Assembly (NCBI GenBank): GCA_045616165.1
Contig: JAZLGF010000023.1
Span: 906 to 64,905, forward strand
Origin: Lachnospiraceae bacterium
GTDB taxonomy: Bacteria > Bacillota > Clostridia > Lachnospirales > Lachnospiraceae
Reading direction: 5' to 3'
Length of the DNA: 64,000 bases
The translations under genes were made by a program, and so were the position numbers. Position 1 is the first letter of the stretch; each line of letters begins with the position of its first letter. This document shows, one piece after another, positions 1 through 64,000 of the stretch. The notes under the pieces were generated by a model that was given only the letters and a program-made list of their open reading frames with translations, was not told the DNA's origin and ran no database searches.

Positions 1-621
1 TCCACATGATGCCTGCCAAACATAATCCATATGTTTGATTAGGAAATCTACGATACATGCATCTTTAGGAATAACGGTAACGCTATTATAAAGTTCATCA
101 ACACTTACTTCCATTTCAGCAAGAGCTTCAGGAAGTACAAGTTTTCCTTTTAGTCCACCTACTAAAACTGCTTTTGCATTTAATGTGTCAGCTACTTCGT
201 TCAATTTAGTTCCAACGTTAACTTCCCTAACTTCTCCATTAACAGTAATATGTTTAATAGAAAAATCATTTTTACCAAGCCAATAAGCATTTTCAGGAAG
301 TATTGTAACTATTTCCATGCCTTCATATTCTGCAACAAAATCATCCTGAATCATTGGACGTGGAAGATTTCCTAAAAATTGCTGTGCAACAGAATATGGA
401 TTATCTGCAGTCGGTGTTAAGATTCCTTCTTTAACCGGCCAATCAAATCCTGGATTAGTCATTCCTTTTGGAATAAGTACCATTATCTTTTCTGCTTTGT
501 TTATTTCAGCAAATTTTAGTACGCCCGCATTTACATCATCTAAATGCTTTTCTAAAAAGTGAGGTGTGCTTTTACTATAAATATCATCTTTAACTAATGT
601 TAAAACAATAAGTTTTTCCAT
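1..621 (-). CDS. NuoF-related iron-sulfur protein (SLBB-like region and start of the NuoF-type 4Fe-4S motif); 3' end cut by the window edge
   Basis: Hand translation of the minus strand from ATG at 621-619 (it overlaps the TAA of the upstream gene by 1 nt, TAATG) stays open to position 1. Sequence runs MEKLIVLTLV...AVLVGGLKGKLVLP...ACIVDFLIKHMDYVWQASCG and ends where NuoF/HydB proteins carry ESCGKC. No GxGGAGFP FMN motif is seen in the visible N-terminal part. Confidence 0.5.
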   Translation of the reverse strand, partial: MEKLIVLTLVKDDIYSKSTPHFLEKHLDDVNAGVLKFAEINKAEKIMVLIPKGMTNPGFDWPVKEGILTPTADNPYSVAQQFLGNLPRPMIQDDFVAEYEGMEIVTILPENAYWLGKNDFSIKHITVNGEVREVNVGTKLNEVADTLNAKAVLVGGLKGKLVLPEALAEMEVSVDELYNSVTVIPKDACIVDFLIKHMDYVWQASCG

Positions 622-2747
622 TATTGCTCACCTCCTTTTGAATAATCACTCCAGAATTTTTGTGGAGCTATTTGCAATCTTAAATCGCATTGTAGACATC
701 TTTGTGCTTCACAATGTGATGCATCACAACTAAATCCTTCTGAGATAGGAGCAAAGTCATTCTTTCTTTCATCCGCATTTCTAATAGAAAGTTCTTCTCT
801 ACTTAGATTTGCAAAATCAGAGATTGTTCCGATGCATGGATTTGCAGTGCGCTCTACTAATGTCTCATCAATATTTCCGTCGCCGCCTAAATATTTATCC
901 ATAATCTGGGCAACTTCTCTTCCGCCTGCGATTGCATCAATTAAGAATCTTGTTCCTGTGATTACATCGCCTGCTGCGAAGACTCCATCAATACTTGTTT
1001 TATATCCACTTACGCCTGTTTCAGGATCAATTGGATATCCAAACTTATTAAGTTCGATTCCAAATTCATCTGTAAGTCCTGTAACCTGGCCTGCTGCAAA
1101 TACAATGCTATCGCAAGGAATAACGTATGTGCTATCTGGGATTGCATCTTCAACAAGTGCTCTTGTATCTGGATCAAAATGGAAACTATTAATCTTATGA
1201 ACTCTTAAGCCTTCTACTTTTCCATCGCCTAAAATTGCTTCGTTAGAATGAGAATCATAAAGGTTTGCACCTTCTTCTAAAGCTGCATCTCTTTCTTCTG
1301 CTGAAGCCTGGGAAGCATCCTTTTCAAGACAAACTACATTTACCGTTTTACCCATACGGATACATGTTCCGGCTACGTCAAAGGCAACGTTTCCACCACC
1401 GATAATGTTTACTGTCTGACCTAAATCTATATCAAGTCCGAGTCTTGATGCTTGAAGAAGTTCAAGTGCAGAATAAACCTGAGGAAGATTACTTCCTTCA
1501 AGGTAGTTAAGTTTTTTACCTACGCTTGTTCCGATTGCAACTAAAACTGCGTCATAATCTTTTTTAAGTTCTGCCGCATTTGTAACAGGAGTGTTGCAAA
1601 CAATTTTTACGCCTGAATCTTCAATAACTTTTACTTCGTCTAAAACTGCCTTCGTTGGAATTCTATATTCTGGCATTCCACTAGTCATATGACCACCCGG
1701 AATAGATTTAGATTCAAATACTGTTACATCATGACCTTTTTTATTTAAGTAATAAGCTGCTGTAAGGCCGGCTGCTCCGCCACCAATAACAGCAATTTTC
1801 TTTCCTGTTCTATCAGCAACTTTTATGTATTGTTCTTTCCAACTTTGCGTCTTATCGTTTTCTGCTGCGAAGCGTTTTAAATTTCTAATTGAAAGCGGAC
1901 TATTTAAACCTTTACGTTTACATCCGTCTTCACAACGATTATTACATACAAGTCCTAGTGCATGTGGGAAAGGAACTTTCTCTCTAATAATTGCAACCGA
2001 CTTGTCTGCATCACCTTCGCAAATTGCACGAATATATGCTGGTATATCAATATGTGCCGGGCATTCTCCCTGGCATGGAACTAAAGATAAGTTCTTTGGC
2101 AAATCATCTCTAAATACACCAACTTTATCTCTAATTGATCCTGTAGGACAAACTTCAACACATGCTCCACAGAAGCGACAGTCAGCGTTTGCTAATGAAT
2201 CTCCATCAATAACTACTCTTAATCTTCCATCAACTTTTTCAAATTTTAATGCTGAAACTCCTCTTAATTCAGAACATGCTCTTACGCATCTTCCGCAAAG
2301 AATACATCTATACATTTCATGAAGCATTAAAGGATTAGTTTCGTCGGCATTAACTCTGATTTTAAGTTCTCTTAACGCACGTCCAGTATCTCCTACATAT
2401 TGTGAGATTGAAGCGAGCTGGCACTTTCCATATTTAGGGCAGCCTGTACACTCACTAGGATGTGTTTTGAACATTAAATCAGAAGCAAGCTTGCGAAGAT
2501 CCTCCGCAAGCTTACTTTTAGTATTAACTACCATTTTCTCTTTAACTTTTGTTGAGCAAGAAGTTACGACTCCATCTTCGCCTTCAACTTCAACTACACA
2601 AAGACGACAGCCTCCGTTTGGATGAAGGTTTTCTTGATAACAAAGATGTGGAATGTAAATTCCATTATCCAATGCTGCTTCTAGTATAGTTTTACTTTCG
2701 TCAGCCAAAATATTTTGGCCATCAATTTTCAAACTTACTTGTGACAT
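621..2747 (-). CDS. Fusion of a 2Fe-2S/4Fe-4S ferredoxin module with a GltD-like (glutamate synthase small subunit family) NAD(P)H:FAD oxidoreductase
   Basis: 708-aa ORF. It has an N-terminal 2Fe-2S-type Cys cluster (CYQENLHPNGGCRLC), ferredoxin motifs CILCGRCVRAC and CRFCGACVEVCP, then two Rossmann motifs (VIGGGAAGLTAA, IIGGGNVAFD). AAGGAG Shine-Dalgarno lies upstream of the ATG. Confidence 0.8.
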   Translation of the reverse strand: MSQVSLKIDGQNILADESKTILEAALDNGIYIPHLCYQENLHPNGGCRLCVVEVEGEDGVVTSCSTKVKEKMVVNTKSKLAEDLRKLASDLMFKTHPSECTGCPKYGKCQLASISQYVGDTGRALRELKIRVNADETNPLMLHEMYRCILCGRCVRACSELRGVSALKFEKVDGRLRVVIDGDSLANADCRFCGACVEVCPTGSIRDKVGVFRDDLPKNLSLVPCQGECPAHIDIPAYIRAICEGDADKSVAIIREKVPFPHALGLVCNNRCEDGCKRKGLNSPLSIRNLKRFAAENDKTQSWKEQYIKVADRTGKKIAVIGGGAAGLTAAYYLNKKGHDVTVFESKSIPGGHMTSGMPEYRIPTKAVLDEVKVIEDSGVKIVCNTPVTNAAELKKDYDAVLVAIGTSVGKKLNYLEGSNLPQVYSALELLQASRLGLDIDLGQTVNIIGGGNVAFDVAGTCIRMGKTVNVVCLEKDASQASAEERDAALEEGANLYDSHSNEAILGDGKVEGLRVHKINSFHFDPDTRALVEDAIPDSTYVIPCDSIVFAAGQVTGLTDEFGIELNKFGYPIDPETGVSGYKTSIDGVFAAGDVITGTRFLIDAIAGGREVAQIMDKYLGGDGNIDETLVERTANPCIGTISDFANLSREELSIRNADERKNDFAPISEGFSCDASHCEAQRCLQCDLRLQIAPQKFWSDYSKGGEQ

Positions 2748-2762
2748 CTTTAGCTCCTTAAT

Positions 2763-4232
2763 TTAGTTTTCGTCGCAATAATCTGCTGCACCTTCACCAG
2801 CGAAACGTCCTGTATTTACGCAGTAACCCATTGTGTTACCAGGTAATAAGAACATGTATGAATCGCCATAGATTGTACATGTGTCAGTTCCTGCTGCGAA
2901 GAATCCAGGAATCTTGTTCCATTCATCATCAAGAACTTCACAGTTCTCATTAATCTTAATTCCACCTAATGTGCCGTATCCTGATGGACGGAACTTAGCT
3001 GCATAGAAAGGTGCTTTTCTAATAGGTTTAAGATATTTATTTGGTTTATAGAACTGGCTATCAAAACCATCACAGTAATCGTTGTATTCATCTACTGTAT
3101 CTACTAAAGCTTCTGGATCAATTCCTAAAAGCTCAGCGAGTTCTTCGATTGTATCTGCTTTAACAACGTCTGGGTTGTTAGGATCGTTAAGAACGTCCTC
3201 AACGCATTGCTCGAAGTCATCGATTGATTCTGGATGATGAACAAAATTAGTAACATCAAGTCCTCTCTTCTTATATCCATTAACGATTGCTTGATCTAAG
3301 ATTGAGAAGCCAACAGCTCCTTTTTGGATTGTGATTGCGTTACCTGTGAATGTAGTATTCTGCATTTGTTCTTCGTTGATAAAACGTTTTCCATATAAGT
3401 TAACCATAAGGTTAGGTTGCATAAACACTGCAGGAATACAATCTGGACCCATATCACATTGTGGAAGAAGATAAATCTTTTCAACTGTCATTTCTGTTGT
3501 AGCTGCGCCAGCGGCGATAGCCATCTTGATTCCTTCACCTTTAAGTCCAGGAATAACGATGTTGAATAAGTCTTTACCATATGTAACGCCCATTCTTTCA
3601 TGCATGTATTCTGGTGAATCTCCAGCACCACCAGTTGCAACAACTACTGCTTTACAATCAACATGATATTCTTCGCCATCATTTCCTTTAGCGTTAACGC
3701 CACAGATTTTCCCTTCTGCGTCTCTTAAGATTTCAGTAGCAGGTGTTTCATAGTAGAACTCTGCTCCGTTTTCTTTTGCTCTATCAAGCATAGCTTTGTT
3801 CATAACAGCACCACCGTTACGTCCAATACCAGCATTACCTAAAACTCCGTTAGGTGATACGATATGCCATGTTGATTCAGCTTTTGGGAAATAAGGATAT
3901 GCGCCTGCAAATATAACGCCTAAATCCTCTAACCATTCAATTGTACCTGCTGATGCTTCAAAATATTTTTTAACCATGTTTGCATCTACTCTCCAGTGAG
4001 TATATTCCATGAACATTTTGAAAGCTTTTTCAACATCAATATCAATCATCTGTGCTTGTTGTTGTTTTGTTCCGATACCAAGAGGTCCCATACCCATATT
4101 AGCAGCACCACCTGATACACTCATTTTTTCGAATGCAATAACTTTGCAACCTGCTTCTGAAGCTTCTACTGAAGCTGCAAGACCAGCAGGGCCTGTTCCA
4201 ATTATTACTACATCAGCCTGTAAATTTTTCAT
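2763..4232 (-). CDS. Soluble FAD-dependent oxidoreductase, fumarate reductase/KstD-like flavoprotein family
   Basis: 489-aa ORF. N-terminal dinucleotide fold VVIIGTGPAGLAASVEASEAGCKVIAFEK and C-terminal FFAAGTDT segment are typical of FRD-like flavoenzymes. AAGGAG SD is present. No signal peptide or TM segment. Confidence 0.8.
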   Translation of the reverse strand: MKNLQADVVIIGTGPAGLAASVEASEAGCKVIAFEKMSVSGGAANMGMGPLGIGTKQQQAQMIDIDVEKAFKMFMEYTHWRVDANMVKKYFEASAGTIEWLEDLGVIFAGAYPYFPKAESTWHIVSPNGVLGNAGIGRNGGAVMNKAMLDRAKENGAEFYYETPATEILRDAEGKICGVNAKGNDGEEYHVDCKAVVVATGGAGDSPEYMHERMGVTYGKDLFNIVIPGLKGEGIKMAIAAGAATTEMTVEKIYLLPQCDMGPDCIPAVFMQPNLMVNLYGKRFINEEQMQNTTFTGNAITIQKGAVGFSILDQAIVNGYKKRGLDVTNFVHHPESIDDFEQCVEDVLNDPNNPDVVKADTIEELAELLGIDPEALVDTVDEYNDYCDGFDSQFYKPNKYLKPIRKAPFYAAKFRPSGYGTLGGIKINENCEVLDDEWNKIPGFFAAGTDTCTIYGDSYMFLLPGNTMGYCVNTGRFAGEGAADYCDEN

Positions 4233-4251
4233 AACCTTTTTCTCCTTTTAA

Positions 4252-6048
4252 TTATCTATATTCATAACCATCTGTTTTATATCTAGCTGGTATATAAGGT
4301 ACACGTAGCCATGATTCATATTGTCCACCAGTATGAATTATATGTCTGCCTTCATTATCTGTATCCCATGATAATGGTTCAAACCAACCTTCACGAATAT
4401 ATCCGCCTGCGATTTGAACACGAAGTTTTTGACCTTTATGCCAGAAACGGCTAGAAGGTACAATCGCAATATCAACAGGAACAATTTCGCCTGGTTTAAG
4501 TTTTTGTTCTCTCTTTTGAGCCTGTACTGGCCAGTAGTATTCGCCTTTTTGACGATAGAATTTCATTTCTTCTTCGTCAAGTTCTCTTCTACTTACTCTC
4601 ATCTTGCCCCAAGCACCTGGGTGTGGCTCATTAAGTGTATACCATGGAATCCAATTTCCTGATGCGTCTGCTTTTTGAACGTTAACAAACATATCCATCT
4701 CATTATAACTGTCTGATGAAACCCAAAGCCTAAGCCACATATAACCTGTAAGCTCTGTATCTTCTTTGAATTCCATATCGAATTCTACTCTGTCGATATA
4801 TCCGTCTTCGCCTACTTCTGCGTTATAAGAAACCTTTGATTCTTCAGCTACTGGAGTTTCTTGCATTGAAAGAGTTTTCGCATCAAGATAATATTTTCTA
4901 TATTCTGTTCTCTTAAGTGGCCATTCTTTTTCAGCTCTACGCTCACAGTAATCAACATCATAAGCATCCATAACGTCAAGACGTACCTTTGGTGTCATTT
5001 CCCAACCATTGTGAATGTCTTTAAGATATCTATCATAGAATAACTTAAGATCTTGTAAGTTAACAGGTGAATATGTATCTGGCCATTCAAAATCTCTATG
5101 TGCTCTAAACCATTTAAGTTTTGATTTACATCCGATAAAAGCTCTAGAAGATCCTGGAAGATGGAAGTGTGACCATCCAGCTGTTTGGTAAACAGGAATC
5201 TTAACATTCTTAAAATCAGCTTGTTTATCTTTCCAATATCCATTATAGAAAGGATATTTACGAGCCATAGCAACCTGATCATCAACGCCACCGTTACCAG
5301 TAACTTGAGCTGCGATAAACTCATTAAATGAAAGTGCAGGAATTCCGCCTTCATATAAAGAATCTCTAAATATATTTGTTGTGCTTTCCCAAGGAGCAAT
5401 ACATGCAAGGTGTGGTGGTTGTTGAGCTGCGATACCCCATTGATGCATAGCAACACCAGAGTTACCACTCATACCAACTTTTCCATTACACCATTCTTGT
5501 GAAGCGAGCCATTCAACGAAATCATATCCATCTTCACCATCTTGATGTGTAAACATATGAACGTTGCCTTCTGAATGTCCTGCACCACGTACGTCAACGT
5601 TTGCAACAGCATATCCTTGATAGCACCAGAAAGCTGGGTCTGGAGATTCAAACTTTGCAAGGTTTGAAACTGTGTGTGGTGGTACACCCATAATCTGCCA
5701 TTCACTCATTCCATCGCCAGGTCTTTTTCCAAACCAGCTCCATGAAACGATAGCAGGAATTTTTTCTGTTCGATTTGCTGGAAGATAAAGATCAGTATAA
5801 ATCTTACATCCATCTCTTAATACTACTTCAACATCCTGATAGCATATAACGTTTGGGGCAGCTTCGTATGTTCTTTGATTAAAAGCTGGACAAAAACCTT
5901 GTCCCATTCTTGCCATAGGATCATCAGACTGTGAAAGATCAATATAATCCTGATTAGGTACAGGTGTTCTAGCCACTCTGTAAATAGCTTCGATTTCTTC
6001 GCCTTGATAAACTTCATTTAGTGTGAAAAATTTTCCACCGATTGCCAT
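4252..6048 (-). CDS. CocE/NonD family alpha/beta hydrolase (peptidase S15-like)
   Basis: 598-aa ORF. The N-terminal pattern VEVVLRDGCKIYTDLYLPANRTEKIPAIVSWSWFGKR matches the CocE/NonD signature (V.MRDGV.L..D.Y.P....PV.L...PY). A long beta-rich C-terminal domain and an AGGAGG SD are present. Confidence 0.75.
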   Translation of the reverse strand: MAIGGKFFTLNEVYQGEEIEAIYRVARTPVPNQDYIDLSQSDDPMARMGQGFCPAFNQRTYEAAPNVICYQDVEVVLRDGCKIYTDLYLPANRTEKIPAIVSWSWFGKRPGDGMSEWQIMGVPPHTVSNLAKFESPDPAFWCYQGYAVANVDVRGAGHSEGNVHMFTHQDGEDGYDFVEWLASQEWCNGKVGMSGNSGVAMHQWGIAAQQPPHLACIAPWESTTNIFRDSLYEGGIPALSFNEFIAAQVTGNGGVDDQVAMARKYPFYNGYWKDKQADFKNVKIPVYQTAGWSHFHLPGSSRAFIGCKSKLKWFRAHRDFEWPDTYSPVNLQDLKLFYDRYLKDIHNGWEMTPKVRLDVMDAYDVDYCERRAEKEWPLKRTEYRKYYLDAKTLSMQETPVAEESKVSYNAEVGEDGYIDRVEFDMEFKEDTELTGYMWLRLWVSSDSYNEMDMFVNVQKADASGNWIPWYTLNEPHPGAWGKMRVSRRELDEEEMKFYRQKGEYYWPVQAQKREQKLKPGEIVPVDIAIVPSSRFWHKGQKLRVQIAGGYIREGWFEPLSWDTDNEGRHIIHTGGQYESWLRVPYIPARYKTDGYEYR

Positions 6049-6113
6049 TTTCTTTCCTCCTTAAAACTCTTCTAAAACATCTTTATTTTTTACATAAATA
6101 TACATATTAATTA

Positions 6114-6149
6114 TAAAAAAAGTGTTTATTGTAATCAATAAACACTTTT
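6114..6149 (-). terminator. Rho-independent terminator after the carD-like gene
   Basis: Perfect 12-bp stem AAAGTGTTTATT/AATAAACACTTT (6119-6130 / 6137-6148), followed on the minus strand by a T-run. Confidence 0.7.
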
Positions 6150-6176
6150 AGAGATATTGTTGAATTGTAAGCTCTT

Positions 6177-6680
6177 TCAGCCACCAGCTACCTGGTTTTT
6201 AACGTATTCTTTTACTTTTTGTCTTTCCATGTTAAGCGCAACTGCAAGTTCTCCATAAAGTTTTTCTTCAGCTAATTGGAAATATTTTTCATCACTTGCT
6301 GTAACCTTTTTACCTTCAGCAATACGTTCTTGCTTTCTAACGTAAATAGTTTTTATCATGCTGACAAATTCTCTACAATCACAGCTACGCATAGTTTCTT
6401 TATATGTTTCCTCACGCTTCTTTTCATCTGTGATGATAAGAAGCTTAATTGATGGAATTTCTTTAACTATCTTGCGAGCCTCCTTTTTTGAAATAACTGG
6501 GCGCATAACAACTTTGTCATTATCGCAAGGAGTAAAAATACGACTCTTTTCTGAATAATATGGAGATAAAGTATAATAATCGATTCCTTTTGGTACCCCA
6601 CTTAAATCAGGAGTTCCTATTTTTTCAACTCTACAAACACCGGTGTTACCATAGACAATAAGATCACCTACTTGAAACAC
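6177..6680 (-). CDS. CarD/CdnL family transcriptional regulator (RNA polymerase-binding)
   Basis: 167-aa ORF starting at GTG. N-terminus MFQVGDLIVYGNTGVCRVEKIG is typical of the CarD_CdnL_TRCF domain. Confidence 0.75.
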   Translation of the reverse strand: MFQVGDLIVYGNTGVCRVEKIGTPDLSGVPKGIDYYTLSPYYSEKSRIFTPCDNDKVVMRPVISKKEARKIVKEIPSIKLLIITDEKKREETYKETMRSCDCREFVSMIKTIYVRKQERIAEGKKVTASDEKYFQLAEEKLYGELAVALNMERQKVKEYVKNQVAGG

Positions 6681-6819
6681 TGTTTCCTCTCTTTCCTTTA
6701 AAATGCCATCAACGATAGTTATTATAGCATTACTATAACAAATATTATATAGGGAACAAGAAATTTAAAAAAATCGTCAAGAAATTAAGATTTCATTAAT
6801 TATTTCTTAATAATTTTAT

Positions 6820-7548
6820 TTAGTTGAAAAACGGAATATATGAAAATGCTATCGCAAATATTAATGACGGAAGCATGTTCGATACATGCATCTGGCTTTC
6901 CCTTATAAGGTTTAAGCCAACGCAGAAGATAAGTGCATTTCCTACCATAGAAATAGCATTTAAGGTTCCTTCATGTAAAACAGGCGCAATTAGTACTGCT
7001 AGGGCTGTTACTAATCCTTGGAAAACAAAAACCGGAATAGCCGAGAAAATTGCGCCCTTTCCAAGTGTGCAGGCCATAACTAAAATTGTTACAAAGTCTA
7101 TGATGGATTTTGTAAGCAAAATAGAATAGTTATGCATTGTTGCATCTTCTATTGAGCCAATTATTGCCATAGCTCCAATAGCAACTGTACATGAAGCAAA
7201 GATAAATGCCCTTGTAAAATTTGGATCTTTTGAACTATTTGATTTTGCCTTTAACCAGTCGCCAAATCTTATAATGAGTTCTTCTAAATTAATAAGCTCT
7301 CCTACAAAATTTCCTAAGATTAAAGACAAAACAAATAGAAGTATTTTTTGTGTTTCAAATGTGCCATCATCGTTTAGGACAAGCATTTTCGAAAGCGTTC
7401 CTGCAGCTCCAATAAATATAACAACTATACCATTACATTTAAGAAGTGCATGGTGAATTCTTTCGTTAAGGAGTTTGCCAAACAAAAGGCCAAAAATACC
7501 TCCAACGATTATTGCTGCTGTATTAATTATTGTTCCTAAACCAATCAT
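6820..7548 (-). CDS. DUF554 family integral membrane protein
   Basis: 242-aa polytopic membrane ORF. N-terminus MIGLGTIINTAAIIVGGIFGLLFGKLL resembles the YdfK/YqgA (DUF554) family. Confidence 0.65.
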   Translation of the reverse strand: MIGLGTIINTAAIIVGGIFGLLFGKLLNERIHHALLKCNGIVVIFIGAAGTLSKMLVLNDDGTFETQKILLFVLSLILGNFVGELINLEELIIRFGDWLKAKSNSSKDPNFTRAFIFASCTVAIGAMAIIGSIEDATMHNYSILLTKSIIDFVTILVMACTLGKGAIFSAIPVFVFQGLVTALAVLIAPVLHEGTLNAISMVGNALIFCVGLNLIRESQMHVSNMLPSLIFAIAFSYIPFFN

Positions 7549-7558
7549 AACTTTTTAA

Positions 7559-8965
7559 TTAAAACTCAAACTTATGTCTAAAGTAATCTTCAAGTTCATC
7601 AATATTAATACGAACTTGTTCCATTGTATCTCTATCACGAATTGTTACGCAGTTATCTGCTGAATTTTGATCATCGCCTACTGTCTGGAAGTCTACTGTT
7701 ACACAGTAAGGTGTTCCAATTTCATCTTCACGACGATATCTTTTTCCAATAGTTCCTCTATCATCAAAATCACAGTTCCAATATTTGCTTAATTTTGTAT
7801 AAAGTTCCATTGCTTTATCATTAAGTTTTTTAGATAGTGGAAGCACTGCAATTTTTACTGGTGCAAGTGCTGGATGGAAACGCATAACTGTACGCACATC
7901 TCCACCTTCTAATTCTTCTTCATCATATGCGCTACAAAGGAATGCTAACACTACTCTATCAGCGCCGAGAGATGGTTCGATAACGTATGGAATATATTTA
8001 ATATTCTTTTCATCATCAAAGTAATCCATAGGCTCACCAGAGAATTCTTGATGCTGTGTTAAGTCATAATTTGTTCTATCAGCAATGCCCCAAAGTTCAC
8101 CCCAACCAAATGGGAATGTAAATTCAATATCTGTTGTTGCTTTTGAATAGAAGCAAAGTTCTTCCGGATCATGGTCTCTAAGTCTTACTTCATCGTCCTT
8201 GATTCCTAAGCTCTTAAGCCAGTTAATACAAAAACTTCTCCAATAACTAAACCACTCAAGGTCAGTATCTGGCTCACAGAAGAATTCAAGTTCCATTTGT
8301 TCGAACTCTCTTGTACGGAATGTAAAGTTACCAGGTGTGATTTCATTTCTGAATGATTTACCAATCTGAGCAATACCAAAAGGAATTTTCTTTCTTGATG
8401 CTCTTTGAACATTCTTAAAGTTTACAAAAATACCCTGGGCTGTTTCCGGTCTTAAATAAACAACTGCAGATGAATCTTCGGTTACTCCCTGGAATGTCTT
8501 AAACATTAAATTAAAATGACGGATAGCAGTAAAGTCGCTCTTTCCACATGACGGACAAGGAATATTATTATCCTTAATGTATTGCTCCATCTTTTCGTCG
8601 CTCCAGCCATCAACGCTACTTTCTAATTCAATGCCATTTTCACTAGCATAATCTTCTATAACTTTATCAGCTCTAAATCTTTCGTGACATTCTCTACAGT
8701 CCATTAAAGGATCTGAAAATCCTCCGATGTGTCCTGATGCTTCCCATGTCTTTGGATTCATAAGAATGGCGCAATCAAGGCCTACATTGTAAGGGCTTTC
8801 CTGTACAAATTTTTGCCACCAAGCTTTTTTAACATTATTTTTAAGTTCAACACCTAAGTTACCATAATCCCATGTGTTAGCAAGGCCTCCGTAGATTTCT
8901 GAACCCGGGAAAATAAAGCCTCTTGCTTTACATAAAGATATGATTTTGTCCATTGTTTTTTCCAT
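7559..8965 (-). CDS. glyQS: Glycine--tRNA ligase (alpha2 type)
   Basis: 468-aa ORF containing [22 protein letters not shown] and class II synthetase motifs. Position downstream of era-recO is typical of Firmicutes. Confidence 0.95.
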
Positions 8966-9011
8966 ATTTTTTCGTCTCCTTTTTAACCTTTTAATCTTAC
9001 TCTACGAAGCC

Positions 9012-9671
9012 CTAACTTTCAAGTAAATCCATTATCATTGCTTCGGAGTTGAAGCTTTTATCGACGAACTTTTTGAAGATAGAAATAACGACATCCTTAA
9101 ACTCATCAAGGCACTCGCTAGTCAGCTTAAAAGTATATAGTTTTTCAACTGGATTTAGCACAACAAATCTTAAAGCATACTCCGTTGCTTCCGTTACATT
9201 AACTCTTTCAAGTTCTTTATCAATATTACAAAAGCCATTTATATCCAGCATTTTTAATTCATAAATAGCTTTTACCAATTTATTGTCAATCGAATCAACG
9301 CTAAGCGCTCTTAAACTTTGGTATAAAAGTTTAAGCATATCGAGTGCATTAATGTTTTCTCTTGAAAAATATTTTGCGACTTCTAAGAAATAAAATCCGT
9401 AATAAGTTATATCAACGTTATTAGAAAGTTCTTCGAAGTAATTAGATATTCTAGCTGCGTTTAGACTGTATGCAGACTTGCCTTCGTATAAATCAAACTC
9501 ACCAAATGCGAAAACTCTACTTGCAGAAACAAATGATGAGTTAGGTTTTCTAGCACCTCTGGCAAAAGCACTAATCCTCCCTAACGAATCAGTAAGGATT
9601 TCTAATCGTCTATCATATTCACCTATCGGCATAGAAGAAATTATCATGCCTTTTACCGTCGTAGTATTCAT
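9012..9671 (-). CDS. recO: DNA repair protein RecO
   Basis: 219-aa ORF directly after era. Size and N-terminal OB-fold-like sequence (GMIISSMPIGEYDRRLEILT) are typical of RecO. Confidence 0.8.
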   Translation of the reverse strand: MNTTTVKGMIISSMPIGEYDRRLEILTDSLGRISAFARGARKPNSSFVSASRVFAFGEFDLYEGKSAYSLNAARISNYFEELSNNVDITYYGFYFLEVAKYFSRENINALDMLKLLYQSLRALSVDSIDNKLVKAIYELKMLDINGFCNIDKELERVNVTEATEYALRFVVLNPVEKLYTFKLTSECLDEFKDVVISIFKKFVDKSFNSEAMIMDLLES

Positions 9672-9673
9672 TA

Positions 9674-10615
9674 TTAAAATTCTTTCGGGTTGTATCCAAA
9701 ATTCTTAAGTTGGGCGTCTGAATCTCTCCACTCTTTTCTTACTTTAACCCATAGTTTTAAGTTTACTTTTGATTCAACTAATTTTTCTATATCGAAACGT
9801 GCGTTGCTTCCTATCTTTTTTAACATTGCACCGTTCTTTCCAATAATAATTCCTTTATGTGAATCCCTTTCACAAATAATTGTTGCCTCTATATCTACAA
9901 TTGGCTCTTCATGTCCAATACCATCTAAACTCTTAACATATTTAACTCGTTCGTGATATTTATCAATTACAACTGCTATTCCATGTGGCACTTCATCACT
10001 TAAACAATAAAGGGCTTTTTCTCTAATAGTTTCTGCAACTATTTGTTTCATCGGTTGGTCAGTCAATGTATCTTCATCAAAGTACATCGGACCATATGGC
10101 AAATATTTAAATATTTGTTCAAGAAGTGTATCTATATTTTCTCCTTCTCTTGCGGATATAGGAACTATTTCAGCAAAATCAAATTCTTTTCTATATGTAT
10201 CAATAAATTCTAAAACATCTTTCTTATCAACTGAATCAACTTTATTCATCACGAGAATTACAGGAAGGTTTATTTTCTTTAATTCTTCAATAATATATTG
10301 CTCACCTTTTCCTATAAAATTGCTTGGTTCAACGAGCCACATTATAACATCTGCATCCTTTATAGAACTTAGTGCAGCTCCTAACATATACTCGCCTAAT
10401 TTGTTTTTTGCCTTATTAATTCCAGGTGTATCCAAAAATACTATCTGTCCCTTATCGTCTGTATAAACAGTTTGTATTTTATTTCTTGTTGTCTGTGGCT
10501 TATTTGATGTGATTGCAATTTTTTGACCGATAATTTGGTTCATTAAAGTAGACTTACCCACATTAGGTCTTCCTACAATTGCAACATATCCTGATTTGAA
10601 TTGTTTTTCTTCCAT
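9674..10615 (-). CDS. era: GTPase Era
   Basis: G1 GRPNVGKST, G3 DTPG, G4 NKVD, and a C-terminal KH domain region. 313 aa. Confidence 0.95.
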   Translation of the reverse strand: MEEKQFKSGYVAIVGRPNVGKSTLMNQIIGQKIAITSNKPQTTRNKIQTVYTDDKGQIVFLDTPGINKAKNKLGEYMLGAALSSIKDADVIMWLVEPSNFIGKGEQYIIEELKKINLPVILVMNKVDSVDKKDVLEFIDTYRKEFDFAEIVPISAREGENIDTLLEQIFKYLPYGPMYFDEDTLTDQPMKQIVAETIREKALYCLSDEVPHGIAVVIDKYHERVKYVKSLDGIGHEEPIVDIEATIICERDSHKGIIIGKNGAMLKKIGSNARFDIEKLVESKVNLKLWVKVRKEWRDSDAQLKNFGYNPKEF

Positions 10616-10626
10616 ATTTTTCCTAA

Positions 10627-13587
10627 TTAACTAGCAAATAAATTTTTTGTTTCCTTAAATAATTCTTTGCTTTCTTCTATTTTTGTTTCATTTCCAATAA
10701 CACAGATATTTCCGCCGTCTAATGCGTTTTGAATCATTTGTGCTAATGCTTTTATATCTTCTTGCTTGCAATCAATAACTTCGTCTCTTGCCTTTTGAAC
10801 ATCTTCATATGTTGTATGAGTTATAAGTGCCATCATATCCCTTTGGCCTTTCGCGCAAGGTGTAAGCGGACTATCCATGCTACTCATTGTTCCAATAATA
10901 AACTTAGTCATCTCTCTGTCTGAAACATCAAAGTTTTCAAGGAATAAAGATATTCCATCAAATACTTCTATAGAACGTTTAAGATGGGGATCTCTATAAG
11001 TTACAAAACTTGCTATTCCATTTGGTGCTACTGCGCACATACATCCATAAGCTCCGCCTTGTACTCTAATGTTAAACCACATGTATTCATAACTCATAAT
11101 TACCTTGAATACTCTAAGTGCGCCTGTATATTTAGATGGATCATCGAAAAGCAGTCCTGACTTAGCTACATATTGTATTTTTGCGGATGTCTTAAATCCT
11201 TCGTTTTTCTGAACTAATTTTTCCTTGAGATTATATAAATACTTTCTTTCTAATATAGGTGTGTTATTTTTTTCTTTTTTATTTTTTTCTTTAAGCTTTG
11301 TAGCAAATTTTTGCATTCTAGATTCAAAAATTTCATAGCCTTTATCATCACCTGTAAAGCTAATTGCCAAACCTTCTGTATTAAAAATATTATTTACTAT
11401 TTCTTTTATTTTATTTTTTAATTCTACTTTTCTTGATTCATAATTCTTATCAAGTTCTTCAATGAATTTATAAAATTCTATACCGTTAACTATTTCTTTA
11501 AGGTACGAAACTTCACTAAAATATGATGTTGATCTTAAAACAGACGCTACATGGCCCGCCTGGTTAAGGCTCATCTGCAACTTACTTTTAAGTTCTACTA
11601 TAATTTCATATAACCTGTCAGTATCCTCATAATTGCTTTCTAAAACTATTTCTTCAATAAGATCTATACTCTTATCAATATTTTCATATAGTGTTCTTGT
11701 TGAAACATCTGATAATAGTGAATATTTTTTATCATCTGATTTATCAGAATAAACTCCGCAATCAAAGGCAAGCGCTCCTGTGTATATATTTATTTCATTA
11801 TTTAATTGAGCATATGAATAATTTTTTGTATCGACAAAACTAAATATTGATTTTAATAAGCTAAGATATGGTGCATCCTCAGGAGAAATCATATTTGAAT
11901 CTAACAATAATGAAATGTATGCTATTCCGTTTGTATCATATTCATGATAGTACACCGGAATATCTTCTATATTTTTTTCTTCATTTTTAAATTCTTCTGC
12001 TTGTCTTTTTAAATCATCTTTAGAAAGAAGTGGAATTGTTTCAAGAGCTTCTTTTGTTTCAGGTTCTTCCTGGTATGCGCTAAGAGCTTTTGTCTCTTGA
12101 ATTATTTTTTCTATTTCTTCATCAGATAAACTTTGCTTATATTCTTTTAACTTTTTAGCTACTTTTTCTTCGCTCTTTGCTGCAAGTCCTTTTTTAGGAA
12201 CTAGTGAAAAAATCGATGCATGATTATTATTAAGCAAATATTTTTTAATAAGTTCCTCAAAATATCCGCTCTTAATATTTTCTCTTAAGAACTTAAAAGT
12301 ATCATTACAATCTATATGCATCAAAGGCTCATTTTCATCATAAAGCCAACTATCTAAACAGTTTAATCCCCAGATAAGTCCTTTTGGATAGCCTCCAAAA
12401 TCAGCCTCTTTATATTTAAATTCAAGAGAATTTACGCTAGCGATTAACGACTTTTCGTCTAATCCTTCGCAAGCTGCTTTTTCAAATTCTTCATTTATTA
12501 TTTCTATGAAACGATCTTCTTGGTCTGCTTCAGCATTTTTTGCAATAATATTAAAGTAAGGTTGGGCTATGCCATTTTCATATGCACATATGAAATCTTT
12601 ACCGATACCCTCCTTAAAAAGTCTATCTCTTATAGGTGCGCCCTGGGTATCAATAAGTGCATACAAAATCATCTGCATTGCATAATACTGTTTTGAATCT
12701 AAGTTATTTCCACAAACAATATTGTATGTAAGATATGTATTTTCTTTTTCGCTTTCTTCTTCTGAAATAGGATATTCTATACTACTTTTTGCTATTTCGT
12801 TAAATGGTTTTTGAATTTTAATTTGTGAATCAATATCTATCTTTTCATATTTTGATAAATATTCTTTATCTAAAAATTCAAGACGCTCTTCAATATCCAT
12901 ATCACCATATAAGTAAATAAAACTATTTTCCGGATGATAATAGCGCTTATGGAATCCTATGAAATTTTCATAAGTAAGCTCTGGAATATATTCAGGATCT
13001 CCTCCTGATTCAACACCGTATGATGTGTCCGGATATAAGGAATGAAGTATCTCTCTTTCCAATACGCCTTCTGGTGATGAGAAAGCTCCTTTCATTTCAT
13101 TATAAACTACACCGTTATATGTTATCTCATCTTCTTTGTTTTCTAGTTTATAATTCCATCCTTCTTGCTTCATGATTTCTGGATGAGTATAAATATTTGG
13201 ATTTAATACTGCATCCATGTAAACATCCATAAGGTTTTTAAAATCCTTATCATTTCTACTAGCAACCGGATAAACTGTTTTATCAGGATATGTCATTGCA
13301 TTAAGGAATGTATTTAATGAGCCTTTTACAAGCTCAACAAAAGGATCCTTAAGAGGATATTTTTTGCTTCCACAAAGAACAGAATGTTCCATAATATGTG
13401 CAACTCCAGTATTATCTTCCGGTGGTGTTCTAAATCCTATATAGAAAACTTTATTATCATCATCATTTGAAAGAATAAAAATTCTGGCGCCACTTTTTTT
13501 ATGTTTCAAAAGGAACGCCTTACTTTTTAAGTCTTCAACATATTTTTCAAAAATTACTTCATAGTTTTGATTCATGCTTTTCTCCAA
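10627..13587 (-). CDS. M16 family (PreP-like, M16C) zinc metallopeptidase
   Basis: 986-aa ORF with the inverted zinc motif HIMEH (HxxEH) near the N-terminus. Confidence 0.85.
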   Translation of the reverse strand: MEKSMNQNYEVIFEKYVEDLKSKAFLLKHKKSGARIFILSNDDDNKVFYIGFRTPPEDNTGVAHIMEHSVLCGSKKYPLKDPFVELVKGSLNTFLNAMTYPDKTVYPVASRNDKDFKNLMDVYMDAVLNPNIYTHPEIMKQEGWNYKLENKEDEITYNGVVYNEMKGAFSSPEGVLEREILHSLYPDTSYGVESGGDPEYIPELTYENFIGFHKRYYHPENSFIYLYGDMDIEERLEFLDKEYLSKYEKIDIDSQIKIQKPFNEIAKSSIEYPISEEESEKENTYLTYNIVCGNNLDSKQYYAMQMILYALIDTQGAPIRDRLFKEGIGKDFICAYENGIAQPYFNIIAKNAEADQEDRFIEIINEEFEKAACEGLDEKSLIASVNSLEFKYKEADFGGYPKGLIWGLNCLDSWLYDENEPLMHIDCNDTFKFLRENIKSGYFEELIKKYLLNNNHASIFSLVPKKGLAAKSEEKVAKKLKEYKQSLSDEEIEKIIQETKALSAYQEEPETKEALETIPLLSKDDLKRQAEEFKNEEKNIEDIPVYYHEYDTNGIAYISLLLDSNMISPEDAPYLSLLKSIFSFVDTKNYSYAQLNNEINIYTGALAFDCGVYSDKSDDKKYSLLSDVSTRTLYENIDKSIDLIEEIVLESNYEDTDRLYEIIVELKSKLQMSLNQAGHVASVLRSTSYFSEVSYLKEIVNGIEFYKFIEELDKNYESRKVELKNKIKEIVNNIFNTEGLAISFTGDDKGYEIFESRMQKFATKLKEKNKKEKNNTPILERKYLYNLKEKLVQKNEGFKTSAKIQYVAKSGLLFDDPSKYTGALRVFKVIMSYEYMWFNIRVQGGAYGCMCAVAPNGIASFVTYRDPHLKRSIEVFDGISLFLENFDVSDREMTKFIIGTMSSMDSPLTPCAKGQRDMMALITHTTYEDVQKARDEVIDCKQEDIKALAQMIQNALDGGNICVIGNETKIEESKELFKETKNLFAS

Positions 13588-14448
13588 TTAATCAAATAAT
13601 TCTTTTGCATATTCTTTTGCATCAAATTTCTTAAGGTCTTTTGCGCTTTCTCCAACTCCAATATAAAGAACTGGTATATTAAGCTCTTTTGTTATTGCAA
13701 CAGCAATTCCGCCTTTTGCGGTCCCATCAAGTTTAGTTAAAATAACTCCATCAACATTCATTACTTCCTTAAATTCTTTTGCTTGTTGCAAAGCATTTTG
13801 TCCTGTTGTTGCGTCTAATACTATAAGATTTTTTCTTTTAGCATCAGCATACTCTCCTGCCAAAATCTTATCTATCTTTCCAAGTTCATTCATTAAATTC
13901 TTTTTATTGTGAAGTCTTCCTGCTGTATCACAAAGAAGTATATCGGCTTTCCTAGCCTTTGCCGCCTGGGCCGCATCAAAGATTACTGAACCCGGGTCCG
14001 AACCTTCTTTTCCTGAAACCATATAACATCCAGTACGTTCTGACCAAATCTTAAGTTGCTCTTCTGCAGCAGCTCTGAAAGTATCAGCACCTGCTAATAT
14101 AACCTTTTTGCCCTCTTCTTTATATCTATTTGCAAGTTTTCCAATCGTAGTTGTCTTTCCTACGCCGTTCACTCCAATAACTAAGATAACGCTTCTTTCA
14201 TTTTCAAAATCAAAAGCATCCTCGGAAAGAGCCATAATATTTTCAATTTTATTCATGACAAATTCTTTTGCTTCGTCCTGGGTTTTCACCTCATGAAAAT
14301 TCACATTAAGTTTTAAGTTTTCTACAAGCTCTTCAGTTGCACTTACTCCCATATCTCCAAGAATAAGTGTTTCTTCCATTTCTTCATAGAAATCTTCATC
14401 AATTTTTTTGCTGTTATTAAAAAGGTTTGAGAAAAAACTTTTAGCCAT
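13588..14448 (-). CDS. ftsY: Signal recognition particle receptor FtsY (short form without acidic A domain)
   Basis: Motifs GVNGVGKTTTIGKLA, DTAGR and LTKLDG. 286 aa. Confidence 0.9.
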   Translation of the reverse strand: MAKSFFSNLFNNSKKIDEDFYEEMEETLILGDMGVSATEELVENLKLNVNFHEVKTQDEAKEFVMNKIENIMALSEDAFDFENERSVILVIGVNGVGKTTTIGKLANRYKEEGKKVILAGADTFRAAAEEQLKIWSERTGCYMVSGKEGSDPGSVIFDAAQAAKARKADILLCDTAGRLHNKKNLMNELGKIDKILAGEYADAKRKNLIVLDATTGQNALQQAKEFKEVMNVDGVILTKLDGTAKGGIAVAITKELNIPVLYIGVGESAKDLKKFDAKEYAKELFD

Positions 14449-15235
14449 TAACTTCCTCCAATGTAAATCTTCCTAACTTCCCGTTTCTAAAATTTTCCAG
14501 TAACATGTTGGCTGCTCTTAAAGTATCAAATTGGCCCCCAGATTTTAGGCAGCCCCTTTTCTTAGCATAATCTTCAAGTGATTCAAAGCCTGTATCTACC
14601 GTCTTTATAAGTTCGCTTGCTAATTCTTCGACATTTATTATTTCATCATTTATTGAGCCAATAAGAGCGATATTTAGTCCTATTTTTTCATCATCAAATT
14701 TTGGCCATAAAATTCCCGGCGTATCAAGTAACTCTAATGTGCTACTTAATTTTATCCATTGTTTTCCTTTAGTAACTCCCGGTTTATTTCCGGTCTTAGT
14801 TGCTGCCTTTTTTGCATATGTATTAATAAATGTGCTCTTTCCTACGTTTGGTATTCCTACCACCATAGCACGAACCGGTCTATTTTTAATTCCTCTTTTT
14901 CTATCTCTTTCTATTTTTTCTGCACATGCTTTATTTACAACCGAATTTATCTGTTTCATGTCTGCTGCGTTTTTTGAATTTATCATGCAAACGTTAAGTC
15001 CTTGTTCGGTAAAATACTGATACCACTGCTTTGTCTTTTTCTCATCTGCAAGGTCACATTTATTCATTAAAATAAGACGAGCTTTCCCAGGTGCTATAGT
15101 ATCAATATCAGGATTGCGACTTGATAAAGGTATGCGTGCATCTATAAGCTCAATAACTAAATCTATGAGCTTAATATCTTCTTGCATCTGTCTTTTTGCT
15201 TTGGTCATATGACCTGGGTACCATTGAATATTCAT
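14441..15235 (-). CDS. rbgA: Ribosome biogenesis GTPase A (YlqF/RbgA), circularly permuted GTPase
   Basis: G4 NKCDL precedes G1 GIPNVGKST and G3 DTPG. The gene lies next to rplS, as in Bacillus. Confidence 0.9.
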   Translation of the reverse strand: MNIQWYPGHMTKAKRQMQEDIKLIDLVIELIDARIPLSSRNPDIDTIAPGKARLILMNKCDLADEKKTKQWYQYFTEQGLNVCMINSKNAADMKQINSVVNKACAEKIERDRKRGIKNRPVRAMVVGIPNVGKSTFINTYAKKAATKTGNKPGVTKGKQWIKLSSTLELLDTPGILWPKFDDEKIGLNIALIGSINDEIINVEELASELIKTVDTGFESLEDYAKKRGCLKSGGQFDTLRAANMLLENFRNGKLGRFTLEEVNG

Positions 15236-15284
15236 AACAATTTATTATATCATAACTATTACTTTCATGCCTTAAAATAAAGCA

Positions 15285-15314
15285 AAGAAAAAGGAGTTCA
15301 TTTGAACTCCTTTG
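15285..15314 (-). terminator. Rho-independent terminator after rplS
   Basis: Stem AAGGAGTT/AACTCCTT (within 15291-15312), followed on the minus strand by TTTTT. Confidence 0.65.
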
Positions 15315-15320
15315 GCTTTA

Positions 15321-15668
15321 CTATCTAAGTACTTCTTTAACTTTAGCACTCTTGCCTGTTCTTTGACGTAAGTAGTTAAGTTTAGCTCTTCTGACTTTAC
15401 CTTTTCTTACAACCTCGATTTTCTCGATTGTTGGAGAATGAAGTGGCCATGTCTTTTCAACGCCTACACCGTTAGATGTTTTTCTAACTGTAAATGTTTC
15501 TCTAGCGCCACCGCCTTGTCTTTTAAGAACTGTACCTTCGAAAACCTGTACTCTTTCTCTGTTACCTTCTTTGATCTTGGCTGATACTTTAACTGTATCA
15601 CCTACATTGAAGTCGTCAACTTTCTCTTTAAGCTGACCTGCCTCGATCTTTTTAATGATTTCGTTCAT
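15321..15668 (-). CDS. rplS: 50S ribosomal protein L19
   Basis: 115-aa [31 protein letters not shown]..., canonical L19. Confidence 0.97.
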
Positions 15669-15777
15669 TGCGTGACCTCCTAATTAAAAAATTTCGATGT
15701 TCTTAATACTTAAGCCGCATCTTTTTGATGCCAAGGCCACTTCGTAACAGCGGACCATCTGTTTCACAGCAAGAAAT
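15669..15777 (-). promoter_or_regulatory. Structured 5' leader of rplS (possible L19 autoregulatory leader)
   Basis: The ~110-nt untranslated leader contains small perfect hairpins on the minus-strand RNA (GCAUC-AAAAA-GAUGC, CUUAA-GUA-UUAAG). L19 leaders are known in low-GC Gram-positives. I cannot verify the consensus from memory. Confidence 0.3.
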
Positions 15778-15806
15778 AGTTTATCACAGCCTAAATGCTA
15801 TTGCAA
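15778..15806 (-). promoter_or_regulatory. Predicted sigma-A promoter of rplS
   Basis: Minus strand reads TTGCAA, a 17-nt spacer, then TAAACT, with TG at the extended -10 position. Confidence 0.4.
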
Positions 15807-15809
15807 GGC

Positions 15810-16373
15810 TTATTTTATAGCCTTTTTATCTGTTTTTAAGGAAGTATAACTCCTTGAAACACAAACTTTATCCTGCCCGCTGTCGCTCCAATCTTTTTTT
15901 ACATTTTCAATGTCATATACATTAATATCTTTTCTATCTGTACTGATTTTTATTTCTTCATCAAACATCCAACCTTTGGAAAAAGAATAAACATTATAAT
16001 TAGTAAATATTATTAAAGCTTGATCTATTTTGATTTCATATTCTCCATCATTCACGTTGATGATGTCTGTTACAATTTGAACATCTTTAACTTTTTCATC
16101 TATCATATATTCTTTTGTTTCAATACCATATGGAAATTCGTCTGTTAATTTAACTTTCACACAAGAAAAATAAGCAACATCTTCTTTGGCTCCAAAAAAC
16201 TCAACCGGCTTTTGCTCATTTGAAAAATCAATTGCAAATGTCCCCATATTTATTCTTAAAAATTGCATAGGATTGTATCTATCTTCTAATGAATACTCAT
16301 ATGATTTGAAAGTTTTTCCTATCATTTCTTTTAATGTGTTTTTCATTTTTTTATCAAAACATGCGTTAATCAT
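15810..16373 (-). CDS. Hypothetical protein, 187 aa, D/E-rich, no TM segment (last gene of the unknown four-gene operon)
   Basis: ORF starts 2 nt after the stop of the 138-aa ORF. I recognise no family. Confidence 0.6.
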   Translation of the reverse strand: MINACFDKKMKNTLKEMIGKTFKSYEYSLEDRYNPMQFLRINMGTFAIDFSNEQKPVEFFGAKEDVAYFSCVKVKLTDEFPYGIETKEYMIDEKVKDVQIVTDIINVNDGEYEIKIDQALIIFTNYNVYSFSKGWMFDEEIKISTDRKDINVYDIENVKKDWSDSGQDKVCVSRSYTSLKTDKKAIK

Positions 16374-16375
16374 TT

Positions 16376-16792
16376 CTAATCCTCCACAAAAAAGTGAATT
16401 TTTTGAGTTTTTATACTCTTTTCACCTATTACATTAATATCTACTGCTGGGCTTCCTTTTGTGCTAGTAATTATTCTATGTGTGATCCATGTTCCATCAT
16501 CAAGACGAACTCTACTTCCTTTTCCATTTGCCAAAGGCCCTTTTTTACCACCCGTAGCTAATTTTTCAAAAAAATCTATCGAGTCACCTATTGGATCATT
16601 CGTTTTATAAACTCGTGCATTTTTCCCTGGTTGAGCAAAATACCCATTAGAAGTCAGTCCATATTTGTCCTTAACCAATAGCGCATTTTCCTCAATTGAA
16701 GATTTTTTCTTGGTATTTTTTGGGGCTATGCTTTCAGAAATATCCTCAGTACCTACCGTATTGGAATAATTACCTCCATATCCACTTCCCAT
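16376..16792 (-). CDS. Hypothetical small basic protein, 138 aa, with a G/S-rich N-terminus
   Basis: Its ATG overlaps the stop of the upstream DUF4417 gene by 1 nt (16792). The C-terminal part GKGSRVRLDDGTWITHRIITSTKGSPAVDINV...KIHFF is reminiscent of stand-alone toxin-type modules, but I cannot name a family. Confidence 0.55.
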   Translation of the reverse strand: MGSGYGGNYSNTVGTEDISESIAPKNTKKKSSIEENALLVKDKYGLTSNGYFAQPGKNARVYKTNDPIGDSIDFFEKLATGGKKGPLANGKGSRVRLDDGTWITHRIITSTKGSPAVDINVIGEKSIKTQKIHFFVED

Positions 16793-17499
16793 TATTTTTC
16801 ACTCCTAATATAGCTTGTCCAATCTGGATATTTTACAAATTCTGTATCGTACTTGTAATCATCAAATATTTCTTCTGGCATGGCGCCATAAACCAAAACA
16901 ACTTCCGGCTCAAGTGTTTCAAGCATGGCCTCTAAACCAGCTCTAAAGTGATGCTTTTCAGACTTTGTTTTTACTACTCCATACGAACCTATAGATACTA
17001 TACTGTGTTTTTCAACTCCTAAAAAAGCTATTGGTTCTGGAAATAATTTAGTTGTATACGTTCTTTCATCCCCCCATCTAACATTAGGAATAACATAAAC
17101 TCCTCTTTTTTGCATATAGTATCCTATTGCTTGACTTCGATATTTATTAATTACTTGAGCTGCATATGGCATGTCCCAGTATAATGATGCATCCGGAGAT
17201 ATAAATGCCTGATATTTTTTTAATTCACTTATATAATTATCCGTATATCTTAAAAGGTCAGCAAAATCTCTATCTAATTCATATTCACAAACTGCAAATT
17301 TTTCAGGCTCAACTCTATCCATCTTACTAAATGGCACCATTCCTTTTGGTATCATTATTTTTTTTGGCTTTTTAATAATTGGAATTTCAAAAATTCCATC
17401 AAAATCTGCGCCTTTGACTAATTCCGGATTACATCCATCTGTAATAACAGCCAATCTTTCCTTTTCTTTTGCAATCTGTTTTCTTGTTTTCGTTGACAT
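16792..17499 (-). CDS. DUF4417 domain-containing protein
   Basis: 235-aa ORF. Assignment to DUF4417 is from my memory of the family (FISPDASLYWDMP...YYMQKRGVYVIPNVRWGDERTY...VLVYG) and is not verified. Confidence 0.55.
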   Translation of the reverse strand: MSTKTRKQIAKEKERLAVITDGCNPELVKGADFDGIFEIPIIKKPKKIMIPKGMVPFSKMDRVEPEKFAVCEYELDRDFADLLRYTDNYISELKKYQAFISPDASLYWDMPYAAQVINKYRSQAIGYYMQKRGVYVIPNVRWGDERTYTTKLFPEPIAFLGVEKHSIVSIGSYGVVKTKSEKHHFRAGLEAMLETLEPEVVLVYGAMPEEIFDDYKYDTEFVKYPDWTSYIRSEK

Positions 17500-17523
17500 A
17501 TTTATTTCCCTTCTTTTAAGAAT

Positions 17524-18831
17524 TTAATCTCTTAAGCATCCTATTGGTATTATTTTTACTCCATTATCAGTAATGTATCCATATTGTGCTGTTGCACAAA
17601 TCACGATTAATGCTGATGGTTCTCTATATATAGTTCCAGGGTGTTTTGAGTTTTTAGACGCCTCTTCATTATGTTTTTTTATTACATCCTTAAATTTTAA
17701 AAGTGTCGTCTCCGCTTCTGGTATTTTATTTGTACCCGTCTTAATTTCGATTAAAGCATATCTTCCATCTTCCATTTGATATACTGCATCTGCTTCAAGA
17801 CCTGTATCATCCGTGTAATGCAAAATTCGAGCATTATGAGCTTCAGCATAAACTATTAAATCTCGCAATACTAAATTTTCAAAAACATGTCCAAAAAAAT
17901 CCAAATCATTAATAAAATAGTCTGGGTTAATACCTAATGCTGCCAATCCAATTGAAGTATCAACAAATATATGTTTTTTCCCACTTCGTATTGCTGTTTT
18001 TGATCTAATCTGCGGTGTCCATGCATCTATATCTCTTATAACAAATAATTCTTCTAATTTTTCAACATAAGAATCTAATGTTACATCTGTCACATTTTGT
18101 GTAGCCTTAACATCTGCATAAATAACTTTCTTTTTTGCTTTCGTAGCCATATTTCGTGCGTATGACCATAAAAGCGTTCTAGCCCACTCTGGGTTTCTTT
18201 CAACTCCGTCTATAGCACTAATATCTACCTGATAAATTCTTCTATAATAATCTTTTGCTATTTCTAATTTTGCATTCTTGCTTTTTAAGGCCATACACCT
18301 CGGCCACCCACCTCTACAAACAATGTAGAATAATTCTTCTAAAGATAAGCTTGTGTTTGCTCCTTCTAATTTATAATTTTCCTCTTCTACAATTTTTGAT
18401 AAAGATATTTGTCCATTTGATTCTCCTGTTTCCCACAAGGTCATTGGAAACATACTTAATTCTGTGATTCTCCCCGTTCCTGTGTGTGGTGTTATGACCT
18501 TTTTGCTAGATGAACCTGTCAAATAATATTCTCCCACACTTTCAGGATTATCATCACAATCTTTACGAATTGTTCCCCATATTTTTACAGCATCTTGCCA
18601 TTCATCAAACAGTATTGGTTTACTATTTTTTAAAAACAAATTTGGTGCCGTTTCTGCTACAGCTAAATAGCCATCCCTTTTTTCTTCATCTTGAAATTCA
18701 ATTACAGTACTGCATCTCTCTTTAGCTGTTCTGGTTTTTCCACAACCTTTTGGCCCAATAATGTTTATAGCATTAAATGCTTCTTTGCGTTTATCTATAA
18801 TATCATCAACAATTCTTCTTATATATTCCAT
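17524..18831 (-). CDS. P-loop ATPase of the AAA_14/DUF4143 (COG1373) type
   Basis: 435-aa ORF with Walker A GPKGCGKT and Walker B-like ILFDEWQD. The C-terminal half is typical of DUF4143 proteins. AAGGAG SD is present. Confidence 0.7.
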   Translation of the reverse strand: MEYIRRIVDDIIDKRKEAFNAINIIGPKGCGKTRTAKERCSTVIEFQDEEKRDGYLAVAETAPNLFLKNSKPILFDEWQDAVKIWGTIRKDCDDNPESVGEYYLTGSSSKKVITPHTGTGRITELSMFPMTLWETGESNGQISLSKIVEEENYKLEGANTSLSLEELFYIVCRGGWPRCMALKSKNAKLEIAKDYYRRIYQVDISAIDGVERNPEWARTLLWSYARNMATKAKKKVIYADVKATQNVTDVTLDSYVEKLEELFVIRDIDAWTPQIRSKTAIRSGKKHIFVDTSIGLAALGINPDYFINDLDFFGHVFENLVLRDLIVYAEAHNARILHYTDDTGLEADAVYQMEDGRYALIEIKTGTNKIPEAETTLLKFKDVIKKHNEEASKNSKHPGTIYREPSALIVICATAQYGYITDNGVKIIPIGCLRD

Positions 18832-18853
18832 AAACGATATCTCCTTCAGTTAT

Positions 18854-18882
18854 ATAATAAAACTTCAAGTGCAATTATTCAA
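18854..18882 (-). promoter_or_regulatory. Predicted sigma-A promoter of the four-gene operon
   Basis: Minus strand reads TTGAAT, a 17-nt spacer, then TATTAT, about 20 nt upstream of the SD. A direct repeat GCACTTGAA x2 overlaps the -35 and spacer. Confidence 0.45.
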
Positions 18883-19033
18883 GTGCATTTTGTATTTTTC
18901 GGCAATTTTATTTTGTGTTTTTCGGATTTTGTTTGTGAATAACATGAATCATAAACATAATAAAATGCAGATTAAGCGCAATATAAATTCCATGTTTATG
19001 AAAAGATATTAAAAATGTTCGTTTTAACTAACA

Positions 19034-20251
19034 TTAACTTAATAAGAATTCGGCTAGGACTTTATTGCTAAAATCTATGCCTTTGTCTGTTAATTTTACG
19101 TTATCGTCGACAACAGTTATATAGTCTTCTTCAAGAAGCTTATCAACAACTTCGCCATATGTAAAATCAAAGTCCTGTCCAAAGGTATTGATAAAGTCTT
19201 CTTTATTTATACCGTCGGCTAACCTTAGCCCTAGGAACATGTACTCTTCCATTTGAGCTTTATGGCTAAGTTTTTCTATGTCTTTTCTAATATTTTCTAG
19301 TACACATGTATCGCTCGAAAAAGCATCCAGATATTCATCTAAATTCTCAGTATTTTTCCATCTAGTATTATTAACCATGCTCGATGAATTTAAGCCCAGT
19401 CCTAAATAATTTACTCTTTTCCAATAGCCTTTATTATGTTCGCATTCAAATCCATCTCTTGCATAATTTGATATTTCATAGCGGTGATAACCACATTGCT
19501 CAAGATATTCTTTTGTATAATAATAAATTTCTCTTTCAGTTTCTTCTGAAGGAAGCATTAATGTTCCTTTTTGCTGCATCTCATAAAATGGTGTATTTTC
19601 TTCTACTATAAGCGAATAAGCGCTTATATGTTCCGGAAGCCATGTTGAAATAAGAAGCATCGTTTTTTTCCAGCTAGATAAAGTCTGTCCTGGAATAGCC
19701 TCAATCAAATCGACATTTATATTATCAAATCCCATCTGCCTAGCCATTTTATAGTTTTCAACAAAATCATCGTACGTATGGACTCTCCCTAATACTTTTA
19801 AGTCTTCATCGTCTGTAGACTGAAGTCCTATGCTTAATCTATTTATACCTAACTTTTTATAAGTTATTAATTTTTCTTTTGTGAGTGTTTTGGGATTGCA
19901 TTCTATAGAAAATTCTACTTTCGGTCTAATCTTTTTAATCTTTGTAGGTAAAATTCCTTTGTAGGTATGCTTAATATTTTTTATTTTGAAATTTTTCTTT
20001 AATGTGTTAACGATTTTGCTTATTTGCTCAGAAGAAAGAATAGAAGGTGTTCCACCTCCTATGTATATTGATGTGATGTTATAGTCCTCATAATCTTTTG
20101 CGCTTAATGTTATTTCCTTGCAAAGTGCATCCACATATTTTTCATGTTTATCTTCGCAGTTTGCAAATGAAATAAAATCACAGTAATTACATTTTTTTAC
20201 GCAAAATGGTATATGAATATAAAGTTCTAAATCTTTCATTTTATCTGTCAT
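19034..20251 (-). CDS. hemW: Radical SAM heme chaperone HemW (oxygen-independent coproporphyrinogen oxidase-like)
   Basis: CxxxCxxC motif [10 protein letters not shown]. The gene sits downstream of lepA, the classical lepA-hemW (hemN) arrangement. Confidence 0.85.
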
Positions 20252-22046
20252 CTAATTTAAGTACTGACATAAATGCTTGTTGAGGAATTTCAACATTTCC
20301 TACCTGACGCATTCTCTTCTTTCCTTCTTTTTGTTTTTCAAGAAGTTTTCTCTTACGAGTAATATCTCCTCCGTAACATTTAGCAAGTACATCTTTTCTA
20401 TATGCTTTAACAGTTTCTCTAGCGATAATTTTCGAACCGATTGCTGCCTGAATAGGAATTTCAAATTGATGACGTGGGATTTCTTCTTTTAATTTCTCAC
20501 ACATCTTACGACCTCTTTCATACGCAGTATCAGCATGCACAATAAATGAAAGTGCATCCACTTCTTCTCTATTAACTAATATATCAAGTTTAACAAGGTT
20601 AGACTTAACATATCCTTTAAGTTCGTAATCTAGTGAGGCATATCCACGTGATCTGCTCTTAAGCGCATCAAAGAAATCATAAATAATTTCATTAAGTGGC
20701 AAATCATATCTAAGTATTGCGCGGTTAGTTTCAATGTACTCTATTTCTTTATATACACCACGACGTTCCTGGCAAAGTTCCATAATAGGACCGATAAACT
20801 CGCTAGTTACCATTATTTCTGCTTCCACCATTGGCTCTTCCATATATTCTATTTCTGCTTGATCCGGAAGATTTGAAGGATTAGTAAGTTCTATCATCTC
20901 GCCATTTGTTTTGTATACTTTATAAATAACCGATGGCGCCGTCGTAACTAAATCCAAGTTATATTCGCGCTCTAATCTTTCTTCTATTATTTCAAGATGT
21001 AAAAGTCCTAAAAATCCACATCTAAATCCAAAGCCTAAGGCGATAGATGTTTCAGGTTCGTAATTTAAAGATGCATCATTAAGTTGAAGTTTTTCGAGAG
21101 CATCTCTTAAATCTTCATAATGTGCTCCATCAGCAGGATACATTCCGCAATAAACCATTGACTGAACTTTTTTATATCCCGGCAAAGGCTCTATGCAAGG
21201 ATTTTCTGCATCAGTTACAGTATCGCCTACCATCGTATCTCTTACATTCTTAATTGATGCTGTGAAATAACCAACCATTCCCGCTTCTAGTCTTTCACAT
21301 GGAATAAATTTTCCTGCTCCAAAATATCCAACCTCTACAACATTTACTGTTGCTCCGGTTGCCATCATTTTAGCCTGGGTTCCAACTTTTATCGTGCCTT
21401 CTTTTATACGACAAAAAACAATAACTCCTTTATATGAATCATATATGGAATCAAATATAAGTGCTTTTAGCGGTGCGCTTGCATCTCCTATAGGTGATGG
21501 AATCTTTTGAACAATTGCTTCTAAAACTTCTTCAATGTTTATATCATTTTTTGCTGAAATTAAAGGAGCGTCCTGGGCTTCTAGACCGATTACATCTTCG
21601 ATTTCATCGATAACTCTTTGTGGCTCAGCGCTAGGTAAATCAATTTTATTTATTACTGGAATTACTTCAAGATCATGGTCGATTGCCATGTAAACATTTG
21701 CAAGTGTTTGTGCTTCGATTCCTTGGGCTGCATCAACTACTAAAACAGCTCCATCGCATGCAGCAAGACTTCTAGATACTTCATAGTTAAAGTCGACATG
21801 GCCCGGTGTATCTATAAGATTAAATATATATTCCTCGCCATCATTTGCTTTATAAACTACGCGGACTGTTTGCGCTTTAATAGTAATTCCTCTTTCACGC
21901 TCTAAGTCCATGTTATCTAAAACCTGGGATTGCATCTCACGGCTAGTTAATGTTCCCGTGCGTTCAATAATTCTATCCGCAAGAGTACTTTTTCCATGGT
22001 CGATATGGGCAATGATGCAAAAATTTCTAATATTTTCTTGTTTCAT
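20241..22046 (-). CDS. lepA: Elongation factor 4 (LepA)
   Basis: Motifs [17 protein letters not shown] and NKIDL. I chose the start at MKQENIRNF (22046), just after the argS stop. The longer ORF to 22076 would overlap argS. Confidence 0.93.
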
Positions 22047-22047
22047 A

Positions 22048-23772
22048 TTACATTCTTTCCGGAGCTTCAAATCCAAGTAAGTCTATGCTTTGCTCTAGAA
22101 CTTTTTTTGTTAAATCTAATAAGCTTAAATAACTTTGTTTTTTTATTTCATCAGGCTCGGATAATATTTTTACGCCATGATAAAATCCGTTAAAAGCGTT
22201 TGCCAAATCATAAATATATGCACAAAGTTTATGTGGTGCTAATTCATTATATACATTTTCAATTACATCATTAAACTTAGCAAGTTCAAGCATCAAAGCT
22301 TTTTCGCTTGGTTCACCTGTGAATAAAATTTTTCCATTTGGCTTTTCGTTTGCTTTATTTAAGATAGATTTAATTCTTACTATTGTATAAAGGATGTATG
22401 GTCCTGTGTTTCCTTCAAATTCAATAAATCTGCTTATATCGAAAATATAATCTTTTGTCGCCTGGTTAGAAAGATCGCCATACTTAAGAGCTGCAAGAGC
22501 AATTATCTTTGATGTGTTTCTTGCTTCTTCTTCGCTAATTTCCGGATTATCTTTCATCTTTTCAAATACAGCTTCATTAACTTCATTAATTAAAGACTCA
22601 AGTCTCATAACTCCGCCTGAACGCGTCTTATATGGTTGACCATCTTTTCCGTTCATTGTTCCAAAGCCTAAATGGAAAAGATCCATTTCTTGATGAACAA
22701 TATCTGTTTTTTTAGAAACTCTAAATACTTGTTCTAAGTGGAGTGCCTGACGTTTATCTACAACATAAATAATGTAATCAGGTTTATAAAGCTTTTCTCT
22801 TTCAACTAAGGTTGCAAGGTCTGTTGTTGCATAAAGACTAGAACCGTCCGACTTAACAATAATGCATGGAGGTAATTCTTTTTTATCATCATCTCTTGTT
22901 ACATCAATTACCCATGCGCCGCAGCTTTCATAAGCAAATCCTTTATCTTTTAACATTGATATCATGTCAGGGATATATTTTTGAACATCGCTTTCTCCCT
23001 TCCATAATTCAAAATTAACATTTAAGTTATCATAATTTTTCTTCAAATCTTCTTTTGAAATTTCTAAAATTCTTTCCCAGATTTTATGATACTGTGGATT
23101 TCCGTTTTGAAGTTCTCCGGTAATTTCATGAGCTTTTTTAGCAAATTCTTCGCTATATGTTTCGGATTCAGGTTTACATTTTTTGCTTGCTGTTGGATAT
23201 ATTTCTTCAAGGTCTGAAACATTAAAATCCATACCTAATCCACGTTCATTAATTTCAGCAATAACCTGACCCATTTGCAAGCCCCAATCTCCTAGGTGAA
23301 CATCGCCGATAGCTTTATTTCCCATGTAATTACATATACGCTTTATACTCTCACCTATTATTGCCGAACGAAGATGGCCTATATGTAATGGTTTAGCTAC
23401 ATTCGCTCCACCGTAATCAACCATAATATCTAATGGTTTTTTAACTTCTTCTAATCCAAACTTTTTAGAAGCATTCATGTCATTAATATAGTTTGATATG
23501 AAATCAGATGAAACTCTTAAATTTATAAAACCTGGATTTACTGCGCTAACTTCCTTAAATGCAGCGTTGCTTTGTAAAATAGTTACTACATTATTTGCTA
23601 TCTCAATTGGTGCTTTATGCTCTAACTTCGCAAGCACCATAGCTCCGTTACATTGATATTCGCAAAGGTCTGGTCTATTAGAAATACTAGCTACAATTTT
23701 TTCGTTACTGTACCCAGCTTCCTCAAAGGCTTTCTTTAATTCATCTGTTATTAATTCTAAAAACTTTTTCAT
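22048..23772 (-). CDS. argS: Arginine--tRNA ligase
   Basis: 574-aa ORF with class I HIGH motif ([10 protein letters not shown]) and the typical ArgRS N-terminal and anticodon-binding regions. Confidence 0.93.
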
Positions 23773-23784
23773 ACTTAACCTACT

Positions 23785-25002
23785 TTATAATTCTATACCA
23801 TTTTCTTTAAGCATTTCTCTTGCTGTATCAAGTGAATCTACTCCATGCATATTTTTAATTGGGGCAAATTCTTTTTTACGTTCTACTTCATATACTAAGC
23901 ATCCCGACATCATCTCAATCATATCAAGAACAAGGGTTTCATATTTATGTCCATTTGGCTGTTCTGGCTTAATATGATTTCCGTTTTCATCTATATGAGG
24001 TATTTTCTTTTCAACTATATGAAGTGGTAATTTTTTCTCAACTATTTCTTCTAATGCATCTACTTTGAAAAGATAATTTAAAATAACTCCATAATTATAA
24101 AGGAGTACTCCGTTTTCATCTTTTGCATTCATCATTTCCGGTGTTAAATCGTAGTATTCAACAATTGATGGTTTTCCATCTCTATAACACATAACTCCAA
24201 CTTTTTCTTCTGGTGACGCTTTTGCTATTACTTTAGCACCAATTGGATTATCAGACTTTATTGTTGCTCCTATAAATGTTGGGTCTGCCATTTTTTGAAG
24301 TACATTATCAACAGCAAAAATATTTATCCACTCTACGCCTTGCCCCTTAATTTCATCAAGAAGGCCCGCTTTTTTCAGCGAATAGAACCATCCACCATTT
24401 CCATTTGGAGAAAGTGATATATGATCTTTTTCTTCAAGATAAATTTTTCCATCAAAGTCAGTAGATGGTGCCATTTCCTGAACAAAGAACTTTACACAAT
24501 CTTTGTTATATCCAAAATAGTTTTTCTCTTCAAATATTTTTATTGTTGCCTCATTATTTTTATCGCTTGTCATAACAAGAAGTGGTATCCATTTATCAGC
24601 TTTTTTAACAACATCTAAAAGATTATTAATAAGGCATTCAAAAATATATAAATCTTTGTTTATACCGATATTAAAAGCGCCCTTAGGTCCATCTATCCCA
24701 AGTCGGGTTCCCTGGCCACCTGCTAAAAGAACTGCTGCAACTTTATTTTCTTTAATTGCTTTAATTCCTACATCTGTTAATTCTACGCAATCTTTTTCAA
24801 TATCTTTAAGAGTCATAGCCGCCATAGGTGTTATATCACCGGCTGCGCCGTCACAGCCTTCTGAATTGATTAACTCAAAATCTATGTTATTTATTTCTTG
24901 TAAAAGATTTTTCTTTTGGCTTTCATCTAACTCATCATAAAATCTAAGCAACTGCATCTGGTCATATTCTTCTAGTTTTTTTTGTATTGTTGTTAAATCC
25001 AT
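23785..25002 (-). CDS. UDPGP type 1 family nucleotide-sugar pyrophosphorylase (UDP-N-acetylhexosamine/UDP-sugar pyrophosphorylase-like)
   Basis: 405-aa ORF with LLAGGQGTRLG nucleotide-binding loop. Confidence 0.75.
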   Translation of the reverse strand: MDLTTIQKKLEEYDQMQLLRFYDELDESQKKNLLQEINNIDFELINSEGCDGAAGDITPMAAMTLKDIEKDCVELTDVGIKAIKENKVAAVLLAGGQGTRLGIDGPKGAFNIGINKDLYIFECLINNLLDVVKKADKWIPLLVMTSDKNNEATIKIFEEKNYFGYNKDCVKFFVQEMAPSTDFDGKIYLEEKDHISLSPNGNGGWFYSLKKAGLLDEIKGQGVEWINIFAVDNVLQKMADPTFIGATIKSDNPIGAKVIAKASPEEKVGVMCYRDGKPSIVEYYDLTPEMMNAKDENGVLLYNYGVILNYLFKVDALEEIVEKKLPLHIVEKKIPHIDENGNHIKPEQPNGHKYETLVLDMIEMMSGCLVYEVERKKEFAPIKNMHGVDSLDTAREMLKENGIEL

Positions 25003-25014
25003 AATGTTCTCCTA

Positions 25015-25509
25015 TTATTTTCCTGAGTATATATGTCCACGCTCAATATAAGTTTCTGCATTAATCATGCTTTCTTTTAATAATTCTTCTGAAACTTCTT
25101 TAACTACTTTTGCAGGTGAACCCATAATTAAAGAATTATCCGGAAATTCTTTGCGCTCTGTAAGAAGTGAACCCGCTCCAATTACGCAGTTCTTTCCAAC
25201 TTTAACGTGGTTCATAATAATGCTGCCCATTCCAACAAGTGTATTATCACCAATTTCGCATCCATGAATAATACAGTTATGTCCAATAGAAACATTTTCT
25301 CCGATTTCGACTCTTTCATGTACTACACTATTGTCTTGAATATTAGAATTTTTTCCTAAATGAACAAGACCATGATCAGCTCTAACAACCGCTCCGAACC
25401 AAACGGTAGAACCTTCTTCGAGTTTTACATCACCAATAAGCGTTGCGTTTTCGGCAACATAAAGAGCCTTGCTTATATCTGGCTCTTTATCCTTAAATTT
25501 AACTATCAA
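25015..25509 (-). CDS. Gamma-carbonic anhydrase-like / hexapeptide-repeat (LbH) family protein
   Basis: 164-aa ORF with repeated hexapeptide pattern (IGDNTLVGMGSIIMNHVKVGKNCVIGAGS). Confidence 0.8.
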   Translation of the reverse strand: MIVKFKDKEPDISKALYVAENATLIGDVKLEEGSTVWFGAVVRADHGLVHLGKNSNIQDNSVVHERVEIGENVSIGHNCIIHGCEIGDNTLVGMGSIIMNHVKVGKNCVIGAGSLLTERKEFPDNSLIMGSPAKVVKEVSEELLKESMINAETYIERGHIYSGK

Positions 25510-25592
25510 TTCTTTTTCTCCTTGTACATGAAGTCAATTAATAATTTTATCATAAATATCAATATAATCCTATATTTTAATGATAGTTATAG

Positions 25593-26825
25593 TTAAAACG
25601 CAAAGTTTCCATTAACAAATACTGGTATTTCTTTTCCATCTTGTGTTGTACCAATTATTGAAAGATCTGCTGTTCCTACCATGAAATCTTCATGAGTCAT
25701 AGAATAGTTAACTCCAAGTGTTTTAAGCTCATCTTCGCTCATATTTTCTGCGCCTTTTATGCATGGATATGCTTCTCCAAAAGCGAGATGGCACGAAGCA
25801 TTCTCATCAAATAACGTATTTAGGAATAAAATATTTGAATTAGATATAGGTGAATCATATGGTACAAGCGCAACTTCTCCAAAGTATGATGCACCCTCAT
25901 CTATGCTGATTGCGTCTTTTAATACATCTTCGCCCTGCTTTGCATGAGCCTCTATAATTTTTCCATCTTTAACTATAAAATAAAAGTCTTTAATTATATT
26001 TCCTGATATGCAAAGTGGTTTTGATGCAACTATTTTTCCATTCAAACTATCTTTTAGAGGAAGTGTAAATACCTCTTCTGTTGGAATATTAGCTGAAAAA
26101 GGTATTCCCTTAGTTGAATTTTCTTCTCCTCCTGCCCAGTAGTGATTTTGGGGAAGTTCGACTGTAAAATCAGTGCCTAAACCATTTTGGTAATGAAGTG
26201 ATTTAAAATTATATTCATTAAGTATATCAACATGTTTCTTAATTGTTTTTGAGTGTTCCTCCCACTTCTTTATAGTGTCCTCTTCTTCTACTCTTGCAAA
26301 TTTTAGTATTTCTTCCCACATTTTTTCTTCAGCTTCTTCATCACTTAAATCCGGGAATACTGCCTTATTCCATGCTTTAATTGGAGCAGAAACAACGCAC
26401 CATTGAAATTCATTTCTAGTCATTTTCTTAAAATAATCTTCTGTTGCTTTTCCCTTTGCCATCTGATTTTTAGTTATTTTCTCAGAATCTATACCTTTAA
26501 GGTTTTCAGGATCTTCTGCATAAATAGAAAGTCTTGCTGCTCCTTTTTCTACTAATGTATTAAGCATATCAACATCCCATTGGTGAACGCTCCCAACTGT
26601 TTCATCATCAGCATATGTGAAAAATTGTTTTGTGATTACATCATCTCTCCATGAAATAATTACTTCCTTTGCTCCATGTAAATAAGCTTGCTCGGAACAC
26701 ATTCTTGCAAACTCAGCACACTCTATAGGACTATTAATTAAAAGGGTTTGTCCTTTTTGAATATTAATTCCACACTTTATTGTTTCTTCTGCATAATTTC
26801 TTTTTAATTGTTCTAACTTTGTCAT
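25593..26825 (-). CDS. M29 family aminopeptidase (AmpS/PepS-like)
   Basis: 410-aa ORF. Length and overall sequence pattern fit thermophilic-type aminopeptidase II. Confidence 0.7.
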   Translation of the reverse strand: MTKLEQLKRNYAEETIKCGINIQKGQTLLINSPIECAEFARMCSEQAYLHGAKEVIISWRDDVITKQFFTYADDETVGSVHQWDVDMLNTLVEKGAARLSIYAEDPENLKGIDSEKITKNQMAKGKATEDYFKKMTRNEFQWCVVSAPIKAWNKAVFPDLSDEEAEEKMWEEILKFARVEEEDTIKKWEEHSKTIKKHVDILNEYNFKSLHYQNGLGTDFTVELPQNHYWAGGEENSTKGIPFSANIPTEEVFTLPLKDSLNGKIVASKPLCISGNIIKDFYFIVKDGKIIEAHAKQGEDVLKDAISIDEGASYFGEVALVPYDSPISNSNILFLNTLFDENASCHLAFGEAYPCIKGAENMSEDELKTLGVNYSMTHEDFMVGTADLSIIGTTQDGKEIPVFVNGNFAF

Positions 26826-26985
26826 ATCTATACTTCCTTTTTGTTTTTTTCTTTAAATTATATATGATTATTCAATTTTTTTGCATTTTTTCTTGACTAA
26901 AAGTTATATTTATTTTATCTTTCACATAAGCATATTTGCTTTGGGTATTCACCCAAATCTGGCATTTCGCCAACTTATCAATTAT

Positions 26986-28854
26986 ATGGAACTAAATGAA
27001 TCTCAAAAAAAAGCTGTGAGTTTATTTAAAGGTCCTTGTCTTGTCCTTGCTGGACCAGGAAGCGGAAAGACTTTTGTAATAACAACACGCATTAAAAATT
27101 TAATCGAATACTATCACGTGCCAGCAGAAAAAATTTTGGTGGCTACCTTTTCACGCGCCGCGGCAAACGAAATGAAAAGTCGTTTTATAAATTTATGCGA
27201 ACATGAATACGAATCTCTTCCAACTTTTGGCACATTTCACAGCATCTTTTTTATGATATTAAAAGCTTCATATAACTATGATTCAAAAAGTATAATAAAC
27301 GATAACAAAAAATACGATTTGATTCGAAGTGAAGTTGAACGCTTAAATATTTTTTATGAAAACGAATCCGATTTTTTTCAAACGCTAATAAACGAAATAA
27401 GTCAGGTGAAAAATAATTTTGAAAAAGTTTCTTCTTTCAATCCATCTTTTGTTTCCAAAGATGATTTTATTGCTATTTACAATTTTTATGAAAATGCATT
27501 AAAGGCGCTTGGCTTAATTGATTATGATGATATGCTAAATATGTGCTTCCAACTTCTTAACAATAATCCTAAAATTTTACACTATTGGCAAAATCATTTT
27601 TCTTTTGTATTAATTGATGAATTTCAAGACATTAACCCTATTCAATATGAAATTATGAAAATGCTTGCTGCTCCACATAATAATATTTTTGTTGTGGGTG
27701 ATGATGATCAAAGCATCTACGGTTTTCGTGGTGCTTCCCCACTAATCATGAAACAATTTGCTAAAGACTTTTCTTCTCTGAAATATGTTCAGCTTAATAC
27801 TAATTATAGAAGTTCTAAAAATATTACTGATTTTGCTTTGCAAGTTATAAGCGAAAATCCATCTCGTTTTAATAAAACAATAACGAATATTAATTCTGAT
27901 GTAAATGCATCTTTACAAATTAATAAATATGAAAATCAAAAAATAGAATATCAACATATTGCTGATGATATAAATGTTTTAATATCCAGGGGCACTTCCC
28001 CTTCAGAAATTGCCATATTAATTCGGAGTTTTCATGACATGTCTTTACTTACTTCTATCATGAATAAAAATAATATCCCTTGTATTTCTAAAAATAAATC
28101 AACTAATATATTTAATTCTTTTATTGCATCTGATATCATTTCATATCTTAAAATTGCTTTCGCCTTATCTAATAAATATCCTGCTTCTAAAATCAAATTA
28201 AATGATTTTGTTTCTATAATGAATAAGCCTTCAAGATATATCTCTCGAAATGCTGTTTGTGAAATTACTACGAATAATCCTTTTAATATTTCGACTTTCT
28301 TTTCAAAACTTAAGTCTTATTATTTTGGCAATTCATATTTACAAAAAAATATTAATAAGTTAGAAAAAGATTTATACAATCTAGGAAATCTTCCATTATA
28401 TGCAGCAGTTTCGTACTTAACTAATGCCATAAAATACAAGGATTTTTTAAAAGAAATTGCAACTAAAAATTGCAAAGATTTTCATGAATATCTTGTGACA
28501 TTGGAAAAAATTAAAAATAGTTGTGTGAATTTTTATGATATAAACGAATGGCTTGAATATATTTCTAATTACAATAATCGTCTTAGTGTTTCTTCTGATA
28601 AGTCATCATGCATTAATATTCTTACGATGCATGCATCTAAAGGTCTCGAATTTGAAACTGTTTTTATTCCTGATGTAAATGAAAGTATCCTTCCGCATAT
28701 AAAATGCACGGCTAAAAATCAAATTGAAGAAGAACGCCGTCTTTTATATGTCGCAATCACGCGCGCTAAATCAAACCTCTATCTTAGTTATGTCGAAAAT
28801 ATCCGCTCGAAAAAAGCTAACCCCTCTCGTTTTATAGAACATCTATTAAAGTAG
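26986..28854 (+). CDS. UvrD/PcrA/Rep family ATP-dependent DNA helicase
   Basis: Walker A AGPGSGKTF, motif II LIDEFQD, motif III VGDDDQSIYGFRGA, plus TMHASKGLEF and YVAITRAK. Start chosen at MELNESQKKAV by homology logic. No clear SD. Confidence 0.85.
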   Translation: MELNESQKKAVSLFKGPCLVLAGPGSGKTFVITTRIKNLIEYYHVPAEKILVATFSRAAANEMKSRFINLCEHEYESLPTFGTFHSIFFMILKASYNYDSKSIINDNKKYDLIRSEVERLNIFYENESDFFQTLINEISQVKNNFEKVSSFNPSFVSKDDFIAIYNFYENALKALGLIDYDDMLNMCFQLLNNNPKILHYWQNHFSFVLIDEFQDINPIQYEIMKMLAAPHNNIFVVGDDDQSIYGFRGASPLIMKQFAKDFSSLKYVQLNTNYRSSKNITDFALQVISENPSRFNKTITNINSDVNASLQINKYENQKIEYQHIADDINVLISRGTSPSEIAILIRSFHDMSLLTSIMNKNNIPCISKNKSTNIFNSFIASDIISYLKIAFALSNKYPASKIKLNDFVSIMNKPSRYISRNAVCEITTNNPFNISTFFSKLKSYYFGNSYLQKNINKLEKDLYNLGNLPLYAAVSYLTNAIKYKDFLKEIATKNCKDFHEYLVTLEKIKNSCVNFYDINEWLEYISNYNNRLSVSSDKSSCINILTMHASKGLEFETVFIPDVNESILPHIKCTAKNQIEEERRLLYVAITRAKSNLYLSYVENIRSKKANPSRFIEHLLK

Positions 28855-31221
28855 TAGGCCGATGAGGGTAACTATGCCTGCGCAGATATATGCTAAAACG
28901 CACATCCCTACAGCAATTCCAGCCGACCATTTAACTCCTAATTCTCTTCTAATAGATGCGATTGTAGCAACACACGGCGTATAGATAAGACAGAATACTA
29001 AGAGCGAAAAAGCAGCTACTTTAGTTATGCTTGCTACAAAAGCGCCTACGCTCCCATAAAGAATTGCAAATGTGGATACAACGCTTTCTTTTGCAAGAAT
29101 TCCCGTTACAAGGCCAGTTACTATTCTCCAATCGCCAAGACCTAATGGTTTAAATATAGGTGCTATTATTCCCGCAACACTAGCTAAAATACTTTGGCTA
29201 GTATCGCTAACAAGTTGGAGACTGAAATTAAAGCTTTCAAGGAACCAAATTATAATCGTTGCTACTAAAATTACTGTAAAAGCTTTCTTTAAGAAATCTT
29301 TTGTTTTATCCCAAAGCAACTGTAAAACGTTTTTAGCACTAGGAAGTCTATAGTTTGGAAGTTCCATAATAAATGGAACCGCTTCTCCCTTAAAAGCTGT
29401 ATTCTTAGAAATTATCGCAACAATTATTCCAACAAAAATTCCTATTACATACATAGCTATCATAACAAGCCATGCACAGTCCGGGAAGAATGCCGCTGAA
29501 AGAAAAGCGTAAATCGGAAGTTTTGCCGAACAGCTCATAAATGGCGTTAAAAGCATCGTCATTTTTCTATCACGTTCAGATGAAAGTGTTCTTGTTGCCA
29601 TAACAGAAGGTACTGAGCAGCCAAAGCCTATAAGCATTGGAACAATACTTTTTCCCGATAAACCAATCTTTCTTAAAAGTTTATCCATTACAAAAGCTAC
29701 TCTCGCCATATATCCACTATCTTCTAGCAATGACAAGAACAAGAACAATATAACAATAATCGGTACGAAACTAACAACACTTCCTACGCCTGCAAAAATT
29801 CCATCTATAATAAGCGAATGGATTACTTCGTTCATGTTTATTGCAGTAAAAGCACTATCTACAACTTTTGTTAATGCATCAATTCCCATTTGTAATAAGT
29901 TTTGGAAAAATGCTCCAAATACATTAAATGTTAAGAAAAATACTAATCCCATTATTACTATGAAAATAGGAATTGCGCTCCATTTACCCGTAAGTATTTT
30001 ATCTAAATCAGAACTTCTTTTATGTTCTTTACTTTCTCTTGGTTTAACTACGCACTCTTTACAAAGTTTTTGAATAAAATCAAAACGCATATCTGCGATT
30101 GCAGCTGCTCTATCTAAACCTCTTTCTTCTTCCATTTGAACAATGATATGCTCAATTGTTTCTTTCTCGTTTTGTGTAAGATTAAGTGCGTCACTAACAA
30201 GACTATCTCCTTCTATAAGTTTACATGCCGCAAATCTAAGTGGAAGTTTTGCGCAGCTTGCATGATCTTCTATAAAGTGCATTATCGAGTGAATACAACG
30301 ATGGACTGCGGCTCCTTTACCGTCTTCAGCACAAAAATCCGTACGTCCAGGTTTTTCTTGATTACTAGCAACATGGATAGCATGGTGAACGAGTTCGTGT
30401 ATACCTTCATCTTTTGCAGCAGAAATAAATACAACTGGAATTCCTAGCATATTTTCCATTTTGTTGACATCTATAATTCCACCATTTGATCTAATCTCGT
30501 CCATCATATTTAGCGCTAAAACGATTGGAACTTCTAGCTCCATAAGTTGCATAGTAAGATATAAATTTCTCTCTATATTTGTTGCATCAACAATATTAAT
30601 AATTCCTTTCGGATTATCATTTAATATAAATTGTCTTGAAACAATTTCTTCTTCTGAATATGGTGACAAAGAATATATTCCTGGAAGGTCTGTTACTAAT
30701 GTATTTGGATGTTCTTTTATTTCACCACTTTTTTTATCAACTGTAACGCCTGGGAAGTTTCCAACATGTTGATTTGAACCTGTAAGCTGATTAAAAAGTG
30801 TTGTCTTTCCGCAGTTTTGATTTCCTGCTAATGCAAAAGTAAGAAGCGTTCCTTTTGGAAGTGGCTCACCGTCTGTTTTTGCATGGTACTTTCCACCTTC
30901 GCCTAAACCTGGGTGAGACGTTTCTTTTACAAGTTCTCCTTCTTTTCTATGCGAGTGTGCATGATACTGTTCATGTTCCTCATCCTTTGAAAAATACGGA
31001 TTTCCTATTTCTATTTTTTCTGCATCCGAAAGTCTTAAAGTTAATTCATATCCATGTATTCTAAATTCAACAGGATCTCCCATTGGAGCATACTTTACAA
31101 GTGTAATTTCTGCGCCCGGAATAACACCCATATCAAGGAAATGTTGTCTTAAAGAACCTTCTCCACCTACCGATGCAATTTTTGTACTTTGTCCAATTTC
31201 TAAATCTCTTAAAGTTTTCAT
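28846..31221 (-). CDS. feoB: Ferrous iron transporter FeoB with fused N-terminal FeoA domain and His-rich linker
   Basis: 791-aa ORF with a FeoA-like SH3 segment (IASVGGEGSLRQHFLDMGVIPGAEITLVKYAPMGDPVEF). The G-domain carries GNQNCGKTTLFN and DLPGIYSL. A polytopic C-terminal half follows. Confidence 0.9.
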   Translation of the reverse strand: MKTLRDLEIGQSTKIASVGGEGSLRQHFLDMGVIPGAEITLVKYAPMGDPVEFRIHGYELTLRLSDAEKIEIGNPYFSKDEEHEQYHAHSHRKEGELVKETSHPGLGEGGKYHAKTDGEPLPKGTLLTFALAGNQNCGKTTLFNQLTGSNQHVGNFPGVTVDKKSGEIKEHPNTLVTDLPGIYSLSPYSEEEIVSRQFILNDNPKGIINIVDATNIERNLYLTMQLMELEVPIVLALNMMDEIRSNGGIIDVNKMENMLGIPVVFISAAKDEGIHELVHHAIHVASNQEKPGRTDFCAEDGKGAAVHRCIHSIMHFIEDHASCAKLPLRFAACKLIEGDSLVSDALNLTQNEKETIEHIIVQMEEERGLDRAAAIADMRFDFIQKLCKECVVKPRESKEHKRSSDLDKILTGKWSAIPIFIVIMGLVFFLTFNVFGAFFQNLLQMGIDALTKVVDSAFTAINMNEVIHSLIIDGIFAGVGSVVSFVPIIVILFLFLSLLEDSGYMARVAFVMDKLLRKIGLSGKSIVPMLIGFGCSVPSVMATRTLSSERDRKMTMLLTPFMSCSAKLPIYAFLSAAFFPDCAWLVMIAMYVIGIFVGIIVAIISKNTAFKGEAVPFIMELPNYRLPSAKNVLQLLWDKTKDFLKKAFTVILVATIIIWFLESFNFSLQLVSDTSQSILASVAGIIAPIFKPLGLGDWRIVTGLVTGILAKESVVSTFAILYGSVGAFVASITKVAAFSLLVFCLIYTPCVATIASIRRELGVKWSAGIAVGMCVLAYICAGIVTLIGLLL

Positions 31222-31234
31222 TAGTTATCCTAAG

Positions 31235-32992
31235 TTATTTATTAGTAATATTATCTTTATCGTATTTAACAGCGCCAACCCTTAGTGCATTAAGTACTGC
31301 TAAAAGTGCAACGCCTACATCCGCAAATACTGCAAACCACATATTGGTAATTCCAAATGCGCTAAGAACAAGAACAACAACCTTAATTCCTATTGAGAAA
31401 ACAATATTTTCCCAAACAATCCTCATCGTTCTTCTAGCAATTTTTTTAATAAGTGGAATACCATTTAAGTTATCTTTCATTAAAACGATATTAGAAACTT
31501 CTACTGCGGCATCGGAACCAATTCCACCCATTGAAATTCCTACATCTGCTCTCATAAGGCTAGGCGCGTCATTTATTCCATCGCCTACAAAAGCTACAAC
31601 ATCTGATTTATTTTTATTCTTCATTATGTCTTCAAGCTTACTTACTTTTTCCTGAGGCTTAAGTTCATATGAATAATTTTTTATTCCAAGATTGCTGGCA
31701 ACTTCTTTTACTACATCTTCTTTATCACCCGAAAGAACATAAATCTTTGAGCCCATCTTTTTAAGCCACTTAATAACATTTTTCGCTTCTGGTTTTATTT
31801 CTTTTCCAACAGTAAGTGTTCCGGTTTTATCCGAAACATAAATGTCTGCTTTTGAAATTAATTCAAGACAATTGCTTCCTTTAACCAAAATATTATATCT
31901 GCTTGCCGTTCCAATTCCCATAAAGAAACTAAGTGGAATAGAAATAACAAGTGCACATGGACAGCTTACAACTAAAAAGCTAAGTGCTCTATAAACCCAT
32001 GTTGTCCATGTAAGGTCAGAAAACAAACCTGCGCTCGCCCATGTGTTTATTATCAATCCTATGATAGGAGGAATAATTGCTATTGCTACTGCAAGTCCTA
32101 CTACAATCGGTGTATAAATTCTTGCGAATCTCGCAATGAACGTTTCCGTCTTTGCTTTTTTATCAGCTGCATTTTCCACAAGATCTAAAATCTTTGCTAC
32201 TGTAGAATCGTCATAAACTTTAGTAGTGGTAATTGTTATCGACCCTTCTGACATATTTATTGAACCACTAAATATGTCCGCGCCCTTAAGAATATTTTCA
32301 TATTCAGATTCACCCGAAATTGCCATCGTATCTAAAACAGCATTTTCAGAAACTAATGTTCCATCTAATGGAATTTTTTCACCCATATTAATAATTATCT
32401 GCGAACCTATTTCAACTTCATCCGGGTCTATATCTACAATATTTCCGTCTTTTAATATATGTGCAACATCAGGTCTTAAATCCATTAAATCTGCTATAGA
32501 TTTTCTACTTCTTCCAAGTGCCCACTGTTGGAAATATTCTCCTATCGAATAAAATAGTACTACTGCGCATCCTTCTTCAAATCCATCAGGAACTTCACCA
32601 ATACATCCTTTATATATTCCAAGCGCAAAAGCGCCTAACGATGCAATACTCATTAAGAAGTTTTCATCTAAAAGTTCTCCATGAATTATCCCTTCAAATG
32701 CTTCCTTTAATATATCTTTTCCTAAAATAAGATATGCTATGAAATAACAAACAAAAGGTAAGACCCAATTAGCCGGGCCCGGATTAATACTTGCTAAATC
32801 AAAAATTTTATCTAAAACAAAAACAACAATAAAAAGCCCTGTAGCAATACATATTTTTACAAGTTGCTTTTTATTAGCACCACCCTCAAAGTGAAGATGT
32901 TCATGGTCGTGATGATTATGGCCATGATGTCCGTGTTCTTCTTCCGTATGATTATGTATACAGTTTTTATTATCACAACAATTACAACTCAT
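31235..32992 (-). CDS. P1B-type heavy-metal-translocating ATPase homologue with His-rich N-terminus; nucleotide-binding (N) domain apparently missing
   Basis: 585-aa ORF with CPC motif (VVSCPCALV), SGES, DKTGTLT (D388) and GDGINDAP (470-477). Only ~80 residues separate the phospho-Asp from the hinge motif. AGGAGA SD is present. Confidence 0.8.
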   Translation of the reverse strand: MSCNCCDNKNCIHNHTEEEHGHHGHNHHDHEHLHFEGGANKKQLVKICIATGLFIVVFVLDKIFDLASINPGPANWVLPFVCYFIAYLILGKDILKEAFEGIIHGELLDENFLMSIASLGAFALGIYKGCIGEVPDGFEEGCAVVLFYSIGEYFQQWALGRSRKSIADLMDLRPDVAHILKDGNIVDIDPDEVEIGSQIIINMGEKIPLDGTLVSENAVLDTMAISGESEYENILKGADIFSGSINMSEGSITITTTKVYDDSTVAKILDLVENAADKKAKTETFIARFARIYTPIVVGLAVAIAIIPPIIGLIINTWASAGLFSDLTWTTWVYRALSFLVVSCPCALVISIPLSFFMGIGTASRYNILVKGSNCLELISKADIYVSDKTGTLTVGKEIKPEAKNVIKWLKKMGSKIYVLSGDKEDVVKEVASNLGIKNYSYELKPQEKVSKLEDIMKNKNKSDVVAFVGDGINDAPSLMRADVGISMGGIGSDAAVEVSNIVLMKDNLNGIPLIKKIARRTMRIVWENIVFSIGIKVVVLVLSAFGITNMWFAVFADVGVALLAVLNALRVGAVKYDKDNITNK

Positions 32993-33167
32993 TTTTGTCT
33001 CTCCTGTGTTCCTATCTACTCGCAGGGGGCCTTCCTGCTCGCGCTTGAAATTTTTAACTTTATTGCACCTCGCTCCCGCAGGACATCTCCCATACTTCGC
33101 AGGTGCCTCCCCAATAGGGTCCCCCCTGCTCGCATGGTACCCTCCTGCTCGCGCTCGGAACTCCTAT
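32993..33167. repeat. GC-rich repeat-bearing intergenic spacer between the arsR-like gene and the ATPase gene
   Basis: Hand count gives 88 G+C in 150 nt (33011-33160). A 13-nt perfect direct repeat TCCTGCTCGCGCT occurs at 33033-33045 and 33143-33155. A third CCTGCTCGC lies at 33125-33133. CGCAGG-type units occur at about 33021, 33078 and 33098. Confidence 0.8.
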
Positions 33168-33500
33168 TTAGTCTTCTTCTGTTAAATGCAAAAGCCCGCT
33201 CTCCATTATCATCTCAACGTGCTTATCGTCCAAAAAATAAATTACTTCTTTGCCAACCTTACTGCATTTAACAAGTTTGGCATTTTTCAAAATTCTAAGT
33301 TGATGGCTAACAGCAGAAATCGTCATGTCACATGCTGATGCAATATCACCTACATTCATATTGCTAAGTGATAGACAACTTAATATCTTGGTTCTTGTAG
33401 AATCTCCAAAAACCTTAAACACTTCAGCTAAATCATAAATTGTCTCATCTGTTGGAAGCATTTTCTTTACCTGCTGCCCAATCGATTGATTTTTCTTCAT
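33168..33500 (-). CDS. ArsR/SmtB family metalloregulatory transcriptional repressor
   Basis: Winged-HTH segment FGDSTRTKILSCLS...MNVGDIASACDMTISAVSHQLRILKNAKLV. Start chosen at MKKNQ (33500), which has an AGGTGG SD. The longer ORF start at 33539 would lie inside the operator. Confidence 0.85.
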   Translation of the reverse strand: MKKNQSIGQQVKKMLPTDETIYDLAEVFKVFGDSTRTKILSCLSLSNMNVGDIASACDMTISAVSHQLRILKNAKLVKCSKVGKEVIYFLDDKHVEMIMESGLLHLTEED

Positions 33501-33523
33501 AATCCACCTTTTTTTCTCTACAC

Positions 33524-33576
33524 TTGAACGACTATTCAACTGTTCAAATATTATACTAATGTCGCCTTTTTGTCAA
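33524..33576 (-). promoter_or_regulatory. Predicted arsR promoter (TTGACA ... TATAAT/TAATAT) with a downstream TTGAAC-N12-GTTCAA operator-like inverted repeat
   Basis: On the minus strand TTGACA lies at 33576-33571. TATAAT lies at 33555-33550 (15-nt spacer), or TAATAT gives a 17-nt spacer. An inverted repeat TTGAAC/GTTCAA lies at 33524-33529 and 33542-33547, resembling ArsR/SmtB operators. Confidence 0.55.
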
Positions 33577-33583
33577 CAACTCA

Positions 33584-34115
33584 CCAGGCTCGGGTTCCAA
33601 CTCGCCGATAACGAGCAATGCGGCTCTGCTCGCAATCCTTACACACAAAAATATTTTTTTATGTGGAATGAGTGTAATGGAACGCGAAGCTGCCGTCGCC
33701 AGCGCTAGTGAGGGCGCGCGACGGCCTTCGCTTTTATGAAATCACCTAAAACCATAAACATCTTGTATTTTAAGATAGCTGTTTATGGTTTTTATAGGAT
33801 TAAAACACTATATTTTATTGACTTAGGAAGTTTTCGCCCATAAACACTTAGCTTATAACATACCGAGTTTATGGTTAAGACCATAACTGCCAATAATAAA
33901 TCATGAAATGTTTATGGTTTTAACTGATTTCAAAGAGTAAGGCGGGTGGCTAGCCGAGTTTTGATGTCGAATGATTTACCCGCCGTAAGTAGCGAAGCAA
34001 GGCGCGCGCCCTCAACAGCGCAGGCGCCGTCAGCTTCGCGAGCGAAATAGTATATTATTAAGAAAGCGAGCGGAGCAGTGAGGCTCGTTATCGGCGAGTT
34101 GGAACCCGAGCCAGG
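33584..34115. repeat. Composite GC-rich palindrome: ~130-150-bp imperfect inverted arms flanking an AT-rich core
   Basis: A 30-nt perfect inverted repeat GGCTCGGGTTCCAACTCGCCGATAACGAGC lies at 33587-33616 with its reverse complement at 34083-34112. A second inverted block spans 33683-33732 and 33991-34040 (about 80 percent complementary by hand alignment). Sampled arm segments are 58-72 percent G+C and the centre is about 28 percent. Confidence 0.9.
33748..33920. repeat. Six copies of the 8-mer GTTTATGG (three convergent pairs forming three hairpins)
   Basis: CCATAAAC occurs at 33752-33759 and 33838-33845, with a degenerate CCATAAC at 33881-33887. GTTTATGG occurs at 33781-33788, 33867-33874 and 33910-33917. 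The first pair extends to a perfect 13-bp stem (33748-33760 / 33780-33792). Confidence 0.9.
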
Positions 34116-34184
34116 AACGAGCTACACTGTCCGCGAGCATATAGTAAAGAGCCCTACAAAGGGCAAGTTTTTATAATGGATAAC

Positions 34185-34216
34185 ATAAAAAATGGGGAGA
34201 CTTATTTTGTCTCCCC
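34185..34216 (-). terminator. Rho-independent terminator after the lipoprotein gene
   Basis: Stem GGGGAGAC/GTCTCCCC (34194-34201 / 34209-34216), followed on the minus strand by TTTTTT. Confidence 0.8.
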
Positions 34217-34237
34217 GTTTAAGATTAGTTTATATAC

Positions 34238-35149
34238 TTACTTAGTTACCGTGAATTCCTCAGTTTTAGCTTGTGAGTATTCATTTCCAGTATTACGCAT
34301 AATTATTGTTACATATATCGTAGATAAATCCACATCATTTGACTCAATTATTTCGCCTAAATTATTATTATGTATCATCCCTTTGCAACTATAAGTCATT
34401 TTGTCTACTGACCCAGGAAGCAACAGTTGTCCTCTGTCCATATCTAATCCTGGAACATCAACCTTTAGTATATAGTCTATCATATTTCCTGAAGCATCAA
34501 TATAATCTGCAGCTTTACCATTCGCATCATATAAATGAATAGACTTATTAACTTCTATTAGATCTTTTGATTTACTTCTAGTGTCAAAAGTAAGTAAGAC
34601 TCCATTTTCAGTTTCTACCCTTTCAACATAAACCGTACAATAGTCATTGTCTAAAAAACATTGTCCTTTTGGCTCTGACGGTTTTTCAACATCAATTTCT
34701 TCTCCATGTGTTAAAAATGAACATTGTATATATTGAGTTTTCAAATATATTGTTTTTACTAACAAATCTACTTTTGAAATATCTTTAATCTCATATTGTG
34801 CTATTTGTTCTGGAGAAATATAGATTTTATCCTTAATAGTTTCTCCACCTGCTATATCATATTCAGATTCATTTATGCTTGCATGATAACAATTATTTAA
34901 GCATGCATCTTTCGTATTTATATAATAATGGTGACCATCAGATATATTTTCTATAGTAAGATTAATAGTAAATCCACCTTTTTCATCAAAGCCCATCTTT
35001 GTTGAAGTGAATTTAAGTTCTCCATCATCATATCCGACTATATCTTCAGTTTGTTTCTTTTCTTCTTTTGATTTCTTTGAGTCACTACATCCAATAAGTG
35101 AAATCGCAAGCAAGGTAACCATTAATATTGCAAAAAATTTCTTTTTCAT
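34238..35149 (-). CDS. Hypothetical lipoprotein
   Basis: 303-aa ORF with signal peptide and lipobox (AISLIGCSD). No family recognised. Confidence 0.6.
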   Translation of the reverse strand: MKKKFFAILMVTLLAISLIGCSDSKKSKEEKKQTEDIVGYDDGELKFTSTKMGFDEKGGFTINLTIENISDGHHYYINTKDACLNNCYHASINESEYDIAGGETIKDKIYISPEQIAQYEIKDISKVDLLVKTIYLKTQYIQCSFLTHGEEIDVEKPSEPKGQCFLDNDYCTVYVERVETENGVLLTFDTRSKSKDLIEVNKSIHLYDANGKAADYIDASGNMIDYILKVDVPGLDMDRGQLLLPGSVDKMTYSCKGMIHNNNLGEIIESNDVDLSTIYVTIIMRNTGNEYSQAKTEEFTVTK

Positions 35150-35168
35150 AAGTCGTCCTCCTATTTCG

Positions 35169-38100
35169 CTATGCTTTAATCTTGATTAGTAACTGCCCTG
35201 CTTTTACTTTGTCGTTTACTTTTACAAGTACCTCTTCTACCGTTCCATTCATTCTCGCTGTAATTGATGTTTCCATCTTCATAGCTTCTACAACAGCTAA
35301 GATATCGTTTTCGTTTACTTTATCTCCGACCTTAACATTAACCTTTGATACAGCTCCCGGAATTGATGAACCAACTTCTGATTTATCAGAAGGATCTGCC
35401 ATAGGTACTTGAACAATATTTGATGTTGCTGTTGTATCTTTTACTTTTACATCTCTTAAAGATCCGTTAAGTTCAAAATGTACTGTACGATATCCTTCTT
35501 CGTCTAAGTCACCATTTCCTAAATATTTAATAACTAATGTTTTACCATCTTCGATATTAACTTTATTAGTTTCACCTACTGCAAGGCCATGGAAGAATAC
35601 ATGGCTTCCAAGACGAGTAATATATCCATACTCTTTTCTCTTCTTCCAGAAATCTTCTACTACCTTAGGGAACATTACCCATGCAACTAAATCTCTATCG
35701 GTAATATCCTCTGGTTTTTTAACTTCTTCTAAGTGTTTTCTTGCATCGTCCCAATCAATAGGATCAAGTAAATCTCCAGGACGACATGTAATTGGTTCTT
35801 CGCCTTTAAGAACTACTCTTTGCAAATCCTCAGGAAATCCCCATGTTGGTTGGCCCATCATTCCTTTGAAATAACTTACAACAGAATCTGGGAATGCTAG
35901 TGCTTCACCTTTTTCAACTATATTTTCAGCAGTCAAATCATTTTGTACCATGAATATAGCAAGGTCTCCAACCATCTTTGAAGAAGGCGTAACTTTAACA
36001 ATATCTCCGAGCATCTCATTAACTGTTACGAACATCTCTCTTACTTCATTAAATCTATGTCCAAGTCCTAAACTTTGAACCTGTGGTCTTAGGTTTGTAT
36101 ATTGTCCACCTGGAATTTCGTAACGATAAATATCTGTAAGCGGTGTCTTAAGGTCAGATTCAAATGAATCATAACGAAGACGTATATCTTCCCAATACTC
36201 GCTAAGTGGCTCAAGTTTATGAATGTTAAGACCTGTATCTCTTTCAGAGCCTTTAAGCGCTGATACAACAGAGTTCATTGAAGGTTGACTAGTAAGTCCT
36301 GACATAGAAGATATTGCAAGGTCCACTATATCAACGCCTGCTTCTGCTGCCATAAGGCATGCTGCAACCTGGGTTCCTGAAGTATCATGTGTATGAAGAT
36401 GAATAGGAATTCCTACTTCATCCTTAAGTGCTTTAATAAGTGTTTTTGCTGCATAAGGTTTAAGAAGTCCTGACATATCTTTAATACAGATTGCATGTGA
36501 ACCTCTTCTTTCAAGTTCCTTAGCCATCTTTACATAATAATCTAATGTGTATTTTTCTTTTCTAGGATCAGAAATGTCTCCCGTATAGCATACTGTTGCT
36601 TCTAGGAATTTACCTTGTTCTAGAACTGCGTCCATAGCAACTTCCATATTTGGAATCCAGTTAAGTGAATCAAATACTCTAAATACATCTATTCCACCTT
36701 TAGCTGATTCTTCAATAAATTTCTTAACCATGTTGTCAGGATAGCTTGAATATCCTAAAAGGTTAGAACCTCTAAGAAGCATTTGGAATAAAACATTAGG
36801 AATATCACGTCTTAAAAGATCAAGTCTTTCCCATGGATCTTCATATAAGAATCTATACGCTGTATCAAATGTTGCTCCACCCCACATTTCAAATGAGAAC
36901 GCATCTGCCAAGATATCAGCCATAGCATTAGCACCCTTAACCATATCTCTAGTACGAACTCTTGTTGCAAGTAAACTTTGATGTGCATCACGCATTGTTG
37001 TATCAGTAACCATAAGTTTCTTTTGTGCTAATACAAAGTCTCTTACGGCTTCTGGTCCCTTAGCATCAAAGAGCTGTTTTAATCCGTCATTTGGTTTTTC
37101 ATTTTCCAGTTCAACAAAACGTGGTGTATCGTAAAGCTTTTGTCCTGCTGTTGGATCATTAACAACAATATTTCCAATATATTTAAGCATACGGGTTGCT
37201 CTATCTTTACTTCCTGGAAGGTTAAATAACTTAGGTGTATCATCAATAAATTTTGTATAACATTCTCCATTTAAGAATGTTTCATTTGTTAAGATATTAC
37301 TTAAAAATCCAACATTAGTTTTTACACCACGGATAGTTGTTTCCGAAATAGCACGCAAAGCTTTTCTAGCAGCGCCTCTAAAAGTTGTATCACTACATGT
37401 TACTTTTACAAGTAAGCTATCGTAGTATGGTGTAATAACAGAACCAACATATGTATTAGCTCCATCAAGTCTAACACCGTTTCCACCTGCGGCTCTATAC
37501 GCTGTAATTTTTCCTGTATCAGGTGCAAAATTATTTGCTGGATCTTCAGTAGTAATACGGCATTGAATTGCATATCCTCTTGTTGTTACATCGCTTTGTT
37601 CATTAATTCCTATCATTGGATCCGAAAGTTTTGAGCCATCAGCAATAAGAATTTGTGAACGAACAAGATCTATTCCTGTAACCATTTCTGATACCGTATG
37701 TTCAACCTGGATACGTGGATTCATTTCAATAAAATAGTGATTTCCAGTTGATTCATCTACTAAGAATTCAACTGTACCAGCATTTTGGTAATTAACTTCT
37801 TTTGCAATTTTTATTGCGTCATCACAAATACTTTGTCTAACCTCTATTGGTAATGACCATGCCGGTGTATATTCAACTACTTTTTGATAACGTCTTTGAA
37901 GTGAACAATCACGTTCATATAAATGAACTATATTTCCATAGTTATCCGCCAAAATTTGAACTTCAATATGTTTTGGTTTAACTAAGAATTTCTCAATAAA
38001 AATATCATCATTTCCAAATGCTTTTGCGGCTTCAGAACGAACAAGTTCAAACGCTGGCTCTACTTCTTCTTCTGTAAAGCAACTTCTCATTCCACGGCCA

Positions 38101-38606
38101 CCACCGCCTGATGCTGCCTTCAAGATAATTGGGAAACCATATTCTTTTGCTTTTGCTAATGCTTCGCTCGCATCTTTAAGCGGCTCTGTACTTCCCGGTA
38201 TTGTAGGTACATTGCATTTAAGCGCCATTTCCTTTGCACTTAATTTATCTCCCATTTGGCCAAGAACTTTAGAATTTGGTCCAATAAAAATGATGCCTGC
38301 TTCTTCACATGCTTTGGCAAACTGAGCATTCTCGCTCAAAAAACCATAACCTGGATGAATGGCATCAACATTTTTTCTTTTCGCTAAATCAACAATTTCA
38401 TCAATTGCCAGATAAGCTCCAAGCGGCGATAAACTCTCGCCTATCATATAAGCTTCATCAGCTTTTATTCTATGTTCTGAATAAATATCTTCCTTTGAAT
38501 AAATTGCAACAGTACTTAATCCTAAATCATAACAAGCTCTTAAAACTCTAGTTGCTATTTCTCCACGATTGGCAACCAATACCTTTTTAATTTTTCTCGT
38601 TTCCAC
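35169..38606 (-). CDS. pyc: Pyruvate carboxylase
   Basis: 1145-aa ORF with N-terminal biotin carboxylase ATP-grasp, central carboxyltransferase TIM domain and C-terminal biotinyl domain with AMKME. Confidence 0.95.
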   Translation of the reverse strand: METRKIKKVLVANRGEIATRVLRACYDLGLSTVAIYSKEDIYSEHRIKADEAYMIGESLSPLGAYLAIDEIVDLAKRKNVDAIHPGYGFLSENAQFAKACEEAGIIFIGPNSKVLGQMGDKLSAKEMALKCNVPTIPGSTEPLKDASEALAKAKEYGFPIILKAASGGGGRGMRSCFTEEEVEPAFELVRSEAAKAFGNDDIFIEKFLVKPKHIEVQILADNYGNIVHLYERDCSLQRRYQKVVEYTPAWSLPIEVRQSICDDAIKIAKEVNYQNAGTVEFLVDESTGNHYFIEMNPRIQVEHTVSEMVTGIDLVRSQILIADGSKLSDPMIGINEQSDVTTRGYAIQCRITTEDPANNFAPDTGKITAYRAAGGNGVRLDGANTYVGSVITPYYDSLLVKVTCSDTTFRGAARKALRAISETTIRGVKTNVGFLSNILTNETFLNGECYTKFIDDTPKLFNLPGSKDRATRMLKYIGNIVVNDPTAGQKLYDTPRFVELENEKPNDGLKQLFDAKGPEAVRDFVLAQKKLMVTDTTMRDAHQSLLATRVRTRDMVKGANAMADILADAFSFEMWGGATFDTAYRFLYEDPWERLDLLRRDIPNVLFQMLLRGSNLLGYSSYPDNMVKKFIEESAKGGIDVFRVFDSLNWIPNMEVAMDAVLEQGKFLEATVCYTGDISDPRKEKYTLDYYVKMAKELERRGSHAICIKDMSGLLKPYAAKTLIKALKDEVGIPIHLHTHDTSGTQVAACLMAAEAGVDIVDLAISSMSGLTSQPSMNSVVSALKGSERDTGLNIHKLEPLSEYWEDIRLRYDSFESDLKTPLTDIYRYEIPGGQYTNLRPQVQSLGLGHRFNEVREMFVTVNEMLGDIVKVTPSSKMVGDLAIFMVQNDLTAENIVEKGEALAFPDSVVSYFKGMMGQPTWGFPEDLQRVVLKGEEPITCRPGDLLDPIDWDDARKHLEEVKKPEDITDRDLVAWVMFPKVVEDFWKKRKEYGYITRLGSHVFFHGLAVGETNKVNIEDGKTLVIKYLGNGDLDEEGYRTVHFELNGSLRDVKVKDTTATSNIVQVPMADPSDKSEVGSSIPGAVSKVNVKVGDKVNENDILAVVEAMKMETSITARMNGTVEEVLVKVNDKVKAGQLLIKIKA

Positions 38607-38718
38607 GATTTTTCCTCCTAGTAAAGTCTGCTAATTTTTGGAACTACTTTATTATATTATAGACTATTGTTTATAAAAAAATACACTTTTTAGTTACTGC
38701 ATATAATGTTCTTATATT

Positions 38719-39276
38719 TCAAAATATTTTTATAATTTCTTTTACAATATCACACAAAATATCTTCTTTATCTATTTCTTTTGCAGTCAATTGTTTTAGC
38801 GACGCCGCATCAGGTAGGCTCTTAGGTAATTTATTGCATACATTAAGTCCTACTCCGGTAATGACATACAGTTCTTCATCGTGTGGAATTGATTCCATTA
38901 ATATTCCACATATTTTCTTTTTTTCAAATAAGACGTCATTTGGTTCTTTTATTTCACAATCAATTTTATATAATCTGTCAATTGCTTTTTTTACCGCTAC
39001 TCCAACTCTTATCGGATAATCCATTATTTCGATAGGCTTTTTATTTGTTTTTATTACTATCGAAAAATAAAGTCCTCCTTCGTCACTAATAAAAGTTCTA
39101 TCAAATCGTCCCTTGCCATTAGTTTGAATATCTGCAATAACTAATGCTTCTTTACCTTCCTTGGCAAGTAAAGAAGCATCCTCATTAGTTGACCCAGTTT
39201 CATGCATTAAAAAAAATTGTCCATTAAAACCTATATTATTTTTTTTGAGTTTTTCTTTTAAGCTTAATTCATCCAT
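38719..39276 (-). CDS. Short, divergent biotin protein ligase (BPL/LplA/LipB superfamily) catalytic-domain protein
   Basis: 185-aa ORF with GKGRFDR in place of the GRGRxGR loop and IKEPNDVL in place of KWPND. It has no N-terminal HTH and no C-terminal SH3-like domain. It lies adjacent to pyc. Confidence 0.6.
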   Translation of the reverse strand: MDELSLKEKLKKNNIGFNGQFFLMHETGSTNEDASLLAKEGKEALVIADIQTNGKGRFDRTFISDEGGLYFSIVIKTNKKPIEIMDYPIRVGVAVKKAIDRLYKIDCEIKEPNDVLFEKKKICGILMESIPHDEELYVITGVGLNVCNKLPKSLPDAASLKQLTAKEIDKEDILCDIVKEIIKIF

Positions 39277-40646
39277 TTATACTGTCTGTTTTTTTTAATC
39301 AAATAAATTATTATTCCAATTACACAACCTATTGCAGATGGAACAACCCAACCAAGTCCTATGCTAAAGAATGGTAATATTTTTGATGCAAAATTTGATA
39401 TTGCATCAAGAAAGGCTGTGTTTTGAACTCCTGCTCCTTGTAATGTTGACGAAAGTGCATTTATAAAATCAAATATTGCCGCTACAAGCGCAAAGGCTGT
39501 AGTCCATACATATATTGTTTTGTCATGATTAAAGAATCTTCCAAATATTGCAAGCAAGATAAGTGTAATTGCGAGTGGATATAAAAACATTAAAACCGGA
39601 ACGCAAAATGCCACGATTGATGATAATCCAAAGTTTGCAATTCCAAACGAAACAACGCAAAAGATTATTGTCCAAATAGAATATTTTGGTCCTTTTGGAA
39701 ACATTTGTGTAAAAGCCGTAGCGCAACTTGTAATTAAGCCTATTGCTGTCTTTAAGCATGCAAAAGTAACAATTATTGTTATTAACCATGATCCAGCAAT
39801 TCCAAAATAATGATTTGCTACTACGCCTAAAATAGAACCTCCATCTTCACACCCTGCGCATATAGAAGAACTATTTGCACAAACAAGTGTAATAAAGAAA
39901 TAAATCAGTCCCATAAATAAACAACTAAAAATTCCACTTAGGCCTGTATGCTTTGCAATTTTGTCCGGATCTTTTTCTCCAAAAAGTTTTATTGTATCAA
40001 CAACTATTATACCGAATGCTAATCCCGCAAGTGCATCAAGCGTATTGTATCCTTCTAAAAATCCTGTGAAAAAGGCGCTTCCACCGCTTATGTAATTTTC
40101 CGTGCTTGGAACATTTTGAAAACTTTCAACAGGATTAATCAAAGCTACAATAATTAAAACCGCAAGGAAAACTAAAAATGCTGGATTTAATATTCTGCCT
40201 ATCCATGTCATGATTTTTGCCGGACGAAGTGAAAAGAAAAGTACCGCTACAAAAAACACAAATGAAAAAATTGCAAGTGCTAATGTTTCATTTCCCTTTA
40301 TCAAATTTACAGCACCAACTGAAAACGATGTGCTGGCACAACGTGGTGCCGCAAATAGCGGTCCTATTGTAAGATAAAGCAATAAGCAAAAGAATATACT
40401 ATACTTCTTCCCTACCTTAGCAGCTAAACCAACAACACCGTTGCTTCTACTTATTCCTATAGCAACAACGGATAATAAAGGAAGCCCAACAGCCGTAATA
40501 AACATACCAATGTAAGCCAAAATCATATTACCGCCAGCTTCAACGCCAAGTTTAGCTGGAAAAATTAAATTTCCTGCGCCAAAAAACATGCCAAAAAGCA
40601 TACTTACAATTATTATTCTTCTTCTAAGGTTAAATCGTGATTTCAT
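39264..40646 (-). CDS. brnQ: Branched-chain amino acid transport system II carrier protein
   Basis: 460-aa 12-TM ORF. N-terminus ...GMFFGAGNLIFPAKLG is typical of the BrnQ/LIVCS family. Confidence 0.85.
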   Translation of the reverse strand: MKSRFNLRRRIIIVSMLFGMFFGAGNLIFPAKLGVEAGGNMILAYIGMFITAVGLPLLSVVAIGISRSNGVVGLAAKVGKKYSIFFCLLLYLTIGPLFAAPRCASTSFSVGAVNLIKGNETLALAIFSFVFFVAVLFFSLRPAKIMTWIGRILNPAFLVFLAVLIIVALINPVESFQNVPSTENYISGGSAFFTGFLEGYNTLDALAGLAFGIIVVDTIKLFGEKDPDKIAKHTGLSGIFSCLFMGLIYFFITLVCANSSSICAGCEDGGSILGVVANHYFGIAGSWLITIIVTFACLKTAIGLITSCATAFTQMFPKGPKYSIWTIIFCVVSFGIANFGLSSIVAFCVPVLMFLYPLAITLILLAIFGRFFNHDKTIYVWTTAFALVAAIFDFINALSSTLQGAGVQNTAFLDAISNFASKILPFFSIGLGWVVPSAIGCVIGIIIYLIKKNRQYKWMN

Positions 40647-40809
40647 TATTTTTCCTTTATTATTTTGTATATTATTGATTATTTATAACATCCAAGATGA
40701 TTTTACTATATTATTATTTTTTATTCAAAATCTTTTACTCGCTTGAAAAAAAATCTTTATTATAATAACATACTAAAGAATTAAATAAATTATAAGGAAG
40801 GAACATAAT

Positions 40810-41352
40810 ATGAACGCATTAAAAACTTTTTACAACAAAAAATTCTGGTGGGTATATCTTGTACTTGGAATTTTAATTACTTTACTTGGTGTATTTTTCG
40901 TTGTTTCACCATTAGTTGGATTAGCCATTGAAGTATTATTAATCGAAATTTTATACCTTGTTGCTGGAATTGGTGGAATAGTTTCTTCTATCATGGGTAG
41001 AAAAAATATGCCTGCATGGCCAGCTTCACTCGCATTCTTTATAATACTTACAATTCTTGGTATTATTCTTATATCTACACCTGGGCTTGGTGAATTAATG
41101 TTAGTAATCTTTACAACAGCTGGTTTTTTATTAAGTGGTATCAACATGATTATTAGAGCTTGTAGCATTAAAGGAGAATGCTGGGGATTAACACTTGCTC
41201 TTGGTATCATTGTTACCTTAGCAGCACTTAGTTTAATGGGTAATTTCTTTTTAGGATTAGAATTTACAGTTATTCTTCAAACAATATCAATTATTGCTTT
41301 TGGCATTTCATGTATCACATTATCAGTTCAAATTAAAGATATGCCGCTATAA
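40810..41352 (+). CDS. HdeD/DUF308 family membrane protein
   Basis: 180-aa ORF with six predicted TM helices and the repeated DUF308-like pattern. Confidence 0.6.
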   Translation: MNALKTFYNKKFWWVYLVLGILITLLGVFFVVSPLVGLAIEVLLIEILYLVAGIGGIVSSIMGRKNMPAWPASLAFFIILTILGIILISTPGLGELMLVIFTTAGFLLSGINMIIRACSIKGECWGLTLALGIIVTLAALSLMGNFFLGLEFTVILQTISIIAFGISCITLSVQIKDMPL

Positions 41353-41363
41353 AAACGTAACTT

Positions 41364-41401
41364 AAACCGCAATTGGCAAATTGCTGATTGCGGTTTTTTT
41401 T
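41364..41401 (+). terminator. Rho-independent terminator
   Basis: Stem CCGCAAT/ATTGCGG (41367-41373 / 41387-41393), followed by TTTTTTTT. Confidence 0.8.
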
Positions 41402-41407
41402 GCCTTC

Positions 41408-41451
41408 TTGACTTTATCGCTTTACCATGCTACCATGGTAGCACGATAAAG
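41408..41451 (+). promoter_or_regulatory. Predicted promoter with overlapping nested palindromic operator upstream of the amino-acid ABC operon
   Basis: TTGACT lies at 41408-41413 and TACCAT lies 17 nt downstream. A perfect 14-bp palindrome GCTACCATGGTAGC (41429-41442) is nested in the inverted repeat CTTTATCG/CGATAAAG (41412-41419 / 41444-41451). Confidence 0.45.
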
Positions 41452-41474
41452 TTCTTTGTATCAGGAGGAAAAAT

Positions 41475-42269
41475 ATGAAAAAATTATTTCTAATATTATT
41501 ATCTGTTCTTTTAGTAATGTCATTATGTGCATGTAGCTCAGGAAGTAAAAAATCTGATGATGATAAAACATTTATTATGGGTATTGACCCGGAGTATCCT
41601 CCATTTAGTTATATGGATGATGATGGTGAATATACAGGTTTTGACGTTGAAGTATGTAAAGCTGCTTGTGATCTTTTAGGATATGATTTTGAAATTTTCG
41701 CTGTTAACTGGGACGAAAAACTTATTCAATTAGATGCTAATGAATGTGATTGCATTTGGTCGGGTATGACTTTACTTGATTCGATGGCAGAAGAAGGATA
41801 TGTTCTTTCTGCTCCTTACTTTGATAATACCCAAGTAATTTTGGTTAAAAAAGATAGTCAAATAAAATCTTCAAAAGATTTAGCAGGAAAGGTAGTCTCT
41901 GTTCAACTAGGTACTTCTGGAGAAAATTTATTAAACGAAGATCTTTCTGACTTAAAGGATACTTTTGCTGAACTAGTTACATGTGATAGCTTTCTTAAAT
42001 GCTTCGCCGAACTCGGTGGAGATGCTGTAGACGCTGTTGTTGTTGATGCTCCGGTCGCTAAAGCTTTTGTCAGTGAAAACGAGGAATATGTTGTATTAGA
42101 TGAAAATCTTGGTTCAGAACAATATGGTATTGCTTTCCGCTCTGCTGACCAAAAGCTTTGTGATGACATCGAAAAAGCAGTGGCGGAATTAGTAGATAAT
42201 GGTACATATGCAAAGATTGCCGAGAAATACGGAAACGAAGTTTCTAATAACCTTATATTTATAAATTAA
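41475..42269 (+). CDS. Amino acid ABC transporter substrate-binding lipoprotein (family 3 SBP)
   Basis: Lipobox SLCACSS. The pattern IMGIDPEYPPFSYMDDDGEYTGFDVEV is typical of polar amino acid binding proteins. Confidence 0.85.
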   Translation: MKKLFLILLSVLLVMSLCACSSGSKKSDDDKTFIMGIDPEYPPFSYMDDDGEYTGFDVEVCKAACDLLGYDFEIFAVNWDEKLIQLDANECDCIWSGMTLLDSMAEEGYVLSAPYFDNTQVILVKKDSQIKSSKDLAGKVVSVQLGTSGENLLNEDLSDLKDTFAELVTCDSFLKCFAELGGDAVDAVVVDAPVAKAFVSENEEYVVLDENLGSEQYGIAFRSADQKLCDDIEKAVAELVDNGTYAKIAEKYGNEVSNNLIFIN

Positions 42270-42281
42270 AGAGGTCTGATT

Positions 42282-42932
42282 ATGAGTTTATGGGTTATTA
42301 TCTTAAAAATGAGTGAAGGATTAGGAAAAACATGTGCAATATTTTTTCTAACTCTGATATTTTCTCTCCCACTTGGAATGATTGTTGCTCTTTTAAGAAT
42401 GAGTAAAAATAAGATTATCTCGTCAATAACAAGATTCTTTATATCTATACTTCGTGGGACTCCTTTAATGTTGCAATTAATTGCGATTACGTATGGGCCT
42501 TACTACCTCTTTGGTTTTGGTGTGTCTAGAAATAAATTGATTCCTGTTATAATCGCTTTTTCAATAAACTATGCTGCTTATTTTGCTGAAATATATAGGA
42601 GCGGAATTGAATCAACACCAAAAGGTCAGTTCGAAGCTGCAAAAGTTCTTGGTTACAATAAGATCCAAACCTTTATACGAATAATAATCCCACAGGTTAT
42701 TAAAAGAATACTCCCTAGTATCACTAACGAAGTCGTTACACTTGTAAAAGATACATCTTTAGCTTTTACAGTTTCCTATCAAGAAATGTTTACGATTGGA
42801 AAACAAATTGCTAATTCACAAACAAGTTTTGTTCCTTTTGTAGTTGCTGGTTTGTTTTATTTTGTCTTTAATGCACTCGTTGATGCAGGTATGGGAAAAG
42901 TTGAAAAATCTTTTCGTTATTATGCAATTTAA
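42282..42932 (+). CDS. Amino acid ABC transporter permease
   Basis: 216-aa membrane ORF with an EAA-like loop (FEAAKVLGYNKIQTFIRIIIPQ). Confidence 0.85.
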   Translation: MSLWVIILKMSEGLGKTCAIFFLTLIFSLPLGMIVALLRMSKNKIISSITRFFISILRGTPLMLQLIAITYGPYYLFGFGVSRNKLIPVIIAFSINYAAYFAEIYRSGIESTPKGQFEAAKVLGYNKIQTFIRIIIPQVIKRILPSITNEVVTLVKDTSLAFTVSYQEMFTIGKQIANSQTSFVPFVVAGLFYFVFNALVDAGMGKVEKSFRYYAI

Positions 42933-42941
42933 GGTGACTTT

Positions 42942-43628
42942 ATGAAAATAGTTGAGATGAAAAATATAAAAAAATCTTTTGGTCAAACGCTAGTACTAAA
43001 AGATATAAGTATAAGTGTAAACTCATCAGAAGTTGTCTCAATTATTGGGCCTTCTGGCTCTGGTAAGTCTACTCTGCTTCGTTGTGCAACTTTTCTTGAA
43101 AAAATAGATAGCGGAACCATTTCCTATAACGGTACTCCTGGGCTTGTTTTTCAGAACTTCAATTTATTTCCACACTATAATGTATTAAAAAATATTATTG
43201 ATGCTCCTATTTTAATTAAAAAAACAAAAAAAGAAAAAGCAATAGAAAGTGCAATGTTACTCTTAAAAAAAATGGGGCTTGAAGGAAAAGAAAAAGCATA
43301 TCCATGCGAGTTATCTGGTGGTCAACAACAACGTGTCGCCATAGCAAGAGCTCTTGCAATGGAACCAGATATTTTATTTTTTGATGAACCTACAAGCGCT
43401 CTGGATCCTGAACTTACGGGCGAAGTACTTAAAGTAATTAAACAACTCGCATCAGAAAAAATGACTATGGTAATAGTTACCCATGAAATGGCTTTTGCAA
43501 AAGCTGTTTCTGATAAAGTTATTTTTATGGATAATGGTCAAATAATAGAAGAAGGTGCGCCTTTAGATGTTTTTGACAATCCATCTTGCGAGCGCACCCG
43601 TCAATTCTTAAGAAATTACAATCAATAA
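42942..43628 (+). CDS. Amino acid ABC transporter ATP-binding protein
   Basis: Walker [10 protein letters not shown], signature [15 protein letters not shown], Walker [13 protein letters not shown]. Confidence 0.9.
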
Positions 43629-43629
43629 A

Positions 43630-45303
43630 TTATTTTTCTTTTTTCTGCTTGTATTCAAGACAAAGCATTGTGATATCGTCAAATTGTGGTGCATCACCAA
43701 CAAATTCATCAATATCTTCTTTGATAGCTGGAAGCAAATCAGTAACCGATTTATCAATATTAGCATTAAGTGCTTTTTCTAATCTATCCATGCCATAAAG
43801 TTGATTATTTGCGTCAGTAGCTTCTGTAACACCATCTGTGTATTGATATAATCTATCGCCTGGTTCAAGCATAAATACATCTGATTTATATACCATATCT
43901 TCCATACCTGCAAGTACTAGGCCTGGTTTAATCTTATGAGCTATAAAACTTCCGTCTTTCTTACAAATAAATGGCATCTCATGTCCAGCATTAGCATATC
44001 TAAATTCTCCTGTTTCAAGGTCTAATATACCTTCAAATACTGTAACGAATAAGCCTTCACTATTTGATTCGCAAAGAAGCTGATTAACTTCTGTAAAGAT
44101 TTCACCCAAATCTCTTCCTGGTTGTGTATGGTCTTTAAGAAGTGTCTTTGCAATAACCATGAACAATGCGGCTGGAACTCCCTTACCTGAAACGTCAGCC
44201 ATAACGATTGCAAGATGTGTATCATCTACCATAAAGAAGTCATAGAAATCTCCTCCAACTTCCTTGGCTGTATGCATTGTTGCATAAATATCAAACTCGC
44301 TATTATCCGGAAAAGCTGGGAAAATGCATGGAAGCATTGAGTACTGGATATGTGTTGCAACATCAAGCTCTGCTCCAATTCTTTCTTTATCTCTAAGGGA
44401 TTCAACCATTTCGTTAACGCTTTGCGCAATTTTGCCAATCTCATCCTTAGATTTTACAACAAGTGGATCTTCTGGAAATTCTCCAGTACCAATAAGTTCA
44501 AGTCTTGCTGTAATCTTTTTGATTGATGAAATCATAACTGTAATAATAATTGCAAGTCCAACACTCATAAGTACTAACATAAAAACTAAAAGAATAGCTG
44601 TTCTTGCTCTTTCTTTTGAAATGAATCCATCCATTTCTTCTATGCTTCGTCCAACAACGATTGCTCCAACAGTATTATCTCTTACGTCTTTAAGTAATTC
44701 ATAACGACAATAAATCATTCGTCCGTTAACGTTTGCCTCACCCGCATAAACGCCATCTTCGCTGCTCTCTAATATATCGGCAACTTTTTTGTCCATATAT
44801 GTTCCTGTGATATCTTCACCATTTGGACCTTTAGTTGTTCCTGCTACTCTTAAATAATGGCCTTGCATATAACCGCCGGATTCAACATATTCTAATTCAT
44901 CATCATTATCAGTTTTAACGAATGTGTAGAAAAATGTCCCCGTAACTTCTTCACAACGATAGAAGGTTTCTGTTCTTGCATGCTCTACTGTTCCATCACC
45001 AACCAATCTATCTCCCATATACAATGCGCCATCTCTTTTATTCCAGTTAGATGCAAATTGTCCTAGTTCGTCACGAAGATATCTAATATCTGCCGCCAAG
45101 CGATCATTAACAAGATTATGCTCTAAATCCTCTAATGAGTCTGTTAATAATAAAAGGCTAAAAACAAGTAATAAAATACCTGCAACAGCAACTGATAAAG
45201 CAAGCTTAAATCTTATACTTCTATAAAACGGAACCTTTCGTACGCCATCATCCGTTATGATAGTTTTGATTTTTTTAATTAACTTCTCAAAAACTTTTTT
45301 CAT
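43630..45303 (-). CDS. Membrane-anchored sensor PP2C-type (SpoIIE/RsbU-like) serine phosphatase with extracytoplasmic domain and HAMP linker
   Basis: 557-aa ORF with two TM segments flanking a ~190-aa external domain, then a HAMP-like segment. The phosphatase core carries VMADVSGKGVPAALFMV. Confidence 0.8.
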   Translation of the reverse strand: MKKVFEKLIKKIKTIITDDGVRKVPFYRSIRFKLALSVAVAGILLLVFSLLLLTDSLEDLEHNLVNDRLAADIRYLRDELGQFASNWNKRDGALYMGDRLVGDGTVEHARTETFYRCEEVTGTFFYTFVKTDNDDELEYVESGGYMQGHYLRVAGTTKGPNGEDITGTYMDKKVADILESSEDGVYAGEANVNGRMIYCRYELLKDVRDNTVGAIVVGRSIEEMDGFISKERARTAILLVFMLVLMSVGLAIIITVMISSIKKITARLELIGTGEFPEDPLVVKSKDEIGKIAQSVNEMVESLRDKERIGAELDVATHIQYSMLPCIFPAFPDNSEFDIYATMHTAKEVGGDFYDFFMVDDTHLAIVMADVSGKGVPAALFMVIAKTLLKDHTQPGRDLGEIFTEVNQLLCESNSEGLFVTVFEGILDLETGEFRYANAGHEMPFICKKDGSFIAHKIKPGLVLAGMEDMVYKSDVFMLEPGDRLYQYTDGVTEATDANNQLYGMDRLEKALNANIDKSVTDLLPAIKEDIDEFVGDAPQFDDITMLCLEYKQKKEK

Positions 45304-45320
45304 ACTTTTCCTTTATTAAA

Positions 45321-46070
45321 TTATTCTTTAAGGTCAGCAAGATTTAATACACAAATATTATTGACACTAGCATTGCCTTCTAAATCTTTATAAACTGATA
45401 TTACATATGCGTTTGCAACAGGGTTAGCTGTAACCATTGTGCCTTTTGCCAGATATGCAAGATTTTCTCCAGCAACAACCTGAGTTCCTAAAACTGTAAC
45501 TGGTGTATATCCAACTCCAGTTAATCCTTCTAATGCTTTATTGAAGGTATCTGTATCTTCACTAGATACATCCGCCATCTTATCCATATCTTCAAAAACA
45601 GTCCATCCACCTGCTAAACCAGTTTCTGGGGCTGCACCAGAATTTTCTTTAGAAGTTAATGACTCAAGGTCAAGCTCTTTTACAGAAGTAATGCTTGAGT
45701 TTCCTTCAAGGTCTGCATAAACAACAACCGCTGCCAACTTAACAACAGGGTTTTGTGTAACTAATGTTTCTCTTGCAATGAACATATAATTTGTTCCAGC
45801 AACAAGCTGCGTTCCAATAAGCGCAACTGGTTCATATCCTGCACCGGCCATTCCTTCCATTGCTCCAGTCCAAGCAGTAGCAGCTTCCTGAGGCATCGTT
45901 GTAAGAGAATTTTCTGAATTTATTTGCCATCCTCCTGCGTGTTCTTCTTCCTGTGGAATCGGATCGGTTGGAATAGGTTCATCCTCTTTTTTATTACAAC
46001 CTACCAATCCTATAATAAGAATCAACGATAATGTAATTATTAATATTTTTTTCATTATAACCTCCTCCAA
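45321..46070 (-). CDS. Lipoprotein with two tandem stefin/cystatin-like domains
   Basis: Lipobox LVGCNK. Two ~95-aa repeats each start with GGW and contain GTQLVAGTNYMF or GTQVVAGENLAY, which match the QxVxG loop. Compare stefin A/B QVVAGTNYYIKV. Confidence 0.6.
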   Translation of the reverse strand: MEEVIMKKILIITLSLILIIGLVGCNKKEDEPIPTDPIPQEEEHAGGWQINSENSLTTMPQEAATAWTGAMEGMAGAGYEPVALIGTQLVAGTNYMFIARETLVTQNPVVKLAAVVVYADLEGNSSITSVKELDLESLTSKENSGAAPETGLAGGWTVFEDMDKMADVSSEDTDTFNKALEGLTGVGYTPVTVLGTQVVAGENLAYLAKGTMVTANPVANAYVISVYKDLEGNASVNNICVLNLADLKE

Positions 46071-46124
46071 TATTAATAATTAATTCTATCATTTTTTATT
46101 TGCTTAATCTATAAAATATTTTCA

Positions 46125-46661
46125 TTAGTACTCTAAAAGAATATTTTTTATTTCATCAAGTGATGACGCAAAATATATATGTTTTTGTCTTTCTATAGTC
46201 AAAAGTTCTTTTTGAGTCATATGCTCTAATTGCGCTTTTAAATGGTCGTAATAGCCGTTCAGGTTATAAAAAATACATGGCGCTTTTTTTATTTCTAGCG
46301 CAACGGTCGTCATTACCTGGGCAATTTCTTCAAGGGTTCCTACTCCACCTGGAAAAGCAATAAACGCATCTCCAAGTGCTATCATCTTTTGAATTCTTGA
46401 TGAGATATCATCATAAATTAACAGCTCACTTAGTCCGTCATACGCTAAGCCCTGCTCACTAAAATGTTTAGCTTCTACTCCTATTACGTAGCCACCTGCT
46501 TCTAGCGTTTCTTTTGCGAGAATTCCCATAAGGCCTGGGTGCGAGCCACCATATACAAGTTTATGTTCACTCTTTCCAATCCACTTTGAAAAATCTATTA
46601 CCGACTTCGTAATTGTTTCATCATTTCCCGGAGACGATCCTAAAAATACAGTAATATTCAT
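46125..46661 (-). CDS. LOG family protein (TIGR00730; nucleotide 5'-monophosphate nucleosidase/cytokinin riboside phosphoribohydrolase-like)
   Basis: 178-aa ORF with PGGVGTLEE motif and GGSHPGLMG. Confidence 0.85.
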   Translation of the reverse strand: MNITVFLGSSPGNDETITKSVIDFSKWIGKSEHKLVYGGSHPGLMGILAKETLEAGGYVIGVEAKHFSEQGLAYDGLSELLIYDDISSRIQKMIALGDAFIAFPGGVGTLEEIAQVMTTVALEIKKAPCIFYNLNGYYDHLKAQLEHMTQKELLTIERQKHIYFASSLDEIKNILLEY

Positions 46662-46799
46662 TGTTCAACCTTCCCATTAAATGTAATCATGTTTATTATC
46701 GTTCTTTGAAGAATTCTATTTCCTCGCCTAATGGGCCTTTACAAAAAGCATTTTAGCATATTTAAAAAAAGCAAACAAGGAAGATGGGGTGAGTCAGAA

Positions 46800-46834
46800 T
46801 CAAAAAAGGACCAGGTCTTTTGACCTGGTCCTTT
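46800..46834 (-). terminator. Rho-independent (bidirectional-looking) terminator after tRNA-Leu
   Basis: An 11-bp stem AGGACCAGGTC/GACCTGGTCCT (46807-46817 / 46822-46832) flanked by A- and T-runs. Confidence 0.85.
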
Positions 46835-46838
46835 TTCG

Positions 46839-46922
46839 TGCGGAGGATGGGACTTGAACCCACACGCTGTAGCCAGCACAAGATCCTTAGTCTTGCTCGT
46901 CTGCCAGTTCCGACACCTCCGC
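46839..46922 (-). tRNA. tRNA-Leu, anticodon AAG (class II, long variable arm)
   Basis: Hand-folded cloverleaf. Acceptor stem is GCGGAGG/CCUCCGC with discriminator A. The D arm has a 3-bp stem. Anticodon stem is CAAGA/UCUUG with loop C-U-A-A-G-G-A. Variable-arm hairpin is GCUG-GCUA-CAGC. T arm is GUGGG-UUCAAGU-CCCAU. No encoded CCA. Confidence 0.85.
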
Positions 46923-46969
46923 ATTTTACGTAACCCTCAAACGTTTCGCTTAAAAGTCGCGCAAAAGAT

Positions 46970-46997
46970 ATTATAACATAGCATCGCTAAATATCAA
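46970..46997 (-). promoter_or_regulatory. Predicted sigma-A promoter of tRNA-Leu
   Basis: Minus strand reads TTGATA, a 16-nt spacer, then TGT-TATAAT (extended -10), about 45 nt upstream of the mature 5' end. Confidence 0.55.
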
Positions 46998-47019
46998 CAT
47001 TTTTTTAATAATTTTCAAC

Positions 47020-49176
47020 TTATAATATATCAATATCCACAATTGCCTCATTCAGACCTTTTGCCGTTATCTTAAACGTGATTGTTCCAGGATTTTTCGT
47101 TGTTCTTAAAACAGCAAGTGCTTTGCCATTATATGTCATATGCATATTTGAATTATACTTTTCTTCATTCTTTGGATTGCCGTTTCCTAGTGCTAGAAGT
47201 TTGGCACTATTTCCTCCAACAATCTCGACCGTAACTGGAACATCTACAAAAGAAATATTTCCGTCTTCATCTTGAATTTCAATGTTTACATACACCAGCG
47301 AATCACCATCAGACTTTGCTCTGCAAGTCTCTGGTTTTAATACAATTTTTTTTGCTTCTTTATTTGTGCTAAGGCTTATCTTTCCTATTTCCTTGCCATT
47401 TTTATATTCCTTAGCGCAAATTTCGCCGGGTTCATATACTGTATCAAAAGAGACAATATAAGGAATTACTCTTTCTCCTTGACTTCTAGCTTCTTTCCAA
47501 TCTATAACTTTTTGTCTGCATACTTCCTTGCCATTAACAATAAGGCTTACCTCATCCGCCTTTGAATATACTTCTACTCGTATTTGACTACCTTCATAGC
47601 CTGCCCATGTCCAAGATGGCAATACCTCTGGCCAACTCCAATTATTCGGATAGCACGGCATACCAAAAAGTTCTGGCCTTTCAACAAAAATATATGGTCC
47701 TTGGCTATTTCCCATAACAACATCTCGGTAAAAACTTTGCGGTCTTCTGTTGCCAATAATATCCATATCTCCTGTATTAGATGTTAGCCATGGATACGGA
47801 CCTGTAAGCATATGACTCTCTTCATAGTCCATCTTTCCAAGACCGCCTTCTCCAAGAAAATCAATTCCTGTCCAATTAAAATCACCAATTACATATGGCA
47901 ATTTTTCAACTAAAGGCCAATTTCTTCCTATCATTTTAGGAAATGTTTCTGTACCTAGAATAACTCTGTCAGGGAATAGTTTTCCGTCCATTTCATATCT
48001 TGAATCCATGTAGTTATATCCAGCTACATCGACAACTTCATATGACGCTTTTGTATCTTCAGTTACTGCGTTATGCGTCATTACTTCCGTAATATGAGTA
48101 TCAAACGCTGCTATAATCGCTCCAAAATCATTAGGCACTTCTTCTCCATTTGGAAGAATTTCTGCTAATATATCATGCATTTTAGGCATTATAGTAAACA
48201 TTCCATTTATTGAATTTACTGTTAGAAGCTGTGAATCTAATTGTTTTAAGTAACCCACTATTTCTTTACCAAGCTTGATTCCTTCTTCCGTTCCTGTATC
48301 AGATATTTCATTTCCAATAGAATACATGATTACACAAGGATGTTGCTTAACTAAATCCACTGTGCTTTTTAAATCTTTTTTCCACCATTCTTCAAAATAT
48401 CTGCTGTAATCATTTTTCATTTTTGAGTTACGCCACACATCAAAAAGTTCAACAATTACATACATTCCTAATTCATCACAAGCCTCAAGGAAATATCTGC
48501 TTGGTGGATTATGAGCAGTTCTTATGCAGTTATAACCAAGTTCTTTTAATTTGCTAACTTTCCTTAATTCAGCGTCTTTAAGGCTAATAGCACCTATTAT
48601 TCCGTTGTCATGATGAACTCCTGTCCCCTTAAGTTTTATAGGCTTACCATCTATTAACAGTCCCTCTTTTGAACTAACTTTTAAATCATGTCTTTGAGGC
48701 AGCACTGCATAATTTTCTTTCGAGCATTGTTCTTTATCACAAACATGTAAAAAAACAGGTCTTGTAATGCCACCGCCTGAATACCATCTTGTAGTTTCCC
48801 TTAAACTTCTGTCTGCGCATACTCTAATTTTATTTCCACTACCCCAATTTATATATTCAGTAATATCAATTACATATCCCGTATATGCATAAGGCCAGAA
48901 AAAAACTTCTTTATCATTTACATAAAGCGTTGTTTCCTGGCATACTCCTTCAAACTCTATTTTTATTTGCTTGTTTTGCCATTCATTTGGAAATACAAAT
49001 ACTTTTTCATATTCATATTTTTCTCCAACAAAATAGGACTCCTCACCTATATCAGGCGCATTAGGATTTCTGTCACTATTAATCATAGCATCGTGGGGCA
49101 ACCTAATTGGTTCCCCCACATAATACCACTCGTCATTAAAATCTATTTTTTTAAAGGTCTCATATATTTTACTCAT
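47020..49176 (-). CDS. Glycoside hydrolase family 2 protein
   Basis: 718-aa ORF with an N-terminal sugar-binding jelly-roll. The TIM barrel carries NCIRTAHNPP and the acid/base region MYSIGNE. Confidence 0.8.
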   Translation of the reverse strand: MSKIYETFKKIDFNDEWYYVGEPIRLPHDAMINSDRNPNAPDIGEESYFVGEKYEYEKVFVFPNEWQNKQIKIEFEGVCQETTLYVNDKEVFFWPYAYTGYVIDITEYINWGSGNKIRVCADRSLRETTRWYSGGGITRPVFLHVCDKEQCSKENYAVLPQRHDLKVSSKEGLLIDGKPIKLKGTGVHHDNGIIGAISLKDAELRKVSKLKELGYNCIRTAHNPPSRYFLEACDELGMYVIVELFDVWRNSKMKNDYSRYFEEWWKKDLKSTVDLVKQHPCVIMYSIGNEISDTGTEEGIKLGKEIVGYLKQLDSQLLTVNSINGMFTIMPKMHDILAEILPNGEEVPNDFGAIIAAFDTHITEVMTHNAVTEDTKASYEVVDVAGYNYMDSRYEMDGKLFPDRVILGTETFPKMIGRNWPLVEKLPYVIGDFNWTGIDFLGEGGLGKMDYEESHMLTGPYPWLTSNTGDMDIIGNRRPQSFYRDVVMGNSQGPYIFVERPELFGMPCYPNNWSWPEVLPSWTWAGYEGSQIRVEVYSKADEVSLIVNGKEVCRQKVIDWKEARSQGERVIPYIVSFDTVYEPGEICAKEYKNGKEIGKISLSTNKEAKKIVLKPETCRAKSDGDSLVYVNIEIQDEDGNISFVDVPVTVEIVGGNSAKLLALGNGNPKNEEKYNSNMHMTYNGKALAVLRTTKNPGTITFKITAKGLNEAIVDIDIL

Positions 49177-49184
49177 AAGCTTTT

Positions 49185-50372
49185 TTATTTAATTGAATTA
49201 TAGTATGCCAATGCCGCATCTACCGCTGGGCCAGGGCCTTCGTGTTCATGCATATAAGTTTGAAAATCTTTAATATTTTTTCTATATTCTTCGTTAGTTA
49301 AAATATCCTCAATTCCTTTTCTAATAATATCTGAATCTACCTTTGCAAAAAGAGGAACTGCATCACCAATTTTCAAGTTCTTAACCTGCATTGCTGTAAC
49401 TTCCTGCTCATCCATTTGTGGAATACAAAATGTTGGAACTCCCATCCATGTCGCCTCCATAATACTTCCTATTCCGCCATGGCTTACAAAAGCGTCTGTA
49501 GTTTGAAGCATTTTAAGTTGAGGTATGAATTTATATAGATAAACATTTTCTGGAACTTCACCAAATTTTTTCTCATCTACAATATTTCCAATAGAGCAAA
49601 TAACATTTGCATCCATGTCTTTAACAGCATCAAAAAGCATAGGCCAAAAATCAGGCACATTGTTAAATACTGTTCCAAGCGATACATAAATATTTTTCTT
49701 TCCGTTATTAACTGGCTCCCAATCTTTTTCTCCTGCTCTCTCAGCAATTTGTGGGCCTGCAAAAAAGAATCTATCATCAAATGTTTCGCCAGCTGGCTGG
49801 AATTTTTTGTCAACTGTTACTATATTAAAATCAGCACTTCCAGCAAATATCTCTTCTGTTGTAAGTAGTTTTCCGCCATATTTTGCTTGAAGAGTTTCTG
49901 CTAATTTTCTTGCCTCTTTTCTAGGCTCAGTTTCATCTAATTCCTTTGGCCAATACATGCAAGAATTATGATGTTCATTTGCTCCAAAGCTTGTAAAGAA
50001 CTGAATCCTAGGCACATTTAAATATGATGCCACAAGTCTGCCTGCAACTGCCATAGTATCGTTTACAATAAGGTCTGGCTTATCATTTTCAAGTACTTTT
50101 ACAATTCCTTCTACTGCCGCTTCTGCTTCTTTTAAAAATCTTAAAGGAAGTTCTGCCAAAATATTTTCCGTTGCATTTTCATCTCCCTTACCACCTTTAT
50201 TAAGTGGTGATTCCATAGGATAAAAATCCAACTTAAAAGGTTCTACTTGCGCCCTTACAAACTCAGCTGAAAAATACGATACTTTATGTCCTCTTTTAAC
50301 TAATTCTCCACAAAAAGGAAGGCTGGCCAATACATGTCCTACCGCGCCCATTGAAATAAAAGCTACATGCAT
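49185..50372 (-). CDS. GT1 family UDP-glycosyltransferase (MGT/macrolide-glycosyltransferase-like)
   Basis: 395-aa ORF. N-terminus reads FISMGAVGHVLASLPFCGELVKRGHKV. The C-terminal nucleotide-sugar motif reads FVSHGGIGSIMEATWMGVPTFCIPQMDEQ. Confidence 0.8.
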   Translation of the reverse strand: MHVAFISMGAVGHVLASLPFCGELVKRGHKVSYFSAEFVRAQVEPFKLDFYPMESPLNKGGKGDENATENILAELPLRFLKEAEAAVEGIVKVLENDKPDLIVNDTMAVAGRLVASYLNVPRIQFFTSFGANEHHNSCMYWPKELDETEPRKEARKLAETLQAKYGGKLLTTEEIFAGSADFNIVTVDKKFQPAGETFDDRFFFAGPQIAERAGEKDWEPVNNGKKNIYVSLGTVFNNVPDFWPMLFDAVKDMDANVICSIGNIVDEKKFGEVPENVYLYKFIPQLKMLQTTDAFVSHGGIGSIMEATWMGVPTFCIPQMDEQEVTAMQVKNLKIGDAVPLFAKVDSDIIRKGIEDILTNEEYRKNIKDFQTYMHEHEGPGPAVDAALAYYNSIK

Positions 50373-51220
50373 ATTTTTTCTCCTCTCAATTCCATTAATT
50401 GATCCTTAAATACAAACGCGCTTGCTTTTTTGTATCTTATTCGAACAAGTTTGCTTGCAATAATATCCATTTCAATATATTTATGTTCTAATGAATCGCA
50501 AATTGTAGTTTCGCCGTTATAAACACCTTTTACTAACCCTTCGAAATCATCAATATAACTCTTGTCCATTGGCGCTCCATTATGATTGCCAAGAAGCCAA
50601 TCATATTCGCTATCTAATGACTTAACAAATTCAAGATTATCTAAATAATTTTTTAATGCTACGTCTGTGCTAAACTCATTTTCTTCATCATTTGAATTGT
50701 CATAAAGGAGTACTTGCCAAGAATCTATCTCGTCTCCCATAAACAAAAGTCTTTCTTTTCTATCTAATAGATATAAACTTGAATTTGAATGACAATCTTT
50801 GGCATTGAATATTTCTATTACTCTTCCGCCTAAATCGATAACATCACCTGTACCAACTTCTATCTTTTCATAATTTGGAAAAGGCAACGCGTCAGGATTT
50901 CCCGTTGTCTTTAAAATACTTTTTTCATCTTTTTTCCAACCAGCACTTACGTAAACTTTTTCCCACTCTCCGTTTCCACCTGCATGGTCAGGATGAAAAT
51001 GCGTATTTATTACTTCTATCGGCTTATTTGTCAATTTCTCAACAAATGTTCTAAGATTTCCTATTGCATATCCTGTATCAACTAGAAGTGCTTTTTCTTC
51101 GCCTTCTAGTAGATATAAAAATTGCGAACCGCCCATGAAACTAATAAACCATGTGTCCGGTTTAGCCATCCAAGCAAAATAATTTCCAAAAATTTCTTCC
51201 ATTTTCATTTTCTCATCCAT
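50363..51220 (-). CDS. MBL-fold metallo-hydrolase
   Basis: 285-aa ORF with the HxHxDH motif HFHPDHAGG. It overlaps both neighbouring genes. Confidence 0.8.
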   Translation of the reverse strand: MDEKMKMEEIFGNYFAWMAKPDTWFISFMGGSQFLYLLEGEEKALLVDTGYAIGNLRTFVEKLTNKPIEVINTHFHPDHAGGNGEWEKVYVSAGWKKDEKSILKTTGNPDALPFPNYEKIEVGTGDVIDLGGRVIEIFNAKDCHSNSSLYLLDRKERLLFMGDEIDSWQVLLYDNSNDEENEFSTDVALKNYLDNLEFVKSLDSEYDWLLGNHNGAPMDKSYIDDFEGLVKGVYNGETTICDSLEHKYIEMDIIASKLVRIRYKKASAFVFKDQLMELRGEKICM

Positions 51221-53435
51221 AAATAACCTCTACTTCTTTAGGTGCATCCACCTTGATTTCATTTTCATTCCACTTTATAGTTATCCAACCATATTGTGTT
51301 TTATAACGAGTTGTACAATCAGTTAGGCCATAGTCTTTAAGTATTTGTCTATCTGGAGCTACTTTTATTTTTTTATACCCTGGAAGCAGTGGCTTAAGTC
51401 CTCCAATGTGTTCATACATCCATATTCCTACGCATCCAAACGCATAATGGTTATAGGAATAATCTGTTACTGTGCCATCTTTTCGAATTGCATTCCAGTT
51501 TTCCCATATAGTTGTGGCTCCCTTTGTTACCATATAAAGCCAACTAGGTTGGTTTGTATTAAAAAGAACTTTGTATGCCAAATCTTCATATCCGTTTTCA
51601 TATAAAACTTCTAATAAATATGGCACGCTTGCAAAACCAGTATCAAGGCAATTATTATTTTCTTCAATCAAACATACAAGTTTTCGCAATACCTTTTCTT
51701 TTAAATCTAACTTATTATCTAAGGCTCCTGATTTTATTGCTATTACATACTGCCCTTGCAAAGTTTTGCTACATACGCTTCCATCCTCAGAAATATAATC
51801 ATTCAATATCTTATTTTGGGTTTCAGAAAGCTTTTCAATATAATGTGATGCATCTTCATTAAGCACTTCGCATACTTCAATCATGCTGTTAAGGGTTATG
51901 CAGTAATAACACCACGCAACAAGTTCTGCTGTTGCCATTGCGCCCTTCATAGGTCCATCTGGTTGTTCTCTAAGCGACGGGATTAACCAATCCCCAAAAT
52001 GCATTAAATGGCCCCAATCAACGCTTTCAATATATTCAAGCCACCTCTTCATGGTCTCAAAGTTATCTCTTAAAACAGTTGCATCGCCATAAATCTTATA
52101 TAAATATAGCGGAAGTATTACGCAAACATCTGACCATGCAGCGCATGAGCTTGTTTTGCTTATCATCCTTTGCATTGCATCCTGTGCTGGATGATTAGGA
52201 ATTACAACTGGCACTTCTCCATTATCCAACTGGTCTAGACGAAGTTGGAACAACCATGTTTCCAAGAATTGCTTAAGATCAAATAAAAATGCTCCTGTAG
52301 GTGCAAAAGCGAGAATATCTCCTGTCCATCCCATTCTTTCTCTTTGAGGACAATCAGTAGGCACGCTCATCATATTTGATATTTCGCTCCATGTTATTGC
52401 ATGTTGTAATTTATTGATAAGTTCATGATTAGTTGTAAATTCGCCTACTCTTTCCAGCGGTGTTCCTATAACTTTTATTTTTGCACTAATTATATTTTCT
52501 TTTTCAAGTCCAGTTATTTTTACATACCTAAAACCGTGGAAAGTAAAAATCGGACAAAGGGTTGTTCCTTTAGATTTTTCGTCAACGATAAAAACATCCC
52601 TTTGATCTTTAAACCGTCCTATTATATTTCTTCTGAAATTTCCTTCTTTTGATAATACTTCAGCATGTTCCAAAACTATTTCTGTTTTTTTATTTACATC
52701 AACTTTTAATTCAACAACACCAGCACATACCTGACCAAAATCAAGCACCATATCTCCTTCTGGAGTTATTATGAGTTCTTTCATAGGTAATTCATCAATA
52801 TATTTCATTGATGGAGTTGGTTGTAGTTTTAAAATATCTTTAGGGTAATCTGCTTCAAAGCAAGGCTCCCACTTAGCTTCTTCGGAGCATAAATCCCATT
52901 TTTCACCAATATATAAATCTGAATACTTAATAAAAAAATTTCTTGATACTGCTGTATCATCAATAGGAATTATTTTTTTTCCAACTTCTATTTGACCAAT
53001 AAAGCCTAATTTGTTTCCGTACTGGCAGCTTTCTCCGTTAAGACCTACTCTTCCAATGTACCAACCATCTGCCAGATATATTCTTAAATCATTTTTTCCA
53101 CACTTTAGCTGTTTTGAAATATTGTATGTTTGATACCATATAAGTTTGTTGTAATTAGTAGTTTCCGGAGCGAGAAATGCATCACCTATTTTTTCTCCGT
53201 TTAGTCTTAATTCATAAACGCCATGAGCTGATGCACAAATAAACGCAACTTCATTTAAATTTTCAGAATCTATAAAAAACTCAAATTTTATTTCTTTGCA
53301 TGGTTTTAAATCGATACTTCCATCGCCAAACTCTGTCCCCGGAAGAATAGATTCTTCTAGTGTAAGAGGCAATTCTTCAATTGCCTCTTCTTGTGTGGGT
53401 TCTATCCAGTTTGCTTGCCATTTTTTTACATTCAT
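51213..53435 (-). CDS. Glycoside hydrolase family 78 (alpha-L-rhamnosidase-like)
   Basis: 740-aa ORF with the typical N-terminus W.ANWIEP and an (alpha/alpha)6 catalytic-domain region (DCPQRERMGWTGD). Confidence 0.8.
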   Translation of the reverse strand: MNVKKWQANWIEPTQEEAIEELPLTLEESILPGTEFGDGSIDLKPCKEIKFEFFIDSENLNEVAFICASAHGVYELRLNGEKIGDAFLAPETTNYNKLIWYQTYNISKQLKCGKNDLRIYLADGWYIGRVGLNGESCQYGNKLGFIGQIEVGKKIIPIDDTAVSRNFFIKYSDLYIGEKWDLCSEEAKWEPCFEADYPKDILKLQPTPSMKYIDELPMKELIITPEGDMVLDFGQVCAGVVELKVDVNKKTEIVLEHAEVLSKEGNFRRNIIGRFKDQRDVFIVDEKSKGTTLCPIFTFHGFRYVKITGLEKENIISAKIKVIGTPLERVGEFTTNHELINKLQHAITWSEISNMMSVPTDCPQRERMGWTGDILAFAPTGAFLFDLKQFLETWLFQLRLDQLDNGEVPVVIPNHPAQDAMQRMISKTSSCAAWSDVCVILPLYLYKIYGDATVLRDNFETMKRWLEYIESVDWGHLMHFGDWLIPSLREQPDGPMKGAMATAELVAWCYYCITLNSMIEVCEVLNEDASHYIEKLSETQNKILNDYISEDGSVCSKTLQGQYVIAIKSGALDNKLDLKEKVLRKLVCLIEENNNCLDTGFASVPYLLEVLYENGYEDLAYKVLFNTNQPSWLYMVTKGATTIWENWNAIRKDGTVTDYSYNHYAFGCVGIWMYEHIGGLKPLLPGYKKIKVAPDRQILKDYGLTDCTTRYKTQYGWITIKWNENEIKVDAPKEVEVIYG

Positions 53436-53465
53436 AATTAAAGGAGAATATCTTATTAAAAAGGA

Positions 53466-54491
53466 TTAATTTTGTGTTTGCGCAAATTCACTCAATTTTT
53501 TAGCATTTTCAGCTTTTATCTTTTTAGCCTTAAACATTTTTATTTCATCAAGTTTATAACTGTTTGAAGAATAGATAAGGAAGATACAAACTAAAACGCC
53601 AATAATTACTTGTTGCCAGGAATTAGAAAGTCTCATGTTACTAAGTCCTGAGAAAATAAACGCCTGGGTAATAGAGCCCATAAATACTGCTATTGGTTGG
53701 CTTGTAAGTTTGCCAAAAATTGCACCAATGAACATCGGCAAAAATGCATTCATAAAATATGACGAAGAAGTAAGACCAGTTGATGGATCAATAAAACCAA
53801 TGTTACTTATGTAAACCATACCTGCCATACCCATTAGTGCGCCAGCAATAGCATAGCAATAAACTGCATTTTTCTTTTCTTTAATTCCAACATCAACAGC
53901 AATTTTTTGTCCGCTTGCAAGTGCACGTCTGTTATAACCAATTTTTGAATAGTCATAAACGATTACTAAAAGTGCAACAACAATCAACATTAAAATTATT
54001 CCGTATGGCCATCTAGCCCAAATAAGAATATTTATCTTACCAATCATACGTATACCCTTAGAATTGTTAACAATGAATCCCAAAGCTTCATATATCATTG
54101 CTAAACCAAGAGAAACAACCATTGGTGGCAATTCTAAAAGCACGTAAACGATTCCTGAAATAAGTCCAAAAATAGTTGCAACAATAACTACGATTAAAAA
54201 GAATCCTAACCAGCTTGCTCCCATATCCTTTGCAATATTTCCACCAATTATTGATGAAACTACAAGGTTAGCACCAAGTGCAAAATCGAAACGTCCAGTC
54301 TGCAAATTAATTGTCATTGCCTGGGCAACCAAACCCGAAAAAACTGCCGAATACATCATTGACTGTATATCGGATCCTACTCCATACCCTGAAAAGCCCA
54401 AAGCTCTTGTGAGTATAAAGAAAAACAGATATGTTCCTACAGGAAGAATCAATGTTATTCCAATATTTTTTAATAATTTAGTTGCCTTCAT
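53466..54491 (-). CDS. Sugar ABC transporter permease (CUT2/RbsC-like)
   Basis: 341-aa polytopic ORF in the operon with the RbsA-like ATPase. Confidence 0.75.
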   Translation of the reverse strand: MKATKLLKNIGITLILPVGTYLFFFILTRALGFSGYGVGSDIQSMMYSAVFSGLVAQAMTINLQTGRFDFALGANLVVSSIIGGNIAKDMGASWLGFFLIVVIVATIFGLISGIVYVLLELPPMVVSLGLAMIYEALGFIVNNSKGIRMIGKINILIWARWPYGIILMLIVVALLVIVYDYSKIGYNRRALASGQKIAVDVGIKEKKNAVYCYAIAGALMGMAGMVYISNIGFIDPSTGLTSSSYFMNAFLPMFIGAIFGKLTSQPIAVFMGSITQAFIFSGLSNMRLSNSWQQVIIGVLVCIFLIYSSNSYKLDEIKMFKAKKIKAENAKKLSEFAQTQN

Positions 54492-54534
54492 AATACTAAT
54501 CCTCTTTAATAGTATTTTCTTAACTTTACTTGTT

Positions 54535-54577
54535 TACAAAAAATCTTCCCGGAGCCTACCTTTTACGGCAGGCTCCG
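54535..54577 (-). terminator. Intra-operon GC-rich stem-loop after the binding-protein gene (partial terminator or mRNA stabiliser)
   Basis: Stem CGGAGCCT/AGGCTCCG (54550-54557 / 54570-54577). A T-run follows a few nt downstream on the minus strand. Confidence 0.5.
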
Positions 54578-54597
54578 TTCAATATTTTAATTAATTT

Positions 54598-55767
54598 TTA
54601 CTTTAATCCTGCTAATGCCTGATCAAGAGTCTTATTGTAAAGAGCAATTTCATCTTCTAAAGTTGCATCTGGGTTGTAAGCTTTGATTACATTAGCAACG
54701 TCTTCTGCTGATGCGAAGAAGTTTCCATCCTGATGGAATTCATAAACCGCATTAAACTCTTCTGGATTTGTAATTAACCAACGTTGAACTGGCATACGAA
54801 GAGGTGCACCTGCTTCATCTTGTGTAAGTTCTTGGTTACCAAGTACTGCGTTCATAATCATAGCGAAATGACATCCAAATACTAATTCTTCGCAGTCATA
54901 AACTAATGCTTCAATACATCCTGCATTCATAAAGTCAACATATGCATCTGAAACTTCACCGATTGCTGCCATAGCAAATGGATTTCCTGCTTGAAGTCTT
55001 TCACCTTCAGCCTGGAAGAATAATGCAATATTAAATGATGAAGCTACAGCATCAAAATCTTGTGCAAGCATCTGACCTTGTGAAATAAACCATTCGTCGC
55101 CTTCTGGGAATCCTTCAAGAATATCTGTTGCTGGATTGAATTTGTCATATCCACCATCTTTAAGTCCTTGTAAGAAACCTTCTTGACGATCTTTGAAGAA
55201 CTGAACGAAAGCAGCTCCACCATTACAATACATAATGTGTTTGTGATTTTTCTCTGCTAATGCTTTTCCTAAAAGATATCCGCCATAGTAATCGCCGTTA
55301 ACTTCTTGACCATTAACTTCTGCTGTAAGCTTATAGCATCCAAGATACTTTGGATTATCTTTAACGTCTTCATAAGCATCTCCTGTACCTATGTAGTACA
55401 TTCCACGTTCTGTACATGCTTTAATTGTTTCAGCAAGACCAAGGTTGTAGTATCCGAAGAATGCTTGGCAACCTGCGTCAGCACATCTGTTAACGAAATC
55501 CATTTCAGCTTCTGCATCAGCAATTGATTCTGAATACATGAATTCAACATTAAAGTGTTCTGCAAGATAGTCAAAATATTTTTGCATTTCAAGAGTCTGC
55601 TCATCTGTTGTATCATATAATTCAACACCAATTTTTACTGTTTCTTCTGGCCATGAACCATCTAATTTTGATTCGCCATCAGAACTCTTTCCGTCCTTCT
55701 TGCCACCGCAAGCTACGAGCATTACGACCATAGCTGCAGTTAACAATATAGCTAGTAATTTTTTCAT
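54598..55767 (-). CDS. ABC transporter substrate-binding lipoprotein (type 1 periplasmic binding fold, CUT2-like)
   Basis: Lipobox LVACGG. 389 aa, located between the two permease genes. Confidence 0.7.
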   Translation of the reverse strand: MKKLLAILLTAAMVVMLVACGGKKDGKSSDGESKLDGSWPEETVKIGVELYDTTDEQTLEMQKYFDYLAEHFNVEFMYSESIADAEAEMDFVNRCADAGCQAFFGYYNLGLAETIKACTERGMYYIGTGDAYEDVKDNPKYLGCYKLTAEVNGQEVNGDYYGGYLLGKALAEKNHKHIMYCNGGAAFVQFFKDRQEGFLQGLKDGGYDKFNPATDILEGFPEGDEWFISQGQMLAQDFDAVASSFNIALFFQAEGERLQAGNPFAMAAIGEVSDAYVDFMNAGCIEALVYDCEELVFGCHFAMIMNAVLGNQELTQDEAGAPLRMPVQRWLITNPEEFNAVYEFHQDGNFFASAEDVANVIKAYNPDATLEDEIALYNKTLDQALAGLK

Positions 55768-55807
55768 GTTTACCCCTCCTTAAGGTTAATTAACATTAAA
55801 ATATATA

Positions 55808-56794
55808 TTACCTCGGAAGTAGTCTTGTTCTATAACTAAGACTGCTTACCAAAACAACCACGATAAAAATAATTCCTCTGATGATTTGTATCTGGCCTGT
55901 ATCAAGACCCATCATCGTAAGACCTGTATTTAAAACTGTAATGGTTACCGCGCCAACAAGTCCTGCACTAATCTTAGATTTTGGACCACCCGAAAGAGGC
56001 ATACCACCAAGTACAAGTGCAACCATTACATTATTTCCCAATGCTCCACCGGTAGATGACGTAACTGTTCTTGTTCTAATCATTATAAGAAAGGCTGCAA
56101 TCGCAACACCTATTGATCCAATTAAGAAAACGATATATGTAATTTTTTTTGTGGAAATACCGCTTTGCTTAGTAGCAAAAATATTACCACCCATATTTTT
56201 TGCTTCTAATCCTAATGGGGTATAATTAAACAAGAATAAACAAATCAGAAAAAATACAATTAACACAGCAACACTAATCATAGACATCTGAGTAAATGTA
56301 AATTCCGGTATAGGGTTTACAGAATCTACCAACCTTAATGTCGTAGCACTTCCCATCATAGCTAAAGTAAGAGCTGCAAAAATTGAACCTAAAATGATTG
56401 TGAAAATAAAGAACGGTACGTTTACATGTGTTGCAAGAATACTTTTTATTACGCCAATCGCTACAGAAACACCAAGTATTACAAGGCCTCCCAAAAGAAG
56501 ATTGCCTGTTGAGATTGTTACCATTGTTCCTAAAACAGCTGACATACAAAGGCTTCCGCCTAATGACATATCAAAATATCCTGCGGAAAAAATAAATACA
56601 GCACCTATTGTACATATCGCTGTAGTCAGCACACTAGAAGACATACTCTGCAAACTATCAGTCGAAAGTAATTTCCAATTGGTTAAAAATCCAAAAACTA
56701 TAATTACCAATACAAGCCCCGCATAAGGTGCTATATTGCCAATTAAACGCGCATCAACTTTTGATGTCTTTTTCTTTTTTGTTGCTTCGTCCAT
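55808..56794 (-). CDS. Sugar ABC transporter permease (CUT2/RbsC-like)
   Basis: 328-aa polytopic ORF. Confidence 0.75.
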   Translation of the reverse strand: MDEATKKKKTSKVDARLIGNIAPYAGLVLVIIVFGFLTNWKLLSTDSLQSMSSSVLTTAICTIGAVFIFSAGYFDMSLGGSLCMSAVLGTMVTISTGNLLLGGLVILGVSVAIGVIKSILATHVNVPFFIFTIILGSIFAALTLAMMGSATTLRLVDSVNPIPEFTFTQMSMISVAVLIVFFLICLFLFNYTPLGLEAKNMGGNIFATKQSGISTKKITYIVFLIGSIGVAIAAFLIMIRTRTVTSSTGGALGNNVMVALVLGGMPLSGGPKSKISAGLVGAVTITVLNTGLTMMGLDTGQIQIIRGIIFIVVVLVSSLSYRTRLLPR

Positions 56795-56838
56795 ACCAGT
56801 TCTCCTTAAATGCGAACATTCATTATATGGGTTAATAA

Positions 56839-58347
56839 TTAAATCATTACATCTATAATTTCGTTTTCGGAAAGTTCCTTACTTCTTAAAAACTCTCCTG
56901 CAAATTCGCCATCTTTCAATATGATTATCCTATCGCTCATACCTAATAGTTCAGTCATTTCTTCAGATATCATAATGATAGATGTTCCTTTTTTTCTCAT
57001 ATCATTAATCAAAGCATACATCGCAGCTTTAACGCCGATATCAACACCTCTAGTTGGGCAATCAAGAATAAGAATGTCACAATCTCTTCCAATCCATTTT
57101 CCAAAAACTACTTTTTGTTTATTTCCGCCTGAAAGATATTGAACATCTTGTTTAATAGATGCACATTTTATAGACAAGTCATTAACTTGCTTCATAACAT
57201 AGTCATTACATGCCTTTTGGCTTAAATAAAGTCCTTTTTGAAGTTTGTCAAATCCTGCTGCAAGAATATTATCTTTAATGCTTTCAGTAAGAACCAAAGC
57301 TTCTTTATCTCTATCTTTTGATACATACCCAAATCCATGAAGAAGTGCCTCTCTAGCACTCTTGATTTCATCTCCAGAACGCATGTCTACAACTCTACCA
57401 CTTAATATAGTAGCTTCACCGAAGCATGCCTTTCCAAGTTCATGCATTCCACAGTGCGATAGTCCACCAATACCTAATATCTCACCTTTATGAAGTTCCA
57501 TAGAAAAATTCATTAACATTCCCTGGCCGGTTGTTACATCTTCTACTTTAAGTACAACTTCATCTGACACTGGTTCACCATAATCACTTCTGTAATATTC
57601 GCCAGTCATTTCTCTGCCTACCATATGTCTTTTTATAACAACTTCGTCAAATTCTTCTCTATCTAAAGTTGCTATAAGTTTTCCATCTCGTAAAACTGTC
57701 AGTGTATCGCAAATTTCCATAAGTTCTTCAAGGTCATGTGAAATAAATACAACTGCTTTATTCTCATCACGCATTTTTTTCATAATGTTGTAGATAATTA
57801 CACGACCTTGTTGTGACAAAGCTGTAGTAGTTTCATCTACTACAAGCATTTCCGGATTCATGTATACAGTTTTAGCAATCTCTACTAACTTTCTATCTTG
57901 CATATTTAAAGTATCTATCAACGCCAATGGATCTACATTCTCAAATCCAATTGAATCCAACGCTTTCTTGGCTTCATTACTCATCTTTTTTTTGTTTATA
58001 AATACTTTTCCAAATTTTGCTTCTTCACCTAGAAAAATATTTTCAGCAATAGAAATACCAGGAACTGTACCTTGTTCCTGTACTATCATTCCTATTCCTA
58101 GGCTTGTTCCTTCTATCATTGTTGATGGTTTATGTAGATTGCCTTTGAAAAACATTTCACCGCTTGTTGGCGGTTGCATGCCAGCGGCAATAGACGTAAT
58201 GGTAGATTTACCTGAACCATTCTCCCCAATTAGACCTGTAATTTTACCCCTGTAGACCTTAAAATCAACTTCATCAAGAGCTATTGTAGGCCCAAAGTGT
58301 TTAGAAAGTTTTTTAGTTTCAAATATTATTTCATCATGTTCTGACAT
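56839..58347 (-). CDS. Sugar ABC transporter ATP-binding protein with duplicated cassettes (RbsA/MglA-like)
   Basis: Walker A GENGSGKST in the first cassette and signature LSGGNKQKV in the second. ATG start at 58347 is preferred over the GTG at 58365. Confidence 0.85.
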   Translation of the reverse strand: MSEHDEIIFETKKLSKHFGPTIALDEVDFKVYRGKITGLIGENGSGKSTITSIAAGMQPPTSGEMFFKGNLHKPSTMIEGTSLGIGMIVQEQGTVPGISIAENIFLGEEAKFGKVFINKKKMSNEAKKALDSIGFENVDPLALIDTLNMQDRKLVEIAKTVYMNPEMLVVDETTTALSQQGRVIIYNIMKKMRDENKAVVFISHDLEELMEICDTLTVLRDGKLIATLDREEFDEVVIKRHMVGREMTGEYYRSDYGEPVSDEVVLKVEDVTTGQGMLMNFSMELHKGEILGIGGLSHCGMHELGKACFGEATILSGRVVDMRSGDEIKSAREALLHGFGYVSKDRDKEALVLTESIKDNILAAGFDKLQKGLYLSQKACNDYVMKQVNDLSIKCASIKQDVQYLSGGNKQKVVFGKWIGRDCDILILDCPTRGVDIGVKAAMYALINDMRKKGTSIIMISEEMTELLGMSDRIIILKDGEFAGEFLRSKELSENEIIDVMI

Positions 58348-58680
58348 AAAAATACCCCAATCCACAAGCTGAAATCTAATTTATTTTATTACACACCCAT
58401 AATTATAGTTTATGATAACAAGTATATTTTTATATTTCGTCCATTCTATTATTGAGTTAACCTTCTTTTTTTTACTTTGTTTGTATTTGTTTTTTTATTA
58501 CATTAAAATCTTTCTACTTTTTTACTATTTTAAATTAAAATATTTCTATTTTTTTAACTATATGTTATTATTGCATTATATCCAGACATAATATTCATTT
58601 TATAATATTTATTTGTTATTTTTTACTAAACAATACTCGTTTTTTTTGTGAAAATAATATATATTCAGGAGATAATAACC

Positions 58681-61128
58681 ATGGCCAATATTACAGTAAA
58701 AACATCAAACCATATTTCTACAGACTTTACTTGGAGCGAAAAATTACAATTCTTTTTTATTCTTAACGGATTCGTTCACATGCAAGTTAATTCTGATAAT
58801 TATGTGCTTAATAAAAATGATTTCTTTTTTATCAAACCTTATGAATTTTATTGTTGCTTAAATTCCGATGATTCGTGCAAATACTTTATTGTTGAAGTTC
58901 CTCTAGAAATTATTGAATCGGCATGTCCAGATTTTAGATTATATACTTTTGCAAATAGATTTATCCGTTCTGGAAACGAAGATGCGTCATATAATGAAAT
59001 ATGTTCAAACCTTGCTTCAATAGCATTAAACAACTTCGAAAAGCCTTCTGACAATCTATTAAAATATCGTTGCGTTCTTAATATTACTGAAATCATTATT
59101 CGAAATTTTTTGGTAACACTAGAGCAAGAAAATGACATAGTTAAAGAAAAAGAATCTCAACAAATTTTTTCTATTTTCCACTATATCGAAGATCATTACG
59201 CTGAAAACTTTTCACTTAGTGATATTTCAAAAGCATGTCATTTTCACCCTCAATATTTTTCGGTATATTTTAAAAAGAAATTTAAAACAAATTTTACCGA
59301 CTTCTTAAATTCTTTTAGGGTTAACAAAAGTATTTCCTTATTAAATTCCGGAAAAAAAAGTATTCTTGATGTTGCCTTGGCTGTTGGTTTTAACAATCAT
59401 AAAACTTATTCTTCTGCTTTCAAGAAACAATACAATCTTACTCCTGGTCAATTTAGACAACGTCTTAAACTTAATCCGATATCTAACGATGATGTAAATA
59501 TCAATGAAACTGATTTTGAGGATTTATTAAACTTTGCTAATAAAGAAAAAAACTATTCTGTTTTTTCTAATATTCCTCGTAAAATTAAAAATATTTCTTT
59601 CTCGTACGACGATTCAGTATGTATTAACAACAAAATGCTTAAAGGTATTACCGTGGGAAGAGCTATCTCCTGTCTAAGGCAAGAAGTTCAAAATCAACTA
59701 TCAAAAGTTATTAAAACAATGCCTTTGGACTTTATTCGAATACGTGATATTTTTTCCGACGACATGTTTGTATATTATGAAGATGCAGACAAGAATCAAT
59801 CTTATAGTTGGAAATATATTGACGAAATCCTTGATTACATTCTCTCGTTAAATATTATCCCTTTTATAGAAATAGGATATATGCCTAGCCAGCTGGCATC
59901 TAAAAAGCAATATGCTGGATGGCAATACCATCCAAATATCAGTTATCCAAAATCAATAGAAAAATGGATGCTTCTTATTTCAAAATTTATTGAGCATTTA
60001 AATATTCGTTATGGAAAACAGCAAGTACATACATGGATTTTTGATTTTTGGACATCCCCTAACCTAAATCTTTCCGATGGATATTGGAGAGAAAGTAAAG
60101 AAAAGTTTTTCACATTTTATGAAGCCACTTACAATGCTATAAAAAGAACTGACCCGGAAATATTTTTTGGCACGCCAAACTTTTCATACCCTTCGGGTCT
60201 TTTATGGTATAAAGATTTTTTAGATTTTGCTTATCAAAAAAATCTTTCTCCTAGTTTTATAGGCGTACATTTATATAATTGCGGCGATGGTCTTGGTGAT
60301 AACAAACAAGACTTTATGCGTTACACATCTTATGATGAAAATCAAGAAGTTTTTGACTTTCGTCCTGAAATGAATGTCATCTCTGATTCCCTTCTTACCG
60401 TTTATAAGTTAATTAAAGAGAGTCCTTTCCCAGACCTTAAAATAATTGTAGATGATTGGAGTTTAACTTTTAATCCTACTGACTATTTAAGAGATACTTG
60501 TTTTATGGCTCCATATATTTGTAAAACATTTTTTGATATTAGTCCTAATCTTTTAGCTGGAAGTTTTACATCCCTTTCAGACATAAACGAAGAATATTAT
60601 AGTACAGATAAAATGTTCCCTGGAGGCCAAGGTCTTTTTGAGTATCACGGTATTCCTAAAGCCTCATTTTTTGGATTAGTATACTCTTATAGATTTAGTA
60701 AAAACATTTTGCAATCAGAAAATAACTATATCATTGGAAAAACACATGATGGTTTTGAAATCCTGCTTTACAATACTGGAACAGGTGGTCGCAATGAAAT
60801 TCTAGATAAGTATGCTTTGCCATCGTATAACAATAGATATTCAACTTTTACAAAATCAGGTGTTATGGATTTTAACATTGTCGCACGATTACGACCTGGT
60901 ACCTACTCTATAACTATAAATAGATTAAATCGTAACGTAGGTTCTTCTTATGATTTATGGCAAAAGATGGGATCTCCAAAACGTCCCGATAGAGAAATTG
61001 TTGACTACTTAAAACATACAAGTGCCCCTTCTATCACATATCGTCAAGAGCGCACACAAAATTATATTTATATTAACGAAACCGTTGATCCTTTCGGAAT
61101 TTCATATATCTCTATAAAAATGCTATAA
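58681..61128 (+). CDS. AraC family transcriptional regulator fused to a GH39-like (catalytically degenerate) domain
   Basis: An N-terminal cupin-like region is followed by the AraC HTH (DISKACHFHPQYFSVYFKK...GFNNHKTYSSAFKKQY). The C-terminal ~500 aa resemble GH39 beta-xylosidases (WIFDFWTSPNL, IVDDWSLTFNPTDYLRDTCFMAPYICK). AGGAG SD precedes the ATG at 58681. Confidence 0.75.
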   Translation: MANITVKTSNHISTDFTWSEKLQFFFILNGFVHMQVNSDNYVLNKNDFFFIKPYEFYCCLNSDDSCKYFIVEVPLEIIESACPDFRLYTFANRFIRSGNEDASYNEICSNLASIALNNFEKPSDNLLKYRCVLNITEIIIRNFLVTLEQENDIVKEKESQQIFSIFHYIEDHYAENFSLSDISKACHFHPQYFSVYFKKKFKTNFTDFLNSFRVNKSISLLNSGKKSILDVALAVGFNNHKTYSSAFKKQYNLTPGQFRQRLKLNPISNDDVNINETDFEDLLNFANKEKNYSVFSNIPRKIKNISFSYDDSVCINNKMLKGITVGRAISCLRQEVQNQLSKVIKTMPLDFIRIRDIFSDDMFVYYEDADKNQSYSWKYIDEILDYILSLNIIPFIEIGYMPSQLASKKQYAGWQYHPNISYPKSIEKWMLLISKFIEHLNIRYGKQQVHTWIFDFWTSPNLNLSDGYWRESKEKFFTFYEATYNAIKRTDPEIFFGTPNFSYPSGLLWYKDFLDFAYQKNLSPSFIGVHLYNCGDGLGDNKQDFMRYTSYDENQEVFDFRPEMNVISDSLLTVYKLIKESPFPDLKIIVDDWSLTFNPTDYLRDTCFMAPYICKTFFDISPNLLAGSFTSLSDINEEYYSTDKMFPGGQGLFEYHGIPKASFFGLVYSYRFSKNILQSENNYIIGKTHDGFEILLYNTGTGGRNEILDKYALPSYNNRYSTFTKSGVMDFNIVARLRPGTYSITINRLNRNVGSSYDLWQKMGSPKRPDREIVDYLKHTSAPSITYRQERTQNYIYINETVDPFGISYISIKML

Positions 61129-61134
61129 AGCTTT

Positions 61135-61713
61135 CTATAATTTTAATATGATTCCCAGGCCAGCAGCGATTAATATATAAATAATTGGGTGCCCTTTGAA
61201 TGTTTTCATAATTGCAAACATGAAAACAAACACTAATAATGCTACCCAATTTATATGTGTAAAGATATCTCCTAGATGGCTAAACATGTCAAAAGTAATT
61301 TTTTCTATATCAAAAAATACTACTAAAATTACGTTAAGCGCTGCTGCCGCAATAAGCGCGGTTGAGGCAGGACGCAATATATGAAATCCACCTTGCACGA
61401 ATCTATTTGTTTTGAATCTATCTAAGATACGGGCAATTATTAATATAACAACTACTGACGGTAATATAAGGCTAAGTGTTGAAAGAATTGCTCCTGCTAA
61501 TCCATTCGTTATATAGCCTGCATACGTCGCCATGTTGACTCCTACTGGTCCCGGGGTTGCTTCCGATACAGCAATAAAATTTAATATATCATGGTGCGTA
61601 AACCATCCAAACTTATCACTCATTTCATAAAGAAACGGAATAGTTGCAAGTCCTCCACCAATAGCGAAAAGCCCCGTCTTCATAAAGTTAAGGCACATAA
61701 GAAGTAATGTCAT
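61135..61713 (-). CDS. Chromate transporter family protein (short-chain CHR, second half)
   Basis: 192-aa membrane ORF with FAIGGGLATIPF, overlapping the upstream half-gene by 4 nt. Confidence 0.8.
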   Translation of the reverse strand: MTLLLMCLNFMKTGLFAIGGGLATIPFLYEMSDKFGWFTHHDILNFIAVSEATPGPVGVNMATYAGYITNGLAGAILSTLSLILPSVVVILIIARILDRFKTNRFVQGGFHILRPASTALIAAAALNVILVVFFDIEKITFDMFSHLGDIFTHINWVALLVFVFMFAIMKTFKGHPIIYILIAAGLGIILKL

Positions 61714-62306
61714 TTTGCACCTCCACTTTTATTGTTCTTATCTTTTATTCCTGGCATTTTCTCGCCCATAACAATTGTAAGAATAACGCTGATAGCAATT
61801 ATTGTTAAAACGATAAAAACTGTTGGAAAGCGTGTGAATGCCGCAACTAAAAATACACAGACAAATACAACTAAAGTTAGCCAATCTACTACTGTCTTTT
61901 TTATAAAACCAATTGTTGCATTTATTATGAGGACGCATACGCAAATTCTAATTCCTGCGAATGCATGTAAAACATATTCATTATTTGCAAAATTGGAAAG
62001 AATAGCAGCGATAATGCAAATAATAATTATTGATGGCGTTACTACGCCTAGAGTTGCCCATATAGCGCCCCAAATTCCACCTTTTTTTCTGCCAACAAAG
62101 GTTGAAACATTAACGGCAATTACTCCGGGAGTTATCTGGGAGATTGCTATATAATCGAGAAGTTCTTCTCTATCTATCCATTTTTTCTTTTCGCCTAGTT
62201 CCTTGCTTATAATAGCAACCATGGCATACCCACCACCAAAGGTGCATATGCCAATCTTAAACATAGTCCAATATATATCAAAATATTTTTTGATACGTTC
62301 TTTCAT
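61710..62306 (-). CDS. Chromate transporter family protein (short-chain CHR, first half)
   Basis: 198-aa membrane ORF with TFGGGYAMVAI. Confidence 0.8.
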   Translation of the reverse strand: MKERIKKYFDIYWTMFKIGICTFGGGYAMVAIISKELGEKKKWIDREELLDYIAISQITPGVIAVNVSTFVGRKKGGIWGAIWATLGVVTPSIIIICIIAAILSNFANNEYVLHAFAGIRICVCVLIINATIGFIKKTVVDWLTLVVFVCVFLVAAFTRFPTVFIVLTIIAISVILTIVMGEKMPGIKDKNNKSGGAK

Positions 62307-63070
62307 CTATTTTGTCTAACATATTCCCATGCTAAGATGCCTGCTGCCACCGAAGCATTAAGTGAATCTATGTCTCCCTTCATAGGAATGCTTATTGTGA
62401 AATCGCATTTTTCTTTTACTAAATGACTTACCCCATTTCCTTCGTTTCCGATAACAAGTCCTATTGCTCCTTTAAGATTCGCATCATACATACGCTGCCC
62501 GTCCATATCTGCACATGCAAACCAAATACCTTTTTCCTTAAGGCTATCAATTGTTTGAGCAATATTAGTAACTTTTGCAATTAATGTATGTGAAACCGCT
62601 CCTGCGCTAGATTTTGCTACTGTTGCATTTACCGTAGCACTTCTATGCTTTGGAATAATTACCCCATGCGCGCCAGCAAGGTTCGCGCTTCTAATTATTG
62701 CACCAAGATTATGTGGATCTTCTATACCATCTAAAACAAAAATAAATGGCTTTTCACCCTTTTCTTCTGCCAAAGCTAAAATATCTTCTACTTCAGCATA
62801 TTTGATAGCTGATAAATTTAAGATAACTCCTTGATGGTGACCTGTTTCACTCATGCTATCAAGTTTCTCTTTTGGAACAGCCACTGTTAAAACTTTACGT
62901 TTTTTTGCCTCAGCAAAAATAGTTACAAGAGGGCCATCTTTTATGCCCTCTTGTATATATAATTTATCAATATTTTCACTTGTCTTTAAGCATTCAAGTA
63001 CAGGATTTCTACCCTCTACCATCAACTTATTGCTATCATTATTTGTTTTTTTGGTATTGTTTGATTCCAT
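62303..63070 (-). CDS. rlmB: 23S rRNA (guanosine-2'-O)-methyltransferase RlmB (SpoU/TrmH family)
   Basis: Motifs GRNPVLE, DGIEDPHNLGAIIRSA and GNEGNGVS. The true start may be the internal Met at 63022, which would remove the 32-nt overlap with mrnC. Confidence 0.85.
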   Translation of the reverse strand: MESNNTKKTNNDSNKLMVEGRNPVLECLKTSENIDKLYIQEGIKDGPLVTIFAEAKKRKVLTVAVPKEKLDSMSETGHHQGVILNLSAIKYAEVEDILALAEEKGEKPFIFVLDGIEDPHNLGAIIRSANLAGAHGVIIPKHRSATVNATVAKSSAGAVSHTLIAKVTNIAQTIDSLKEKGIWFACADMDGQRMYDANLKGAIGLVIGNEGNGVSHLVKEKCDFTISIPMKGDIDSLNASVAAGILAWEYVRQNR

Positions 63071-63419
63071 ACTCTAATATTTCTTTAACCCTATCTAATT
63101 GACCATTAAGATAAAGATGTCCAATCAAGCTTTCAAGTCCTGTTGCTTTTCTGTATTGAGCCGGTGTACAACTTTTTGGAACTGATGCGCTCTTTGCATT
63201 TCTTCCACGTTTATAAACCGCTTCTTCATCATCCGAAAGAACCGGAAGAATAATATCTACGATTTCTGATTGGGCAACTGCTTTGGAAAGTTTTGTAGTC
63301 ATTTTATTTAATGTATTTACATCTCCATTGAAGCCTCTTAACTCATGTTCACGAACAAAAAGTTCATAAACTGCATCACCTATAAATGCTAAATTTAAAC
63401 TGCTTATGTTCTGTGCCAT
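63039..63419 (-). CDS. mrnC: Mini-ribonuclease 3
   Basis: 126-aa ORF with LAFIGDAVYELFVRE, in the cysS-mrnC-rlmB context typical of Firmicutes. Confidence 0.85.
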   Translation of the reverse strand: MAQNISSLNLAFIGDAVYELFVREHELRGFNGDVNTLNKMTTKLSKAVAQSEIVDIILPVLSDDEEAVYKRGRNAKSASVPKSCTPAQYRKATGLESLIGHLYLNGQLDRVKEILEYGIKQYQKNK

Positions 63420-64000
63420 TTTACTCCCTCTCTTGTATCTTCGAGAACTATTCCCATTTCGGTTAGTTTCTCTCTTATTTTATCTGCCCTAGCAAAGTCT
63501 TTTTCTTTTCTTGCGGCCTGACGTTCTTCAATCATTTTTTCTACTTCTTCATCTAATGACTCCTCAGGCTTGTCTAAAATAATTCCTAAAATATCGCACA
63601 TTATAACAAGTCTTTTTTCTGCCAGCTCGCAAAGTTCTGTAGAAGAATTATCTTTAATATTTGTATTTATTGCGCGAACGAATTCAAATACTGCTGCGAT
63701 TGCATCAGCCGTATTGCAATCGTCGTCCATAGCTTTTTCAAATTTTGCAAGATAATCAGCGCCAAAGTCTTTATCTTCGCCTTCATCAAAACAAAATGAT
63801 CTTCCATCAGCGTTTTGTTCTGCGTAATCTAATTTCTTCTTAGCATTAAGTATTCTTTCAAGTCCTGCTTTAGCACTTTCCATTAATTCATCCGAGAAAT
63901 TAAGTGGACTTCTATAATGTGCGCTAAGCATGAAAAATCTCAAAACTTGTAAATCATACCTCTGTGCTATATCTCTTACAGTAAAGAAATTTCCTGCACT
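63404..64000 (-). CDS. cysS: Cysteine--tRNA ligase, C-terminal part (5' end outside the window)
   Basis: The reading frame is open to the window edge (...SAGNFFTVRDIAQRYDLQVLRFFMLSAHYRSPLNFS...), covering the CysRS anticodon-binding/DALR region. Confidence 0.85.
   Translation of the reverse strand, partial: SAGNFFTVRDIAQRYDLQVLRFFMLSAHYRSPLNFSDELMESAKAGLERILNAKKKLDYAEQNADGRSFCFDEGEDKDFGADYLAKFEKAMDDDCNTADAIAAVFEFVRAINTNIKDNSSTELCELAEKRLVIMCDILGIILDKPEESLDEEVEKMIEERQAARKEKDFARADKIREKLTEMGIVLEDTREGVKWHRT

Follow-up and report, generated by a model that had tools for sequence, protein, structure and literature searches.

Does a compact row of four genes between two housekeeping loci form one defence system, or do separate units lie side by side there? 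The question is raised by a 3.1-kb block on contig JAZLGF010000023.1 of a Lachnospiraceae bacterium, within the 64,000-nucleotide stretch of DNA that was analysed as a whole and is called the window hereafter. One flank of the block is hemW (19034-20251) with lepA and the other is rplS (15321-15668). The preliminary description of this DNA had proposed a single four-gene conflict or defence-type operon with its own promoter, and its account of the layout agreed with ours: four ORFs lie on the minus strand between hemW-lepA and rplS, 24 nt separate the ATPase gene from the DUF4417 gene, the latter overlaps gene 3 by 1 nt in a TAATG stop/start at 16792, and gene 4 follows gene 3 after 2 nt. Its family calls for the first two genes were upheld by Pfam (DUF4143 at 2.6e-32, DUF4417 at 3.2e-47), the last two genes encode a small basic and a small acidic protein as it had said, and no integrase or phage structural gene adjoins the block within the window.

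18832..19033, minus strand: intergenic region between hemW and the ATPase gene, with the proposed promoter and two repeat pairs
17524..18831, minus strand: gene 1, P-loop ATPase with a C-terminal DUF4143, 435 aa (Pfam and PADLOC)
16792..17499, minus strand: gene 2, DUF4417 protein, 235 aa, first gene of the trio formed by genes 2-4 (Pfam PF14386)
16376..16792, minus strand: gene 3, basic protein (pI 9.2), 138 aa (ORF and pI)
16748..16792, minus strand: glycine-rich N-terminal leader of gene 3, 15 residues (MGSGYGGNYSNTVGT; the same kind of leader is found on other cargo)
16379..16705, minus strand: predicted toxin domain of gene 3, about residues 30-138, about 110 residues (profile search, alignment A6)
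15810..16373, minus strand: gene 4, putative immunity protein, acidic (pI 5.0), 187 aa (synteny and AF2 model)
15805..15824, no strand assigned: short palindromic hairpin over the gene 4 stop codon, a weak terminator-like site

The transcription signals that had been proposed for the block fared less well than its genes. The promoter at 18882-18854 reads TTGAAT-17-TATTAT with 9/12 matches in the promoter scan and is no better than chance, as 16 such sites occur in the region against 18.4 +/- 4.2 in shuffles, and the promoter proposed for rplS at 15778-15806 lies under the scan threshold (read as TTGCAA-17-TAAACT, 8/12). The intergenic region upstream of gene 1 carries CCGAAAAAYACAAAAT twice, and TGCACTTGAA twice across the -35 position of the proposed promoter; it is kept in loci L017 and L016, the latter with three CCGAAAAAYACAAAAT copies. 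A terminator scan gave no convincing terminator between the block and rplS: the hairpin at the end of gene 4 is listed on the plus strand only, and no T run follows it on the coding strand. No Rfam element was detected in 15200-19300, which covers the block and the rplS leader.

None of the four genes had been matched to a named system in the preliminary description, which for gene 1 turned out to be wrong. Its protein matches the PADLOC model PDLC04790 (PDC-S01) at 1.7e-52, residues 1-385 aligning with model positions 8-387 of 422, and six more PDC-S01 models match it as well. Pfam places an AAA_14 domain (2.2e-12) ahead of DUF4143, the translation reads GPKGCGKT at Walker A and ILFDEW at Walker B, and a C-terminal stretch (...EADAVY...YALIEIK) resembles a PD-(D/E)xK motif, a fold that is only putative here. 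PMC12988326 describes PDC-S01 as an ATPase fused to PD-(D/E)xK and a single-gene candidate not yet validated, which covers gene 1 alone and does not bear on genes 2-4. With a near-full-length profile match and the same ATPase plus nuclease-like architecture, gene 1 is a member of this very common type of single-gene defence candidate.

What lies upstream of DUF4417 changes from locus to locus. In L001 the position is taken by an unrelated AAA_16 ATPase and in L076 by an AlbA_2/HATPase_c_4 protein, no NTPase occupies it in L010, L012 or L070, and XRE/M78 regulators stand there in other lineages. The ATPase is missing from most trio loci, many of which lack any NTPase and have XRE/M78, ORF6N or toxin-antitoxin neighbours in its place, and in L016 nearly all of the ATPase gene has been lost with DUF4417 and gene 4 intact. 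By contrast with this swapping, in the 39 metagenome loci that carry gene 3 (27 clusters of gene 3 at 90% identity), DUF4417 lies upstream of it in 33 of the 35 loci with room and gene 4 downstream in all 37 with room, and the order DUF4417, gene 3, gene 4 recurs at unrelated loci. Judged from gene order, the kept unit is the trio of DUF4417, gene 3 and gene 4, and the 3.1-kb block probably consists of two adjoining units, a stand-alone ATPase (gene 1) and a toxin-module trio (genes 2-4). Separate occurrence of the four genes, which had been named beforehand as evidence against the proposal, is thus found for the ATPase and not for the trio. The claim of one four-gene system is not supported; that of a conflict-type, accessory block is supported by its near-identity between species and its mobile and defence neighbours. 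Two other Lachnospiraceae MAGs match the segment from the ATPase to DUF4417 at 98-100% identity and gene 4 at 93-97%, whereas the figures for their hemW and rbgA are 72-85% and 73-92%; a block near-identical between species, within flanks put at 72-86% identity, points to recent exchange. Elsewhere the cassette neighbours toxin-antitoxin genes, Type I R-M, ArdA and serine recombinases. In a search of relatives for a hemW-rplS site without the block, a look-up by the exact rplS protein returned one 992-bp contig, on which gene 4 is present too. In plasmid records gene 3 was not found and DUF4417 occurred in only 5.

An NTPase, an enzyme-like protein and a small basic/acidic pair had together suggested the general layout of defence or toxin-immunity cassettes; the pair can be made more specific, as a polymorphic-toxin domain with its immunity protein. 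A profile search with the gene 3 domain gave 519 representatives at E<=1e-3. Wherever the domain belongs to a longer protein, it forms the extreme C-terminus: it is joined to a MuF (Phage_Mu_F) fragment in P0162, to a PT-TG-like linker in P0161 and P0167 and to a portal protein in L021, and P0219 is encoded in a locus with a WXG100 gene. It thus ends proteins with differing N-terminal modules, as expected of a polymorphic toxin. Kept positions (alignment A6) are N36, G50, F52-G53, D99, R106, S114-P-A and Q130-K-I-H-F, and from the basic character of the domain with its conserved Asp, Arg, Lys and His one may guess at a nuclease or RNase activity. No Pfam family matched the domain in 67 members and no PDB sequence matched its profile beyond chance level; the window gene 3 carries neither MuF nor any other Pfam domain and, on reading its sequence, no obvious signal peptide. 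No secretion, T7SS or virion genes are found near the block within the window, so a delivery role cannot operate locally. Moreover, gene 3 is prone to loss, being deleted at two different junctions in L016 and L017 and frameshifted or truncated in L059, L064, L067, L069 and L076-78.

Gene 4 behaves as its counterpart. No gene 3 without gene 4 was seen where the contig has room, and in the two fused-toxin loci in which the downstream gene was checked a gene 4 homologue follows the toxin in both (a PT-TG-type toxin in L071, 3e-57, and a WXG100-locus toxin in L072, 1e-51); where DUF4417 is followed by cargo other than the gene 3 domain (L026, L074), different small ORFs lie downstream. The putative immunity gene is thus directly downstream of the toxin domain and co-varies with it. 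Gene 4 is found as an orphan in L004-L009, L014 and L018, and in L004 the last 10 codons of gene 3 are still present upstream. Since gene 3 has been lost repeatedly while gene 4 persists, gene 4 is best read as the cognate immunity protein of the gene 3 toxin domain. That gene 4 works together with the PRTase plus DprA-like pair seen in L004-9 was considered and rejected, because what is left of the 3' end of gene 3 separates the two and shows that gene 3 was displaced. The AF2 model of gene 4 (pLDDT 84) is almost entirely beta-strand and has no PDB fold match at E<=1e-3 in Foldseek, alignment A8 holds no invariant polar residue, the PDB sequence search with its profile gave chance-level matches only, and scans of genes 3 and 4 with Pfam, PHROGs, NCBIfam and PADLOC returned nothing usable.

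The remaining member of the trio, DUF4417, belongs to a common family, for which 1,402 close relatives were found and which 491 phage records carry. Its AF2 model (pLDDT 88, pTM 0.87) predicts an alpha/beta enzyme, perhaps of barrel-like form, and the residues kept across the family (alignment A7) include D76, D103, S105, D109, N118, Y120 and Q130. In Foldseek the model had no PDB fold match at E<=1e-3; against BFVD it weakly resembled phage queuine tRNA-ribosyltransferases (TGTs; best E 6.6e-3, TM 0.40), which make up 4 of the best 14 matches there, with none among the best 50 PDB fold matches, and a PDB sequence search gave chance-level matches only. In phages DUF4417 is often the first or second gene at an end of the genome or directly precedes terminase, and it is gene 1 in many cluster A mycobacteriophages; ParB-DUF4417 fusions are enriched in prophages (bioRxiv 10.1101/2025.10.10.680097). 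The literature searched assigned no function to DUF4417 and contained no description of its linkage to a toxin and immunity gene.

A clue to its role may lie in what follows it. An ORF starting with MG[GSAT][GR] and carrying variable cargo comes almost always directly after DUF4417, phages included, as judged from the sequences (examples besides the window are L026, L074, L071, L027, L029, L030, L081, L086, L093, L098, L102 and L103). Counted by glycines, 28/46 distinct ORFs downstream of DUF4417 have >=4 Gly in their first 14 residues against 3.3% of control ORFs, a statistic biased upward because the script chose the most Gly-rich start codon per locus. The leader is borne by at least six unrelated cargo types, which amounts to a shared N-terminus with exchangeable C-terminal domains, and it is missing from gene 3 homologues without a DUF4417 neighbour (L020, L062, L072, L021). 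In phages, DUF4417 and its leader-bearing cargo adjoin terminase or portal genes, and the cargo domains resemble, on sequence reading with no family scan, metalloprotease, JAB/RadC-like, ADP-ribosyltransferase-like and papain-like effectors. The idea that a -1 frameshift joins DUF4417 to gene 3 was dropped, as no canonical slippery heptamer is present and the overlaps differ at other loci.

Taken as a whole, the explanation that we consider rather probable is that the trio is a three-component polymorphic toxin module and the ATPase stands apart from it. Gene 3 would be an intracellular toxin made of the 15-residue glycine-rich leader, a variable linker and the toxin domain of about 110 residues, the gene 4 protein would neutralise it through direct binding, and DUF4417 would be an enzyme-like partner acting on or through the glycine-rich leader of the cargo encoded next. 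Given the phage pair beside terminase or portal genes with effector-like cargo, its ancestral job was probably to process or load an effector that travels with packaged DNA. The chromosomal trio of the window, which has no virion genes, would most likely serve as an addiction, exclusion or abortive-infection toxin-immunity module, with whatever anti-phage effect this may bring.

The genes could also be divided in other ways. An integrated four-gene defence, a more specific form of the preliminary proposal in which the ATPase would detect infection and keep DUF4417 and the toxin under its control, with gene 4 as a safeguard, would account for the tight spacing without an internal terminator, for the joint transfer of ATPase and DUF4417 as one 98-100% identical segment and for the NTPase-type genes that three independent lineages (window, L001, L076) have 19-24 nt upstream of DUF4417. 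These genes belong to three different families and are non-homologous, however, trio loci without an NTPase are numerous, L016 kept DUF4417 and gene 4 after the near-total loss of its ATPase, and PDC-S01 is defined (PMC12988326) as a single-gene candidate, so that we find this arrangement quite improbable; the spacing in the three lineages may still be a real functional link that is discounted here. Dividing the block further, genes 3 and 4 could be a plain two-gene toxin-antitoxin beside an unrelated phage-derived enzyme gene, the leader being a recombination handle. Gene 3 and gene 4 do occur without DUF4417 in L020 and L062 and intact beside DUF4417 remnants in L041 and L058, and recombination breakpoints fall at the gene 3 borders. 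Yet DUF4417 is present in nearly all loci with room, with start and stop codons overlapping or nearly so, the leader is missing where DUF4417 is absent and is also borne by non-toxin cargo in lytic-type contexts of both Firmicutes and Actinobacteria phages, and gene 4 shows no sign of the DNA-binding domain that type II antitoxins usually have; on balance the two-gene division seems unlikely. The leader itself could nevertheless be kept merely as a handle for cassette swapping, without a biochemical link to DUF4417.

Two further proposals concern what DUF4417 and gene 4 do. As a restriction-modification-like system, DUF4417 would modify DNA and gene 4 would be a HincII-like restriction endonuclease, for which one can cite the matches of gene 4 to PADLOC REase_II (5.3e-5), Pfam HincII (0.58) and PDB HincII (E ~1), as well as the weak likeness of DUF4417 to TGT-like barrels and its ParB fusions in phages (bioRxiv 10.1101/2025.10.10.680097). 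REase_II is matched, however, by 1/7 gene 4 family members and Pfam HincII by 1/20, the nearly all-beta model differs from the alpha/beta PD-(D/E)xK core and has no nuclease among its Foldseek matches, no acidic or Lys residue is invariant across the family, and gene 4 stands alone in L014, L018 and L004-9, where an unguarded restriction enzyme would be lethal. With fold, profile matches and residue conservation all against it, the HincII-like nuclease was rejected within the reach of these searches and models, and the system built on it is scarcely credible. The other proposal extends the toxin module: DUF4417 could be a packaging-module enzyme that recognises the leader and processes or attaches the cargo, which would thus be loaded into the capsid or onto DNA and enter the next cell with the genome; we consider this extension unlikely.

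Among known systems, the polymorphic MuF toxins of temperate phages (Jamet et al. 2017, PMC5576092) end in toxin domains that vary, with an immunity gene next in line, and are tied to the module for head formation and packaging. The likeness lies in the gene 3 relatives with a Phage_Mu_F fragment (P0162) and a portal fusion (L021), whereas the window gene 3 has no MuF domain, its conserved N-terminus being the 15-residue glycine-rich leader, and a separate upstream gene, DUF4417, stands where MuF toxins have a fused conserved domain. As outlined by Li, Tan and Zhang (2022, PMC9424270), the S8-PTS of Gram-positive bacteria combines a conserved enzyme gene, a toxin with a conserved N-terminus and exchangeable C-terminus, and an immunity protein. 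S8-PTS and the DUF4417 trio have this three-part logic in common; S8-PTS uses an S8 subtilase as its enzyme, and its toxins carry signal peptides as well as a BetaH domain in a secretion context, while the trio has DUF4417, no obvious signal peptide and a context of phage packaging and mobile elements. By analogy, the trio also recalls type II toxin-antitoxin systems in its presumably co-transcribed small toxin and neutralising protein, with a toxin that is never partnerless and partners that are commonly orphaned; it differs in that the toxin gene comes first, that gene 4 is larger than the toxin, all-beta and with no detectable DNA-binding domain, and that the gene 3 domain is common to proteins built like secreted or packaged toxins. 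Finally, the polyvalent proteins of phages and conjugative elements, reportedly described by Iyer et al. in 2017 (J Bacteriol), are said to be giant fused proteins whose domains may be co-delivered with DNA. Their cargo types (metallopeptidase, RadC/JAB, ADP-ribosyltransferase, papain-like, RNase-type) are like those after DUF4417 by motif reading rather than family scans; DUF4417 cargo consists, unlike these giant fusions, of small separate proteins with a common leader.

If the reading of a stand-alone ATPase beside a polymorphic toxin module is right, what looks like a four-gene operon in fact combines two units, a point of consequence for defence-system catalogues resting on gene adjacency. 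It would add a toxin family and an immunity family, both absent from Pfam, and the orphan gene 4 copies of gut and rumen bacteria would be explained as orphan immunity genes. The common DUF4417 family would gain a testable role, in which an exchangeable leader-bearing cargo nearly always comes after it and, in bacteria, is frequently a toxin accompanied by an immunity gene. Should the delivery proposal be true as well, DUF4417 would be a previously unrecognised delivery route for polymorphic effectors with toxin, protease or ADP-ribosyltransferase-like cargo, and chromosomal trios, the one described here among them, would be domesticated or stranded forms that persist as toxin-immunity modules.

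The four minus-strand ORFs announced in the preliminary description were all found at the positions it assigned to them:

17524–18831, minus strand: gene 1, ATPase, 435 aa
16792–17499, minus strand: gene 2, DUF4417 protein, 235 aa
16376–16792, minus strand: gene 3, 138 aa
15810–16373, minus strand: gene 4, 187 aa

Their tight spacing (a 24-nt gap, a 1-nt TAATG overlap and a 2-nt gap) was as described, Pfam returned AAA_14 and DUF4143 for the proposed DUF4143-type ATPase and DUF4417 for gene 2, and the small pair is indeed basic and acidic (pI 9.2 for gene 3, pI 5.0 for gene 4). The block lies between hemW and lepA upstream and rplS, rbgA and ftsY downstream, and its GC content is the same as that of its surroundings. 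The anatomy of the block is thereby confirmed; the regulatory claims are not. The promoter attributed to the block (TTGAAT-17-TATTAT, 18882–18854) matches at 9 of 12 positions, which is not above chance, with 16 promoter-like sites across the region versus 18.4 ± 4.2 in shuffled sequence, and the promoter proposed for rplS fell under the scan threshold. No Rfam elements were found in 15200–19300. Upstream of the ATPase gene, at 18885–18960, CCGAAAAAYACAAAAT and TGCACTTGAA each occur twice, the TGCACTTGAA copies lying over the putative −35, and three copies of CCGAAAAAYACAAAAT are present at the junction of an ATPase deletion in L016, a comparison contig; these repeats could be operator sites or a deletion substrate. 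The ftsY stop abuts the start of a 986-aa ORF (10627–13587, TTG start) with an HxxEH (HIMEH) insulinase-type motif, which, as read from its translation, appears to be an ordinary housekeeping gene unrelated to the block.

DUF4417, gene 3 and gene 4 followed each other in this order in every context recovered by a word-indexed search, in which gene-3 and gene-4 homologues formed 24 and 9 clusters and were apparently rare; a full HMMER search with the gene-3 profile gave 519 representatives at E ≤ 1e-3, mostly of 120–160 aa. In a metagenome scan with the gene-3 alignment, yielding 39 loci annotated with custom HMMs, DUF4417 was present in 33 of the 35 loci with room upstream of gene 3 and gene 4 in all 37 with room downstream, the gene-3 sequences forming 27 clusters at 90% identity. 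Gene 3 was absent from the plasmid collection.

The settings of this trio are diverse: between dinB and a Mur ligase (L001-3), between XRE/M78 and ArdA (L010/11), adjoining HepT/MNT and ParE (L012/13), and adjoining VapBC-like genes and a serine recombinase (L019). In L019 (5730–9031), from an Eggerthellaceae MAG, an integrative island is suggested by what comes after the trio: a duplicated piece of a VapBC-like pair, an archaeal-type ATPase encoded on the other strand, and a large serine recombinase. A common human-gut variant sits on a 24-kb element (L070 = MT835627.1, “UNVERIFIED: Bacteriophage sp.”) carrying a D5-like primase, two serine recombinases, DUF932, YqaJ, Type I R-M subunits and an AAA_15/21 ATPase; no capsid genes were found among the ORFs checked, and it seems closer to an integrative element with defence cargo than to a phage. 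In L076 (6635–9736; also L077 and L078) the trio lies directly after rpsB-tsf, behind an AlbA_2/HATPase_c_4 gene and with gene 3 split into 98-aa and 59-aa pieces, repeating the pattern of the window, an NTPase-type gene and a trio wedged beside translation genes. The dinB/Mur-ligase hotspot, filled in L001 by an ATPase and a trio, holds in L004 (2764–4615; also L005-L009) a PRTase-like gene (183 aa) paired with a gene for a short DprA-domain protein (228 aa; DNA_processg_A at 9.5e-56, LDcluster4 weak); behind this pair come a 3′ remnant of gene 3 and, as an orphan, gene 4.

Neither gene 3 nor gene 4 belongs to a Pfam family. In every longer protein of the HMMER set the gene-3 domain occupies the extreme C-terminus: it is joined to an N-terminal Phage_Mu_F fragment in P0162 (2.6e-5, below the Pfam cut-off), to a linker read as PT-TG-like in P0161 and P0167, and it occurs in the 397-aa P0219, whose locus contains a WXG100 gene. 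On the viral contig L021 it terminates a duplicated portal-gene 3′ cassette, and the N-terminal part of that gene shares 52% identity with annotated portal proteins. Here (31–3408), the portal gene carries one C-terminal extension, and behind it comes another copy of its 3′ region that ends in a different domain, the gene-3-type toxin; a 72–75-aa ORF stands after each copy. The arrangement resembles displaced toxin cassettes carried by a portal protein.

Gene 3 is precisely deleted, at two different junctions, in the Lachnospiraceae MAGs L016 and L017, despite a DUF4417 that is 98–100% identical to that of the window, and split or truncated copies occur in L059, L064, L067, L069 and L076-78. 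Gene 4 is retained in all loci with a deleted, split or truncated gene 3; it stands without gene 3 in L014/15, L018 and L004-9, and in L004 the last ten gene-3 codons (QKIHFIYESE, then the stop) persist before it. The reverse, gene 3 without gene 4, was never seen where the contig had room, and the gene directly after the gene-3-type toxin in L072 and L071 is a gene-4 homologue (1e-51 and 3e-57). Since gene 3 is lost while gene 4 is retained, the pattern is consistent with a toxin-immunity pair, and we consider it quite likely from these sequence comparisons that gene 3 encodes the toxin and gene 4 its immunity protein. The toxin is plausibly a nuclease, a guess from its basic charge and conserved D99, R106, K131 and H133.

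A HincII-like nuclease was also considered for gene 4. It was rejected on four grounds: PADLOC gave the match in only one of seven family members and Pfam in only one of 20, the AF2 model (pLDDT 84) is almost all beta-strand, Foldseek gave no match against PDB, and invariant polar residues are absent across the family.

Gene 3 of the window opens with a 15-residue glycine-rich leader, MGSGYGGNYSNTVGT, and leaders of this type open unrelated proteins encoded right after other DUF4417 genes. In L026 they begin a 157-aa protein with a 126-aa ORF behind it, in L074/75 a 124-aa protein with a 104-aa ORF behind it, and in L071 a second small toxin, upstream of which the contig edge codes for the C-terminus of a DUF4417 protein. 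In the phage loci L027, L029 and L030 an MGGRG... or MGGCGSSSG... ORF follows DUF4417 near portal/terminase genes, in Mycobacterium phage GuuelaD gp113 (DUF4417) precedes a gp114 starting MGGRGGGGGG, and in Streptococcus phage IPP54 a ParB-DUF4417 fusion precedes a protein with GGGRGANF and HNHP...S..D motifs and then terminase. In the Mycobacterium cluster A phage NothingSpecial (L079:1100–1932), gp1 is DUF4417 and gp2 is annotated “metalloprotease”. From its annotated GTG start the gp2 frame runs on upstream for ~60 Gly/Ser-rich residues, overlapping the end of gp1, and the start has probably been annotated too far downstream. At least four glycines within the first 14 residues were counted in 28 of 46 distinct ORFs downstream of DUF4417 versus 3.3% of control ORFs, a contrast inflated by a script that took the most glycine-rich start codon per locus; about 30 of the 46 begin with MG, −61 to +11 nt from the DUF4417 stop. 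The leader is absent from gene-3 homologues without a DUF4417 neighbour (L020, L062, L072, L021).

DUF4417 was found in 491 phage records, often at the genome start or just before terminase, and ParB-DUF4417 fusions are reported to be prophage-enriched (bioRxiv 10.1101/2025.10.10.680097). Its AF2 model (pLDDT 88, pTM 0.87) consists of alternating strands and helices and had no PDB match at E ≤ 1e-3; against predicted viral structures, the best match outside the family was to phage queuine tRNA-ribosyltransferases (E 6.6e-3, probability 0.93, TM 0.40), a possible likeness that we take as a weak lead. Residues conserved family-wide (D76, D103, S105, D109, N118, Y120, Q130) seem, in our reading of the model, to sit close to the ends of strands, an arrangement known from barrel enzymes. 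We infer that DUF4417 would act on or through the leader of the downstream cargo; that it loads leader-bearing cargo for delivery is a speculative idea, to which we give little credence.

Gene 1, placed by the preliminary description in a set without a match to any named system, matched PADLOC PDC-S01 over nearly its full length (1.7e-52), a single-gene defence candidate described as identified via “guilt-by-embedding” (PMC12988326). It is a known candidate and a variable neighbour of DUF4417. The gene upstream of DUF4417 encodes an AAA_16-type ATPase with no detectable similarity to gene 1 in L001/L002 and an AlbA_2/HATPase_c_4 protein in L076-78; the position is taken by XRE and M78 peptidase in L010, L026 and L070, by XRE and ORF6N in L074, and by toxin-antitoxin genes in L012. 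In L016 gene 1 is almost wholly deleted, with genes 2 and 4 intact. The proposed conflict role stands, but a single, unclassifiable four-gene unit does not, because gene 1 is PDC-S01 and the upstream gene varies. The picture we favour, with some reserve, is a PDC-S01 gene adjoining a three-component module. Among known systems, those nearest to this module are the MuF polymorphic toxins of temperate phages (PMC5576092) and the three-component S8-PTS (PMC9424270); it is set apart from both by DUF4417 as its conserved enzyme, by a short glycine-rich leader and by a phage-packaging context.

Finally, the block occupies the same hemW-rplS site in L016 and L017, and core genes flank other trios as well (rpsB-tsf in L076, dinB-murC in L001). 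A look-up by the exact rplS protein gave one 992-bp contig, likewise carrying gene 4, and no empty site in a relative. Identity to the window is 72–85% for hemW and 73–92% for rbgA, yet 98–100% for the ATPase-DUF4417 segment and 93–97% for gene 4. Because of this jump in identity between block and flanks, the comparison indicates that the block was exchanged recently between species, probably by recombination via the conserved flanks.

Follow-up and report, generated by a model that had tools for sequence, protein, structure and literature searches.

Classical REPs are present in tens to thousands of copies per genome. They are 20–40 nt long with stems of 5–13 bp, and their families are defined by a GTAG tag (PMC3733652). 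REPs in alternating orientation make up BIMEs (PMC2817692), and REP, BIME and REPIN elements are often mobilised by RAYT tyrosine transposases (PMC2817692, PMC3733652, PMC3337134). The phylum Firmicutes is not listed in a 2013 survey of GTAG repeats (PMC3733652). BOX, RUP and SPRITE elements are clade-restricted, structured and slow to transpose, and are judged mainly parasitic yet able to affect co-transcribed genes; BOX, with the architecture boxA-boxB(n)-boxC, exceeds 100 copies per genome (PMC3049150).

The locus considered here lies in a stretch of 64,000 nt from a Lachnospiraceae bacterium, which we call the window. Between the arsR start codon (ATG, 33500) and the stop codon of a lipoprotein gene (34238) is a gap of 737 nt, the largest non-coding gap in the window, as an earlier sequence-only reading had pointed out (33501–34237). 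That reading described a composite palindrome of about 530 bp in the gap. The nested inverted repeats it saw are there, but the ends are asymmetric and the element measures 566 bp. Its bounds, 33584 and 34149, come from comparison with relatives, a check that the reading had itself proposed: homology upstream of arsR in the related locus L010 begins at 33583/4, and positions 5886–11002 of the related locus L009 align to window positions 39269–34149. The comparison set consisted of three related Lachnospiraceae genomes (MAG A, MAG B and species C), making four with the window. We conclude, with moderate confidence, that 33584–34149 is a low-copy REP/BIME- or BOX-like mosaic of lineage-specific hairpin modules at a synteny break. 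The module order is X (inverted, truncated), linker, Y (inverted), three AT-rich hairpins, H, Y, linker and X (full), and the features of the element and its flanks are as follows.

33576–33548, minus strand: arsR promoter (TTGACA-17-TAATAT), in the flank, outside the element; conserved in L010 and L011
33584–33633, minus strand: left, truncated module X, comprising the 5' stem half and the invariant core and ending ..CCCGAGCC; the outer left arm
33634–33682: left linker, AT-rich (26.5% G+C), holding a small local hairpin
33683–33732, minus strand: inverted module Y (copy B), GC-rich; the inner left arm
33744–33927: AT-rich hairpin array, three hairpins with the common stem AAAACCATAAAC/GTTTATGGTTTT and 21–22-nt loops
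33938–33988, plus strand: module H, hairpin GGCGGGT/ACCCGCC
33989–34042, plus strand: module Y, a GC-rich hairpin of ~50 nt after GTAG (GTAGCGAAG...CTTCGCGAG); the inner right arm
34043–34065: right linker, AT-rich
34066–34142, plus strand: full module X, a hairpin of 77 nt whose stem (~20 bp) covaries and encloses the invariant apical region TCGTTATCGGCGAGTTGGAACCCGAGCCAGGAACGA
34113–34142: unit T, the 3' half of full X (CCAGGAACGAG..GTCCGCGAGCA), with no partner on the left side
34143–34149: right element end, the last bases before homology with the L009 flank resumes
34151–34164: small bidirectional hairpin GCCCT/AGGGC, then AAGTTTTT on the plus strand; in flank common to L009
34216–34194, minus strand: strong terminator of the lipoprotein gene; flank, sequence common to L009

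We read the gap as transcriptionally quiet: the element has terminators on its lipoprotein side and the arsR promoter on the other, with the left X end directly against the promoter region. The promoter had been reported beside the element, and is found there on the minus strand. The GCCCT/AGGGC hairpin had likewise been reported, as a possible terminator for a plus-strand transcript; the hairpin and the AAGTTTTT run are present, but a role in ending an element transcript is weakened, as the hairpin belongs to a flank that is conserved in L009, which lacks the element, and so lies outside it. No promoter was predicted on the plus strand inside the element. GC-rich units related to those of the element are also seen within the arsR–cadA spacer.

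Three inverted pairs make up the palindrome. The outer pair (33584–33633 and 34066–34115, 50 nt) is 86% complementary and contains the 30-nt perfect inverted core noted previously: 33587–33616 is the exact reverse complement of 34083–34112, matched in 0 of 100 shuffles. The inner pair (33683–33732 and 33991–34040, 50 nt, spacing 258 nt), formerly put at roughly 80%, is 82% complementary, and a third pair, absent from the earlier description (33737–33792 and 33877–33932, 56 nt), is 73% complementary. The right X copy carries a 34-nt tail (34116–34149) that is unpartnered on the left, which leaves the ends of the palindrome asymmetric. As had been described, the AT-rich internal loops, here the two linkers, are of unequal length. 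G+C content is 64–74% in the arms, 32.6% in the 258-nt centre, 20–27% in the linkers and 34% in the whole window; the earlier description had put the centre at ~28%. Because the arms are only 82–86% complementary, an assembly artefact can be ruled out.

The strand-specific folds bear on the proposal that the locus encodes one structured non-coding RNA of ~0.5 kb, comparable in size to OLE, ROOL and GOLLD, with a bipartite long-range stem as its closing helix. The region 33570–34175 has a predicted folding energy of –259.1 kcal/mol on the plus strand (z = –17.5 versus shuffles) and –259.8 kcal/mol on the minus strand (z = –18.6). With its length, strongly negative folding energy (z about –18) and GC-rich segments amid a 34% G+C genome, the element does resemble OLE, ROOL, GOLLD, HEARO/omega RNA and raiA, and a terminator-like hairpin lies downstream on the plus strand. 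However, both strands are equally stable, the predicted plus-strand fold is essentially a single long rod rather than a multi-domain architecture, no promoter is predicted, and the long-range stems do not covary. Among the 31 arm-to-arm mismatches, 19 are unpairable on either strand, eight are G.U on the plus strand and four are G.U on the minus strand, so that long-range mismatches are mostly non-wobble.

Rfam searches, which the sequence-only reading had suggested, gave no family for the element. At gathering thresholds, the sole Rfam 15 match in the whole window was a tRNA (46839–46922), and relaxing E to 10 for 33400–34350 yielded six chance-level matches (12–23 bits, against thresholds of 40–100). 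No match to the modules was obtained for the related loci L009, L001 and L010 either. The absence of a covariance-model match also sets the element apart from the large RNAs named above, as does the fact that it is not conserved whole: relatives keep the modules alone and reshuffled. Taken with the local compensation described below, these data largely refute the idea of a single large RNA, which we regard as extremely unlikely. An origin of the X core as a tRNA or rRNA fragment was unsupported by Rfam or by inspection.

Compensatory changes are found within the individual hairpins. In the X stem, double changes that restore pairing occur at 6 of 21 pairs; in Y, 3 of the 18 predicted pairs carry compensatory changes; and in H, compared among the window, L009 and L010, there are double compensatory changes at 4 of 10 pairs. 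Where the left inner arm departs from the right one, the substitutions are offset by partner changes within the left arm's own hairpin, the inverted Y, which has an energy of –31 to –33 kcal/mol. Judged from these patterns, the apparent unit of selection is the individual hairpin, folded from a single strand of DNA or RNA. The giant 0.5-kb stem is best seen as a by-product of the mirror order and not as a selected helix, because mismatches between the arms are mostly unpairable on either strand and arm-specific changes are compensated locally.

Module X recurs outside the window. In L001 (388–466) it lies between the divergent SRP-RNA and dnaX promoters, outside both transcripts, and in L003 (1409–1490) it lies in the gdhA 3' UTR. 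Its core matches the window at 38/38 nt in L001 and 36/36 nt in L003, and this identity of 36–38 nt holds between species whose coding DNA is just 72–87% identical; modules outside the X core are 82–92% identical among copies. Within the window, the full X scores 102.9 bits with the covariance model (nhmmer E = 6.5e-23), and the truncated left X gives an nhmmer E of 1.3e-10 and a covariance-model match at 33567–33633 of 30.7 bits. A diverged X takes the same place, between the gdhA stop codon and terminator, in MAG A and species C; for the gdhA-site comparison, P0123 has no record and the P0126 contig stops just past ackA, so that neither is informative.

One alternative suggested by this conservation is that X is a small functional RNA, a hairpin of ~80 nt acting as an sRNA (3'-UTR-derived or stand-alone) or binding a protein, with 34066–34142 on the plus strand being functional and the rest debris or decoy. 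A core without a single difference between species at three unrelated loci, a covarying stem and the shared gdhA 3'-UTR position in MAG A and species C speak for such an RNA. An intrinsic-terminator-like hairpin follows X within 10–25 nt in the window and in L003, and G.U cells of the X stem number five on the X strand versus one on the opposite strand. This G.U bias, however, comprises six cells and reverses once the outer L001 and L003 stems are counted, and in the window the terminator-like hairpin is part of a flank that L009 retains although it has no X there. Moreover, the window copy has no predicted plus-strand promoter upstream, the L001 copy is outside both neighbouring transcripts, the apical sequence differs in the species C copies, and the complementary 50-nt copy in the window would sequester the core if co-transcribed. 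On this evidence, we consider a small RNA unlikely.

Nevertheless, the cross-species identity of the X core and its occurrence at the same gdhA 3'-UTR site fit a selected function, for instance as an RNA or as a binding site for a protein, better than they fit junk DNA. With low confidence, we raise the possibility that a Parasporobacterium-like Lachnospiraceae clade has in X a new functional recognition element, which may be a new sRNA or RNA–protein motif, or else the hairpin substrate of an as yet unseen REP/RAYT-like single-strand transposition system in Firmicutes.

In each of the three genomes with a Y, module H comes before it, and the H-Y pair is seen in L009 (12798–12905) and L010 (158–268), facing opposite ways with respect to the genes beside it. 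In three of the four Y copies (window 33989 onward, L009 and L010), GTAG stands directly 5' of the Y stem, with its last G possibly paired; in the inverted copy the tag is degenerate (AAAG). The tag is absent from X and from the AT-rich hairpins.

The site itself is hypervariable, its gene content differing across all four genomes compared, and synteny breaks there. MAG A has no element at the syntenic site, which holds, in order, another module (Z), a lipoprotein gene in duplicate, the series Z-array-H-Y-array and hicAB. In MAG B, the order array-Y-H-Z is found upstream of arsR. Species C, which has no lipoprotein gene at the site, carries an AT-rich 40-nt palindrome (80%) with a weak unit T remnant at one end by profile search and a second remnant seen by eye only. 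Nowhere in the relatives is the whole 566-bp element conserved as a unit; its modules are reshuffled.

An element of 566 bp, intergenic, with long inverted arms and missing from the syntenic site of MAG A, could be a classical MITE or foldback transposon, mobilised by a DDE transposase and inserted upstream of arsR with X and Y as long terminal inverted arms. In L001 and L003, inverted copies of the ~25-nt unit T (92% complementary to each other in L001) enclose the X units, an arrangement that might be taken the same way. However, no direct repeat is found at 33583/33584 versus 34149/34150, where the flanks read ..AACTCACC and GAGCCCTA.., and the X units in L001 and L003 likewise show no evident target-site duplication. 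The ends, AGGCTCGGG... and ...ATAGTAAA, are not complementary, the right one bearing its additional tail. Nor was a transposase found among the window ORFs tested. The sequence-only reading had remarked on the lack of both a target-site duplication and a nearby transposase, and neither emerged from the flanks or the small ORFs of the window. Furthermore, the arms are just 82–86% alike, near-identical copies were not found in plasmid, phage, viral, GTDB or JGI searches, and the arm modules occur singly elsewhere. In addition, conservation is higher in the internal X core than in the putative terminal repeats, and a MITE shows the reverse. These data make a classical MITE quite improbable. Of the earlier suggestion of a non-autonomous repeat or mobile element, what holds is that modules recur at unrelated loci in both orientations.

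The central array comprises hairpins at about 33746–33794, 33838–33876 and 33877–33925, the loops of which are mutually unrelated. Equivalently, it can be described as six copies of a ~10-nt word in alternating orientation. The word GTTTATGGTT has four exact copies in the 64-kb window, all inside the array, where 0.27 would be expected. Hairpins with a related stem, AACCATACAAC, occur at L010 1–145. Stem sequences are conserved between array units and between the window and L010, with unrelated loops, and the hairpin arrays of a relative use entirely other words (TTACTCTTCCA and TTTTGGCGT). A CRISPR-like reading, in which the array loops would match phage DNA, was set aside: two loops were searched and had no exact viral match. 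The stem-loop-stem pattern of the array was found in two viral contigs, as single terminator-like hairpins at the chance rate. The word GCGAGC has 7 of its 15 window occurrences within 32993–34149; it is not spread across the window, and a Chi-site reading of it is ruled out.

Conservation of the stem sequence itself, with confinement of the word to the array, raises the prospect of an array of protein-binding sites at the DNA level (operator, partition or iteron-like), formed by the six alternating AACCATAAAC and/or the X core and possibly influencing arsR. The inverted word pairs are 28–31 bp apart, about three helical turns, and the left X core adjoins the arsR –35 box. Against this, the arrays of different words in a relative would require several cognate proteins, the X loci (gdhA, dnaX, arsR) are functionally unlinked, and no partner gene is evident. 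A binding-site array therefore seems to us very unlikely. The array also bears comparison with the NIMEs of Neisseria, in which 20-bp dRS3 inverted repeats border every variable repeat unit, in that a short conserved word alternates around variable sequence at intergenic, rearrangement-prone loci. The sequences and the phylum are different, however, and dRS3 is a known target of a phage or IS110-type recombinase, whereas we know of no recombinase partner for this element.

The copy number of the element modules appears low. A profile search covering about 230 kb of sequence from this clade located X at only four sites, and the covariance model of X gave no further convincing copies in 194 kb. 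In a scan of 185,579 species-representative GTDB genomes, the exact 22-mer of the X core was found at two loci of one related MAG; one further match of the X core in the GTDB representatives, in a high-GC Anaerolineales coding region, was attributed to chance, as were five matches in JGI metagenomes, in DNA of 52–73% G+C. Viral contigs contained neither the exact X-core pattern nor the Y tag pattern, and blastn of the element against plasmids and phages gave no match. No second full-length copy of the element was present in the window, the relatives or the searched collections. Look-ups of the exact ArsR, lipoprotein and CadA proteins of the window returned no identical record, and a literature search on the element sequence and on Lachnospiraceae repeats found nothing relevant. 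No RAYT or IS200-type gene was seen among the small ORFs of the window or in the gene tables of the related loci examined.

The mosaic of hairpin modules resembles REPs and BIMEs in a number of traits. Its units are GC-rich extragenic hairpins whose stems are kept by complementary changes, GTAG stands directly 5' of the Y stem in three of the four copies, several families are mixed per cluster, and the units are species- or clade-specific and sited downstream of genes or between transcription units. Alternating or inverted copies build larger hairpins, in head-to-head dimers and BIME-like mosaics: X and Y each form an inverted pair and the central word alternates six times, all within the 737-nt gap. 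The differences are also clear. The modules are 50–77 nt with composite stems, compared to 20–40 nt for REPs; there is an apparent handful of copies, compared to tens to thousands; no RAYT, or other transposase, was seen in the loci examined; GTAG is missing from X and the AT-rich hairpins; and the host is a Firmicute. The module size, the apparently low copy number and the lack of a transposase in the loci examined count against the REP-like reading. Compared to REPINs, the spacer of 258 nt between the inverted Y copies is far longer.

In its Firmicute host, narrow clade, extensive predicted secondary structure and slow turnover, the element resembles BOX, RUP and SPRITE. Like BOX it is modular, its outer modules being complementary and its tandem inner units varying in number, although the resemblance is architectural only: no sequence similarity is apparent, module sets vary by locus, and the inner units are hairpins with conserved stems and unrelated loops, as opposed to the simple 45-nt tandem unit of BOX.

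The mirror order of the modules is probably the outcome of an inverted duplication that copied a Y-linker-X block, or of head-to-head dimers like those known from REP clusters. By eye, no similarity is evident between the two linkers, which therefore lend no support to an inverted duplication. With regard to spread, both the GTAG tag of Y and the way in which the modules keep their structure as they evolve suggest recognition of single-stranded hairpins, for example by a tyrosine transposase of the IS200/RAYT type; recombination or template switching between hairpins could also be involved. For the host, the element may at most insulate the arsR promoter from the lipoprotein transcription unit and give rise to local rearrangement.

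If the mosaic reading is correct, the locus would represent a family of structured intergenic repeats not described before, from gut- or rumen-type Lachnospiraceae, a group in which REP/BIME-like elements have hardly been catalogued. Its recognition would be of use mainly in annotation, as it would keep such GC-rich palindromes from being called novel giant RNAs. Because gene content at the site differs in all four genomes, the module repeats mark a rearrangement-prone locus. Effects on the expression or mRNA stability of the arsR-cadA-feoB metal operon are conceivable, since the element abuts the operon promoter and related GC-rich units lie in the arsR–cadA spacer. Of potentially greater consequence is the invariance of the X hairpin across species, which neutral repeat decay does not explain. 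If X is the substrate of a transposition system, that system would have generated the palindrome of the window as well as the hairpin arrays, with their conserved stems and unrelated loops, that neighbour it.

The palindrome described in the sequence-only reading is real and not a chance feature: its 30-mer and arms were recovered as described. A repeat search returned an outer inverted pair (33584–33633/34066–34115, 86% complementary over 50 nt), an inner pair (33683–33732/33991–34040, 82% over 50 nt) and a third pair (33737–33792/33877–33932, 73% over 56 nt). The 30-mer GGCTCGGGTTCCAACTCGCCGATAACGAGC occurs once per strand, and 0 of 100 shuffles contain it. The predicted fold of 33570–34175 has an energy of −259.1 kcal/mol (z −17.5) on the plus strand and −259.8 kcal/mol (z −18.6) on the minus strand, and G+C content is 64–74% in the arms, 32.6% in the centre and 34% in the window. 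Genes in the window are densely packed and mostly on the minus strand; the gap here, 737 nt from the arsR ATG (33500) to the lipoprotein stop codon (34238), is the largest. Two terminators lie on one side of the element and a promoter on the other, and no plus-strand promoter was predicted inside it.

Three related genomes were reached via neighbour proteins: MAG A (JAZLLU01; loci L001, L003 and L009; lipoprotein 93% identical to the window's), MAG B (JAZRXA01; L010; CadA 87% identical) and species C (ERZ27247122; L011, L012 and L016; CadA 85% identical). More distant relatives bear the source name Parasporobacterium sp. Homology between L009 and the window runs from the biotin-ligase-like gene beside pyc through pyc to the lipoprotein gene and its terminator, ending at 34149, while homology with L010 starts within the arsR coding sequence, takes in the promoter and stops at 33583. 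The element is therefore 33584–34149 (566 bp), and since it ends at 34149, the hairpin at 34151–34164 belongs to the flank. No direct repeat brackets the 33584/34149 ends, nor do the two ends form an inverted repeat.

Features of the window and of related loci (X, Y, H and Z are our labels for recurring modules)
33576–33548, minus strand: arsR promoter
33584–33633: X, truncated inverted copy
33683–33732: Y, inverted copy
33938–33988: H, a hairpin always ahead of Y; also in L009 and L010
33989–34042, plus strand: Y, a GC-rich hairpin of ~50 nt with GTAG before it
34066–34142, plus strand: X, full copy, a 77-nt hairpin with invariant apical region TCGTTATCGGCGAGTTGGAACCCGAGCCAGGAACGA
34151–34164: small bidirectional hairpin
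34216–34194, minus strand: lipoprotein terminator
L001 388–466: X in MAG A, between divergent SRP-RNA and dnaX promoters
L003 1409–1490: X in MAG A, between gdhA stop codon and terminator
L016 11512–11642: X in species C, two tandem diverged units, at a gdhA site matching that of L003
L009 12849–12904: Y in MAG A
L010 159–215, opposite strand: Y in MAG B
L009 10990–11100 and 12345–12552: Z in MAG A
L010 282–412, opposite strand: Z in MAG B
34149 to 33584: window pyc–arsR interval, lipoprotein gene followed by the element
L009 10913–13370: MAG A interval, lipoprotein, Z, lipoprotein paralogue, Z-array-H-Y-array, hicAB and other genes
L010 1–560: MAG B interval, array-Y-H-Z directly upstream of arsR
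L011 9113–9552: species C interval, no lipoprotein gene; AT-rich palindrome (40 nt, 80%)

One earlier interpretation, a large structured RNA of ~0.5 kb, finds no support. Among the 31 mismatches across the three long-range arm pairs, 19 are unpairable on either strand; the rest are G·U on the plus strand (8) or on the minus strand (4). Where the left Y copy differs from the others (C-G at one pair, U-A at another), each change is matched by a compensating one within its own hairpin, and RNAalifold, applied to the few available copies, scored compensatory double changes at 6 of 21 pairs in X, 3 of 18 in Y and 4 of 10 in H. Per-module folds of X, Y, H and the AT-rich hairpins revealed no consistent strand preference; only module Z has a clear strand bias. 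The arm mismatches, the compensation within hairpins and the equal stability of the two strands argue against a selected 0.5-kb RNA helix, and the data favour independent hairpin modules in mirror order. Nor does the region match a known RNA: against Rfam 15, a check proposed with the earlier interpretation, the sole match in the whole window at gathering thresholds was a tRNA outside the region, and a search of the region at E up to 10 gave nothing meaningful.

The central array comprises three AT-rich hairpins with a common stem (AAAACCATAAAC/GTTTATGGTTTT) and mutually unrelated loops of 21–22 nt; its 10-mer is confined to this site within the 64 kb. Related AACCATACAAC hairpins are present in L010, but on the opposite side of Y. 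Stems of the AT-rich hairpins are kept at the sequence level while loops vary freely. L009 holds two tandem hairpin arrays with stems conserved in sequence and loops not. In the first (12568–12792), TTACTCTTCCA/TGGAAGAGTAA occurs four times around unrelated loops of 15–18 nt; in the second (12915–13135), TTTTGGCGT/ACGCCAAAA occurs three times and the 34-nt loops are related. The TTACTCTTCCA array is an insertion of ~250 nt, compared to an 11-nt linker at the orthologous Z–H junction of MAG B. In the Y copies of MAG A (L009 12840–12885) and MAG B (L010 175–222), the loop CUACUUA and the tag region UAAGUAG are perfect complements and could pair as a pseudoknot; the window's two Y copies are without this complementarity.

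Module Z is present in MAG A and MAG B and absent from the window. It forms a long hairpin with DnaA-box-like TTATCCAC(A/C) words in its arms, and a conserved CTACTATGTCCCATTGCGTCGC segment comes after it. All seven non-Watson–Crick stem positions are G·U on one strand and A·C on the other, and in one example the two strands fold at −70.6 versus −51.4 kcal/mol. There are hints here that Z may give an RNA from the strand opposite to the naming strand.

The X core of the window is identical to that of L001 (38/38) and L003 (36/36), in genomes whose coding DNA is only 72–87% identical. At L003 and L016, X lies inside the gdhA 3′ UTR, a position that carries diverged X in two species. Neutral decay of junk sequence accounts less well for the core identity and the retention at gdhA than does selection on X or a recent exchange. 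On these grounds X may act as a small RNA or in protein recognition, though the probability is low. An exact scan of GTDB representative genomes found the X core at two loci of one Lachnospiraceae MAG, JAZLLU01 (SGB_3839), plus a chance match in coding DNA; JGI metagenomes gave only chance matches in high-GC DNA, and IMG/VR gave none. Blastn (about 65–70% sensitivity) found no match among 72,556 plasmids or 50,697 phage records. At L001, a bacterial small SRP RNA (64–163, minus strand, 76.8 bits) is divergent from dnaX, and a 290-nt nested-palindrome X element (238–525) occupies the space between their promoters. In this element a ~25-nt unit, T (AGGAACGAG..GCGArC), recurs three times in inverted and twice in direct orientation.

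Gene content of the pyc–arsR interval is different in all four of the related genomes compared, indicating a local rearrangement hot spot decorated with repeats. At one end of the species C palindrome lies a weak unit T remnant (L011 9211–9236, nhmmer E 4.9); a second, at the other end, was recognised by eye only. TTGTTGACAAAAA(A)GTC is shared by the −35 region of the promoter of the lipoprotein paralogue (MAG A, L009 11186–11202) and that of the arsR promoter (L010 485–501), and both directly adjoin a repeat module. Module edges may carry or create promoter elements, or this may be chance.

The transcribed arsR–cadA intercistronic spacer (32993–33167, minus strand; 52–57% G+C; fold z −3.65) contains GCGCGAGCAGGArGG..GCGAG units: one in MAG B (L010 894–954), a unit and extension in species C (L011 9886–10000), and a unit, extension and second unit in the window. 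The X covariance model has a weak match there (33014–33042, E 0.22). The spacer may be a REP-like intercistronic element affecting cadA expression or arsR mRNA stability. Downstream of bioY in a distant relative (CadA 70% identical), tandem GC-rich repeats (CAGCTCGCTGACGCTCGCTGAC...; L014 8420–8730 and L015 3222–3342) are followed by an AT-rich palindrome of ~170 nt. It would appear, then, that intergenic repeats rich in GCGAGC/GCTCGC have a wider distribution within this group of Lachnospiraceae.

Y–X adjacency is found in the window only, twice and in mirror image, from which we infer that the mirror order would have arisen when a Y-linker-X block was duplicated in inverted orientation, or through head-to-head dimer formation; the two linkers have no similarity evident by eye. 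Modules could spread through a hairpin-specific single-strand transposase, or through recombination and template switching. No transposase-like domain was found in the window's small ORFs or the gene tables of the loci. Adjacent 187-aa and 138-aa ORFs near the ribosomal protein L19 gene (15810–16792, minus strand) have no Pfam match.

The interpretation as a repeat or mobile element was the better of the two offered earlier, with the amendment that the likeness is to REP/BIME or BOX elements and not to MITEs. REPs and BIMEs are described as extragenic and clade-specific, with GC-rich stems maintained through complementary substitutions, a GTAG tag (here ahead of Y in 3 of 4 copies), alternating orientation and several families per cluster (PMC2817692, PMC3733652), features common to the element; BOX, RUP and SPRITE resemble it in their modular, structured, slow-moving character (PMC3049150). 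In contrast to such families, the modules here are larger, copy number is apparently low, and a RAYT gene was not seen among the window's small ORFs or in the loci's gene tables; the host is a Firmicute, and PMC3733652 does not include that phylum among those with GTAG repeats. The best-supported reading is that the element represents a new clade-restricted hairpin-repeat family in a BIME-like mosaic, with a smaller probability that X has a novel function.
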